From: Gekko japonicus
Taxonomy: Eukaryota
Length of the DNA: 64,000 nt
Direction: 5' to 3'
NCBI RefSeq assembly: GCF_001447785.1
Contig: NW_015161967.1
Coordinates: 483,956-547,955, forward strand
A program made the position numbers and the translations under genes. Below, one piece after another: positions 1-64,000 of this stretch. The notes under the pieces are model-generated. The model had not been told where the DNA came from. It did not search any database and saw only the letters and a list, made by a program, of their open reading frames with translations. Positions within the stretch are counted from its first letter, which is position 1; the number at the start of each line of letters is the position of its first letter.

Positions 1-286
1 GAGCCCAGGGGGCGGGCACATGCAACAAGCCCCACCCCCTGCTCCCAGCAGCCCTCAGTCGGGCCACAAGGAGCAAGAAGCGACCAGGTAAGTTGCAGAG
101 CCCCCCCCAGCCCGCCCTCAGGTACAAGCTCTCCCTCCTCTGTGAGGGCAGATCTGTGTGTCCAGTGGAGCCTGAGCAGTGGGTTTTGCCTTCTGACACA
201 CTTCCGGTGATGTCAGGGGGTGTGGCCCATGCAAATAAGTTATGCTAATGAGCTCCCGCACCTCTTTTTCTATGAAATGACCCCTG
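1..286. mobile_element. Right end of a non-autonomous hAT-like DNA transposon
   Basis: GC-rich body ending in ...GCAAATAAGTTATGCTAATGAGCTCC...TTTCTATGAAATGACCCCTG, a CAGGGG-type terminus like squamate hAT MITEs. The left end lies outside the window. Confidence 0.5.
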
Positions 287-321
287 GTGCTACTGTACTC
301 TTTCTTTTCTGCTCCAAGTAT

Positions 322-912
322 GTACTTATGGGGTCTGAACATGGTGAGACCAAGAGGGAAAGNNNNNNNNNNNNNNNGGAAAGAGACTTTGGGGTTGTAA
401 TGGATATCTTAACAAAAATGCCAACCCAGTGTGCCACAGCACTGAAAAAGACAAACCCTATGCTTGGGTTTATTAGGAAAAAGATTGAAAATAAGACAGG
501 CAATAATGTCACTGTATAGATCTATGGTGCAGCCTAATTTGGAATACTCTATGCAGTTCAGGTCACTGTATCTCAAAAATGACATTGCAGAGCTGGAAAA
601 AAGTATAGAAGGCAGCAACCAAGATAGTTAAGGAGCTGAAGCAGCATTTTTATGAGGAAAAGTGGGGGGGGGTCTATCAGTGGCTATTAGCCACAAGGTA
701 TAGATAGGACCTCACAGGCTGGGGCAGGTGATGCACTGTGTTCTTGGTGCTTGGGGTGGGCAATAGTGGGAGGGCTTCTAGTGTCCTGGCCCCACTGGTG
801 GGCCTCCTGATGGCACCTGGTATTTTTGGCCACTGTGTGACAGAGTGTTGGGCTAGATGAGCCATTGGCCTGATCCAACATTGGCTTCTCTTATGTTCTT
901 ATGTTATTATGT
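322..912 (+). mobile_element. CR1 LINE 3' fragment (end of ORF2 plus 3' UTR)
   Basis: Translation ERDFGVVMD..KMPTQCATALKKTNPMLGFIRKKIENKT matches the CR1 ORF2 C-terminal motif. It ends in GGCCTGATCCAAC..TCTCTTATGTTCTTATG, a CR1 tail. Confidence 0.88.
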
Positions 913-3154
913 ACCTCATATAAAGAGGTCTTGAGCCAGGTGAGCAGGAGGGAAGGAGTTCCAAAGTTGGGGTGCATCTGCTGAAAAGCTAACTTCCTAA
1001 AAGGGCTGCGGAAACCAGAGCAGAGCTTCCAGTGGTGAGCTTAGCCGACAGGCACATTTGTGTGGTGGAAAGCCATCCTCCAAGTTTCAGGTGTTACTAC
1101 CCATAAGTCTATCCTTTTTATCTCCTCGTCTATCTTGTGTTTGTGTCTATAGCTTGCCTAAAAGGCAGGGTAGAATTTTGCTAAATATATATGCAAATCA
1201 CTGACATTAATAATAAGATTAAGGTACTTTCTGTAACCAATTAAAAACCTGACTTTAGAATACACTCCAGTGCCTAGTAAAATCTGAAAGTGAGATTTTT
1301 TAAACCTGTCTCCATTGATTAAATACAGTTTTAGGATCTGGGTCTGATATTTCAAAAAAGTGCTGACCTGATCCCGAAAATATGTGGACCAAGGCAACAT
1401 GGTCTGGTACTTGGCTGTACCCTGGCAGACAGGGCCCCTGGATTTGTTTTCTGTCCTGGGGTGGTGCTGGTAGTGGGTGTATTGTTCTTCCTCTCTTCCA
1501 TGCTGCAAGAGGGCCTTAAAAATTAAGCTTCTTCTGTTGTTTCAGAAAGGGCCGCCCACCAGATCAGAGCAGTTTTCAAGGGTTAATGAAAAAGGAAGTT
1601 GATTATTTGGTAGTGGAAAAGGGCTCTCTGAACTCCTGTTGCAGGGCCATAAAATGCCCAGAGTAGTTAAAGCTTGGGAGAATCCTGGTTTTTTATAATG
1701 CAGAATAACTCTCTGAGGTTAAATTCAGAGATATTTCCTCCAAGTGTGTGGCTGGCTGAACTTTTGTTTGCTTTGGTCTCAACATGGCTTTGTAATTAAG
1801 AAAGAACCAAGGTGGCCATTAACCTCCGCAGTCTTTGATGCCACCCCAGTTGGTATGAGAGAGATATTCAAACCTGGCCCAGTTGCTGGGGGGGGGGGGG
1901 GGGGGGGGGCTCAAGATGCTGCCTGCAGGTTATGCAAATTTCACTCCAGTCGCTGCATCTCATGTGCATTCTGATGATATATTTTCTTGTTTTATTGGTC
2001 TTCATTGCAATAAATAAGCCCAGGAGGCCAAATATGTCCAGTGTCTATAAATATGGATTTGTCTGAAGCAAGATGTTTCCGGAGCTGACAGAGAAACATC
2101 TTTGTCAGGAAATTTACAAGGAGTAAATTGTGGGAGAGCCCACGTTTTGGCCATGAAGCCAGGCTTCCTTAGACTTTTAAGAAGCCAGGACAGCTCCAGC
2201 ATCTGTGCACCCTGAAAATGATTAAACATTGGGTGGGGGGCCACCCTTGCCCTTGAAGGTGTGAGAGGTGCAGTCTAGGAACACAGTCTCCCCCTCTCTC
2301 TTTCATGGCTTCTGACCACTTTTGGATGCTCCATGCAAAGTGAGAATGATGCTGCTTAGGGGATCAGTGGGCCCTTGGCAAGGTTTGTGCCTCCTGCAAA
2401 TGACCGTTTTCTCCCACCCAGCAAATGCCCCATCACGCCACCCCACTGAGAAAGAGAGGGCACTTAAGAGACACTCTGGTACCCAGGAGTTGGGGGGGGG
2501 GGTTGGCAATGTGTTAATATTGTGCTCCTGAAGATTCGAGGCTCTTACCTAGGAATCTGAATTGGTGTTTTCTTTTTCCCGCCCTTCCCCTCACATCCCA
2601 GTCCCTGCTTCACTTGACAAAATAATGCATACAGATCATTTATTTGGAGTGTAAGTACCTGTGGAAGGATGCCTTACAAAATGCCATCAGCACAGAACAG
2701 CCTTTTCTGGCTGCTGTCCTGACTCATTTCTTACCAGGCAATTAATGAATTAACTGATTAATCATGCCAATTAATGGATGCTTTCCACCTCTAATCCACA
2801 TGTCCATTTGTTTAAGGGCACTAAGGCACAGAGAATCCATTTCAAGAGTGCTGATGGAAATTGATGGTTTCCCAAATGAAGCCCAGCACTGCAGCCGTCT
2901 CATTAAAGCTTAAGGACGTATCTTTAAACCATGGTCAGCAACTGATTTAGGCAGAGTGCCACCTTGGGAGTGGGGGCAAAGTCCCAGTCCCTGACTTCCA
3001 AAATGACATTGGCATTGTTTGTACATTTGAGCTCCTGATTTTGTGAATTCCAGCATGTTATGATCATGCTAACCAGGGCTTTTTTTGTGCCATTTATATT
3101 TGAGCTCATTCAGTGGAGCTGGTTAGTGGTATGTTCAGGATGGGCTTCTCAGAA

Positions 3155-3557
3155 TGGTGTAATTTAACTTATGTAGTTCACTGCCACAAAATGTGGTGAT
3201 GGTCACTAACTTAGATGTGTTCTTGTAAAAAAACCCACAAGGGTTCACAAAGGATAGATCTGTTATTAGTGGGGCTAGCGCTGAAGCAGCATATACCTGA
3301 TTCCCACGTGTTGGAGCCAGTCAGAGATATTCATTACCATGCCCATGAGTTTCCCAGGGCATCGATCTGGTTATTGTTGGTGACAAGATGCTGATCTGAG
3401 TGGGTCATGCACTAGTCCTGGGCTGCAGCCACACATTGCTAGACATGGTGCTATTGTTGCACTAGAGCAGTCATTTGCTACCAGATTTCCCTTCGTGCTC
3501 AAGTGCAATATCCAGTAATGTGCGGGTGCAGTCCAGTATGGCATCTCTTATGTTCTT
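3155..3557 (+). mobile_element. Degenerate CR1 3' end interrupted by a palindromic MITE
   Basis: TCACTGCCACAAAATGTGGTGATGG (CR1 'WNSLP..VV' region) and a terminal TCTCTTATGTTCTT tail. Confidence 0.6.
3420..3534. mobile_element. Short palindromic MITE
   Basis: GGGCTGCAGCCACACATTGCTAGA is inverted-complementary to TCCAGTAATGTGCGGGTGCAGTCC. There is also an inner pair, TTGCACTAGAGCA / TGCTCAAGTGCAA. Confidence 0.65.
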
Positions 3558-5526
3558 CACTATTTTGATCTTGTTATAATATGGCAAGCCCACTCCCTTT
3601 CCATTGTTTTTACATCAGGTCACCTGATTCAAAATCCTTTCTAAAATTCTTCTTTAAAAAAAATAGGTAAGAAGCCCATCTTTACGCATATCAGCATAGT
3701 CGAAAAACCTGGCAACACATGGTGGCTTCAGCACAGGCATATTGGATGGGTTATGTGGCCTTGGAGCTGAGGCTTTGTGCAGAAATGCAGCCTGATGTGT
3801 GGATAGGACAGGCATGCTTTTAAAACATACATCCATTTTTTACAGTGTGCAGAGGCCAGGCTGGGGCCACAGCCAGTCATTCCCAAATCAAGAGATTTGT
3901 GTGTTTTCTTTCACCCAGAGTCTCTAGAGCCAGTTAGCAGAGCCTGAAGTGCAACAAGTAGAAAATCCTGCTCTGTTGACCATGCACGGTTCAAAGGCCC
4001 TGCTCTTAATATTTATACCAGGCCTGGCAGCTTCATAGGCTTCATACTGTTTTTGCACTCCCCTGTCCCCTTGTGTGCCTCAAGAGAGCTCTTTGGTCTG
4101 GGTGCATGCAGTCTTGGGTAGTTCCCCAGGCAAGATCCCAGCTAGGAGGTTCCTAGTTCAAGCTCAACTGTTTCTGACACATGATAAACATTGAGGAGCA
4201 TACATGATGTTCTTAAGTAGACTCAGATGAGAGCCATGATTAGGTTAGTTTGCATAACGGTCCAGTATTGGGGGCCTTCTGGCCTTTCTCCAGTACAGGT
4301 GTTTAACACTGAAGCTTTTTAACTGGTATCTGCAGTCACTTGATTAATGCACTCATCTACTTTAAAAGTTTGCAGCTTTATAGGAATTCTGTCTGATATC
4401 TGGGTCAAGAGCAGCTATCCTAGGAGCTTGTTTCATTATTATTATTAATATTATTATTTTAATGTTGTGGCTTTTAAGACTTAGATCAGTGTAACACTCA
4501 AGATACAGGGGAAGAACTCTCTCTGCGGCTCGATTGGTCTTCACAACTACAAATCATGAAATAATTATCTTCCTTTCAGCATCCCACCTGTCAGAGGTGA
4601 AGAACAGTGATGGAGTATTAGATTATTGCCTTCAGTCTTCTGCTCAGTTCGGTCTCTCTGGCAAGATGAGCACTGTTATTAAAACACTTATAAATGGAAA
4701 GTTAGGTGCAGCCATAAATTATCTAAGGCCTGCAATTTAGCATTGATGTGTTTGTGTACTGAACAAACTGTGCTTTGTTTTCTGTGTTAACAAGCCTTCA
4801 CTTACAACATCTCTCCTTCACCCCACCCTGGGCCTTCTTTATTGCTGGCAAATATTTGTAAGAGCATTTGATTCATGGCAGTGGTCTCCTAGCTGAAGGA
4901 GCAGCACCATGCAGACAAGGAAACACCAGCAAAGTTTCCCTCTGAAGTAACTTGACTTGGATCAAGTTTTGGATTACCAAATTGGATTTCAGAGCTGTAG
5001 TCTTTGTAATATTGCATGTGAGAGCTGACAACAGTGATTTGTGCCTGTGTACACAGGGAGGTGTGATCATTCTGCCTTTGCACAAAACTTCAGAAGCACG
5101 CACAGAGGATGGGTGCATCTCTCACTTCCTGTTTTAATTTATCAACTTCTGGGTAACCTGGAAAACAACCTGATAGGTTCCTTTGTGTACCAATTGAGGC
5201 ATATGGAAAGGCTGATGAGGTGATGCCCCACATCATCTGCATCTTCTGGATGATTTCTCTGCTTCATACTAGAGTGGCAAGAGATGGAGTTGGGTGGAAT
5301 TAGCAGCCATGCTATTTGAGTAATGAACAGTGCGAGGGAAGGGAGCAAGTTCCACCACTCCATTTTGTATTGAACTTGCTTCTGTAAACAGATCTATGGG
5401 ATTGCAATTTTAGATTATAATCGTGCTTGATAGAGACCTAAATACTTCTGCAAACCATACAAGGCATAAATAGGACACAATAAGAATTGAATGTGAAGTC
5501 ATGGTAGTTTCAGTGCAAGAGTCAAC

Positions 5527-5650
5527 CGGGGGTGGTTTGCCATTGCCTGCCTCTGCATAGCAATCCTGGACTTCCTTCATAGTCTCCTATCCAAGAACTA
5601 ACCCAGGCTGATCCTGCTTAGCTTCCATGTGCTGATGAGATTGGGCTAGC
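5527..5650 (-). mobile_element. 5S rRNA-derived SINE, degenerate
   Basis: Reverse complement GCCCAATCTCATCAG..GGAAGCTAAGCAGG..GGTTAGTTCTTGGATAGGAGAC resembles 5S rRNA box A/C, followed by GCAGGCAATGGCAAACCACC. Confidence 0.7.
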
Positions 5651-6574
5651 AATTCATAATAAGTAAGAATACAGGATAGAAACTCAAATAGTTGTGTTTT
5701 ATGAAGTCATTTGCAATTTTGCTTTGGCTGCAGTTCAGATTTACTGCCTAAGAGCATGAGGATCCATGCAGGTCTTTAATTGTTGGGTTTTTTTTTTTAA
5801 AGGACCTTTGGAGGTTATGTCTTGTCCCCAGTGCTCAGCTTGTTTTCCTTATCGATAACGGCGCGAAGTGTTTGGGCTGTCTGCCTAGAGAGCTTGGAGA
5901 GGGTTTGTTTCCTGGAGTATTTCAGAGAGCCCATAATGTATAGTTTTCACCACAACGAGCCTCCAGTTGTGAATTTTTAATTCAGCCAGATCATTTTCAG
6001 TAAATGGGACTTCAGGCTCAATTAGTGCTGTCAGGTCTAATTTTTCACTCACCTGCTCTTGAGCTCGGCTCTTGTGGTGTTTGCAGTAATTGCCAAATCC
6101 ACAGGAAAGATGAGACCTGCGCAAGATGAATGTCTGCGGCATTTCCCCTTCTTGCCTGCCTGTCTTTGGCATCTCAGGGCAGAGGGAGAAACAGAAAGGC
6201 AGGGAGTTCAAGGGAAACGAAGCGACTGAGAGACAGGAACATTTAACTTGTGAGGGATCAAGCAATTACAATGAAAAATTGCATCTTCCTTTTTGCAACA
6301 GGGCTAGGTAGACAGATATAAAAATTTTACCAAGCACAATGGTCTTTATTAAGTCTACAGGTATTCTCTGCATGGGCTGGTTTGAAATGTGTTTCAGCTG
6401 CTGCTGGTCCCCAGGATTAATGGGCCGGATCTTAATGTGTGAAGTTCCTTCACTAGTTGGAGATCCGGGTTGGCAAGCCATTGCAGGTGGGAAAGAGAAA
6501 AATGGCCAGCAGATGAAGTTAGACAACTGGAGAAGCACAGCTCAAGTCACGTTCTTAGTTGCTCTGGCCAAATG

Positions 6575-6745
6575 GAGAAGTTGGTAAAGCATATGCTTTT
6601 TGTGCAGGATCCTGCAGGTTCCATCCTTGGCATCTTCAGTTCAAGGATCTTCAGTAGCTAGGCTGAGGGAAACTTCTGCTGGAAGTGCTGGAGAATGTGG
6701 TACATCACTGTAGACTGGATTGGAGGGGCCAAATAAAGCTGCTCC
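6575..6745 (+). mobile_element. Old tRNA-derived SINE (same family as 39042-39240)
   Basis: B-box-like GGTTCCATCCTTGGCATCTTCAGTT and body similarity to the 39042 copy. Confidence 0.5.
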
Positions 6746-6811
6746 TTCTCTACTGTTCTACTTGAGTCATGTTAGCACTTCCCACAATTTGTAGTGAGAA
6801 ACCTCTCCACA

Positions 6812-7535
6812 TGGCAAGACTAGATCTGATGGGTTACAGAAGAGCAAATTTCCATTGAAAGTTAGGAGAAACTTCTTAAGGGTGAGAGCAGTGTGACAAT
6901 GGAATAAGCTCTCTGGGGGGGGGCAGGATCCCCTTTGTTTAGAAGACTTCAGGCAAAGGGCATTTGGTTTCCTTGACGACAACAGTGCAGTGACTCCCAT
7001 CCCCCAGCCATGCTCCAGCTTTCCCTGCTTTCTGCCACAGGACATCTGGGGAAAGTGCCACAGCTGCTGGGACCCCTCCCCCCAAACAGGAGGGTGGTGC
7101 ATGCACAATGGAGGTCCCCTCCTCTCTCCTGACTAAAAACCGCCACAAAGCATGAGTGGATGTTGCATGAGGGTTGAAGCTGCCAGGGGAAAGCTGTTTG
7201 CCAACATCTGGAGCGCAGAGGGAAGGCAAGAGTGAAAGCAGAGCAGGGGTGCCCTTCCAGATGAGCAGTATGGCTCTCCTTTCACACACACCCCATCCCT
7301 GGCTGGCTGCTCAAGCGCTTTTCATTGGGGCTGCTGTAGGTTAAGTTGGAAAGGAGGAAACAGCAACATGTTATTTGGAGGGAGAGCTCTCCTACGCCCT
7401 CCTCCTGAACTTGCAGCTGATACCAGAATACTTCAGGCAGAGGCTTTTCAACCATCTGTTGGGATGTAGTTTTGGATTTCCTGCACTGAACTGGGGGCTG
7501 GACTAGGTAACACTCCTTCCAGCTTTAGGATTCAC
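6812..7535 (+). mobile_element. CR1 3' end split by a ~465-bp insertion (6960-7424)
   Basis: AAGACTAGATCTGATGG..AGGAGAAACTTCTTAAGGGTGAGAGCAGTG..TGGAA is colinear with the CR1 at 9500. It resumes at 7425 and ends GGGGGCTGGACTAG..CCTTCCAGCTTTAGGATTC. Confidence 0.7.
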
Positions 7536-9499
7536 TGTGTTAAGCAAGAAGAACTAGCTCAAGCTGTGCTATACATCGCTAAAACTGAAGGCAGTTAAAT
7601 GGCTTGGGTGGTGATTTGTGCTAGCAAAAGCAAGTGAGGTCACGTTGGCCAAAGGGATGTTCTAAGGTTCCTTGTTGGAGGTCCAAAGAAAATGCACAGT
7701 CATCTGGGGAGAAAAATGGTAGTGTGTGTGTGATTATTTATTTAAAATATTTATATCCCACCTTATCTCTGTGATCTCAAGGTTTGCCACTTGGATTTGT
7801 ATACGTGAACTGGGAGAGATTTGAGAAGGGAATCCCCCGGTACCACTTTGCATCTTCCCTAACGAGCACCCACATCTCCTTAAGAAAGATCAATCTCACT
7901 TGCAGGATATGGCAGTAAAATGCCTAATAGGCTTATAACCTCTTCGCGTGTGTCTAATAGTGATATAATGACTTGGAGAGGAGAGAGAATGATCTGTGAA
8001 TGGTCCCTGAAAATCTCACAGGTGTATCCAAGAACCCAGTTGGGTATGGGTAGACAATTTGTGAAGGGTTTTGATAAGCTGGGAAGCATTTGAAAGAATT
8101 TTTCAACCATAAGATCTTGAAGGCAAATCCAACTGCAGTAACTGGTTACATTCAGCCTAGAGCAGGGATGGCTAACTGACAGCCAGTGGGCCAGGCCTGG
8201 CACACAGAGCAGTGGTTTCTGGCCTGAAGCTGCACAATTAAATTTTAATTAAGGTGTGGCACACTTTTATGCCTGCAGTTTCACAATTTAAAGAGAGGAA
8301 AGGACTGGCACACAATGCTTGGGTTTATGGGCTAGACTTCATTAATTCTAGCTGGGATAAATTGGCAGGGTTTGGTAGGTTCCAGCATTGCAGGGGTTGT
8401 TTGTTTCTGTGAAACTTGGCAGTCGATGTTTGGATGCTCTTGCGTCTTCCTAGCGTTCCACCCTACAAAGCCCACATTATCAAGAATGCATATCAAAAGA
8501 CAGCTGCAGCGTACTCCCATTAGCGTAGCTGACCACAACTGGCATGAAATATATAGTGCCTACCCAATGTAGTTCATGGGTCTTGCCAATTCTGCTTGGC
8601 ATAGATTTATCAAAGAGGCGGTTGATTTTTGCCAACCCAGTTGAGCTTGTGGGAGGGTTTCTCTGAATGGTGTGCAGGAAGTATGTTGCAAAGGGAAGGC
8701 AGACAAGGAGAGCTGGAGCCACGTGCCTGTGTGTATGAGACTTTCTGTTCCAGACAGATTAGCACCTGTTCACATCGCATGGTTGGAAACCTAGGCAGAT
8801 GGAGCCTGTATCAAGTAGCCATTTTAAGACCTGGTCTCAGGCCTGCAGTGTTTAGAAATGGCATTTCCCTTTGTGTTCAGAGTGTGATTTATAGTAAGGA
8901 GAGTGTAAAAGAGGGGAGGAGGGAGATCTCCACGCACATCTCCTTTTGGGCCCTAGTCAAATTTTGATGTCCTCATGGATGCATTTGGATGTAAGACAAC
9001 TTCTGGACTGCTCTTACCATTTTGGTTTCTCCAGCCCATGAAGTGGTGCAGAGGCTGCAAAGGGAGACCTTCCTTAACCTTGCAGCTGGAGTCTTGGCTC
9101 TGGCTCACTCTGCCATGGCTTCTGTTTCTCTCACTGCTTCTGGCGCTTCCCATTTACAGTAAAGCCTCTTAATGGAGCCCGAATGGATCAATTGAGAAGT
9201 GCGGTCACCAGACCACTTACCACAGCACTGAGTCGATGCCCTTTAGCTCCTTGGAAAGCTAATAGCTCCATCCAGCAGTGAAGAGGGATAAAGCAGAGTG
9301 CTGGAGCCAGGCTGTGCACGAGTGAAACACAAACACTGGACCCAGGATTCCTTTTCACAGAATCCACACACTTCATTCTCATAAGGCTAATCTTCTTTGT
9401 TTTTTCTGAGTTGAGGGGCTTGCATGTCATCAGTAAGCTTCCATTTCCTTTGATAGGCATGTTTTCCCAACTCATTCCACCCTGTACTCTTAGAGTACA

Positions 9500-9874
9500 G
9501 GCTTAGAGGGGACGTGATTGGAGTCTTCAAGTATTTGAAGGGCTGTCATGTAGAAGATGGAGCAGATCTATTCTCTCTTGCTCCGGATTGCAAGACTAGA
9601 TCTAATGGGTGGAAATTACAAGGGAGTCGTTACCAGATAAATATCAGGAGAAACTTCCTAACTGTAAGAGTGTTTGAGCAGTGGAACAGTCTGCCTCGGG
9701 TGGTGGTGGATGCTCCTTCGCTGGACGTTTTCAAGCGGAGGCTGGACGACCATCTTTCGGGTATGTTGTAGGTATGTAGGGCTATCTTTCAGCTATGCTC
9801 CTGCAGAGTGTAGGGGGTTGGACTAGATGACCTTCAAGGTCCCTTCCAACTCTAACATTCTAGGATTCTGTGAT
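9500..9874 (+). mobile_element. Relatively young 5'-truncated CR1 LINE
   Basis: Intact ORF2 C-terminus (VFKYLKGCH..TRSNGWKL..RRNFLTVRVFEQWNSLPRVVVDAPSLDVFKRRLDDHL), then GGGGTTGGACTAGATGACC..CCCTTCCAACTCT and an ATTCTAGGATTCTGTGAT tail. Confidence 0.93.
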
Positions 9875-12169
9875 CATAACTGATGCAGCAGCCAGACTAG
9901 GACTGGCATCAGCTGTGTGCTTAATAGAGAGCCACAGTGTTTTGGGGGCACCCTGATGGAACAGGACATGTGTTTTCAAATATATGTCAGTGACATTCAG
10001 ATATGCACACTTGTATCATATAAGGTGTATGCCTGGAAGTGGCTCCTAATCTTTGTACCTGGGCCTCCCTTTCACTGCCGCCATGATATGGAGATGTTTG
10101 GTTTTCTCTCGCCCTGCAGACTTCTTTATTCCTGGTGCTTGATTTCTAAGAAGAGGGGTCCAGGAATTCCAGCCTGTCTGAAAAGACAAAGACTAGGGCT
10201 GTTTGATTGCTTGTAGAAACAGCAGTGGCTGTGGCCCCCCAAACGAATACAAGCTCACTGTGCAGAAGTTCTTGTTACCTCCATTTGAAATAGAACTCAA
10301 GTTTGCAGACCTGGACAAGACTTCTGCCGGAGACTCCAGAGAGCCAGTCAGAGAAGAAGGTATTGATGTAGATGCAAAAGGTGGACAGGAGGGAAACCTT
10401 TGGTAACCTTACCTTAAAATACATGCCTGGTAATAATGCTGCAACTTTTTCCATGCATGGTTTTGGCACAGCAGTAGCGCTAAATAGTAGGGCTGGCTCT
10501 TGAGGGTGGTGACGAGGTCACGGGCTCAGGCTCTACAAAGGCCCCCTTCCACAGGGGCACCATTTTCACAGCAGCCAAGAAAAGGTCTATTTGTTAACCC
10601 CATCTCTTCTAGGAGGAGAGGACCCACTGAAGTGATAACCCTCTGTCTGTCTGTCTGTCTGTCTGTACCACAGCAGACTGCAAGTGAGGGCTTAAATGAC
10701 TGGATGCTCTTTCACTATTCAAACAGCTCCTACACATAGAAAAGTAGAATGTCTTCTCCCTGACTGGCTAGCTTTCTGTGTGCAGAGATTTCTTCTTTTA
10801 GAAGACAGTATTTTCAACCATAGGAGGCTCCTTCTTGCCATCTTGAAGTGGTACAAGCAGATGCAGATTTTGTTTTGGGTTGTTTTTTTTTACCATTTCA
10901 GTGACAACTAGAGCTGAGAGTTGATTTTTCCAAAGGGCCCCTGAAATCCAGGAGTTGGGTCTGCAAAGGTAGTTTTTTATTGAGCACTGAAGAAGAACTA
11001 CACTTAATGTGGCAAGACTGACAGCTGCGTAGGCGATGCAGAAGAGCACTCCGGTATTAATTAACTCATCCTGCCAAGAGCAGGTATTGATTTGTTTTTA
11101 CAGATCTTTGATGAGCCCTGATTAGGATTCTATGAAGGTAGGAAGTTTTCCTGCCCTCTGAAGACGAGAGCAAACCATAATTATAAAATAATTGTGCTTC
11201 CTTTCTTTGAAAGGAGTCTACACTTATTATTTGATGAATCGCTTGTTTGTGCATGGCTGACAGTGCAGCCTTTCAGAGTATTTGTTTGTTTGTTGCACCT
11301 TTTTGATTTATAATTTTCCTGTAGGATGACATGTCGAGGTGGTGTGTGTGTGTGTGTGTGTTTTAATGCTCAACCCGCTCTCCTCTTTGCTGTTGGTTCT
11401 CGTCCAAATAGTCACTCAAAATTTGACAGAAATGGGTCGATTCATTTTCTCCTTATGGTAAAACATTCCCAAGGGGTTGCTGATCCAAGGGCAAGTGTTT
11501 TTTTGTCTCCAGTGTGGCACAGTACTGTGGAATTTGGCTCTCAGTATGGTGTCCTCAGCATTTGGGCAGGTTTCTTCAAATGCATCAATAAACAGCTTGG
11601 TTGCTGGAGAAGCGTGTTTCTAGCTCTCATGGTGGCAGGAAATAAAACTTTTTTTAAAAAATGGGCTACTTTTTCTTTTATCTTGTAGCCATCTTCAGGT
11701 ACAGGGATATAGAGAGGCAGAATATACATATTTTAAGTAAACAAAATGAAAATAAACTATATTTTGAAATGGCATGTACAGGGCTCAACAAATCCCGGGT
11801 GCCATGGTGCCTAGAAGTTTCACCAATCTAATATTTCTGTCAGCATTTATTGTCAGTGTTTCTTGGCAATTCTCAGTAGATGTAAAAGATTATTTCGGTG
11901 AGGAACAGAGGTTTGCTTTTTGTTGTGATGACAACCAGGGTTACCACATATTTATTTATACACTGCAACACTTCTGCTATAGCTTTAAAAAATGACAGTA
12001 AACTGTGTGGAGTTTAGGATTAGGTTTTGTGGCAGAAATAATGAGAATGTGTGGTCATTCGGATATAAACTCCTGAAGGCTGAAAAATAAGTCAGGTTTC
12101 TAAATTTTCAGGGTGCTCCTAAAGCTGAAGAAAATTTGTTGAAGCCTAGGCATATAGGTGCTGCGTGTG

Positions 12170-12343
12170 TAAAGTGCTGTCAAGTCACAGCTGACTTATG
12201 GCAACACCAGCAAGGGGCTTTCAAGGCAAGTGAGAAGCAGAGGTGGTTTGCCAGTGCCTTCCCGTGCGGAGTCTTCCTTGGCAGTCTCCCTTCCAAGTAC
12301 TGACCATGCTTGGCTTCTGAGACCTAACAAGATCGGACTGCAC
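12170..12343 (-). mobile_element. 5S rRNA-derived SINE with RTE-like tail; its 5' tip continues at 14634-14650
   Basis: AAAGTGCTGTCAAGTCACAGCTGACTTATGGCAAC..GGTTTGCCAGTGCCTTCC..GTCTCCCTTCCAAGTACTGACC..AGATCGGACT is the reverse complement of a 5S head plus tail. Confidence 0.75.
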
Positions 12344-12579
12344 TAGGGGTGGCCAAATGTGCTTAATGTGAGAGCCATATAGAATAAACGTCAGATGTCT
12401 GAGAGCTGCAAGACATGAACAAATATTACACACACGTTTTTATTGGAAAATGTGAAAAATTGCTATTTATTAACATTAAATGAAACTGCCAAAAATAAAA
12501 ACAAAAGGGGTAACAACAGATAATGATAATTATATTTATTTGTCCAATGATATTTATTTGTTTGCTAATGATATTTGTC

Positions 12580-12878
12580 TAAGAGAGAGAAAGAGAGAGA
12601 GGAGGAAAGAAAGAATGAAAGGTGGAAAGAGAAACAAAGAAAGCAAATAGATGGGGAGGAAGCGAGGGAGGGAGGGAAGGAAGACAGAAAGAGAAAAGTG
12701 GAAAGAATGAAAGAAGTGGAAAGAATGGAGAGAGAGAAAGAGAAACAAAGAAAGCAAATAGGAAGGAAGGAAGGAAGACAGAAAGAGAAAAGTGGAAAGA
12801 ATGAAAAAGGTGGAAAGAATGGAGAGAGAGAAAGAGAAACAAAGAAAGCAAATAGATGGGGGGAAGTGGAAAGAAATC
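12580..12878. repeat. GA-rich low-complexity minisatellite (~95-100 bp imperfect units)
   Basis: Repeated AAAGAGAAACAAAGAAAGCAAATAG and GAAAGAATGAAAG units. It is the source of the spurious E/K/R-rich and F/L/S-rich ORFs. Confidence 0.9.
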
Positions 12879-13543
12879 AACGTTAACTTTAAAGGTATCC
12901 TCCAAGCCCCCCCCCCTCGCCCCCCTGCCAGTTGGCTTGGCTTGGAGAAGGGATTTAAAGAGACAAATACCTTCTCCAAGCNNNNNNNNNNNNNNNNNNN
13001 NNNNNNNNNNNNNNNNNNNNNNNNNNNNNNNNNNNNNNNNNNNNNNNNNNNNNNNNNNNNNNNNNNNNNNNNNNNNNNNNNNNNNNNNNNNNNNNNNNNN
13101 NNNNNNNNNNNNNNNNNNNNNNNNNNNNNNNNNNNNNNNNNNNNNNNNNNNNNNNNNNNNNNNNNNNNNNNNNNNNNNNNNNNNNNNNNNNNNNNNNNNN
13201 NNNNNNNNNNNNNNNNNNNNNNNNNNNNNNNNNNNNNNNNNNNNNNNNNNNNNNNNNNNNNNNNNNNNNNNNNNNNNNNNNNNNNNNNNNNNNNNNNNNN
13301 NNNNNNNNNNNNNNNNNNNNNNNNNNNNNNNNNNNNNNNNNNNNNNNNNNNNNNNNNNNNNNNNNNNNNNNNNNNNNNNNNNNNNNNNNNNNNNNNNNNN
13401 NNNNNNNNNNNNNNNNNNNNNNNNNNNNNNNNNNNNNNNNNNNNNNNNNNNNNNNNNNNNNNNNNNNNNNNNNNNNNNNNNNNNNNNNNNNNNNNNNNNN
13501 NNNNNNNNNNNNNNNNNNNNNNNNNNNNNNNNNNNNNNNNNNN

Positions 13544-14447
13544 TAGGGAAAGTGTTCCAACCCTTTTATCATGGTAGTTGCCCTTTTCTGCACTTTTTCC
13601 AGTGCTATAATATCCTTTTTGAGGTGTGGTGACTAGAACTGTACACAGTATTCCAAATGAGGTCACACCATTGATTTATACAGGGGCATTATGATACTGC
13701 CTGATTTGTTTTCAATTCCCTTCCTAATAATCCCCAGCATAGCATTGGCCTTTTTTATTGCAGTCGCACACTTTCTCGACCTTTTCAGTGAGTTATCTAC
13801 TACGACTCCAAGATCTCTCTCTTGGTCAGTCTCTGCCAGTTTGGACCCATCATTGTGTATTTATAGTTATGTGCATCACTTTGCACTTAGCCACATTGAA
13901 CCCCATTTGCCCCGTTAACGCCCACTTGCCCTTCCTGAACAGATCCTTTTGGAGTGCCTCACAGTCCTCCCTGCTTTTCACAACACTTTTGTGTCATCTG
14001 CAAATTTAGCAGCTTACTCCCAGCTCCAAATCATTAATTAACAAGTAAAAAGCATCGGACCCAATAATGATCCTTGCGGTACCTCACTGCTTACCACCCT
14101 CCACTGAGAAAACTGTCCATTTATACTCTCTGTTTCCTATTAATTAGCCAGGTTTTGATCCACAAATGGACTTGTCCTTTTATCCCATAACCACTGAGCT
14201 TGCTTAGGAGCCTTTGATGAGGAGCTTTATCAAAAGCTTTTTGGAAGTCAAAGTAACAACATCTATTGGGTCCCCCTTGTCCACATGTTTGTTCACTCCC
14301 TCAAAGAACGCTAACAGGTTAGTGAGACAAGATCTTCCCTTACAGAACCCATGCTGAGTCTTCCTCAATAGTTTTTGTTCATCTATGTGCCTATTAATTC
14401 TTTCCTTAATAATAGTTTCCACCAACTTACCCGGTATCGATGTCAGA
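13544..14447 (-). mobile_element. CR1 ORF2 (RT region) fragment
   Basis: Minus-strand LTSIPGKLVETIIKERINRHIDEQKLLRKTQHGFCKGRSCLTNLLAFFEGVNKHVDKGDPIDV, plus downstream HLEYCVQFW-like and QKRATTMIKGLEH motifs, with frameshifts. Confidence 0.92.
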
Positions 14448-15154
14448 CTTTTTAAAGATGGGAGTGGCATTAGCTTTCTTTCTCTGCTCCCCCCACCTCA
14501 AGCCTACTCAGGGAGGGGAACACTGGCTGGGGAAGGGAAGACCAATTGGGGAGGCATGCCACCCTGCTGGGAACCGCACAATATATGTGAAAGAGCTACA
14601 TGTGGCTCCCGAGTCATAGTTTGGCCACATCTGGACCATGCCACCTTCCCTTGTATACAAGTATACTTGTTTAGCAAGTTTCTCACTGTTTCTGTTTTGG
14701 TCTATGTTGGTGGCACTTCAGCAGCATTTTCTTCTGCTTTGACATGTCCACGCTTGAACTTGTAATGTAAATGGTCAACTTAGACAGTTTTTACTTTGGT
14801 GTGTGTGTGTGTGTGTGTGTAAAGCTAAATAGGCATTTGATACACTTGCATAAAAAATTGCTTTCCATGCTTTAAAAGGGGCAGACATATTTAATTGCAG
14901 AATTCTTGTAGATTCTTTTGGGAGAGGTTAGAAGTGACATATTTCACCAGGGCTGAAGTCAGTGCTTCTGTTTGAGGTCAGTGAGTGGGGAGGAAGGGTA
15001 AAGGGGGGGAGGCGATTGACACATAAACTCAACCCCAGTTTGTCTCTTTCCAGAGCCAAATTACAAATCCTTCCAGTAAACAGTGACCAGAATGGTGTTT
15101 TTATGAAGTTGTTTGAAATTTCTTCAGAAAATATGGGTAAAATCCTGTACAGAA

Positions 15155-15155
<1 letters not shown>

Positions 15156-15197
<42 letters not shown>

Positions 15198-15225
15198 ATA
15201 ATAATAATAATAATAATAATAATAA
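15156..15225. repeat. Compound microsatellite (CAT)n(AAT)n
   Basis: Read directly from the sequence. Confidence 0.95.
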
Positions 15226-16049
15226 GTGATTGATTGCGGGGACCTTTATTTCTTCCCATTTCTTCATCTGATTTATCGTAAGCATTCTCTTTTATGATTG
15301 GAACGTTTGGGTCGCTGCCTTTGCTTTCTTTGGCTTGCCACAGATGAGAGCCTTGAATATTCCTTCCCATTTTTGATTCAATAGCACATGACAAGGGAAT
15401 CCAATTTGTTCAGATTTAGATGACATGCCTCCAATTATGTAATTCCATTAGGAGCTGCCGGCAGCCGTGCCCGGGCACGCAGGCTCGGCAAGCAGAGCCA
15501 TAATAGGACGTGTTGCAATCGCCGTGTGGTAAGCACAGTGCTGATAGAGAGCATGACCTGCCTCTCCAAGTTGCATTTCTGGGGATGGAGGAGGTGAGGA
15601 ATGGTTTTGCTGCGCTGAGGGCTCTAATCCGGCAATAAGTTATGTCACGGCAACAACAAAGCCTCCCAGTGTTAAGGTGAAACTGTAATGGTCGTAATGT
15701 TTTATGCATTTGAAATGTGTAGACTGTGAATGCCACTGTTTGAATACACCCTCTGTTTTCACTCCTAGGAATGAAAGATCTATGTCTAAGTTGCCTCCAT
15801 ATTCTCTCATAGCTCATAGGCTCCATGATGGCTTAACAGCTCTTACTTTAGGTGGCTTTAAAAAGGAAGGGGGTATTAGAGACATTCCTGGAGCACAGGC
15901 CAATTTGTTTATTCATTAAAGTTGCCTTTCTCTGGGGATTCAAGGCGGCTTAGGAAAGCCACACCAAGTTGTAATAGAATAATAAATCAACAGTGGCTAT
16001 TGGCCAGGATGGCTTCATGGAGCCTCTATGTGCAACAGCAATATACCTT

Positions 16050-16291
16050 TTTTGATATTTTTGCTTTTTTTGTGTGTGTGCCTATGTGCCTGTGCCTGGA
16101 AGTCATGGTGACCTCTGGAAACACCTACTGGGGCATGGAGGACGTTCAGAGAAGTGGCTGGATAGCCTGTCTCTGCCTTCCGACCCTGGTATTCTCTGGA
16201 GGTCTCCCATCCAAGTACTTGCCAGAGTCGGCCTTGCTTAGCTTCCAAGATCTGACGAGATCGGGCTTGCTTGGGCTATCCAGGTCAGGGC
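16050..16291 (-). mobile_element. Full-length 5S rRNA-derived SINE with A-rich tail, inserted in an old CR1 3' UTR
   Basis: Reverse complement GCCCTGACCTGGATAGCCCAAGCAAGCCCGATCTCGTCAGATCTTGGAAGCTAAGCAAGG..GTACTTGGATGGGAGACC. Flanked by the direct repeat AACAGCAATATACCTT (16034-16049 and 16292-16307). Confidence 0.88.
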
Positions 16292-16406
16292 AACAGCAAT
16301 ATACCTTGGAATGCCAGGTCCTGTGGGCAAGGGCTGCTGACATAAAACCTTTGCTTGCAGACTTGTGAAAGCAGTCTGACTGGCAGCTGTAGTTAATTAA
16401 AAGTGG

Positions 16407-16495
16407 CAGTGCAGTCCTAAAAGGAGTTATACCCTTCTACATCCATGGACTTCAGTGAATATAGAAGGGTTGCAGCACAGCTTCAGGTTGCACTA
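16407..16495. mobile_element. ~90-bp palindromic element (AGTGCA.TCCTAA...ACCCTTCTA / TAGAAGGGT...TTGCACT)
   Basis: Imperfect hairpin. A related copy lies at ~62710-62797. Confidence 0.6.
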
Positions 16496-17516
16496 TGAGT
16501 TTCTAGCCCAGGTAGGGTTTTCTCTCAGATGGTACTCAGTTATTGAATATTGTCCCCACAAAGGCTATAGTGCCAAGTCTGCTAAGTTCCTGGTGCCAAC
16601 TAGGAATGTCCTTGTTTACCCAGGCTTTCTGATTGAGTATTTTTAATTTTAAATGTTTTTTTTTAAATAGTATGTAAGCATCGTGAAGCATCCCTGGTGC
16701 AGAGAGCAGGATAGCAATTATTAAAATGAACAAATACTGTTGGAATCAGAGTGCTGCACTAGGCAGACATTGGTCTGATCCTGCAGAGGTGATGCTTCTG
16801 TATCTTTTGTTGTTTTTACCATGTTTATCAGCCCAAAGCTGAAACCCAAAGCAGCTTGTAGGAATCAAAATCTAAGACAAATTAAAGAAATTATATAGCC
16901 ATTAATACTAGATAAAACTAAGAAACTTCTTAGAGGGGTGGTCTGGAGTAGTATATGGGGATTGCCCAGTTGCAAGAGGCTGTCTCCCTGCCTCCCTTCC
17001 CATGGCCTCCTCTAACCACTCCTAAGCAAGCGACAAAAGGAGACCAAGAAGACCCGTCATAATGTCCAAAGCAGAGATATGGCTGTCCAGCAAGTGTCTG
17101 CTGTGATCACAGAATCACATGCCTACTCATTTAGCGTTTCTAATGTGAAGCATCCCTCAGTGCCACTGGGAAATGGGTCTCCTGCCCCCACCCACCAACA
17201 AAAGAGAGGCTGTAGTTTGCTTTCTGGTAAATGGATTCACTCTCCATCCAGTGTGGTCCTTGAGAATTCCATTCCCCGTCGATGTGATGCATGATGGCTT
17301 GTTGTGCTCTTTTTTCCTTTGTGATGAGCAACACTGGAAGGGCTTTGTGTATTAAATGGTGGCTTGCTTGCACAAATGGACTGTCACAGGTCGAACACTG
17401 CAGGCAGAAGAACATCAGCATCCCCTTGTTGACATCAGCATTGTCATGGAGTCATTTCTCACATTCAGCCACTAGAGTCTGGTTCACATGTGCCCGTACA
17501 TCACTTGCTTGCCCTT

Positions 17517-17770
17517 GAGAGCCAGTTTGGTGTAGTGGTTAAGAGTGGTGGACTCTAATCTGGGGGACCAGGTTTGATTCCCCACTCCTCCATATGCAGC
17601 CAGCTGGGTAACTTTGGATCAGTCACAAGTTCTCTCAGAGCTGTTCTCTCAAGAGCTCTCTCAGCCCCACCTACCTGTTGTGGGCAGAGGAAAGGAAGGA
17701 GATTGTAAGCTGCTCTGAGACTCTTGAGTGGAGGGTAGGGTATAAATCCAACTCTTCTTCCTCTTCTTTT
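17517..17770 (+). mobile_element. Squam3-like tRNA-derived SINE
   Basis: GAGAGCCAGTTTGGTGTAGTGGTTAAG (A box), GGTTTGATTCCCCACT (B box), CTCTCAGCCCCACCTACC core and (TCT)n tail. Confidence 0.85.
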
Positions 17771-18119
17771 CTTTTTCAGTTGTGCATTTGATATTTTGCC
17801 TTGTCTCTACATGTAGCAGAATGTGGTATTAGAATCCTAGGTGGCTAGAGTGGACTGTACTACTTCAGGTTGCAGTGAGAGGGCAAATGACTTTTTTGAA
17901 TGTGACCCTGTGTGTGTGCACACACACTTAAAAAAAAAAGCACTTCTCCCTGCAAAAAGTAAAATAGCACGTCAGGGAGAATAGCTTAAGCCGAGCCTGT
18001 GTTGTGCTTCATTCAAAATAGGATTTTTCCCTGTTCTACCTGTGTCAGGACTCTACCACTTAATTTCGTTCGTGGCTGACACCATCTTGGAACAGCAAAG
18101 AGCTAGAAGGGAAACTGAA

Positions 18120-18625
18120 AGGATGAAGGGGCTGAAACTAAAGAGTTGCATGGGGGAGAGGGCTCAGTTTAGAAAATAAAAGATGGCATGATAGAGGTTT
18201 ATAAAAATACACGTAGTGTGAACAGAGAGTGGGGGGCTTTTTATCCTTTCTCAGAACTTTGGGGCACTCAGCAAAGTAGGTGGACAAAAGTACCACTTTT
18301 CATAGTGCATAAATAACCTGTGGAATTCACTGCTGCATGATGCAGTTATGGACTCTTGTTTATATAAAACAGATTCCTGTCTATGTATCATATTTTTATC
18401 CTTTCCTTTCTCCACAAAGTTGAGGGCAGTATATGTGGTGTCTCCTCCTTCATTTTATCCTCACAACAACCCTGGGAGGTAGATGAGGCTGAAAGAAACT
18501 GGCCTCAGGAAACCCAGCAAGATTCTTGTCAGATAGGCCCATCGATAATTTAGTCATTAGAGCTAAATGAAACCTTCAGGTTGAAAAGCAATATGTCTTT
18601 GAATGCCAGTTGCTGAGAGGGCAAA
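18120..18625 (+). mobile_element. Old CR1 3' fragment with a nested minus-strand MIR/Squam3-like SINE (~18393-18525)
   Basis: ATGATAGAGGTTTATAAAA and CTGTGGAATTCACTGC are CR1 motifs. TTTTATCCTCACAACAACCCTGGGAGGTAG is a SINE core. Confidence 0.6.
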
Positions 18626-19345
18626 GTGTCCATTTAGGATGATCTTAGTGAAGGCCAGGCACAAAGTTAAGATAAGCCCTTATGACATCCTCATAATGTT
18701 CAGAGACAGAAGAGGAGCCATGCATGATTTCCCAGAGAAAGTTTCCTCTGAGTAATTGCTGCAACGATACCACAAGCCAAACAGCGGCTTCCTTTTCAGC
18801 TGGCGCTCATGGCGGTGAAGATAGATGAAGGCATTCAACAGAGAGCCTTACAAAGATTAAGTTTTCTTTCCCGCAGACCATTTCAATGAGAGCTAGTTCG
18901 ATTTGGGCCATGGTTATTGCATATCATGAAAGGGAAATGGCTTCATTAAGTGGAAATGTACACAGGCATAGTGCCAGTTTGCATTCTTGGTGTATGTTTT
19001 TGTATTCTCCAAGCCGATTAGATAATTTTGGAAGATTTCCCTGCTGAAGGTAGTGGATGCTTGATTAAGTCTGGGGTCAGTTTAAATGATGATGTTGCTC
19101 GCCTGGCATTAGTGTTGTATTTCTGTACATCATTAGCAACTTCTGCCCAGTGCCTTGAAGGGTCTATCTTATGATAAGTGACTCACTGCAAGGTATGTCT
19201 TTTCATCTGCAAAGTGCTGCTGGTTGTGTCAGCCCACTGTGCTGGCCCACTGTGACCTTTCACTTCCCGTATTTAACATTATTACAGCCTGAGCATTTTT
19301 GTGCATATAGGGTTTGCCCACAACTGCATTGCTTGATGGATTTTG

Positions 19346-19632
19346 TAATCTGTCATTTCTACATCCAAAGGTATTCAATTCTTCTACATGTGTAATATGT
19401 GTAACATGTTAGAAATATACTTATTTAATTTTGAAAAAAATGTATATTCTCCCCCCTTCCTGCTATTAAAACAGCATAGAAAGTTAATCTGTCATTTCTA
19501 CATCCAAAGGTATTCAATTCTTCTGCATGTGTAACATGTGTAACATGTGTAACATGTTAGAAATATACTTATTTAATTTTGAAAAAAATGTATATTCTCC
19601 CCCCTTCCTGCTATTAAAACAGCATAGAAAGT
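19346..19632. repeat. Tandem duplication, ~139 and ~148 bp units
   Basis: TAATCTGTCATTTCTACATCC...GCATAGAAAGT occurs twice (from 19346 and 19485). The second copy carries an extra GTAACATGT. Confidence 0.95.
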
Positions 19633-20094
19633 AGCTTATGACAAAATAAAGACAGGCAAAAATTAAACTTAATCAGAAGATAAAAGTAATAATTAAAAAT
19701 TCATAAGAAACTGACAACAGCCAATACAAAAAAAATCATAGATAAAAGGTTAAATAAACCCATAAAACCAGCAAAATCAGGCCTGATTCAAAGAACCCAT
19801 TGAACAAATGAAAAACAAAGAACTCAGAAGATAAATCCATCAAATGCTCTCCGAAAACAAAGTAGTCTCAACCAACTTCTGCCAGGTCAAAAGCAAAAGG
19901 GGGCTTTCTTGAGGAAAATAATTCTGAGGTCCACTGCCAAGGAAGGCCTTGTTCCACATACTCAAGTCTGGTCGCTTAGTAACTACAGGCTACAAAGCCC
20001 ATAATGCAGTGTGACTGAAAGAAAAATGTAGTTGTGACAAGGAGTCCTGTTTAGAATTGTATTAAGGGTTAAATTGTATTATTGTATTAACTGT

Positions 20095-20167
20095 AAGGGA
20101 TTGTAAGCCTCTCTGAGACTCCTTTGGGTAGTGAAGGGCGGGTATAAACCCAATCTCTTCTTCTTCT
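20095..20167 (+). mobile_element. Squam3-like SINE 3' fragment
   Basis: GATTGTAAGCCTCTCTGAGACTCC..AGTGAAGGGCGGGTATAAACCCAATCTCTTCTTCTTC. Confidence 0.75.
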
Positions 20168-21307
20168 AAAAATACAGCATTGCTTTGAAACCAGCTGGAA
20201 TCAGCATAAGCAGTGCATATACTGTCAAATCGTTCACTGTTTTAGGAATCTCTTTCATCTGAGAACCACAGATTTTGCCACACATTATGCTTTTAGTAGA
20301 ATATGTTGTATGCCTCTTTCTACCCTCTTCTTTGTAGCATGCATTTTCTCACAAACCCATTTTATTTTGCTCTTCTTCCTAAAAGAAGCGATAGTAGCAG
20401 ATTTGCAAGATTTTCTCTCTCCCTCCAGCATGCCTCTGCTGTGGTTCTCTGAAGATGCCTGTAATTATGTTGTCTCTTTATGTCTTTCCTTCTAAATTAT
20501 CTTGATGCTGTGAAGGAGAGCAGCAGATACTAATAAAATAAGGTCAGCTGTCTGCTGCAGCATGTAACTATTTTCAGCACAGGAGCAAATTGTTGCTACC
20601 TCTAGAGGACAGAGAACCACATTTGCATCTCCCAGCGCTGGCCCGCAGAGAGAGTTCAGAAGCAGTACTTGACAGGCCTCTTAGGAGACACCCATTTAGA
20701 TATTTTCAACTCGAATAGAAGAATGTGAAGCCTCCAGGGCATAAGGGACAAAGCAGAAACACAAAGGTGTAGGTGAAGAGATGCACACCAATCTTTTGGG
20801 TCCCAGCACAGGTAAACAGAGCTATTCCCTGAGGGGTGGTAGTGAAGTAAACAAGTTTACTAACTGAGCTTCTTTTTGGGAATGAAGGTTGTGTTGCCTT
20901 ATGCTGAAGAACTCAGCAATGAACTCTTGCATACTTATGATTATGTATGGAAAAAGGTTTGGGTTCTCCATTAGTTAGATGGTCGGGTAACATTAATATT
21001 CATAGCTAAGCAAGGACTGGTAGAGAATAAGGCTTGGTTTTAGGAGTCTTGTTTTTTGGAAATGTTTCTTCCATGGACACTCTGAGCACATCATGCTCTC
21101 TGACCTAGTTCAGATATCTGTGTTCCCATGCTCTGGAGGATCAGGAATCTGATAGGTTCATATATTCCTTGGCCCCCCTGCACACTCCAATGTATTTCAT
21201 ACCCTGGTTTAGTGGCCATGTTTGGACATCACATTGGACTGTTGTTTGCTTAGACATAGAAGGTAAAGAATCAGAGCAGGGGAGGAGGAAAACAGAGCGC
21301 ATGAAAA

Positions 21308-21554
21308 CGCATGGCACAACGTATTCCTGATCCTCTAAGCAATGACCTGTGAATTGGTAATATGGGGAGTGGTTCCTCCCCCCCTCCACTCCACTAAGCA
21401 AGGTTTATGTATTTATTTATATATTTAAATACGCGCATGGCACAACGTATTCCTGTTCCTCCAAGCAATGACCTGTGGAATTGGTAATATGGGGAGTGGT
21501 TCCTCCTCCACTCCACTAAGCAAAGTTTATGTATTTATTTATATATTTAAATAC
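21308..21554. repeat. Tandem duplication, ~123 bp units
   Basis: CGCATGGCACAACGTATTCCTG...TATTTAAATAC occurs twice with several substitutions and indels. Confidence 0.93.
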
Positions 21555-23662
21555 ATCCCACCTTTCCTTTTGGCTCAAGTTTGAAGCCTGCTTCCAGTCT
21601 GAGGAGACCTACTTCTATCGAATAATGAGCCACTTGAGTTTGGGGAAGGGTCCTTAGGCTGGAGGAGGGGTACTTAGAGAATAGATGGATCTAACCTATG
21701 ATGTCTGAAGCAGACCTCTGTTCAGCATTCCTTATCTTGGTCTTGCATGGCTATTCTGAGAACCAAGGCATTTCTGCAAAGTAGCATTTTTAATGTGTGA
21801 TATAAACGCTAAATACTACCATTGCTCAGGGCTACTGGGTTTTAATAGGTTGGTGGAGGACAATTTTAATCTGCGGAACTGTAATTTAACAGCATACTCT
21901 GAGCTTTAAAAAAAGTTTGTTTTGATTTTTGTGTATTATTGTAGAATGAAAAAGAAAAATCACAGCCTTTTATTTTGTTGGATCTAGAGAATGACTTCGA
22001 GTGCAGCCACCAAGAACACCCATCTCTGCATGCGTTTGCACTTAGAATCCAGATGTATGGGAAGTAGGCATGGCCAAGTATAGACTGCTCTGTCTTTACT
22101 TTTGCAGGGTAAACTTCCTGCAGTATTGTATCATGACTTGTATTTCTGGCCACTCTAAGCCATTATTTTTTTTAAGCTGACATATAATATTATTTCCTTG
22201 TGCACTTAAACATATAATGTGAATTCTAACCTGTGTGTGCTTTGCAAACATGTACCATCCATCCATCTAGCTGGCTGCACCTCCTCCATGTCGAGTGTTT
22301 ACTTTGTGTCAGACTTGGGTCTATTCCCATGTGTCTCCTGAAATGGTCCTTAGGGTAGCCCCCCCCCCCCAGTCACTTAATGCTGATTGTGTATTTCTGT
22401 TCTGAGCATGTGTATAACACTGTTGCTGATAGTGAAGTATAAAGATGCAAGCACTTTATTCCAGGGGAAAAGGTGTATATGCTCAAATAGCCTGGTTTTC
22501 TTCCTGATTTTCAAAGCTGCTTCCCCAAGTTTCTTTTGACTTTTTTCGTTGGGAGGGGGGAGGGTGATGCACGTCAGGATGCAGTGCTTGATGATCAGTA
22601 AGCAGTAAAATTTGTCGGGGGACATGGTTGCCTTGCAGAGAATTCAGGGCACCATCTGTTCCATTCCTTGCTTGCAGTAACATTTGTACTTGGTAATTAA
22701 AATGTCAGGGAAACATTTTTGTTTTCTCAGATAACTTGATGCAAAGGATGGTGTGCTATCTTTTTGAAATGTTAAGTTGGAAAGAGGACCTTGCAGACTA
22801 AGAGCCATCCTAGGAGCCACATTGGAAAGGGAAAGATGTTGCTAACTTATCCAGAGCGAGTGGCCATGGCATAGTGGCTACGAGAATGAGCTGCCATGGG
22901 GAGCTCTGGGAAGTGAACATGGAATTTTGAATGGCAGTTGTGAGTCAGTTAAAACAGGAAAGTCTGAGGTAAAACTTGGCTGTGTAATATTCAGAAGTCC
23001 TCTTCATGTGTTGTCATAATTCCAGGGTACCCACAAGCTGGAGTAGTTCTGGGACAGGTCTGTCTTGTGGCTCTCTACAGGCTGAATTTAGGCAAGATGC
23101 TGTGAAGGCGTTTGGTGGGCCTCATTCTCCTTCCTTTGTTTCACATTGTTAGTTCAACATAAAATCATACACTGTTTACCTCAGACGGCCTTCACAATAT
23201 TCCTGCAGTATGTTACAGCACACCCTGAGAGTTTAGAGAATTTTGGGATTTGGAGGGTGTATATTTTCTTCTGCAAGTTGTTGTTAGTTCCCAGTTTGCA
23301 GTAGTAACAGTAGCCTTACTGTTACTTTGTTTGTAGCTAAGGAAAAGCTTCATTCTTCCCACCATCCCTTTATTGTGGTACCATCTTAGTTGGATGATAT
23401 TCTCAACTGCTGCCCAAACATGGGCTCTTTTAGCCATTGCCCAGTCCTGTGGAATCAGCTGCCAGAAGAAGTCAGGAAAGCACCCTCCCTCCTGCTTTTC
23501 AGGACATTCTACAAGACAACATTATTCCAAAGAGCCATTGGCTAGATGTTGAGGTTTATGGTGAAAGGCTGTCAGCTTTCTTTGTTGGTTGGTTGGCTGA
23601 TAGACTGTGTAGCCAGTGGTTTTTAAATTTTGCAGAGTTGATATGTTGTTATGCTTTTATAT

Positions 23663-23875
23663 CCTGCCAACCTAGCAGTTTGAAAGCAAGAAATTGCAAG
23701 TAGATAAATAGGGAAGGTAACAGCATTCCGTGTCCCTTGGCGTTTAGTCATGCTGGCCACATGACCACGAATAAGTCTTTGGACAGTGCTGGCTCTTCAG
23801 CTTGGAAACAGAGATGAGCACCGCCCCCTAGAGTCGAATTTGACTGGCTTTTGAGCAAGGGAAACCTTTACCTTT
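23663..23875 (+). mobile_element. 5'-truncated Sauria SINE
   Basis: Colinear with the 3' half of 39571-39925, with an ACCTTTACCTTT tail. Direct repeat TTATGCTTTTATAT at 23649-23662 and 23874-23887. Confidence 0.85.
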
Positions 23876-24309
23876 ATGCTTTTATATTGTGAACTGCCTT
23901 GGACCCGTCTTTTTCCAGGGGGAAGGTAGGCTACAAATATCGTAAATAAATAATGAAGCTCCTCTGCTTTTTGTGCTCTGGAGGTCCTTTCCCTGCAAAG
24001 TGGCTCAAAGGAAGGGGAAGTCTAGACATAGCACATTTGGAATGTCTCATTATGCCTCCCTTACGCATCCCATCCATTTCTCCAGGGAGCTCAAGGTGGT
24101 GCCAATCCTATCAGGGCTGAATGAGGATTCCAAAATGAGTCTCCACTGTCTGAGATTCTGTCACAAATCAAACCAAGAAACAACCATGCTGACTCTCCAG
24201 TGGCTTCTCCCACTATGAAACTCTCTTAGCCAGGGACTATTATCAGTTAAGCAAACTGGGCACATGGACTGCTCTACAGTCCTCCACTCAGCCCTGATTT
24301 TAAGTGGGG

Positions 24310-24532
24310 TCCTGCTGAATCAGGCCAGTGGTCCATCTAGTCTAGCATCCTGTTTCACACAGTGGCCAGTCCATTGCCCTGAAAGGCCAACAAGGAGGGC
24401 ACAGAGGCCAAGGCTTTCCCCTGATGTTGCCTCTTGGCACTGGTATTCAGAAATGTATTGCTTCTAAATGTCTAATCACTTCTTAAAGCCATCTGTACTC
24501 ATTGTCATCGCTGTATCCCCTGGCAATGAGTC
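24310..24532 (-). mobile_element. CR1 3' UTR fragment
   Basis: CTGCTGAATCAGGCCAGTGGTCCATCTAGTCTAGCATCCTGTTTCACACAGTGGCCA is the reverse complement of the CR1 tail seen at ~830-890. Confidence 0.75.
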
Positions 24533-25899
24533 TATGTCTCCTTAGCACCACAGGAAGTAGCCCCAGAGAATCTCACAGGAGTGCCAAGCCATAATTAGGC
24601 TCTTCTTGATTTGTGACCCTGTGGCTTTTAACTTTTTCCAGGTGGCTTTGACTGTCAGGAGGTGGACAGGCTGTGCTGGCTTCCACTTAGGCGAATCATT
24701 CCTTTCTATGGCTTTGAGGGGAAGCTCTGATTTTTAGGGATTCTTTCTGCCCCATATGAGGCCCTCAGCCATTGCAAGGAAACACATTGCAGCTTCCAGG
24801 CTTTGAAAAAAGGAGGCAGGAGATAGTGCATACCTATTAAAATCATTCTATAAGTCCCAGAAATTCTTTCACAAGTGAACCTGCAGGTAGGGCTGGCTGA
24901 CATCTCATGTTTTAAGGGACACCCCTTAGGCAAGTATTTCAGAGTACCACAGATGATAGCTGTAGAGGCCTCACCTCAAAACGTTGTCACTCTCCAGAAC
25001 TCCGTAGATCAGACACCACAACTCTGCAGTATCTTCCCTCTTATACACAAAGGTGCACACTTTGAACTCTTGGGTTGGTAGCCTCAGCTGTCGGAGTTGC
25101 AGGCAGCCCACAGAAGAGAGGACCAGAAAGGTAGGATCAGAGTGGAGCAGAGTTCCATGGGGTGCAAAAGGTAATTATTCTGCAAACACCTCACAGACTG
25201 CCAGAATGTCTTTCTGACTTCATGTGAATTCCTTGCATCCCCCAGCCTCCCGCACACTCATGCGCTCCTGACAAGTCTCCCTCTCAACCATTCTGCAAGA
25301 GGTGTTCGGTAAAAGGCAAACTTGCAGATGTCTGGCTTTCTCACTGAAAGAGTCAGAACCCCTGCATCAGCCCTGAAAGTGAGATTTGTCTGTGAAAACC
25401 AGGGTTTTAAATATTCTAATTGTCTGCTATAAAATTCCAACTTCCTCCCCCAGGGGCATGAGTGACTTTAGATCATTAACACCGCAAGCCTCCATGATGA
25501 TTGCCGAACTGTTTGCAAGTGACTTAATCAGGATGGGTTGTCTGACTGCCCCATTTTAATTTTATTGCACTGATTAAGTTTCCTTAGCTAATATGTGTTG
25601 CCTTTCCAATTCAATTAAATGAGAATCCCCTTCCATTACTCGGTAATACTGAAGTGCCTTAGTGGGTTAGGGCTGCTCTTGGTATTTTCAATTGATACCA
25701 GCTCCCTCGACGCACACCCTGCCTACACTAAATGAAATCAATGGGAGCTTAAATTAAAATTATAGGAGGTCGGTACTGCAAACATTTTGCCTGGCATTCT
25801 GGCCAACATTTGTCGCCTGGCTGAGAATATATTAGAATCCAGTGCATTAATTATGCTTACCAGGGCATCTTCTGTAGTAATGTCTCATGTATTTGTGAG

Positions 25900-25939
25900 T
25901 CTGTTTCCTTTCTCCCTCTTAATCACTTTGCAGGTAAGG
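25900..25939 (+). promoter_or_regulatory. Candidate recursive splice site (3' splice site directly abutting a 5' splice site)
   Basis: TCTGTTTCCTTTCTCCCTCTTAATCACTTTGCAG|GTAAGG: AG at 25932-25933, GT at 25934-25935, and no other AG for ~32 nt upstream. Confidence 0.4.
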
Positions 25940-26809
25940 ATGCCATGAACTTTGTAGTGAATGTGCCATATATGGCAGCTGCGATCACCTATGAGTCAAA
26001 CCTCCAATCTGTTTGCCTGTCCACCCTCCAGCTCTCATGGCTGCTGAAGAGCTGTGCAGCTGTGCGGTAGCTGTGTTGGTGTGTTTTCTTTCCTTGTGCT
26101 AGTGGAGTTTCATTTCCTTGCACTGCAAGGTCTTCTGCATCTGTGCAGTAGGTGACATGATTCTACCCAGGGTCATAAATGGTGAGGTCAGTTAATTAAA
26201 CGATGCAATGCCTCCCATGAGGTTGTGTGAAAATGCACTTGCGTGAGAGGATATCGATAACGTGGACTTAATCCAACACCAAACAGTAAGACTGTTTTAC
26301 AAATACAGTGTTTATTTATAATTGCTAGCTGACTGATCTTTCTCACAGTTTATTTATGTGATCTGAGCAGCACTGCTGTGACAACAGGTCTGCTGGGGGG
26401 GGGGGAGTAGCAGGTGGCATGAGAATGCCCGTGTGTGAAATACTGTCAGTTACACTGCATTGTTGAAGTATGTAAATACTAGCCTGACAAATAGACTCAT
26501 AATCTTTGTGGACTACTGAACTGATTAACAACAACAAAAATGGCTCCCTGCTTATGGCTGGAAGATAGACCGTGAACCAAAGTGGCAGGTGTTCAAGCAT
26601 CCCTATTTGCCAGCAAAAGAGACACCACTGAAAACCTGAGGAGGAAGGGCAAGTAATAGACTGCAGACTTCTTTCTGGATGAGAGAGCTGTCCAGTGCCC
26701 ATTCTCCTTCTTTTCCACTGCTTGAGGGAGCTATCAGTGCTTTTGTGATATCAGTACACCAATAGCCTTTCTCTTTTCAGCCATATTTGTATGCCTATGC
26801 TAATTTTGG

Positions 26810-28160
26810 GAGTCTATATGTGATAAAATCACATTTTAAAACCATTAAAATAACCCCTGATACACATCATTAAAACAATTAAAAAATCTCCCGGGAACGA
26901 CGGCTTCCCGGCTGAATTTTATAAACAATATTTGTTTCACTTGGCCCCCCTTCTTACGAAAATCTTTAATGATATACTCACCTTTGGGATCATTCCACCA
27001 ACATGGAATGAGGCCACCATTGTTGTTATCCCTAAAAAAGACCGAGACACTACTAATGTTAAATCATATAGGCCCATATCATTGTTAAATCAAGACTATA
27101 AGATATTTGCAGCACTGCTGGCTAGGAGGCTCAACTCGATTATTCCTCAATATATCCATACTGATCAAACGGGGTTTATTCCCAACCGCGATATAACGGA
27201 CAACATTTATAAAACCTTGGACTTGATACATTTTTGTAAATCACGAAATGTTGGCCCATCGTTGCTTCTGTCCTTAGACATCGAGAAGGCATTTGACCAG
27301 GTGGAGACGAAATACCTTTTCACTTTACTGGACCATCTGAGAATTGGTCCCAACTTTCGGAGGGCTATCCAGTCGATTTATGACCATCCAACTGCAACAG
27401 TCCACCTGAATGGTATGTCTTCTTCCTGGTTTTCTATATCGCGAGGGACGAGGCAAGGGTGCCCACTTTCCCCCTTGCTGTTTGCTTTGGCGTTAGAGCC
27501 ATTGGCTGAGGCCCTACGGGCAGACCAGGATTTTAAAGGTATAAAAATACAGGATAAACACTATAAGCTTAGCTTATTTGCCGATGATATGAAAACAATT
27601 AAAAAACAGAGTAAAACTACTTACAAAACATAAAAAAGAGCAATTAAAACATTGATTAGGAAGAAGGGACCACTGAGGGAACGCCAAACGAAACAAAAAA
27701 AGTCTTCACCTGTTGGCAGAAGATGGCAACAGAAGGTGATAGACTAATCTCCTTGAGACAAGAGTTCCAGAGCTTTGGTACCATGACTGAGAAGGCCCTC
27801 TCCTGGGTTGTGATCCGCCTAATCTCAGAAGTTGAAGACACCCAAAGGAGGGCCTCTGAAGAGGACCATAGTGGTAAGGCAGCTTCATAAGGGAGTAAGC
27901 AGTACTTCAGGTATATTGGTCCCAAACAGTATAGGACATTGAAGGTCAGCACTAACACCTTGAATTGTGCCTGAAAAGAAATTTGGAGCCAGTACGGATG
28001 GGCCAAGACTGGATATGGTCCCTACAACCCACCCGTTAACATCCTGGCTGTAGCATTCTGTACCAATTGACATTTCTGAACACTGCTCAAGGGCAGCCCA
28101 TGTAGAGCACATTGCAGTAATGTAATCTAGATGCAACCAGGGCATTCACCACATTTGCCA
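26810..28160 (-). mobile_element. L2 LINE 3' fragment; its AT-rich tail is interrupted by the L1 piece
   Basis: Minus-strand YWLQISFQAQFKVLVLTFNVLYCLGPIYLK..RAFSVMVPKLWNS..FCQQVKTFF and a degenerate LDY motif, typical of the L2 ORF2 C-terminus. Confidence 0.85.
26887..27591 (+). mobile_element. Internal L1-clade ORF2 reverse-transcriptase fragment with an uninterrupted frame
   Basis: (K)SPGNDGFPAEFYK..WNEATIVVIPKKDRD..SYRPISLLNQDYKI..DQTGFIPNR..LSLDIEKAFD..RGTRQGCPLSPLLFALALEPLA..LSLFADDM. Flanked by AAAACAATTAAAAAA at 26872-26886 and 27592-27606. Confidence 0.93.
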
Positions 28161-28726
28161 GGTATTTTCTGCCCAGTTACAATTCACGGAATCATTTTTT
28201 CTTCCTTATTCCACACTTTCCAACATTTGATGTCAGGAAATAGATATACCCATTTTTAACTTCTCCTTCTCCTCCTTTGAGTTTCAGTATGAATCATGTA
28301 AATTATGAGTGTTACTATCTCTGTATTGCAGATGAGGGGCTGAGTGACAGAAAGAGTTGTACGTAATGCTTCCTAGTGAGTTTGTGGCTTAAGATCAGAT
28401 TTTGAATGGGAGACTACAGTATTGAGGGCATGTATTCAAAAAAGATAGATGGAATGAGCATGGTCAAGCCAACATTAACTGGTTGCATCCATGAGGTCTA
28501 GTGGCATACCTTACTAAAGAATTCCTAAAATATTTAACAAAAGAATAATGTTCGCATTTATGTGTCACACACTTGCTCTTTTTTCTTATTTTGCTTATTA
28601 GTTTCAAAACTCATATCTTCAGACTTGTGTTAATAATGGTTGGAGGCTTAGTGTCCATACCTTTCTTATCAGAACAGTACTGCTGGTGGGGAAGCTATAT
28701 AGGCATGGCACACATCAAGTACATTA

Positions 28727-29012
28727 GAAGAAGAAGAAGAGATTGGATTTATACCCCGCCCTTCACTACTCAAGGGAGTCTCAGAGCGGCTTACAAACTC
28801 CTTTCCCTTCCCCTCCCCACAACAGACACCCTGTGAGGTGGGTGGGGCTGAGAGAGCTCTGACACAAACTGCTCTTTTTCAAGGACAGCTGTGCCAGAGC
28901 TTGTGACTGACCCAAGGTCACATCAGCAGGTGCAAGTGGAGGAGTGGGGAATCAAACCGGGTTCTCCCAGATTAGAGTCCGCGCACATAACCACGACACC
29001 AAACTGGCTCTC
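28727..29012 (-). mobile_element. Squam3-like SINE
   Basis: Reverse complement of the 17517 family, with an (AGA)n tail. The head is partly duplicated at 29012-29033. Confidence 0.85.
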
Positions 29013-29064
29013 ACATAACCACGACACCAAACTTAGCACCAATCTGTGCACAAACCATGAATCT

Positions 29065-29288
29065 ATTTATTTATTAACATATTTATGCCCCATTTTTCTC
29101 CCCAGTGGGTATCTAGAGCAAGTAATAACCTACTTCTCTGTTTTATCCTCCCAACAAAAACCCTGTGAGGTGGGTAAAGCTGAGAGGGAGTGACTGTACC
29201 AAGGTCATCCAGTGAGCTTCCATGGCAGCAGAGTGGGGATTAGAGCCCAGATCTCCCAAATCTTAGTTCAACACTAACCACTACACAC
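29065..29288 (-). mobile_element. Older MIR/Squam3-like SINE
   Basis: TTTTATCCTCCCAACAAAAACCCTGTGAGGTGGG..CAAGGTCATCCAGTGAGCTTCCATGGCAG..AACCACTACAC. Confidence 0.65.
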
Positions 29289-29290
29289 AG

Positions 29291-29858
29291 GGCGTGATCA
29301 CATGCACAATTAGCCCCACCATAGTTGCGAATGCCAGGCAGATTTAAAGGGTGCGATCAGACAGAAACATCTGGGAAGCGCCCCGCACCCGTTGGCAACC
29401 CATTTTGCTCCGCCACAGAAGCAGAGTAAAAAGACACTGGGGAAAATCTGGTAGTAAACGGGTTGCGATGGGCCACGGATGGAGTTTCCCGTGTCTGGTC
29501 GCTCCAGCGTGCTCTCATGGCGTCGGGATGGTCTGATCAGGCCATCCCAACTCCGTACTGTTGTTTTCCCCCCCTTCTCAGTATGCGCATCATCGCAAAC
29601 TCCATAGGGAGATCTCAGTGTGGAGATGCGATTCATCTATTCCTCGTGGAAGCGCATCAGAAACAAACAGCAAAAAAAAACCCCACAAAATGACTCACCT
29701 GCAATTGTGTCTGATTATGCAGTGGCGGGCTGTGCCCGCAGCTTCCAAGGACTGTGTGATTGCGCAGCTGCGAATCACGCATCTGCAGGTTAAATCCCCC
29801 CGGGGGAAAAACCCCCACCCCCCCCCCCCCTCTTTATCTCGTGCGTGTGACTGCCCCC
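29291..29858. mobile_element. CpG-rich non-autonomous DNA transposon (probably Harbinger-like)
   Basis: Imperfect terminal inverted repeats GGGCGTGATCACATGCAC / GTGCGTGTGACTGCCCCC, an internal inverted pair ATCAGACA / TGTCTGAT, and CpG excess over the flanks. Confidence 0.5.
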
Positions 29859-30546
29859 ATAGACTCTCTAACCTGGATGCAAAGAGATATTGAACTTCGA
29901 ATGCATTAGGATTCGGTTTAATATACATTAAAATAATTGTTACTCTTAGTTACTCTTAGTGCCTAAACAATGAAGCATCAGAAGGGTGCCATCTCACCAA
30001 CAGCTATTACAAGAGGGGCCATTTTATGTAGGCCCTGCAATCATGCTCTTCTTCATCAGAATGGCAGTGGAAATGTTATTTCAAAGATTTTCCCCCCACC
30101 AAAGGAATATGCCTTTTGTAAAGCTGTAGCATATATACTCTACCCTCAATATTCTGGCTACGTAAGAAGTGATGCAAATGTTAGCCATGGCATATCAATC
30201 CTATTTTACAGATGATTGTAATTTCCCAAATGTCAAAGCTCCAAATTTTTCTCCTAAAGCAAACTTTTCAGTGCCAAAATAGATTTGCTTCCATAATATA
30301 TCACTCTGTACAGGGCAGGGGGAAAATATGAAATCTTTATGTACTGTATTATTAATCAATGAGGCATTAAGATTCTTGGGAGGGTGGCTGGACCCTGGGA
30401 AATGAAAAACTGCCACCATCTGAGCTCCGTAAGCCATTGCTGATGGGAAGCTTGCCTGGACTCTCTTGCTGGTCACGTGCCACAGAAGCCTCTGTGTACA
30501 GCCTGAAACCAGTTTCTGCAGATGCTTCTAGCTAACGTGAACAGTT

Positions 30547-30574
<28 letters not shown>

Positions 30575-30577
<3 letters not shown>

Positions 30578-30735
30578 ATTAAATTTTTGTTCTTCCTTTC
30601 CTCCAAGGAGCTCAGGGCAGCATACATGGGCTTTCCTCTCTTTGTAAGGGTACGTTAGACTGAGAGAGAGTGGAACCCAGTAAGCTTCAGGACTGGGTGT
30701 GGATTTGAAGCTGGATGTTCCCAGTCCTAGTCAGT
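30575..30735 (-). mobile_element. Old MIR/Squam3-like SINE next to a (CA)n microsatellite at 30547-30573
   Basis: CCTTTCCTCCAAGGAGCTCAGGGCAGCATACATGG..CCCAGTAAGCTTCA..GGATTTGAA. Confidence 0.55.
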
Positions 30736-33700
30736 TTTCCATGCATGTTCTATGGCAAGGCTCTGCTGGGTGCTCATGTTGCTTGATGACTCATGGCAGC
30801 TAGAGCATCACTTCTGCCTTTTGGGTAACGTGAGAAGCCTGGGACCATGGAGGGAGGCAAGAACCCTTTTGCTCTGCTTCTTTTCCATGCTAATTATAAC
30901 CCAGTTTGCCAACAAATGATCGTTCCAAACATAGTCCAGGGTTTCTTGCATTATTATAGCAAGACAGAGAGTCTGTGCAGCAGCTTCCGTAATGACCAAA
31001 TGGTGGGTGCCAATGACCATCCTCTGAGGAGTGGTAGTGCTTCATCAAAGTATAGACTGAATCCACAGTGCTACTTATGGTGAGAATTCTCAGTGGAGTC
31101 TTTGATTTTCTTTCTTTCATGAATCCCTGTGCTACACTGCAAGATTTTTTTTTTAAGTGTCTCAATGGCATAAATGATTGTCTTTATGATGGTGGGAGAG
31201 GCGTGCTGCTTGAGAAACTCCAAGCCAAAGGCCTCTTGAGCATGCGGAACTTGTTGCTCATTTATTTGGATCCCGGTCATAGTCGTAGGTACTCAGTAGC
31301 ATATTCATAGACGCAATCACAAAGCAGTTTGCACTCCCCACTCCACCTCAGGACAGCGGTTGCAAGGTTCCGTTAGGAATGCGATACTTTAATTCACTGG
31401 ATGCTCACAAGAGCAAACAGGATCAGTTCCTAAAAGGCACTTTGCGTTTATGCTCACTGAAAACATTCATTCACAGCTTGGGGAAAAATGGTGTCTTTAT
31501 CTTTAATGGGCCATGGCTCCAAACTGGAACTGTTATGAGTCTCTTGTGCCATCAGGAGTGGAGACGGAAGTATACCTCCTACACAGCCTCCCAGAGAACA
31601 TACTGTTCCTTCCTCATATTTCCCCTTGAATAATCCTCATGCGTGACCTTGAAAGCTGCAGTCAACCCTGGATAAGATCATTTGAGCACTGTACATTTCC
31701 ATAGGGTACAGCAAGGTTTTGTTTTTATTCTGTAGTGTATAAAATATGAACAGCAGAAAATGGGCTTTAATTAGAAATCTGTTCTCAAACGTCCAATTTT
31801 ATTGTAAGTCTGTATATATGAAGCTGCTTGTAGGGGCCCAAGGCCATTGGTCTGTCCAGCCCAGTAGTCTCTATCCTGATTGGAAGTAGCTTCCTCCAGA
31901 CTATTTCATAGTAATGACACGGGAGACCCACAGCAAAATGTTGTGCTTTTTTGAGGGGGCTCCCCTTCTCCATCCGCATCGCCACAGATCTCTTTCTCCC
32001 CTTCTCCATCCACATCACCACAGAGCTCTTTCTCTGGAGGACCACATTTCCCAGTCCTGAAGGAACAGCTGGGTATCTCTCCAGGTGGGAGGTTTGCTCC
32101 TTACCTGTCCTCCCACCCCATCGGAATTGGACTCGTTTGCTATGGGGATGATTGTCCCAACTTAGACCCTCTGAAGAGTCTGCATTTCTGAGCATTGGGG
32201 CTTCAGGTAGGACAACTTGCCTCTTCAAGGCCCAAAGCTCTCTTTTGTGATCCAGTTCCCCTTAAGACTGCTATGGTGAGGATTGGCGTTTGATGCTGCA
32301 GCTCATGTCCGGAACCCCCAGTTCTCAGCTCAGCAGCCTTAAAGGAACACAAATAAAATGTTCAGATTTATCACTCCTCCATTTATTAAAAAAAAAGAAA
32401 AGAGTATAGCCCCCTCCACATTTTAGATATTCCTGCAGGAAACTTCAGAAATCAAATTAAGTGTTGATTAAATGGATAGAACCTATTGGGTCAATGTAAC
32501 CAGAGTTGTTTTTAAAGGCTAAATTAATATAGTAACTGAAGCATAACTGTTCTGTGTCTCAGGTGACCTTGTGTTTTTATAAAAATGGTCATAAAAAGAC
32601 AGATGATGATGACTAGGCAATTTGGCCGATCTGCACCATTCTTTTTTGGGTAGCTGTGCCAACACTCTGACTCTTCTCTGCTGCAGCTTTCCCTCGGGCT
32701 CCTGACTCCCTCCCTTTCCCTATCAGCAGATTCCCCAAAGCACAGATTTAATTCCATTCTCATGCCTCAAGAACTTCAAATCCCTGCTTTGGGCTTTGCG
32801 CTCTGTCTTTCAGCAAGCTCAGTTGGGAAAGGCAGTACAAACCCCCTTCATATTGCTTGTTTTCCCTTATCATTGTTGTTCCCTGAAGGAACATGCATGT
32901 TCAGTTGAAAACTTTTCTAGTCCCAGCAGGCGCCATTCTTTTCTTGGAGCTTAGCCATTTAAGAGTCTTCAGGATCCATGGTTGCATCCAGAAGGTTCAT
33001 CTCTAGATATAGTTATCTCAGAGTGTTGTAGAGCTGGATGGAAAGATCTTTTCCAGTCTTTGGAGTGCCAGTGTCACCACAGTCGTCCTGTTGAAGAGGT
33101 CATGGCATGGCTCAGTGGCAGAACCCATTGCTTAGGTTTATTCCTTGGCTTTTCTTGATGAGAGGGTTATAGAGGTTAGAGCTGGAGATGCTGCCCAAGA
33201 CTTTGGTTAGTTTAAATGGACTTACTTTCCAGTCAAGAAAAACTCAATGGAAGGAGTTGATAGGTTTTTATGGTATGGAAACTGCCGTAGCATGATATCT
33301 TGTCTGTTGTCTTTACCTCAGCGAGCCATTAAAAGCACCAGCCGCTGTCCTGCCCCTTTGCAGCAAGCCTTGATATCCACCTGCAGTCAGCTCTTTGTTG
33401 CTGGAAACACATTTAAACACGCAGACTCAAAGTCAGCTTCTGGTTGCTGGTTGAACAGTACTTCTGAGGAAGGTGAAGTGACAGTTCATGCCACTGAGTA
33501 AGCATCATAATGGCAGCCTTGGCCACCAGCAGCCCTCCAGAGTCCTGGGCCAAGGCCTTTTTCAGCCCCGCAATGCTAGTTCCCACTTACTTGTAAACCT
33601 TTTCCTAAATATTACAGCCTCTGGTGGATACTGACACAGTTTTCCTCATTGGCACCTTTCCTCTCATCAGGGGAGTGTCTCCAGCCACTGTCAAATATAA

Positions 33701-34002
33701 CACCACAAAGCCAATTAAAAGCCAGGCACAATCCCTGACTTACCTCAGAATTAGGCTCAGATGAGCCAAGATCTTTGGCAGTAAGTGGCTCGGAGCACTC
33801 AGAGAGATATGCAGAATTCCATAGCACTCCCAAGAATGTCAAGAGAAGCAGAGTGGGATTCTCAAAGCCCTTCCACCACCACCCCTTGCCAGCTTCGTTT
33901 GAGCTACTGTGGAAGAAAGTGGTGGAGGCAGCTGATCTGTCCACAAACTGATAAGAAGCCTCTTTCCTGCCTCCTGCCTCCTCTTCCTCCACCAGCACAT
34001 TC

Positions 34003-34262
34003 GAGCCAATTTGGTTAAGTGTGCGGACTCTAATCTGGGAGAACCAGGTTTGCTTCCCCATGCCTCCACTTGCAGCTGCTGCATGACTTCGGGCAAGCCA
34101 TAGTTCTGTCAGAACTGTTCTCTCAAGGGCAGTTCTCTCAACAGCTCTCTCAGCCCCACCTACCTCACAGGGTTTGTTGTGGGGAGGGGAAGGGAAAGGA
34201 GTTTGTAAGCCATTCTGAGACGCCAAGTGAAGGGCGGGGTATAAATCCAATCTCTTCTTCTT
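34003..34262 (+). mobile_element. Squam3-like SINE
   Basis: GAGCCAATTTGGTTAAGTGTGCGGACTCTAATCTGGGAGAACCAGGTTTG..AGTGAAGGGCGGGGTATAAATCCAATCTCTTCTTC. Confidence 0.85.
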
Positions 34263-34908
34263 GTACCCTTCGAAATATGGCCTCTGAAGTGTCTAATAAT
34301 TACTGTGCAATGCTCTGGATGCTATGTATCCAAGGGTGTACCAGATGCACTTTGGACCATGCCAAATGATTTTGGGGAAGGAGGAAGGAGGCCAGCCTTC
34401 ACTGAAGCCACCACCCAGCTCTTCCCCTAAAGCTGCAAGTGAGTTGTGTTGGGGGGGCAGGAGGAGGAGGAGAGGGAGTTTGTGGCTTGGATATACAGTC
34501 TGAGTTACAGAAAAATGCAGGGCTTTAATGTAGAGCAAGTATTCTAATCATGGGACGTTGTTTATCTTCTTCTGGGCTGAATAAGCCAAATGCTGACAGC
34601 TTCTCTAACACCAAGACTCAGTTTATCTTTTGTCTCTGCATTCAAGAAGCAGATCTGATCCTGGGAATAAAACTGGTGCTCTGAGAATATCATCTATTTT
34701 ATATTTTAAACAGAGGGAAATTTCTAGACCTATGGTTGACAAGATGTTGTGGCCTCAGTAGGGTCAGAAATGACTCCTGGTGTACGGCATGGGGACCAGC
34801 ACTGGTGATTTTGGAGTTTCATGCATGTGTGTGCATGCTTATAAACAACCAGAAAGGCAAATCACACAACTGAGCTCAAGGCTCCACCTTGTTCAGCCAT
34901 TCCTTTTA

Positions 34909-35338
34909 TTTTTATTTTTCAAATTCGTTTTATTCTTTTTTCATTTACATCATTACAACAAGATTGTGCAAGATAAGCATGTACATATTATCTACCTATA
35001 CATATACCTATACATATAATACTCTACATCAAACATATAGCGCTCTGTTCAGTCTAATCTATAGGGTGATGTGTTTCATTTCCGTACAAATCATACTACG
35101 TGTCAGTAAATACATTTCCTGAGTGCTACAAAAGATGAAGAGTACTTATTACATCAGGTACTGTTTCTTTAATGGTTAGATATGCTAAAATGGGAGACCA
35201 TATACATGTGATATCATTGTGTTCTCCTTTGGGTTTGTTTTGTTTCAAAATGTCTGAGGTTTTTTCCATTACATATAGGTTCCATAGTTTTTTATATAAT
35301 GTTGTCATGTTCAATTTGTTTTGGGATTTCCATGTGGA
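34909..35338 (-). mobile_element. 5'-truncated L1 (ORF2 C-terminus, 3' UTR, A-rich tail)
   Basis: Minus-strand STWKSQNKLNMTTLYKKLWNLYVMEKTSDIL..CIWSPILAYL resembles the non-mammalian L1 C-terminus. AATAAA and an A-rich tail follow. Target-site duplication AGCCATTCCTTTTA at 34895-34908 and 35339-35352. Confidence 0.8.
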
Positions 35339-35982
35339 AGCCATTCCTTTTAGAGAGACAAACCGTGTCCCCAAATTAACGTTTCTCTTAGGGGTTTTTT
35401 TTTTAATGTTGTCTGCCAGAATTGGAGCATCAATACTAGTTAGCTTGGAAAATCCATCTGTGTTAACAGAGGTGTTTCCACAAGACTTGAGAGGTTCCTG
35501 AGCTGTTGCTATGGGAGTCTTCAGCAGGGAGAGAAGCGATTTTTCTTGGAGACTTGCTGCTGCTTTGCAAAACAATTGGTGCTCTCAGTTCATTTTGTAG
35601 ATCCATCAATGTCTTCTCTCCGGCCCCCCTCCTCCCTGTTTTCTTTTAACTAACACCAGAATCTTCCTGTTCCATCACCTGCAACCTGAGAGCACAAAAC
35701 TAAATAGGTTAAAAGAATTTGAGCTCTGCTGAGACTTGCATTGCATTGATTCTGGCAAAAGGGTTGTTTCCCTTCCACATTAATGTCTTATTGATTGGGG
35801 CAAAGACCTTTGTCTTTATGATTTTGTTGGCGGCCTCCCTGCAACAAAGGCTTGATCTTTTCTGCAGGCACCCTTCCCCACCCCAAACACTCATGTCTCT
35901 CTAGTACCTATTTTGCACTCTGTGCAAAGGAAAAAAAGAGGGGGAGTGCTGTGCCAAGGAAATCTGAATGCCCATGCCAAGA

Positions 35983-36875
35983 AAAGCTAAATTCTATGAA
36001 CTGTTTAAATTATGCAAATATGCTTGGTTCCTCTTCGTTTGTATAACGTATTGAAAGTGGTGTCTTGCTGGATCAGACCAATGGTCCATCCCGTCCAGCA
36101 TCCTGTCTCACACACTGGTCTGCAAGTAGCCATGGAGGGCCAACAAGCAGGACATAGAGGCTGTTCAGAGGTCTACTGTCTCTGAATGTGAAAGTTATCT
36201 TTATTCACTGTGGCTGGTAGCCACGTCTCCTTCACAGAATCCAGGGTCATCTAGTCCAACCTTTTGCACAATGCAGAAAATTCACAAATACCTTCCCCCA
36301 CAGCCCCACACTCCCAGTGACCCCTGTTCCATGCCCAGAAGATGGCAAGGAACCTCCAGGATCCCTCGCCAAACTGGCCTGGAGAAAAATTGCTGCCTAA
36401 CCCATTCATTACTCCTAATCCTTTTTTTAAAGCTAAATTCTATGAACTGTTTAAATTATGCAAATATGCTTGGTTCCTCTTCGTTTGTATAACGTATTGA
36501 AAGTGGTGTCTTGCTGGATCAGACCAATGGTCCATCCCGTCCAGCATCCTGTCTCACACACTGGTCAGCAAGTAGCCATGGAGGGCCAACAAGCAGGACA
36601 TAGAGGCTGTTCAGAGGTCTACTGTCTCTGAATGTGAAAGTTATCTTTATTCACCGTGGCTGGTAGCCACGTCTCCTTCACAGAATCCAGGGTCATCTAG
36701 TCCAACCTTTTGCACAATGCAGAAAATTCACAAATACCTTCCCCCACAGCCCCACACTCCCAGTGACCCCTGTTCCATGCCCAGAAGATGGCAAGGAACC
36801 TCCAGGATCCCTCGCCAAACTGGCCTGGAGAAAAATTGCTGCCTAACCCATTCATTACTCCTAATCCTTTTTTTA
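35983..36875. repeat. Near-identical 446-bp tandem duplication
   Basis: AAAGCTAAATTCTATGAACTG starts at 35983 and 36429. I see only a few differences (for example TGCAAG/AGCAAG and CACTGT/CACCGT). Confidence 0.95.
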
Positions 36876-37410
36876 AAAAACCAACTTTAGTAGACCTCAC
36901 TACACCCACTTGCAGTGAATTCCACAATTTAATTAGTCAAGTAAAGTTATAACTTCTTTTTTTCAGTCCTGAATCTATTGCCCATCAACTTCCCTGGGTG
37001 CCCTGCCCTTGAGTTCTAGTATTATGGGAGAAGTAGAAAAGGTTCTCTTTATCAACATTCTTCACCCCATGCATGATGTTATAAAACGCTATGATGTGCC
37101 CGGTTTAGTCATCTGTTCTCTGAGTATGAAGCCCCAGACTCCTAATCTTTCCTCATAGGCAATATACAATCTCTTGGTTTGGCCACTTTTGTACATTTCT
37201 CAGTTCTGCAATACCTTTTTTGAGATGTTGCAGCCAAACTGTGCTCAGTATTCTGGAAATGGCTGCACCATTACAAAATTACATGGCTGCACCATTACAT
37301 TTTATTTTCAGACCCTTTCCTAATAATCCCTTGCACGGAGTTTCCCTTTCTTATTGCTGCAAGACATTGAGCTGACATTTTCATCGAGCTGTCCACTACA
37401 ATCCTAAAAT
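36055..37410 (-). mobile_element. CR1 3' region (partly duplicated) with a second CR1 tail nested inside
   Basis: GGATCAGACCAATGGTCCATC..CAGCATCCTG tail; nested GGGTCATCTAGTCCAACC tail; minus-strand WNSLQVGVV and upstream ORF2 remnants. Confidence 0.75.
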
Positions 37411-37468
37411 CACTTCTCTGCAGAGCCTTCCTTTGTGGTCTCCTGTCCAAGTCCTCCTGACCCCAAGT

Positions 37469-38285
37469 TGTTGTTGTTCAGTCGCACAGTCGAGTCCGAC
37501 TCTTCGCGACCCCATGGACCAGCTCCCGCCAGGCCCTCCTGTCTTCTGCTGTCCTCTGAAGTTGGCTCAATTTCATGTTCGTTGCATCTATGACACTGTC
37601 TAACCATCTCATCCTTTGCCATCCCCGTCTTCTTTGACCTTCAATCTTTCCCAGCATCAGGGTCTTCTCCAGTGAGTGCTCCCTTCTCATTTGGTGGCCA
37701 AAGTAGTTGAGCTTCAGTTTCATTATCTGGCCTTCCAGGGAACAGTCAGGGTTGATTTCTTTTAGGATTGACTGATTTGATCTTCTTGCAGTCCAAGGGA
37801 CTCTCAAGAGTCTTCTCCAACACCATAGTTCAAAAGAATCTATTCTTCGGCGCTCGGCCTTCCTTATAGTCCAACTCTCGCAGCCATACATGACTACTGG
37901 GAATACCATTGCTTTGACCATGCGGACTTTTGTTGGCAGAGTGATGTCTCTACTTTTTATCATGCTGTTTAGGTTCGCCATCGCTTTCCTCCCAAGGAGC
38001 AAGCGTCTTTTAATTTCATGGCTGCAGTCACAGTCTGTGGTGATCTGGGATCCCAGGAACGTGAAGTCTGTCACTACTTCCACGACTTCCCCTTCTATTT
38101 GCCAAGGAGTGATGGGGCTGGATGCCATGATCTTAGGGTTTTTTTTATATTGCGCTTCAAGCCCACTTTTGCGCTCTCCTCTTTTACTTTGAGCAAGAGG
38201 CTCTTTAGGTCCTCTTCACTTTCTCCCATTAGAGTGGTATCGTCTGCATATCTGTGGTTGTTGATCTTTTCACCAGCAATCTTAA
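37469..38285 (-). mobile_element. RTE-BovB LINE 3' fragment, inserted into a 5S-derived SINE (37413-37457 and 38297-38352)
   Basis: 216-aa ORF ITPWQIEGEVVEVVTDFTFLGSQIT.DCDCSHEIKRRLLLGRKAMANL..MYGCESWTI..FELWCWRRLLRVPWTARRSNQSILKEI..VHGVAKSRTRL, with a (CAA)n tail. Target-site duplication TGACCCCAAGT at 37458-37468 and 38286-38296. Confidence 0.95.
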
Positions 38286-39041
38286 TGACCCCAAGTACTG
38301 CTTAGCTTCTAGGATCTGACAAGATTGTGCTCTCCCATGCTCCCTTCCCTCCTGCAATCACCTTTAGGAGGCATTAAAACCTCTGCTTCACTGCTGGAAA
38401 TACATTAAGCTAACCCTCTGGCATCGGAGGATTTTAGCAAGCATTGGGTATGCATGCTTTGAATGTATTGCCCCAACCAATTATGAGGGCAAGGGGCTTG
38501 GTTTACCCGAGAACTGAGATTGTCAAGAAGCAGAATCCTACAGGCTTTCTGCATCCCTACTAATGAATTTCTGGCCCAGATAAAAAAGTTATTTTAAAAG
38601 TCTTTTTGTACATGTGAACATGGAGACCCAGATTCTCTTAAGCAGTGCTTGCATGCCCACACACATCCAGGAATACGAATAAGAACTTTTCAGGGAAGCA
38701 TCAGCCTTGAATCGTCTCTGTGTTTAGAAATTAACCACAAGACTCCCCAAAATAGCCACTGGGGAAATCTTGGTTTTCATGATAGTGACTTGTGAGAGAG
38801 TTTATCTCCCAGACTCTTCTGGTGTTTATCTTGTATCAGGTAGTGATGTGGCAAGAATCTGAATTTCTTGAGACTCAAATGTGGTTTAGTAGCTGCGGTG
38901 TTGGGTTTTATATGGGGGAGGGAGCCGGTGTCATGCCCGGGGGTGGGGGGGATGCCTGACTTCCCTCCCCCCATGTCTTTCTCCCCAGGAACATGTAGTA
39001 AAAATAAAGCATTAAGAAACATGGGATTCTTTGCTTGTGAC

Positions 39042-39240
39042 GGGGCTGTGGCTCAGTAGAGCCTCTGCTTCGCATGGAGGAAGTCCCAGGTTCAATCCTC
39101 GGCATCTCCAGTTAAAAGGATCAGGCAGCAGGCTATGTTAAAGATCTCTGCTTCAGACAGAGCTCAAACTCTGAGTAGATAGCACTGACCTTGATGAACC
39201 AACAGTCTGGTTCAATGTAAGGCAGCCTCATGTGTGTTCA
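39042..39240 (+). mobile_element. tRNA-derived SINE with CR1-like tail
   Basis: GGGGCTGTGGCTCAGTAGAGC (A box), GGTTCAATCC (B box), and a 3' end CAGTCTGGTTCAATGTAAGGCAGCCTCATGTG. Relatives lie at ~6575, ~31820, ~33100, ~44715 and ~58130. Confidence 0.75.
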
Positions 39241-39570
39241 GAGGTACAACATGACTGTCATTGCATTTTGCATGTCCCCACAAGTCCCTACTGCTGATGG
39301 TGGGGTGAGATGAGGAAACCAAAACATCTTGCCTTTCCCAGGGAAGTGCAGATCACTAAGAACTATGCACTCACATTATTAAGGTGGCCTTGAAGTTCGT
39401 TGGTGGCCTTAGCTAGATGGCTTTTTCTGGTATCAGCCTAACAGCCTCAGAGCTTTATGAGGATAAAAGGAGGGGATTCCACCTCATCAGCTGAACTGAG
39501 CTCCTTGGAGTACAAGATACAGTTAATGGCAAATAACCAACACTGTGGCTTCTGCCCCTCATATGGTTTT

Positions 39571-39925
39571 AAAGTAAAGGTAAAGGTTCCCTTGCTCGAA
39601 AGCCAGTCGAATCCGACTCTAGGGTTGCGGTGCTCATCTCCGTTTCAAAGCCGAGGAGCCAGCGCTGTCCGAAGACGTTTCCGTGGTCATGTAGCTGGCA
39701 TGACTAAACACCAAGGCGCACAGAACGCTGTTACCTTCCCACTGAAGTGGTACCTATTTATCTACTTGCAATTTCTTGCTTTCGAACTGCTGGGTTGGCA
39801 GGAGCTGGAACTAGAGACGGGAGCTCACTCCGTCATGCGGCACACCCGGGTCTCGAACTCCTGAACTACCAACCTTCCACAGCCTGCAGTTCAGCGTCTT
39901 AACCACTTGAGCCACCGCAGCTTTT
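39571..39925 (-). mobile_element. Full-length Sauria SINE
   Basis: tRNA-like head GCTGCGGTGGCTCAAGTGGTTAAG..GAGTTCGAGACCC on the minus strand and an (ACCTTT)n tail. Target-site duplication ATATGGTTTT at 39561-39570 and 39926-39935. Confidence 0.9.
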
Positions 39926-40006
39926 ATATGGTTTTGCCTAAAGGTTAAAGAGAATAGGGAAAAAAGAATATCTTTGTCATCTGCTGTTCAGATTTTGTGT
40001 GCTGGC

Positions 40007-40256
40007 GCCCTGACTTGGATAGCCCAGGCAAGCCCGATCTCATCAGATCTCGGAAGCTAAGCAGGGCTGACCCTGGCGAGTATTTGGAGGGGAGACCTCC
40101 AAAGAATACTAGGGTCAGGAGGCAGAGGCAGGCTATCAAGCCAGTGTTCTGAGCATCCTCCATGCCCTGGTGGGAGTTGCCAGAGGCACCATGACTTCCA
40201 GGCACAGGGGCACACGCATACACACACACACAAAATGCAAAAAAAAAAGAAAGAAA
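40007..40256 (+). mobile_element. Full-length 5S rRNA-derived SINE with (CA)n and poly(A) tail
   Basis: GCCCGATCTCATCAGATCTCGGAAGCTAAGCAGGG..GTATTTGGAGGGGAGACC 5S head. Target-site duplication GTGCTGGC at 39999-40006 and 40257-40264. Confidence 0.88.
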
Positions 40257-41221
40257 GTGCTGGCTGGATGACCAGGCCAGGTGTGTTCTCGCACATTCTC
40301 TTACATTTTAAATGTAATTCCACTCTGTTTCTTTTTGGCGTTTCACTATATTTTAAATTATAAAGGTAGAAACATCGCACATACGTTACAGCTACCTCAG
40401 ATTTTCTGGTTGCTTGCTTTCACTGCTCTCTCTAGGAAAAGCCATTTGCTGTCAGTTTTCAGAGAAACAGTGACATCTAGTGGCTTTTTGCAATATAAGA
40501 AGCAGAAATCTAGGTTTACCTGTAATTTGCCAGTTTATTTCTAAGTAATAGATGTCTCAGGCAGGGCCTTTTTAGTTGTTGAACTCCCCCCTCCCTTGGG
40601 AATCTGTTTAGGCTGGTCTCTGGCTATTTTCTACACTTCATTTTAGCCAGAGAGGCAAGAAATTGTCACACATGGCCAGCAGCGGGCTGTAGGTGCATCC
40701 AAAGACAGAAGTGCAGCAGTGGCTGAGTGCTAGTGGGGCCAGCTTCTCCCACCCCTAGCATGAGTGTTTCATGCAGACCACCATTTTAGAAAGGCCTTTG
40801 ACTATTTTCTGAGTGGTTATTTCCCCCTTCCCCCAGCCACTCAAGGACTTCACACAGTAAGAATTACATGCCAGTTACCTGTGGCTTTAAGCACTTTACA
40901 AAGTTCAGCTTTTATTTTACACAGTTGCTTGGCAGGGGGTCATGCAGTGAGATGCTCTTGGCCACCATGTCTGTATTGGGGGTTGAATCCATTCTTGTCC
41001 AAGTCATCAGTCTGCCGAGTACAGTATGGAACTCTTGTTGAATTTTAGAGAGCGTCTGCAAAATAGATTTAAATAATGGAGGAAACTCACATGATGCTAG
41101 AGTTTCTCAAGGCATTTAGTCAGTTCTTCCCAGATTTGTAGCCAGCTGCTATTTAAAAAAAATACAAGTTGGTGCTGTTTTTAAAAAATCTCTTTTTCCC
41201 CCCCCCCCCCCCCTCTTTCAG

Positions 41222-41915
41222 GAATTTCTACTACATTACAATCCTGCGGGACCCTGTGTCCCGGTACTTGAGCGAATGGCGGCACGTCCAAAGAGGAGCA
41301 ACTTGGAAGGCTTCCTTGCATGTGTGCGATGGGAGATCGCCCACTTCTGAAGAGCTGCCCAGCTGTTACTCGGGAGATGACTGGTCAGGCTGTTCTCTGC
41401 AGGAGTTCATGGATTGTTCCTACAATCTAGCCAACAATCGCCAGGTTCGCATGTTGGCCGACCTCAGCCTGGTGGGATGTTACAATTTGTCCGTCATGCC
41501 AGAAGAGCAGCGAAACAAGGTTCTCCTAGACAGTGCCAAGGAGAACCTGAAACGCATGGCCTTCTTTGGCCTGACGGAATTTCAAAGGAAGACTCAGTAT
41601 CTCTTTGAGAAAACATTTAACATGAACTTCATCTCGCCATTCACACAGTATAATAGCACAAGGGCCTCCAGTGTAGACATTGATGAAGAGACTCAGAGGC
41701 GCATTGAGGCCCTCAATTTTTTAGACATGGAGCTATACGATTATGCAAAAGATCTCTTTCTGCAAAGGTATCAGTACATGAGACAGAAGGAACACCAGGA
41801 AGCCAGGAGGAAGCGTCAGGAGCAAAGGAAAAAGGCCAAACAGGTTCACAACAAAGAACAGACCACCACGAATTCAACTACTGATTACATAGGGAATGTG
41901 GAGCAGTGGCGGTAA
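41222..41915 (+). CDS. HS6ST2: Heparan sulfate 6-O-sulfotransferase 2, last coding exon (phase-2 acceptor, stop TAA 41913-41915)
   Basis: Pyrimidine tract plus TTCAG acceptor (AG at 41220-41221). Translation NFYYITILRDPVSRYLSEWRHVQRGATWKASLHVCDGR..NKVLLDSAK..FEKTFNMNFISPFTQYN..QKEHQEARRKRQEQRK..DYIGNVEQWR. The RDPVSRYLS 3'-phosphate-binding motif marks the family. WKASLHVCDGR, EKTFNMNFISPFTQYN and the C-terminus fit HS6ST2 rather than HS6ST1 or HS6ST3. Confidence 0.95.
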
Positions 41916-42121
41916 TAGATGTTGTGTTGTTTTTCAGAGTACTGATTTGGAAGCCAGAACAGAATTGCAAATTGCAGAAGAGACAAACTCTGCTTCTTTA
42001 GCTGTTGAAGAATGCAAACAGTTCTCCTGTGGCCTTCGCCGAATGCTTTTGCAGTCAATGTTGTACCGTATGTGGGTTAACCTTTAATCTCGGTGTGTCT
42101 CAGATCTGTCCCTTTAAAAAA

Positions 42122-42161
42122 AATAAATAATATCGGTCTATTATTAAGTGGAGCAAATAAA
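42122..42161 (+). terminator. Candidate proximal polyadenylation signals (AATAAA at 42122-42127 and 42156-42161)
   Basis: Canonical hexamers ~210-240 nt after the stop codon. Confidence 0.3.
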
Positions 42162-44097
42162 ACCCAATATTGCTATCCGAAACTTTCTTTGGGCTTATGG
42201 AAACAAAAACGTGTCAAGGCCTAGGATGCTGAGGAAATAACTCTTTAGATGTCTGTGGCGGGTTGTCTTCTGTGGCCCTCCAGGGAAATCCCCGAAATAT
42301 TTTTAGAGATGAGATAGAAAGAATAGTAACAAACAGCCAGAACTTCCTGTACCAAACTGAAAGCTGTCTCATTGGGGGCTCATGTATCTCTACGGTGGAG
42401 CCCTATACCCCTATGTCCTTTACACCATCCATTTGACTGAAGGCCAGTTCAGTTTAATACCGGAAGTGCTGATAAGGTCTACAGTGAGCTTGTACTGACT
42501 GGATGCAGCCTGTGGGGGCTGTTGAGGGAATGGCCATAGTGAGTCCCGTTTCAAATTGTCCCCTTGGGGCAACAAACTGCACCCCCTCCCCCATCATACT
42601 ACATTCCTGTATTTGGCAAAGTCTTTAGAGCAGTCACAGCTCTCGTCCCTGCCATTTGGAAGTTAAAGAAACTCATGAACAAATTACTAGTTCTTGGCTA
42701 AGCCCGATGGGGGAAATCTAACTGGTTTCTAGTAGGGAGGCATTAATACCGTACATGCAAAATGATTTGTCTCAGCAGAATATCTCTTTCCCCCCCACCC
42801 TTGATATTTGGTTTTATTTCCTTCATATATTTTCAATGACTGCCATCTGTGTATGGCACGTACCAAATATAAATGGCAGCAAATGGGATATCTGTAGAAG
42901 AAAACGTTGACTGATGTTTGCGTATATCAGCTTTTAACGAAGAATAGAAAGAGCTTGTCTAGTAATTATAAATATTTTTTAAAAATCTGCCTACTGCTGT
43001 TAAATGGATTTCAAGCTTGTTTGTTTTGTGTTGGAGGGGGGAAAGTATTATCCCAGTGATATGGAGAGCATTCGTCTCAAACTAATACAATGCCAGAAAA
43101 AGCTATCATAGGCTTCTTTCAGGCAATAGAATTTTAATACATTCTGGAGATGTAGGGGATTTTTTTATGTGTGTATGTGTTTTAAGGAAAGGAACATAGC
43201 CAAATTATCCCTCTGTATTCTGCTCTAATTTTACCCATTCTTCTTGCAATTTGAAATGCACACTGCTTCCTCTTAACAGGACTTGATGGCTAGCAGTTAA
43301 GTTGGAAATGTCTAACATTTCTGTATTGCCATCCAGAAAAAAAACTTCTCCAATATAGGCAATATTGATTATAAAGAATTTCTGATCAGCGAGAGGGGGT
43401 GTGCTTGAACCTGCTCTCTCATATTTACTGTGATACACAAAATGCAGATTTTTTTCCTCTGTGTGTGTGTGTGTCTGATCCCTTAGTAGGCGGAGCAGTT
43501 TTGGACATAACATGAAGCTGAGACACAACCTTGGAATGACCCCAGTTGTAAGAACCCTGACAAAATTTAAGTTGCCACTCACCCAGAGGGTCTCACAGCA
43601 ACTCTGAATGCTAAAACAACATCATAATGGATAAGTTAAAACCAACAAAATCAAATAATGCATCTACAATAGAAGATATTAAGAAATGTAGAGTGGTCAC
43701 ATGCTGTCATCTGCAGAGATACCTGTGTTCTCCAGAATAAAATTGCAGAACTTTCTGCTGCTGAGATCTGCATGTTATCTCTTTATTGTCCCCATCCCCA
43801 GCAAGGGAAATCCATGTGTGGAGGCAGGATTTGTTATGGAGTTCCCCCGCTGGATTAGAAATCACATACACATTTAAGTGTGCAGCTGTCCTTGTAGGTG
43901 CATGGCATCCAATGGGATTCCCATCTGCAATGCAGAATATACAGGAGGGACGCATTTTCCATCATCTTGCAATGGGATGGAGATATGTATGCCCGTTATG
44001 GTTCATGTTGCACACAACTATGTCTGCTTCAGGTACATTGTGCTTTACTTATGAATACAGATGTGGGAGCGATCCTCTCATCTGCCAAAAAAAAGGT

Positions 44098-44287
44098 GGG
44101 TAGCTGTGTTAGTCTGTCCATAGCAGTAGAAACAAGCAAGAGTCCAGTAGCAGCTTAAAGACATTTGTAGCAGGGTAGGAGCTTTCGTGAGTCACTGCTC
44201 ACTTCTTCAGCAGTGACTCACAAAAGTTTACATCCTGCCACAAGTTTTGTTAGTCTCTAGGGTGCTACTGGACTGTTGCTCTTTTCT
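44098..44287. mobile_element. Penelope-like element terminal fragment forming an inverted repeat
   Basis: GAGTCCAGTAGCAGCTTAAAGAC..GCTTTCGTGAGTCACTG is mirrored by CAGTGACTCACAAAAG..GGTGCTACTGGACT. The minus strand carries CTGAAGAAGTGAG..CTCACGAAAGC. Confidence 0.75.
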
Positions 44288-44714
44288 TCTGCCCCCCCAA
44301 AAAAGTATTGCTTTTGTTGAGTGAGTCCTAAATAAAAGTGAGACGAGAAGATGAATCTGATACCCCAAGAAATATAATACTGCAGGGACTGGGTTGGGTT
44401 GTGTGCACTGCCAGCGTAAGACCATCCATGTTGTGTGGCTTTGTGTCCATTTGGGCTCCCCAGTTCTCAGCATCACCTTCCTGAGACTCAGTCGATGGGG
44501 AGAGTTCCATCAGCACCCTCTGCTGGTGCTGTGTAAGATCCAACCCATTGCATTTGGAGGGCAGTTGTCAGAGGCTGAAAGCCGCATGATGCCATGCCTT
44601 CAGGGGCAGTCCTTGCCAGCCATGGGTGCCTAAAATATCATTTTAACCTTTTGATAGGCTTCTGCTGATTTCTTGTGCCCAGAAAACAGACAGACAGCAA
44701 AGATGAACCAGAAA

Positions 44715-44860
44715 ACTGTGGTCTGTCTAACTCTGTCTACTCTGACTGGCAGGGCCCTTCCAGTGTTATAAGTGGAGGCTCCATCTCAGTGCAGCTACCC
44801 GGGTTTTTATTTAAATGGAGATGCCAAGAATGGACTCTGAGATTCTGTGCATTCACTCTG
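44715..44860 (-). mobile_element. Old tRNA-derived SINE (39042 family)
   Basis: GGTCTGTCTAACTCTGTCTACTCTGACTGGCAG..TTTAAATGGAGATGCCAAGAATGGA. Confidence 0.55.
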
Positions 44861-46358
44861 CCATTCAGGTATGCCTCCCCTCCTTTTTCAAAATATATGC
44901 TTATGTCATGGAGGGGCAGTGTGGCAATTAGAACCAGTAACAGCAGGCTTCCCGTAATTAGTGTTATCGAATAGCTTTGTTTAATTTGAAAGAATGCACA
45001 TTTACCCAAGCATACACTTAGTCCATTATAAGCGACCACCTTACCGGTCTCAATCATTTGTCTGTCTTTAAGAAAGCCGTCTTAAGAAACACCCCCTTCT
45101 CCCCCGCATGCCACTGACTTCAGCGAAGCAATAGTCCTAAGCATGTTGCAGTCAGTTGCGCTCCCAAGTCAATGCCTGGGAATCGCTCTTGAAAACAGGC
45201 CCTGCTGCTGACATCAGGAAACAGTATGGACAGCGAGGGATCCATTCAAGTTGACTGGCCCTGTAACTTAATGGGACAGCTCCTGCATCTATCCTAGAGA
45301 GGCAGAAAGGAGTAGAGCCAAGACCGAGCAGTCTCTGCAGCATTGCAGGGGCTAGTCCGCTCGGACCGTAGCAACAACAATGGATGAATGAATGAATGGT
45401 TTATTAAGGTCATAGACCAGCACAAAAATACAGGCAATATAGGCCTGCCTTCCAGCCTTGTTTCTGGGCTGTTTTAACGCCCCAGTCTGGTCCAGGATCT
45501 GATGAGTTAATGTACTTGAATAGTGTGAATCTCTATGCAAAAATCTTGTGAAGTTCACAGAGATAAAGGAAGCTGAGAAGCCTGTCTACCTACCCTGGTA
45601 GATTTCCAAGCATGACAATGGATGTTAATTTCCTTTTATGTGCTTGGCAGCTGTGTTTCTGACTAGGATGTTTTTACAGCTTCTTACCTATCAGTACTGA
45701 GGCATCTGAAAACAGCATTTCCTTGCATCACCCATATTGACTCTTGAGGGAGGCAGCGTTTGCACCCCTGGCTTTCATCAGTGACATTAATCAAGCAAGG
45801 ATGGAGGGAAAGGGGGTTGAGGGGTGGAACCAAACAGAATGTCTCGCCACCTAAATTGTCCAAAGCTGGATGTATCAGTTAATTTGTACCCTTGGATGGT
45901 ATGCTAGCCTTGAAATTTAGGGGGAAGGGTGAAAAACACTGAAACTCAAGTGTTTTTATCATCGCAAGAAGTAATTTTACATACATGGAGTATAGCATCT
46001 CCAGTGGAATTTGGGTTTCTACAGGGAGAAACAATCAGCTCTTGGATTTGGAAGGTGCCGCCCTGATCTGGGCATGCAGCCCCTGTCAGTTCAAAGAGCC
46101 CCGCAGGATGTGAGAGATGCCATTTGTTTTTTATGCTGTGGTGTGCATGGTTTACAAAAAAAAAAAAGTTTAATTTTCTTTGTGTATACTGTTCATTGTA
46201 TATAGGGGGGTGTATGCATATAAGGCTACAATTTTGTCATAACTATTTGGATTTCCATTGTAGACTGCTATCTTAATTGTGTAGATTTACAACAATGAAA
46301 AAGGGAAGGGAGGGGTTCCACTGACTTTGATTGTGTAATTTAACAATAGCGTTGATAA

Positions 46359-46400
46359 AATAAACTTTAACGGCAGTCTTTGATTGTGGATTGCTTATTT
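46359..46400 (+). terminator. Candidate distal HS6ST2 polyadenylation signal
   Basis: AATAAA at 46359-46364, preceded by TGTA elements in U-rich sequence and followed by a GU/U-rich tract (GTCTTTGATTGTGGATTGCTTATTT). Confidence 0.45.
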
Positions 46401-48432
46401 AAATGCTTATTTGTATCACGAAAGCATGAGAAGGCCCTCCTGAGGGAGAGAAGCCAATTAATGTTCTAGAGCGTATGTTTAATTAAAAAACAGAAAGGTG
46501 TCTATGTAACAAACAGAACCCTACCCCGGTCGTTGAAAGTGAGACTGGGGAGGAGGGAAACGAAGATGGCATTACAAAGTGAAGGGCTCATGGGACCCTG
46601 CTGGATATGCTGGAGCCTCTTGGCTAGCGTGCTGGGGAGTAGCGGGATCCTGAAGTGACTTGTATTCCACCCCTCTGCTCAGTGAAGCCTTTTTGTAACC
46701 TCAGGAGCTCCAAGTCTTCCTCTAGCAGAAGAGTCACTTAAGCTGGAGGAAGTCTTCAGCCTTTGCTGAGCAGCATGGGGAAACCAACATACAACAAGTA
46801 CCGTGCACAGCTGATTATAACATATCATAAATAACTTTATATTTTTTGAAAAATATTTTTACAATAATTTCTACATATATAATAAATCATCTTAATCAAA
46901 AATATCAAAAATCATCTCCAAGAATCTCAAAAGCTATTGCACAACCTTTAATACTAGTCCTCCTCTGTTAAATAAAAGTTTCAAAAGGGAGGACTCCTTA
47001 AAGTAACAGAGGTCCAGATATCCTTCTGTTTTTGAATCTTCCTCAGGGAGTTCAACAATAATTTTCAGCACAAGGTTGCCACATACCAAAGTTTTAATCC
47101 AAAGTTCTCTTCAATGAACGCTGCAAAAAATTTTTTTGATGAGCTACAAGCCTCCTCCAAAGTCACAAAAAGCTGCAGTTCCCAATCAGAATGGGTTATC
47201 ACATCAAAACATAATACACGGGCATACACCTTTAAGAAAAACATAAAGCAGTTTTGCCACCTTGCCTGATATTGATATCTGGTGTGGTTCCATTCATTGT
47301 GGGTACTAGCCATTGATGGGTGTCTAATCCTCCTTTAATGGCAACTTTACCACACTCTGCTGATGTGAATTCATACTATCCCTTCCCAGCCAGGCCAGTG
47401 TTGGCCACTGCTGGTTAGCAATGGACTGGAATCAGTGTTCAGAGTGGGAGGAAAACATGGAAGTGGGATGGGTTTTGGTGTTTTTGTTCTTCTTCTTTTT
47501 TACCATTAGACCAGGCACAATTTAGCCTCTGGTCCATTTAGCATCTTAAGGTGTAAAAAAAGGCTGGGCCAACTGCCTGTTGACAAGCTTGAATCAGGTG
47601 TTAACATCTGGAGGTCATTACAGTCAGTTATTACTCATTACCAAGAAGTAAAAAATATTAACACATGGCCTAATGTTTGACTCTCCTAGCATGACCCTGC
47701 TTCATCCTGGGATGATTTTCAGCCACTGGAAAATAAGTGGAGTGATTTGGGGGTCCATGACACCCTTCCCCACTTTAAACATTGGTTGGGAAGAATTATC
47801 TTCTGCATGCTGTGATCTCCCCAAGGACTTGAGGTTATTTCTCTTAACTTTTCTCACCCTTTGAAAGCTCCAGGTTTGCTGCATCTGGATAGATTCAGTA
47901 CCCGCACATTCTTCTTTTAATTGAAGACAGAAGTGCAGCATTTCCCGGGGGGGAGGGGGTGTCCGACTGTCTAAGGACTTTGCTGGGCCAATTAATTCAG
48001 CTTGAAAATGTCTGCATTTACAATATGTGCAGTTCCCTTTATACTCTGGTTTCTCTTCACATGTATAATTTTTTCACCTTTTACTAAAGGTTTCCATGGA
48101 GTTCCCTTTAAACTCTAGACCAAGACTATGCCATTGAGGTAAAGCGTGGAAGTAGGACACTGATTAAGCCAAACTGAGAGTGCTGGAGTGTGAGTCTTCC
48201 ATCAACATCTGTGAGAAGATCTTCCGGGAAACAGCCTTCGGCTAACCTGCCAGCTGGTACAGCCGTCGTCTTGCGTCTGCCCAGGATAGTATTGCCGAAG
48301 TTTTTTGTCCTTTTTTTTTTAGGCATTGTATTGTTTCGATGTATATGGGGGGTGGGTGTTGGCTATAAATTAAATCTTATGAATTCCATCAGCTCCAATA
48401 TAGAACTATCAACGGAAGACTGTGTGCACTAT

Positions 48433-48486
48433 ACTCTCTGATGAAGATATGAAACGCCTGAGACTACCTGGGATCTGCGTTAGAGT
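48433..48486 (+). ncRNA. Minimal type I hammerhead ribozyme motif
   Basis: Stem I ACTCT (48433-48437) pairs with AGAGT (48482-48486). Core CTGATGA at 48438-48444, minimal stem II A-GATA-T, GAAA at 48451-48454, stem III CGC/GCG, and cleavage triplet GUU at 48479-48481. Confidence 0.7.
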
Positions 48487-48869
48487 TTAAGGATTGCCAC
48501 ACCCATGTGGACATATTGTGGAGTTCTAAGCCTTCCCAAGCTCATTTCAGCTTTTGTTTTAAAGAGTACCTTTTTTCCCACTTCGGTGACTTTGTAAATA
48601 CACACCCCAGTCTCTCGTTATTCATGAGCTTTCTATCTTGCGATTGGTTTATGTTATTGTATATTTGTCATGGTGTATGTATGAAACGATATAAAATTGG
48701 ATATTAGAATACTTATGAACATTTCATAATACAAAAATAAAACACTTAGACTTGTTATCTGAATATTTATTGTTTTAAAAGCATACAGCATTAGCTTAGG
48801 CTATTAGATTAGATACACGTTTATTGTGACAGAACTTTGCATGAGCCAGAGTCCTTTGTCAGATGCATA

Positions 48870-49086
48870 AAGCATTTCCCTCTGTGGTAGCAGCTTGTAA
48901 ATAATACATATGTGAGTACAAAGAGGGGGCCTGATTCCCAAGGGTCCAGCAATCCAGGAGAAAGGTTGCGAAGCATTTCTCTCTGTGGTAGCAGCTTGTA
49001 AATAATACGTATGTGAGTACAAAGGGGGGGGGGAGTCATTACAAAGCATGATTCCTAAGGGTCCAGCAATCCAGGAGAAAGGTTGC
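48870..49086. repeat. Tandem duplication, ~101 and ~116 bp units
   Basis: AAGCATTTC.CTCTGTGGTAGCAGCTTGTAAATAATAC...GGAGAAAGGTTGC occurs twice. Confidence 0.9.
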
Positions 49087-49335
49087 ATTACTAGGCTCAG
49101 CACAAAATCCCCAGTTAGCAGTGATCCAGCCCTACTTCTAACAGGATTGCTCGACTCCCATGTTGTTTTCATCTGTGTTCAGACAATGTAATTTATGGCA
49201 TAGAATGTCTGGCCTTCTGGCCTCCCTTTGTAGTAACTCTTCCACCCCCACCTCTTTTTTCAGTTTATAGCCTTGAGTATGGCAGTACTTCGTAGCAGAG
49301 TTTTGGACTAAAACTGTGGCGATGAGAGATAAAAT

Positions 49336-49555
49336 CAGGTGAGTAGCCATGTTGGTCTGCAACAGCAGAACAAAGTTTAAAAGTTGAGTCCAGTGGCACC
49401 TTTAAGACCAACAAAGTTTTATTCAAGGTATACGCTTTTGTGTGCACACACATGCACACTTTGTATCTGAAGAAGTGTGTGTGCACTCAAAAGCTTATAC
49501 CTTGAATAAAACTTTGTTGGTCTTAAAGTTGCCACTGGACTCCAACTTTGTTCTG
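49336..49555. mobile_element. Penelope-like element terminal fragment forming a long hairpin
   Basis: AAAGTTGAGTCCAGTGGCACCTTTAAGACCAACAAAGTTTTATTCAAGGTAT is mirrored by ATACCTTGAATAAAACTTTGTTGGTCTTAAAGTTGCCACTGGACTCCAACTTT. Central TCTGAAGAAGTG. Confidence 0.8.
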
Positions 49556-50071
49556 TGGAGAGTTCAACTCCCCACTAAGTGACTTTCGGCCAATTACTCT
49601 TTCAGCACAGCCTAGCAAACAGGGTTGTTGTGAGTTATCTAAATAGTTGAGGGAGAACCACGCGTATCACACTGAGCTCTTCAGAGAAAGCTTGAATAAA
49701 AATCAAATACCCTTGTCAGCTGAGTGCAATACTTCACACTTCTGCCACAACCGCTCTGCAAGTTTCCAAGATGCCTCAAGAATGTTTCGGCTGTAACAGG
49801 TTTTGAAATTTGCTTATCCCCCTTTCTTTTTTGCAAGTTAATTCATACCCAAATGGTTTAACATTTCGCCTAAAACATATTGAACCGGGATTAGAATACA
49901 GTCTTGCTCGAGCTGAAACTGGGAAAAATAAATGCCTACCCGGTTCTTAGGCTGTATGGCTGAATGACCAATACCTCAGTTCCTGGGAGAAGCATTCGCA
50001 AACCTTTCATTGAAAATTGGGACATGGGCCAGGAAGAGCCCGGTCCAAGGCCAGCCCCTGAACTTCAGCAC

Positions 50072-50375
50072 TAAGGCTGGCAACTCTGGGTTGGAAAATT
50101 CCTGGAGATTTTAGGGGTAGAGCTTGGGGAGGGTGGGGTCTAGGGAGGAGAGGGGCCTCGGCAGGGTATGATGCTGTCGTGTCCACCATCCAAAGCAGGC
50201 CATCTCCAGGGGAACTGGTCCTTGTGGTCTTAGAGATCAGTTGTAATTTCATGAGATCTTCAGGCCCCGCCTGGAGGTTGGCAACCCTACTAGTGGTGCA
50301 TCTAGTCACTCATCGTGCCAGCAGCTATCCAGTCACCCGGGAGATCTTCAGGCCCCATGGAAGCTGGCAACCCTA
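50072..50375. mobile_element. hAT-like MITE (TAGGGTTGCCA-type termini) with a duplicated right end
   Basis: TAAGGCTGGCAAC at 50072, GGTTGGCAACCCTA ending 50289, and a second GAGATCTTCAGGCCCC..TGGCAACCCTA ending ~50375. Confidence 0.7.
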
Positions 50376-50838
50376 CTGAGAGGGGATTTGAACCTAGACA
50401 ATCCTTCCATTTACGTTTTTGAGTTTGAGCTACTCGTAGGCTCAACATGCTGAAGCCATTTTCTGCCAGGTGTTCATTAGAGCGCAGGGTCTTCCTGGTG
50501 CCGTTCAAGTGCTGTCTTTGAGTGTCATCCTGGAGGAGGTAAAGCTGCATGTTTACTAAAGCTTACGTCTTGGGGGCTAACTTACTAGTGTGTCAGGCCC
50601 ACTGGAGATTAACTGCTGAACTGGTTTCTCGTAGCAAAACACACCTCATTTATTTCTGTGTACTGCTATTTAATATGAACAAATTTGTCTACTTTTTTCC
50701 ACCATACAGTGCATTCTCCTCCATCCCACCCTGATCCTGAAGGGGGAGGAATTGAAAAAGTTGTGCAGCATTATTGATTCCAAAAAGTGAGTAGGAACTG
50801 ATGAATACTGAAGTAATCCCAAGGGAGGGAAAGAACTA

Positions 50839-51058
50839 TTGTTGTTCAGCCACATAGTCAAGTCCGACTCTTCGCGACCCCATGGACCACATCACACCAG
50901 GCCCTCCTGTCTTCTGCCATCCTCCAGAGTTTGCTCAACTTCATGTTCATTGCATCGATAACACTGTCTAGCCACCTCATCCTTTGCTGTCCCCTTCTTC
51001 TTTTGCCTTCAGTCTTTCCCAGCATCAGGGTCTTCTCCAGTGAGTGCTCCCTTCTCAT
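50839..51058 (-). mobile_element. Short RTE-BovB 3' fragment
   Basis: MRREHSLEKTLMLGKTEGKRRRGQQRMRWLDSVIDAMNMKLSKL..VHGVAKSRT with a CAACAA tail, colinear with 37469-37690. Confidence 0.92.
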
Positions 51059-51098
51059 GCTCCCCATGGACAGTAACAAAAGGGAAAGAATAGGTCTC

Positions 51099-51602
51099 CT
51101 CTAAAAAGATCTCCCACTATGAAGGGGAGGGGGTGACGACGACAAATCAAGTAAACATGTCAGTGACACATTAAGCTGCCATCTAGAGATCAGGGGAAAT
51201 CAGCAAACTGGTCCAAAGGACAAGCTTAGGTTAGTGTTAATGCCAGTGTAACTGTCATGGCTTCCCCTAAAGGATCCTGAAAACTGTAGTTGTGTGAAAG
51301 TGCTGAAAATTCTTCCCTCTGCTCCTGTTTTCTTTCTGTCTCCAGTAGTCTCTAAAAAGATCTCCCAGTATGAAGGGGGGGGGGGGATGATGACGACGAA
51401 TCAAGTAAACATGTCAGTGACACTTTAAGCTGCCATCTAGAGAGCAGGGGAAATCAGCGAACTGATCCAAAGGACAAGCTTAGCTTAGTGTTATGCCAGT
51501 GTAACTGTCATGGCTTCCCCTAAAGGATCCTGAAAACTGTAGTTGTGTGAAAGTGCTGAAAATTCTTCCCTCTGCTCCTGTTTTCTTTCTGTCTCCAGTA
51601 GT
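51099..51602. repeat. Tandem duplication, ~251 bp units
   Basis: CTCTAAAAAGATCTCCCA..TCTCCAGTAGT occurs twice (from ~51100 and 51350) with several substitutions. Confidence 0.95.
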
Positions 51603-52304
51603 AGCCAGAAGGAGATATCTGGAGCATTGATGGACAGAGCGCAATGGAGAGAGGAGACAGCAATTGTTTGCCCCTAGCATCTAGTCCTCTGAGATACCTG
51701 GCCTTTGAACACAGAAGCACCATTCAGCTAATGCTTTTGTAACAAAGCTCCTCCCTTCCATCAAGGGCCATTGCCTGCATGATGTGGTGGGACACTGTCA
51801 TGTTGCACAAATCTGTGCCCTGTGTGCTCCTGGGGCCAAATAGGGAACGCACGGTTGGAGTCCAGGAAGAGGATAAATATTGTAATAATCAGGAAAATAC
51901 AGGACAGGATACCTTGGCACCCAGTAACACCAAGCTGTATTCTGCCCCAACCAGGAAGAGCAATAGATCTTATACCCCAAATGACATCATTGCAGTTTAC
52001 ACAGAAATAAATCCTCAACTGGTGTTCGACAGGTGTCATAATCAAAGCATCATTTGATCTGGCAGTTCTCTATTGGGAAACCCCTATCGGGATCTCAAGT
52101 GTCAGTAACTGCGTTTGCTTATCTGGTCTCGTGGGAAACATCAAGGAACAGAGGGGCCTTCTTTTGGCATCATTCCTGACTTATTTGCTTCAACCTGAAA
52201 CTAGGGAGTTTCCTGATAAGATGCACAAAACTTAGCTCTTAGCAGACCTTCTGAGGCCAGACGTACTGCTCCACACAGAAAGATATTTGTTTTGAGAACA
52301 CTCA

Positions 52305-52588
52305 GACTGATTTCACACAAGAGCTGTGCCGCGGTCATGCCTCCCTTTGCCCCGCTTCTATTGGTCAATTTCCCACTCGAAGCCGTGTGGCCACATTTTG
52401 ACCCGTGGCTTCGCCCAACTTTCCCTGCGGTTTCGTGATCCTGTTTTTTGAGGATCACGAAACCGTGGGGAAAATTGGGCGAAGCCGCGGGTCAAAATGC
52501 GGCCGCGCAGCTTCGAGTGGGAAATTGACCAATAGAAGTGGGGCAAAGGGAGGCGCAACTGCGGCGCAGCTCTTGTGTGAAATCAGTC
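52305..52588. mobile_element. 284-bp fold-back MITE, PIF/Harbinger-like
   Basis: Near-perfect palindrome with ~138-bp arms (GACTGATTTCACACAAGAGCTG / CAGCTCTTGTGTGAAATCAGTC) and a short loop. 3-bp direct repeat TCA on both sides. Confidence 0.88.
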
Positions 52589-53070
52589 TCAGAGTCTTTC
52601 CATCCCATAGCTTTACTTCTCAGATGTCCTTCAACTGGAGAGTTTATAATTTCAAATGTACATTCCATTCCATTATTTTCTGACTCTTAAGAAAAAGACC
52701 TTTAACCATTCATATAATATTCTAATTAATCCTGCTCTACAGCTCTTCTGTCTGGGGTAAATATTAAAATCTAAATTCACTTAAATCAGACTCCTAATAA
52801 GGCACAGTGACAGCAGTCATTCTACACGTCAAGAAAAATATCAAAAACCACAATCATAAATCACATTCACTGGCCCCTTGTCCTACAATGGGGAGCTACG
52901 GTCTGTCCTGGAATGTTTGCCGTTCCACGGGTTGGCAGAGAGAGTGGCAACTGCCAAGCAGGGGTTGGAGGAAAGGGCGTCTTTCATTCCCCAACATTTC
53001 ACACCATCCATTGCCAGGCATTGCAGGAAAGATCAGCCTGCCGGTTTCTGTTTTGTCTTGATGCAACATT

Positions 53071-54237
53071 GGCCCAATCTGCATTTGCCATGTAAAGCTG
53101 TTCTGTGCTGCCGTGGTGCCGGCTTCCCATTTGGCTCAGTACAAAGCTCTCCTCTGTCTGCATCAGGACATAAGTTGTTTAGGGAGAGCACGAGAGAGGG
53201 GGGGAGAGGAGCGGCCTCCCAGGGGCACAGGCAGGGCACTGCACTGTGCTACAGGGAGGAAATGGCACCTGTGACCCCCCCCCACAGAAAGTAAAAGGAG
53301 GTGACCTGGTGGGGGAGGCAGGAAAGATGGAACGAGCTGGGTAAAAGACACAAAACACCCAGCAGTTGCCAGGAAGGGCGTTCTGGAGACTGCCCCAGGA
53401 AATAACAAATGGTTGAGGGGTGGACGTGCTTCCAACCTCTCCAGGGAGGACGCAGGCATGTGGGGACGGACCCCCCGGGAGCCCCCCTCTCCAATCCCCC
53501 CCAATCACCAGGCCAGCTGGTGGGGCTGCGCCAACATGGCCAGAGGTGCAGAGGAGATGCGGCATCCTCCTCACCTCCTGCACAGTCCCCCCCCTCCCAT
53601 GTACGCCAGGTGCTGGCATCAGAGCGGGGGGGGGGAGGAGAGGGAGGGGTTACGGCGGGGGGGGGGCGTGAGGGGGGCTCAGCGTTGCTGCAACTCGCGC
53701 TGCTGCAACTTTCGGGAAGCTTTGTTTCCCTCCCCCCCACAAATCTCCAGGCCCCACCGGGAGGTTGGCATCTGTGCCTCGCCTGGGGTGCAGGAACACC
53801 TCGGTCCAGCCCTGTCTGGAGACTGCCTGAGGAAATAACAAATGGTTCAGGGGTGGGTGTGCTTCCACCCCACCCCCCAATATGATCACAGAAAAATGTT
53901 CCCTGGCTGCTTTTAAATGCAGACGACTGGATTTTCAGCTAACTTGTTTCCTTTGTGACAATTTGCATACCTCTTTAGAAAAGATGGAGGGGGCGAATTC
54001 AGCTCCAGTTGTCTGCTTTTTGCTCACAGCAGCTCAACGTTGGGGGGGAGCAGTCGTACCACCTTAAAATCACATTCAGATAAGGCGGTGAGACGCCACT
54101 AAATGGCAATAAAATGATGCAGGCAGCCGATGCTGAAACAATAGGAGAGTGGGCGCGGCATGAAATGCAGACAGGAATTTGTGAGACGATGTGAGATCAT
54201 TGGCACAACGGTGGGAAATACCAATGCAGATTGGACC
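53071..54237. mobile_element. ~1.17-kb GC-rich non-autonomous DNA transposon
   Basis: Terminal inverted repeats GGCCCAATCTGCATT / AATGCAGATTGGACC. Internal ~55-bp direct repeat at ~53383 and ~53816. Confidence 0.55.
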
Positions 54238-54344
54238 TATGATTTATTTATTTTTTGTCATCTTGTAGTGGTTTCTCATTAGGTAGACATGTGTGAGATT
54301 ATATGTGAGAGTCTGTGTGAGATACTGGTTACGTTATGCATGTA

Positions 54345-54524
54345 AATAAGTGCCATCCAGATGTAACCAGCTAATGGCGACCCCAAAATGGGGCTTTCAA
54401 GGCTAGTGGAAAGTAGAGATGGTTTGCCATTGCCTTCCTCTGCAGGGTCTTCCTAGGTGGTCTGGCATCTAAATATCAACCTTGCTTAGTTTCTGAGATC
54501 TGATGAGATCGGGCTATATCCAGG
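54345..54524 (-). mobile_element. 5S rRNA-derived SINE with RTE-like tail
   Basis: Colinear with 12170-12343: ATGGCGACCCC..GGGCTTTCAAGG..GGTTTGCCATTGCCTTCCTCTGCAG..CTTGCTTAGTTTCTGAGATCTGATGAGATCGGGC. Confidence 0.75.
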
Positions 54525-54526
54525 GT

Positions 54527-54738
54527 ACTGGTTAGAGTGTCAAATTAGGATCTGGAAGACCCAGGATCGAATCCCCACTCTGCCATGGAAACTTTCTGGA
54601 TGGCCTTGGGCCAGCCTTTCTCTCTCAGCCTAACCTACCCTACTTCAAGACTGTGAAGAAAAATGGAGGAGACTGGTGTGTAAGTCACTTTGGGGCCCCC
54701 AAGGAGAAAAGTGGGATATAGGTATCAAATAAATAGAT
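54527..54738 (+). mobile_element. MIR/Squam3-like SINE
   Basis: TGGTTAGAGTGTCAAATTAGGATCTGGAAGACCCAGGATCGAATCCCCACTCTGCCATGGAA..CTCTCAGCCTAACCTACC. Confidence 0.7.
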
Positions 54739-56027
54739 TATGACGGGGGGGATGTAAATGGAAGGGTCAAAAAGCAGGGAAATCCCCACAAGACTCTTAT
54801 TTATTTAATTTATTTATTTATTTAAAGATATTTTTATTTTAAATGTTATATAGGGTACAGAAAAAGAAGAGGTGCGAGGGGAAGATAAAAATAAATGTAA
54901 GGCACTTTTTAAACAAATATTCAAGACTGTATAAACATAAATGAATTCATAAATCTAGGTAAATAATTTCGACTCATATTTATTTTTGTTGCAGCAGACT
55001 AACACAGCTGCCCTGCTAGAAATATTATATTTTTAGGAGCACACTTAAATTTTGATAAGCAACTTTTTAAAAAAATCAGTGAGGAAGTGTGTGCTAAAGA
55101 CGTTAGTCCACTTTGAAAGTGGAGGCAGGCATTGAACTGAGCCTCTAAATGCATGCCTAGCCCTCATGTGGCCACATGGGGGCACTGTGCTTCTAGTCCT
55201 TTGAGCCGCTCACAAATAAGGGCTAGGACAGGGATTCCAAAAGCTATACTACTAGCTGCACAGGGTTTGCAAAATTACCACCTGGGATGCATCCATGATT
55301 CTGTGGCTATTAGGAGTGGCATATATCTTGTGCAGCATTGATTTCTCAGTCCTCCCTGCCAGTGCATGGGAGTAACATCATCCCACAAGAAGTGTATAAC
55401 GATGCACCAGGATTCCTTGATGTACCTTGTGTTACAGCCAACAGGCCTGAGGGGAACCCTCTGAGTATTGCCATTGCTCAGAAAGCAGCCGGCAGCCCTG
55501 AACTCTGCATAACGTTGACCAGTTTGGAAAACACTGGGATGGGACATTCCCAGAACCTCTGGTTTACAAATACCTGTAAGTTAAACAAACACATGTGCTG
55601 TGGCATGAACTTCTGTGAGCCAGAGGCCATTTCACCAGACAAAGGGGATGCTGACTCACAGAAACTTATGCCGCAATCAGCTGGTGCCACAAGCCGCTTT
55701 GTTGCTTTGGCCTAACTTGGCTACCTGCCCTAGAACTGGTTCATGAGTTTGCTGACGGCAGCTTCTGCCGTGTCCTGTGCTGTGCTATGAACAAGACCAG
55801 GGCAAGGGAGGAGGAATTCACTTCTAAAGCAGCCTTCTAGTGTGGCCTTCAAAAGTAAACAAGGCATACATTCCTGGTCATGAAAGCATTTTAAATCTCT
55901 TCGTTTCCAAAGGGAGGCCTGGCTGGTTCACTAGGAACTTTGGCCGCCCGAAGACCTTTTCCACTTGCTGGAGTTACTCCTGATTTTCTTGGGAGTCAAT
56001 CCACAGGCACTGGAATAGGTTTGGGCA

Positions 56028-57131
56028 GGGTTCTTCCGCATGTCTTCCCTCTCAGTGCATTTTTACAGTGGTGGAGTCAGTTTGATATCTTCCACGCGTG
56101 GCTTAAATAATGAGTATTTTTCAAGGGAGGGGGCTGTCGCCGTTAGAGCCGTTTCTGTGACATCACCGCATCCCCTTAGTTTTTTTTAGCACCAAAATAT
56201 CAATATATTGCTGTGCTGTTATAATGATTGTTTAAGCAGGTTCTCGGAATTCCCACCTTTCATTTAAAAAAACCTGCATCTAGCCGCATCCTTTGTGGAG
56301 ATAGAAGGGGATAGACATATCTCCGCAAGGGAAGGAAGGGGCTAGACACTTTTTAAAAAAAATGAAAGCTGGGAATTCAGAGAACTTACAAAGCTAGTAG
56401 AATCACAGAATCACAGAGTTGGAAGGGGCCATACAGACCATCTAGTCCAACCCCCTGCTCAATGCAGGATCAGCGTAGAGTATCCATGTTCAGATGCTGC
56501 TGCGTAAAGACTGCCAGTGAGGGGGAGCTCACCTCCTCCCTAGGCAGCTGATTCCACTGCTGCACAACTCTTACTGTAATTCCCCCCCCCCTAAGATCCA
56601 GTGGGTACCTTTCTGCCCTTAATTTAAACCCATTATTGTGAGTCCTGCCCTCTGCTGCCAACAGGGACAGCTCCCTGCCCTCCTCCAAGTGACAGCCCTT
56701 CAGATACTTAAAGAGAGCAATCATGTCCTCCCTCAACCTCCTCTTCTCCAGACTCAACATTCCCAGGTCCCTCAGCCTTTCCTCGCAGGGCTTGGTCTCC
56801 AGGCCCCCGATCAGTTTTAGGGTCATTAAAAAAAATTAAATCACTGTCTTGGGGCGGGGAGAGGGAGGGGTTTGATGATGACGACATTCCAGTCCTTAAA
56901 AAGTGGGCTGGAGGTATGTGGAAGTGGGAGGGACAAAGAAAACCAACAGAAACATCATGTGCTAGAAAAAAACCGACTCAAAATCAGCTTCCAGAAAGAA
57001 TGTCAGGATAAAAGTGGTCTCAACTGAAATGAAAAGTAAAGGCACAAAAATGTGTGTGCAAATCAGGGGATAAACCAAACCAAAGCAGTATGGGGCAAAA
57101 ACCAATGAAAAAAACTCATGTGGAAAAGCCC
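56028..57131. mobile_element. Fold-back DNA transposon interrupted by a CR1
   Basis: Termini GGGTTCTTCCGCATG / CATGTGGAAAAGCCC. Central hairpin 56238-56387 (GGAATTCCCACCTTTCATTTAAAAAA..GGAGATA / TATCTCC..AAAAAAATGAAAGCTGGGAATTC). Confidence 0.5.
56399..56815 (-). mobile_element. 5'-truncated CR1 LINE
   Basis: GLETKPCEERLRDLGMLSLEKRRLREDMIALFKYLKGCH..VVQQWNQLPRE, with an AGAATCACAGAATCACAGAGTTGGAAGGG tail. Confidence 0.93.
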
Positions 57132-58129
57132 TAAGAGAGACCCACCTCCAAGCTCCCTACTCTGATTTTCCTAGTATGGGAACACAAGAGTCTTTTGCAA
57201 TTGCCTGCAGCAGCCTGCAGGTGGCAGCCATGCCCAACTGAATGTCAGAGGGAGACCGTATCCCTGTGCTAGGCTTCTGCTGGCGTTCCCCCTCCCCTTT
57301 AAGATTCTTGTCCGCTCGCAATTGTCTGAAGGTACGTTAAAAATCCAGCTGCTTCCAATGCTGCAAGCACTGCAAATGCAAAATTTGCTTACGGATAAGC
57401 AGTTCTGTGCTCACTTGCTCAGCACAGGGACACCGAGCTTCTCCACTTGCCTTCAGTGTTTTCCCATGAGTTGTTTAATGTGGGGAAACAGCTCTTGGAG
57501 ATTGCTGTGACTAGAGAACTTAGGAAGGAGCATTCAGACGCTTAGCCTCTGCTTGAAATGGGTTCTCCTGTCAGCGAAGAACCCTGCTGGAGGAGAATTG
57601 GATTGCTAGCCATGTTGCAAGCCAAATCTCCATGACCCAAACACTGCCTTGTGTGGCTTTGCACCATGATAAGGGGCACAGGTCTCCCACATGCCTCATT
57701 AAAAAACACACACAACCCCTTTGCTTATCACAGTGCATGTGTCATTCAAGAAACCCTGTGTGTAAAAGGCGTGTCGGGATTATGCAAGTTCGCTTTAGAA
57801 TGTTACAAATGCAAATAAGGTTAGTTCTGTGCATGTTACCTGACTGCGCTCTTGCCTAATGGCCTTGATCAAAGTCAGTTTGGAAGCAGGTCTAGATTTG
57901 TGTTCTGGCGTATCCCCTATGGAGTGGTGGTATGCGAGAGGGGAAGGCAATGAGGAAAAAGCCTACACTCGGCAGGCACAAGAACTCATGCTCCTGTATC
58001 TCACACACGACACACAATCAAACACTGAACGGGCACTCCCCGGGAGGAGGAAGCAAACACCCGAGTTGGTTTTGTCTCCATGGCTACCACCTACACCACC
58101 CCATTTACACAGGAAGTGGCCTTACCCTG

Positions 58130-58290
58130 AATCAGAATATTGGTCCATCAAGGTCTGTTCTGACTGGCGGCAGCTCTCCAGGTCTTAGGCGAAGGTCTTT
58201 CATTATCTGATCCTTTTAACTGAAGGTGGCATGGATTGCACCTGAAACCTTCTGCGTGCTAACGAAATGCTGTGCCACTGAGCAATGCCA
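58130..58290 (-). mobile_element. tRNA-derived SINE (39042 family)
   Basis: GCCTTACCCTGAATCAGAATATTGGTCCATCAAGGTC..GATCCTTTTAACTGAAGGTGGCATGGATTG..CCACTGAGC. Confidence 0.65.
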
Positions 58291-60340
58291 CCCCCCACCC
58301 CCCATCTACAAGACTGTTGTGGGTATCGGTGCTGACAACAGTGTCAATCTGTTGGGCTTCATGTGACAGTATCACAAGCTTAGGGTGTGCTCCATTCCCA
58401 CAATGGGTTGCTTGTCCAAAGGTTTCCGCTGGCACTGAGGTAGGTGGGGCAGCTGCCTCCTTGCTCGGAGCCCTGCGCACCCAGCACACCTGCACCTCCG
58501 AGCTGGGAAACTGTGACTCTGTTTAGCCAGCACTGAAGGGCACGATACACCTCAAACCCTGCTTTGCCATGTAAGAATCTCCAGGTGTGCTGGCTTTGCA
58601 GCACATGGTGGAGATTAGCATCTCTGCCTTGCAGCCTACCCTGTTGGATAGTTCCCCACATCAAGGGAACTTCATCTGCACAGCAGGTGGGGCCATTGGC
58701 TGGAAAGCTTCCAGCAAGAGGCAACCAGCTGCCCCCTGGGCATTACATCATCCTGGCAATAAACCTGACTGGCTTTTCCCAAGACTCCCCCCCCCTCCCG
58801 TTGTTAATGCGCATTCTGCTCTGTGCAGTGATCCTTCTGCTGTGTCAGGCGTGCCTTGCCTAGCCAGGGGTTCCTTGCAGGTTTCACTGGAATCCTTGTT
58901 CTCGCAAACTGCAGAGGAGGTGCAGAACCTGTTTTCTGGGCTGTTCTGCTTCAGACTCTGGCAGGGCGGAGGGAGGTTCTCCTGGGTGAACGCCCCTCCC
59001 TCCATGCCAAAAGAAAGTCTCTGTAGACAGAGAGCTGACAAGCTGGGAAAGAAAGTTTGAGCCTCTCTGCCCTCTGACAAGCTGGTTTCCTGCCTGCATG
59101 AGCCTTGGGGAGGGGCATTCCATCACATGGGCTGCGACCTCCGCTGGAATCAAGGCCAAAGTTGACCGTGTCAGCTGCAGCTGGGGGAACAAGGCATTAG
59201 GGTTAAAAATTGGAGAGGGGGTGGTGTTCACTAGGAAAATAATCTTGCCAAAATTACAGCACACGATTGTTTTAATTTCTGGCGGCGTCAACAGATGCTG
59301 CAAATACTCTTGGTTTTCTTCTCACTGGATGCCTCCACGGACTTCTTCTCCATGGACTTTTCACCATGATGGAAATGTGGAGGCACGTCTGTTAGCAATT
59401 AAGCCTCCACACAGGAGCTTTCTGTGCATTTTCCCACAACAGCCCCTCACAGAGACTTTTCCCCCTGCATTTTTCCTTGCTACCAGAAGACTTTTGGGGG
59501 GCTTAAAAAAAGACAGGACCGAAGCAGGTTTGGGAAAGAGCATACTGGGGACAGGGAGAGAGTGATTGGAGCACAATATCATTTGGATGTTCAAAAAAAG
59601 AAAATGCTCCAGTGTGGAAGCAAAGTAGGCTTACCACGTTGCTGCCAGGACCGGGTCTTTCCCAAACTCGCAGCAAGAGAAAACAGGAAAATAACATCAT
59701 GAACGCAGCAACCTCACTTCCAGTTGCCGCATCTGTGACACTCCAGGAATCTCCCAGTCTCTATGGTATTTTCCAGGCGCATTGATAAAAATTATGGGGT
59801 GGCATGTGGGCAGTGGCAGTGATGTCACTTCCAGGTACTTACCAGGAAGTGATGTTGCTGTGTCAACAACACTCCCCTTCCCTATGATTCTTGGCAAAGC
59901 AAAGCAAAGGCAGGAAAACCCCCTCCTGTGAAAGCAGCCTGTGGTTTGGTTTTTTGACCAGCTGTGCCAATAAGGTACTTGTATGCAGTGCTGGTCTGGA
60001 GTGTTTCTGTGTAGCCTGAGTGCTAAAACTTTTATGGGACCCCAATGCCCTCACATTGCTTGATGTGCCCCCACAGAGGTGCTATTGGGAGCTCAACTAA
60101 AAGGACTGGTAACTCTTGTTGCAGAGCAAAAATAAAATGGTTCACAATTGCATGTCTCCTGAGAGATTTGGTTTTTGTTTTTAAAAGAGCGAACTGAAAA
60201 GAGAGGTGCTACAGAGCCTGGGGTTTTTTGGTCATAGCCATTCTTTCCCCCCAGGGAATCCTGGGAATTGTAGATCTGTGAGGGGTTAGGGATATTAATG
60301 GGAAATAATCAGCATCCTTTGGGCAGATATGTTACTTCCG

Positions 60341-60600
60341 AGTAGCCAGTTGGGTGTAGTGGTTAGGAGCGTGGACTCTAATCTGGGAGAACTGGGTTTG
60401 ATTCCCCACTCCTCCACATGCAGCTGCTGGTGTGACCTGGGTCAGTTACAAGTTCTTTCAGAGCTGTTTTCTCAGGAGTAGTTCTAGAAAGAGTGCTCTC
60501 AGCCCCACATACCTCACAAGGTGTCTGTTGTAGGAAGAGGAAGGGAAAGGAGATTGTAAGCCACTCTGAGACTCTGGGTAATCTCTTCTTCTTTCTTCTT
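60341..60600 (+). mobile_element. Squam3-like SINE nested in a small MITE (~60235-60340 and ~60765-60830)
   Basis: AGCCAGTTGGGTGTAGTGGTTAGGAGCGTGGACTCTAATCTGGGAGAACTGGGTTTGATTCCCCACT with a (TCT)n tail. Flanking inverted pair GAATCCTGGGAATTGTAG / CTACAGTTCCCAGAATTC. Confidence 0.82.
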
Positions 60601-62564
60601 TCCCACAGCAAGAGTAAAAGTAACTCAGTTTTCAGCAAGAAAACAATCTGAGGAGAAAGCATTAAGAAACCCCTGACTCCTTTCTCATCTCCCACTTTGA
60701 ATGGCAACCTCGTTGTCTGCATTTTGTTAAAACAAAACATCCCTTTAAAGCTACATGAAACATGCCATTCCACCCTGACCAAAACTACAGTTCCCAGAAT
60801 TCTTTGAGGAAAGCCACAATAGTCACAGTAGTATACAACACAAGACAAACTTGTATGTCTGCCCTCAGAAGCCTGAAGGCAAGAACTCAGTTGCCTACAG
60901 AGTTCCTGCCCTCACCTTCCCCGCACTTGGGCAGCAGGATCACAATAAATGCAGAGTATTGCCAATGCACTCAGCTTGTACCATCCGATCCCTTTGACTG
61001 TCCAGTTCTCCATATGGCCAGCCCTGACCAGAATGAGCCTTGGATTCTCCCTTAACAGAGAGAAGTCAGGTTGAATCAGACCCCAGCAAAGGGGTTAAAG
61101 GTACCTGCATGCTTGGATTCCACGGGGTGGGGCTCTCTAGTTGTTTGCATCAACAGGAGGAATGCAATAAGTTTATTTCTTGCACTCCCTTTAGGGCGTC
61201 CCAGAGAACCTGAGTATCCAAGGTTCAAGTCTTTGACTATTGTCCTTGTGGCTGCTCTCTCAGTCAGTGAGATCCGCTGTGGAAAGAGAGCACCCTTTCA
61301 CCAGTGCAGCTGCCACAACCCCCCATCTGCTTTTCCTCATTTGAAAGGTGGCCTTGTGCAGAGATTAGTGGTAGATCTGTGGTTCAACAAGCCATGAAAC
61401 ACCATTGCAAGCACAACGATGCCTGTCTGGCCTCTTGCATCATTGTGCGTCTCCCAGGAGAGATTTGGCAATGTGCTTTGTTGAACAGGCTGCATGATCA
61501 GAACCTTCCGTGTTCCAAACAGAGCTTATTTTGGAAAGGGAGCAAACTCCATCGGAGAAAAGTCTCTTGTTGTACAGTTGGAGTAAGGTTCTATGCTTTA
61601 TTTGGCAATCTTGTGTTTCCTCCGGCCAGCAAAATGTGGAGATGCGTGGGGCATTTTCCTGGTTGATCTCCATGCTTAGGGAAGTCTTGTAGGCTTTGAG
61701 GTGCCTAGTCAAGGGCTTCCCCTTTCAGAAACCATTTGGACTGTGCAATACATATTTGAAGTCTGGTAATAGTGACAGCAATTTCATATAAACATTGGAA
61801 GAGAAGAGCCACAGGCCCTCCAGTATTTCCAGTATTGCAAGCATGGCTGGACAAATGGAGCTAGAAGAATCAAACAAAGCTGCTCAGGTTCTTCACCAAA
61901 ATCCATTGACGGGATTTAGAATTTGAATGCTTCCTGCATGTGGCCTGTGGCCTTAACCACCATCAGAATCCAAGTCCCAGGAGAAACTCCCCAGAAAGCG
62001 ATTGCAGTGGAATCATTCTGCTTGCTTAACCTTAGAACACCCCTACTGTGTTTCCCTTATGGCAATACAGACTGGGGTTTTTTGTTGGTTTGACTAGGGT
62101 TGTCTTTTCGCCCCAAGAGTCATCTGACATACAGGATTCCATTGTGCTGCAACGGAAGCACCTCACCATTTGAATATGCAGGTATTCAAATCAACAGGTT
62201 TTTTTACATGTATCGATGCCGCCCAGTAGGACATGAAAATGGGAGAAACCAGGAGTTTTGAATAATGGCTTTACATGACGGCCATGGTGGATCTGGTGTT
62301 TATAAGAAGGGTGATTTGCATTTATGTGCAGTTTTCTGGAGACTTCAAGGCACTTTGCATATTCAGTGACCTTAGGGCCCTATGTCAGCATTCCCACCTG
62401 ATGAGAGGCTTGACATGGCCGCCAGCCTAAAAAAAGGATGGCACACCTCTAAAGAGCAACCCAAATGACCAAGGAGCCACCTTGCCTATCAGGGAAAAAA
62501 AAGATCTGTGGAAGGGGGAATGATAGATTTATGGAGAACGCAGAGGGACATTTCCCCCCCCCCT

Positions 62565-63260
62565 ACTAAAATTCAGAAGCAACCAATTAAGTTGATGGGC
62601 AACAGATTCAGAATGGAGAAAAGTTCTTGGGATGCTTTAAAAGGTTCAACACTCTAGTAAAGGATCGCTTCACTGATGGTGTTTAGCCACATATACAGAA
62701 GTACTATCAATGCAGTCTTATGAACAATTACTCCGGTCTAAGTCAATTGATTTCAATGCAATCATGTAACCTAGCAGACGTGCTTAGGATTGCACTATAT
62801 ACCTCTGAATTCCAGTTACTTGGGACAGGCAACAACAGGGGGCAGCTTTGTGCCCTGCTTGTAGGCCTCTGGGTAGGGTTGCCAAGTCTGATTTTCACCG
62901 CAGCGGGGTACTCCCGGCTGGTGGCTGGAGGGCACGCACACGCCGCATCCACGTCACTCGGAAGTGACGCGACCATGCCACGGGCGGGGCCACAACCATC
63001 CAAGGGAAAATCATAGAGTTTTCCCTCAGTTGACCGTGGCCCCGCCCCCAGCGTGCCCGGCGTGGTCGCGTCACTTCCGAGTGACGTGCACGTCAGGGTG
63101 GGGTTCCCCCCGGGGCCCGATCCGCCGGCGGCGGGGAACAGGCCTCTGGGGGGACTTGGCAAGCCTACCTCTGGGAGCGCCTGGTTGACCTCCGTGGGGA
63201 AAGGGGTGTTGGACGAGGTGATCTTGTGGTCTGATCCAGCAGGGCTCATCTTGTATTCTT
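62565..63260 (+). mobile_element. Old CR1 3' end with a nested palindromic element (~62710-62797) and a nested hAT MITE
   Basis: AAGTTGATGGGCAACAGATTCAGAATGGA..GTGTTGGAC..GGTCTGATCCAGCAGGGCTCATCTTGTATTCTT. Confidence 0.65.
62874..63167. mobile_element. Young 294-bp hAT MITE
   Basis: Terminal inverted repeats TAGGGTTGCCAAGTC / GACTTGGCAAGCCTA. Perfect 8-bp target-site duplication CCTCTGGG at 62866-62873 and 63168-63175. CpG-rich. Confidence 0.9.
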
Positions 63261-64000
63261 AACGGCTGAGGAGCTGAGGTGAACATGGGAGGATCTATCC
63301 CACTGGCTCTAGTCTAAACAATCTGGACATTCCAAATTGTTTTTCACAGATGTCTTTTTTACTTTCTTGAAGTAATCGGAGGGGTGGGGGTGGGGGTGTT
63401 TCAGATTATTCCTGGACTGAGACACCTGAATAAGGGAGAAAAGCGGGACACAAATGAAGTAAACAAGCCTCTCCTACTGAAACCTCCTTTATGGAATGTA
63501 TGGGGCATTTCTGTTTTGTAATTGCTTCCAATAAACGTAATACATATTATATGGATAAATGTAAGGAGAGAGAACATGGTGACTCAAGAGAGGGTGCGTT
63601 AATGCGGACAAATTATCTGAAGTCGTTAAGGAAGCCACCGGCGGATTAAACGCGCACACACACACAGACGGAGCAGCTACTTCAAGATACTTTAAAGGCG
63701 ATAAGGAGGGTTAAACATCTAAATAAGTAAATGTGTGTGCCTGCTGTGAGCGGCTATTATGCTGCACCTCCGGGAGGGCTTTCTGCCATGCCTGTGTATG
63801 CAAGGGGCTAATTAATAAATGCCCCTCATTGGGCCTGTACCCACCATGTTGTTGCCCTTCTTCTTGACTTAAGAAATGATTTCTCTGAAAACTAATGAAG
63901 GGCTTGGCTGTTTTAATTTGTTTTCTCAGATTAGATTCTGAAAATAACCTAAATTTATTCTAATAGGCAGTTAAGTCCCTGCAGAGGATCTGAATAAAAT

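What the first reader, a model, noticed from the sequence alone, without database searches (positions are those of the whole stretch)
25900..26192. Candidate recursive splice site and poison RS-exon in the long HS6ST2 intron
Seen: a strong acceptor (about 30 nt, mostly pyrimidine, AG-free, ending TTGCAG) is directly followed by a near-consensus donor GTAAGG, on the HS6ST2 sense strand ~15.3 kb upstream of the last exon. It lies in a stretch with no repeat I recognise (~25150-26750). Possible alternative donors lie ~250 nt downstream (ATG|GTGAGG at 26182; GAG|GTCAGT at 26187). The intron is phase 2, so including this exon would read xxG-TAA, an immediate stop. Established: vertebrate recursive sites have this YAG|GTAAG plus RS-exon layout with premature stops, and the paralogue HS6ST3 is among the few human genes reported to be recursively spliced. 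Inference: HS6ST2 may use the same mechanism. It is the best AG|GT junction I noticed in 41 kb, but such motifs also occur by chance.
Basis: partly seen in the sequence, partly recalled or inferred. Interest (0 to 1): 0.7.

Follow-up and report, generated by a model that had tools for sequence, protein, structure and literature searches.

The report
Transposon seam mimicking recursive splice site
The back-to-back splice signal in this lizard HS6ST2 intron is real but sits exactly on the seam where an old jumping-gene copy inserted, so it is likely a chance look-alike rather than the stepping-stone splice site already reported for this gene in mouse and human.

Summary
The motif is real. It is a pyrimidine tract with CAG|GTAAGG at 25933/25934 in the single 196-kb, phase-2 coding intron of a squamate HS6ST2.

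The 'no repeat' claim is wrong. Positions 25935-26605 are a 671-bp non-autonomous hAT-type element (inverted ends TAAGGATG/CATCCCTA, 8-bp target duplication matching 6 of 8). AG+G come from the target duplication and TAAG from the element's end. The empty site had no AG|GT, and the whole 'RS-exon' is transposon.

Similar motifs occur on non-spliced strands (2 in 555 kb). A relative 9% diverged locally keeps the core but shows no constraint on the acceptor (5 changes in 34 nt). Shallow RNA data gave no junction; two contigs run through unspliced.

HS6ST2 recursive splicing is already listed for human and mouse, at 75% of the human intron against 92% here. A single-copy motif at 69%, upstream of the window, is a better but untested orthologue lead.

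Verdict: likely a neutral look-alike (0.6). A transposon-born site in real use remains possible (about 0.27). The scan earlier noted a similar candidate in a fish HS6ST1, on other DNA.

The parts
25900..25933 (+). Pyrimidine-rich acceptor-like stretch ending in CAG; host flank, single-copy; its last 7 bases belong to the left target-site duplication
25927..25934 (+). Left 8-bp target-site duplication TTTGCAGG; supplies the AG and the G of the GT
   Evidence: matches the right copy at 6 of 8; random pairs reach 6 or more in 0.6% of draws
25935..26605 (.). 671-bp non-autonomous hAT-type DNA transposon (MITE), 78% identical to the majority base of 28 other copies over 25935-26299
25935..25942 (+). 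Left terminal inverted repeat TAAGGATG (family majority TAGRGATG); supplies TAAG of the donor; A at 25937 is shared by only 3 of 28 other copies
25934..26181 (+). Hypothetical 248-nt RS-exon, all but its first base inside the transposon; would read Arg-stop after exon 1; no evidence of use
   Evidence: searches show no junction
26179..26192 (+). Donor-like ATG|GTGAGG (26182) and GAG|GTCAGT (26187) inside the element; the family's own CAG|GTAAT donor at 26192 (G in 18 of 28 copies) is lost in this copy
26598..26605 (-). Right terminal inverted repeat (CATCCCTA on +)
   Evidence: reads and contigs of other copies stop matching at 26605
26606..26613 (+). Right target-site duplication TTTGCCAG
41222..41915 (+). 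Last coding exon of HS6ST2 (acceptor TTTCAG|G); exon 1 lies 155 kb upstream of the window

Best explanation
The AG|GTAAGG is the left seam of an old hAT-type MITE inserted in the HS6ST2 intron, and it is likely a neutral look-alike that the spliceosome rarely or never uses as a recursive site. Shown: the element (25935-26605), its inverted ends, the 8-bp duplication, and that AG-G comes from host DNA and TAAG from the element. Inferred: a transposase inserted the element next to a pyrimidine-rich stretch; a later G-to-A change in the element's third base turned GTAGGG-like into GTAAGG; and the seam persisted because any accidental use would rebuild a strong donor (CAG|GTAAGG) on exon 1 and so remove the piece without trace, which makes it harmless rather than selected.
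For: Homology to 28 of 28 compared copies covers only 25936-26608. Family conservation starts at 25935 with T-A-G-R-G-A-T-G and copies do not share their left flanks. The ends match maize Ac/Ds ends, C/TAGGGATGAAA with 8-bp duplications (PMC3260210 passages). Duplication matches are 6 of 8 here and 7, 5, 4, 4, 3 in the 5 of 28 copies with a clear right end. Either copy of the duplication followed by the right flank gives AG|GC or AG|CA, not AG|GT (flanks). Motifs of similar strength occur antisense, with 0.07-0.64 expected per intron. A downstream donor within 20-300 nt arises by chance in 11-39% of places, and the family's own donor at 26192 has decayed here. Organism D has 5 changes in the 34-nt acceptor against 3.1 expected, two of them pyrimidine to purine. 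Contigs from two runs guessed to be RNA (two studies) bridge 25934 unspliced, and none of 12 raw RNA reads is clipped there.
Against: It is the single best motif in 196 kb and the only one with 20 or more pyrimidines plus GTAAG in 555 kb on either strand. It lies on the sense strand of a gene that is recursively spliced in mouse and human. AG|GTAAGG and the GT at 26182 are intact in organism D, though an unchanged 8-nt core is expected by chance with P=0.47. Two changes relative to the family move toward donor consensus: A at 25937 and G at 26184, each in 3 of 28 other copies. The RNA data are far too shallow to exclude use: depth 1-2, tissue unknown, about 3% of one run read, and the RNA label of the contig runs is a guess.
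Confidence: 0.6

Rival explanations
1. A transposon-born recursive splice site in real use. The host acceptor and the element's internal donor define a 248-nt RS-exon; exon 1 is spliced to 25934, rebuilding CAG|GTAAGG, which outcompetes ATG|GTGAGG and splices on to the last exon. The 196-kb intron would be removed as 181 kb plus 15 kb.
For: Best motif of the intron and on the sense strand. The rebuilt 9-mer CAGGTAAGG is the one listed for the mouse Hs6st2 site, with MaxEnt 11.08 (PMC8797253 S4 row). Core kept in organism D; the insertion seam is also present in organism C. Two changes toward donor consensus.
Against: No junction in 5 RNA or RNA-guess runs laid, 3 of which cover the site (low power). 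No constraint on the acceptor. The split is lopsided (92% along). Chance rate is not small.
Confidence: 0.27
2. A poison cassette exon. The 248-nt element-derived exon is sometimes included, giving Arg-stop and nonsense-mediated decay that tunes HS6ST2 levels.
For: Immediate stop in phase 2; acceptor and GT at 26182 kept in organism D.
Against: The rebuilt donor at the exon's start should favour skipping. No exon-shaped depth or clipped reads in run X9. Bridging contigs show no loose ends. The family's stronger internal donor is lost.
Confidence: 0.08
3. The orthologue of the mammalian HS6ST2 recursive site: either the acceptor or the insertion predates the mammal-reptile split and the mammalian RS-exon is an exapted copy of this element.
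For: Mouse site also reads AG|GTAAGG and its listed downstream 9-mer also begins ATG|GT.
Against: The 20 nt upstream of the mouse site match here no better than at 150 other AGGT sites of 817. Position is 92% against 75% in human. The duplication and both inverted ends are still legible and the copy is 78% like its family, which suggests a younger insertion (inference, no clock was fitted). AGGTAAGG is shared by 3 of 20 mouse sites.
Confidence: 0.05

Closest known systems
Mammalian HS6ST2 recursive splice site (human chrX:131,844,168 hg19, PMC6110456 S2/S3 Tables; mouse chrX:51,473,338, PMC8797253 S1/S3/S4)
   Same: Same gene and, by exon structure, the same long intron; same AG|GTAAGG core and rebuilt donor as in mouse.
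   Different: Those sites have junction reads (human 24 at 4 h in PA1 cells; mouse 26) and PhastCons 1 in human. The human one lies 75% along the intron. This motif lies 92% along, is a transposon seam, has no junction evidence and no upstream similarity to the mouse site.
Vertebrate RS sites with cryptic RS-exons (HS6ST3, CADM1/2, ANK3, PDE4D; as tabulated in PMC8797253 S3)
   Same: Long intron, strong pyrimidine tract, YAG|GTAAG, premature stop on inclusion.
   Different: Described as highly conserved and defined by junction reads and saw-tooth cover; neither is shown here.
Ac/Ds-type non-autonomous hAT elements and MITEs (PMC3260210)
   Same: TAGGGATG-type inverted ends, 8-bp target duplication, under 1 kb, no transposase.
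   Different: Old and decayed lizard family; no autonomous partner was found among 30 of 150 hAT-dimerisation-domain loci tested.
Introner elements (PMC11282704)
   Same: One splice signal comes from the element's end and the other is co-opted from the target duplication.
   Different: Introners make a whole new intron in an exon. Here the two signals are fused back to back at one end of the element, inside an existing intron, with use unproven.

Membership tests
Vertebrate recursive splice site | Strong 3' splice site directly followed by GT donor consensus | tested here: met
   21 of 25 pyrimidines, 32-nt AG-free zone, CAG|GTAAGG; no MaxEnt 3' score could be computed
Vertebrate recursive splice site | Inside a very long intron on the sense strand | tested here: met
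   196,202-nt HS6ST2 intron
Vertebrate recursive splice site | Junction reads from the upstream exon to the site | tested here: inconclusive
   None in X9 (12 reads laid), X2, X3 (bridge unspliced), X1, X5 (do not cover); depth 1-2
Vertebrate recursive splice site | Saw-tooth coverage step or lariat reads at the site | not testable with these tools
   No deep nascent or total RNA run could be laid over the intron
Vertebrate recursive splice site | Sequence conservation above the local background | tested here: inconclusive
   Core unchanged in organism D (P=0.47 by chance), acceptor 5 changes in 34 nt against 3.1 expected; one close relative only
Vertebrate recursive splice site | Orthology to the reported mammalian HS6ST2 site | tested here: not met
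   Upstream 20-mer ranks 151 of 817; 92% against 75% position; seam of an insertion. Only 28 nt of mouse sequence were available
Non-autonomous hAT transposon (MITE) | Short terminal inverted repeats of Ac type | tested here: met
   TAAGGATGC...GCATCCCTA; family majority TAGRGATG; Ac/Ds ends
Non-autonomous hAT transposon (MITE) | 8-bp target-site duplication | tested here: met
   6 of 8 here; 7, 5, 4, 4, 3 in the 5 of 28 copies with a clear right end, best at offset 0 in all five; chance of 6 or more is 0.006
Non-autonomous hAT transposon (MITE) | Short, dispersed, many copies, no transposase frame | tested here: met
   671 bp; 40 non-self matches on many contigs, a lower bound; no frame of 150 aa or more over it
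Non-autonomous hAT transposon (MITE) | Autonomous hAT element with the same ends | tested here: inconclusive
   PF05699 gave 150 matches; the family profile hit none of the top 30 loci, each with only 1.5 kb of flank

The most novel reading that the evidence does not exclude
A recursive splice site born in one step from a DNA transposon: the target duplication gave the AG, the hAT end gave the donor, the element's body gave the RS-exon, and lizards thereby gained stepwise splicing at a new place in an intron that mammals also splice recursively. Because every end of this family starts TAGGG, any insertion after AGG would seed such a site, making hAT MITEs a general source of new recursive sites.
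Probability: 0.22. Interest if true: 0.65.

Novelty: new member of a known kind. Interest (0 to 1): 0.27.

Why it matters
As it stands it is a caution: a textbook recursive-site motif in a gene known to be recursively spliced can be an accidental transposon seam. If RNA data showed use, it would be a dated, mechanistically clear origin for a vertebrate recursive site. I found no such case in two literature searches (listings only), and no reptile recursive-splicing paper among the 12 listed. It also makes a clean test of whether motif strength alone suffices: two candidate sites in one intron, one transposon-made and one single-copy.

Tried and rejected
No RNA holder on record was listed for 25200-26700; this is no evidence on expression. 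Of 17 listed runs 7 were laid (X1, X2, X3, X5, X7, X8, X9); X5 gave nothing and X1's two contigs miss the site. For organism C the differences at the core could not be read because 139 rows were hidden.

The idea that the pyrimidine tract is the antisense of a transposase frame was dropped: six-frame translations of five copies gave no shared frame and the tract lies outside the element.

The mammalian cassette exons were sought with 72 insert peptides; only chance-level hits on the sense strand of the intron. No similarity to the HS6ST3 intron pieces around the site. A positive control failed to materialise: the mouse Hs6st3 motif with 3 mismatches gave one hit without AG|GT, and only 118 kb of that intron could be placed.

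The original Nature paper on vertebrate recursive splicing was not held. PMC10156609 supplements had no HS6ST2 or HS6ST3. PMC6110456 S1 Table was cut when stored and files 14-15 were not searched, so further human putative sites and the colour marking of manually confirmed sites could not be seen. PMC8892266 passages were not relevant. Earlier-finding look-ups by place gave nothing.

Full report
Observation. The window reads a pyrimidine tract ending TTGCAG, then GTAAGG at 25934. 21 of the 25 bases before the YAG are pyrimidines and the AG-free zone is 32 nt. The last exon (41222-41915) is HS6ST2, 92-94% identical to several squamate proteins. The only upstream coding exon found ends ACC AG|GTGAGG at G000:C2257:328,974. 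The intron is thus phase 2 and 196,202 nt long; the motif lies 180.9 kb into it, 15.3 kb before the last exon, and inclusion reads Arg-stop.

The stretch is not repeat-free. A genome search with 25760-26260 gave 40 non-self matches at 69-81% identity (238 candidates, 40 scored), while 25150-25965 matched only itself. I compared 28 copies: 24 of the 40 and 4. All 28 align only within 25936-26608, 9 of them reaching 26592 or beyond, and their left flanks are unrelated apart from three pairs that share other repeats. Family conservation begins at 25935: T 21, A 20, G 19, A/G 15/11, G 18, A 23, T 19, G 20 of 28. The window copy starts TAAGGATGC and ends GCATCCCTA at 26605, 671 bp in all, between TTTGCAGG and TTTGCCAG. 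That is 6 of 8 matches, against a chance of 0.006; the 5 of 28 copies with a clear right end give 7, 5, 4, 4 and 3. Maize Ac/Ds ends are C/TAGGGATGAAA with 8-bp duplications (PMC3260210, passages). The element is therefore a non-autonomous hAT-type MITE, 285 of 365 positions like its family majority. No autonomous partner was found in 30 of 150 hAT loci.

Anatomy of the seam. AG and the G of GT are the last three bases of the left duplication; TAAG are the element's first four. The A at 25937 is found in 3 of 28 other copies, so the family end gives GTAG rather than GTAAG. Either copy of the duplication followed by the right flank gives AG|GC or AG|CA (flanks), so the empty site had no AG|GT. 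The 248-nt 'RS-exon' is transposon apart from its first base. Its donor at 26182 needs a G that 3 of 28 copies have, and the family's own CAG|GTAAT donor at 26192 (G in 18 of 28) is lost here. Taking one splice signal from the duplication and one from the element's end is how introners make introns (PMC11282704, passages).

Chance. The motif is the only sense YAG|GTRAG with 18 or more pyrimidines in the intron, with 0.07-0.64 expected from independence. Over three HS6ST introns, 555 kb per strand (paralogue labels HS6ST1 and HS6ST3 are my reading of the sequences, from recall), YAG|GTAAG with 18 or more pyrimidines occurs once sense and twice antisense. At 20 or more it occurs once sense and never antisense; with a broader donor set and 21 or more, twice sense and once antisense. 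So it is a strong motif, but one that a large scan will meet often. A GTRAG within 20-300 nt downstream occurs at 11-39% of random places.

Relatives. The seam is present in two unnamed relatives: organism C (33 differences in 885 nt) and organism D (93 in about 1,600 nt). In D, with 35 differences and 3 gaps in 381 nt of which 28 were listed, AG|GTAAGG and the GT at 26182 are intact. The 34-nt acceptor has 5 changes against 3.1 expected, two from pyrimidine to purine, and an unchanged 8-nt core is expected with P=0.47. This is no sign of constraint, on one comparison of low power.

RNA. In run X9, about 3% of which was read, 12 reads were laid; the 3 partly fitting ones end at 26605, and none is clipped at 25934. 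Contigs of X2 (25872-26022) and X3 (to 26002), from two studies and only guessed to be RNA, bridge the site unspliced with no loose ends. Depth is 1-2 and tissues are unknown, so this neither shows nor excludes use.

What is known. For PMC6110456 I saw passages, the supporting-information section, rows of S2 Table and part 1 of S3 Table. It lists a human HS6ST2 site at chrX:131,844,168, 246,667 nt from the upstream exon and 81,047 from the last, PhastCons 1, with 24 junction reads at 4 h in PA1 cells and a computed saw-tooth fold of 3.7; I could not see whether it was among the 16 confirmed by eye. For PMC8797253 I saw passages, section 7, S1, S3 and rows of S4. It lists mouse Hs6st2 as a new site, AG|GTAAGG, 26 junction reads, rebuilt donor CAGGTAAGG scoring 11.08, acceptor 2.98, no downstream junctions; it also confirms Hs6st3. 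Exon 1 here also ends CAG, so accidental use would rebuild the same strong donor and leave no trace in the mRNA (inference).

Is this the orthologue? The mouse upstream 20-mer aligns here no better than at 150 other AGGT sites of 817, and the position is 92% against 75% in human. A better lead lies outside the window at G000:C2257:463,565 (69%): TAG|GTAAGC, single-copy, with the longest AG-free zone (165 nt) of 392 YAG|GT sites. Its upstream match to the mouse motif is also unremarkable (rank 47 of 817), so it is untested.

Verdict. Shown: motif, gene, phase, transposon origin of the junction. Inferred: neutrality (0.6), against a transposon-born site in use (0.27), a poison exon (0.08) or orthology to the mammalian site (0.05). 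Literature searches for transposon-derived recursive sites and for reptiles showed none in their listings; most subscription papers are not in the library. Interest 0.27.

Noticed in passing
L023:9400-9575 (G000:C2257:463,565; upstream of the window): Single-copy TAG|GTAAGC with a 165-nt AG-free zone holding a long distant pyrimidine tract, 69% along the HS6ST2 intron; best lead for the orthologue of the mammalian recursive site.
   Followed up: partly
L025:7400-8800 (G000:C2257:481,414-482,777): Local tandem duplication with a 685-bp step; each of two units has a CAG|GTA site (GTATAT, GTAATC) at 78% of the intron, and the first ranks among the top upstream matches to the mouse motif. Probably chance.
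   Followed up: partly
window 26854-27633 (+), 37478-38215 (-), 12955-13632 (-): Reverse-transcriptase-like or LINE-like frames; L1-like, RTE/BovB-like and CR1-like by recalled motifs, not tested. The last runs into a 577-N gap.
   Followed up: no
G000:C2257:449,879-449,899: Frame IFQILGA after a CAG, weakly like the mammalian 11-residue cassette exon (E=0.036 among 72 queries); chance level.
   Followed up: partly
G000:C16742:2,985,170-3,246,677 (L101-L127): Paralogue (HS6ST1 by my reading) has a 261.5-kb intron with one strong acceptor plus GTAGGG 199.7 kb in, and a fragment of the same MITE family 60 kb in.
   Followed up: no
G000:C10095 and C16788: Third paralogue (HS6ST3 by my reading) is split over two contigs; the 118 kb of intron fetched has no strong sense motif but two antisense TAG|GTAAG sites with 18 pyrimidines.
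   Followed up: partly
window 25917, 25975: Runs of organism A (X2, X3, X9) share these two differences from the window with organisms C and D, so the window's alleles may be private variants or errors; neither touches the motif core.
   Followed up: no
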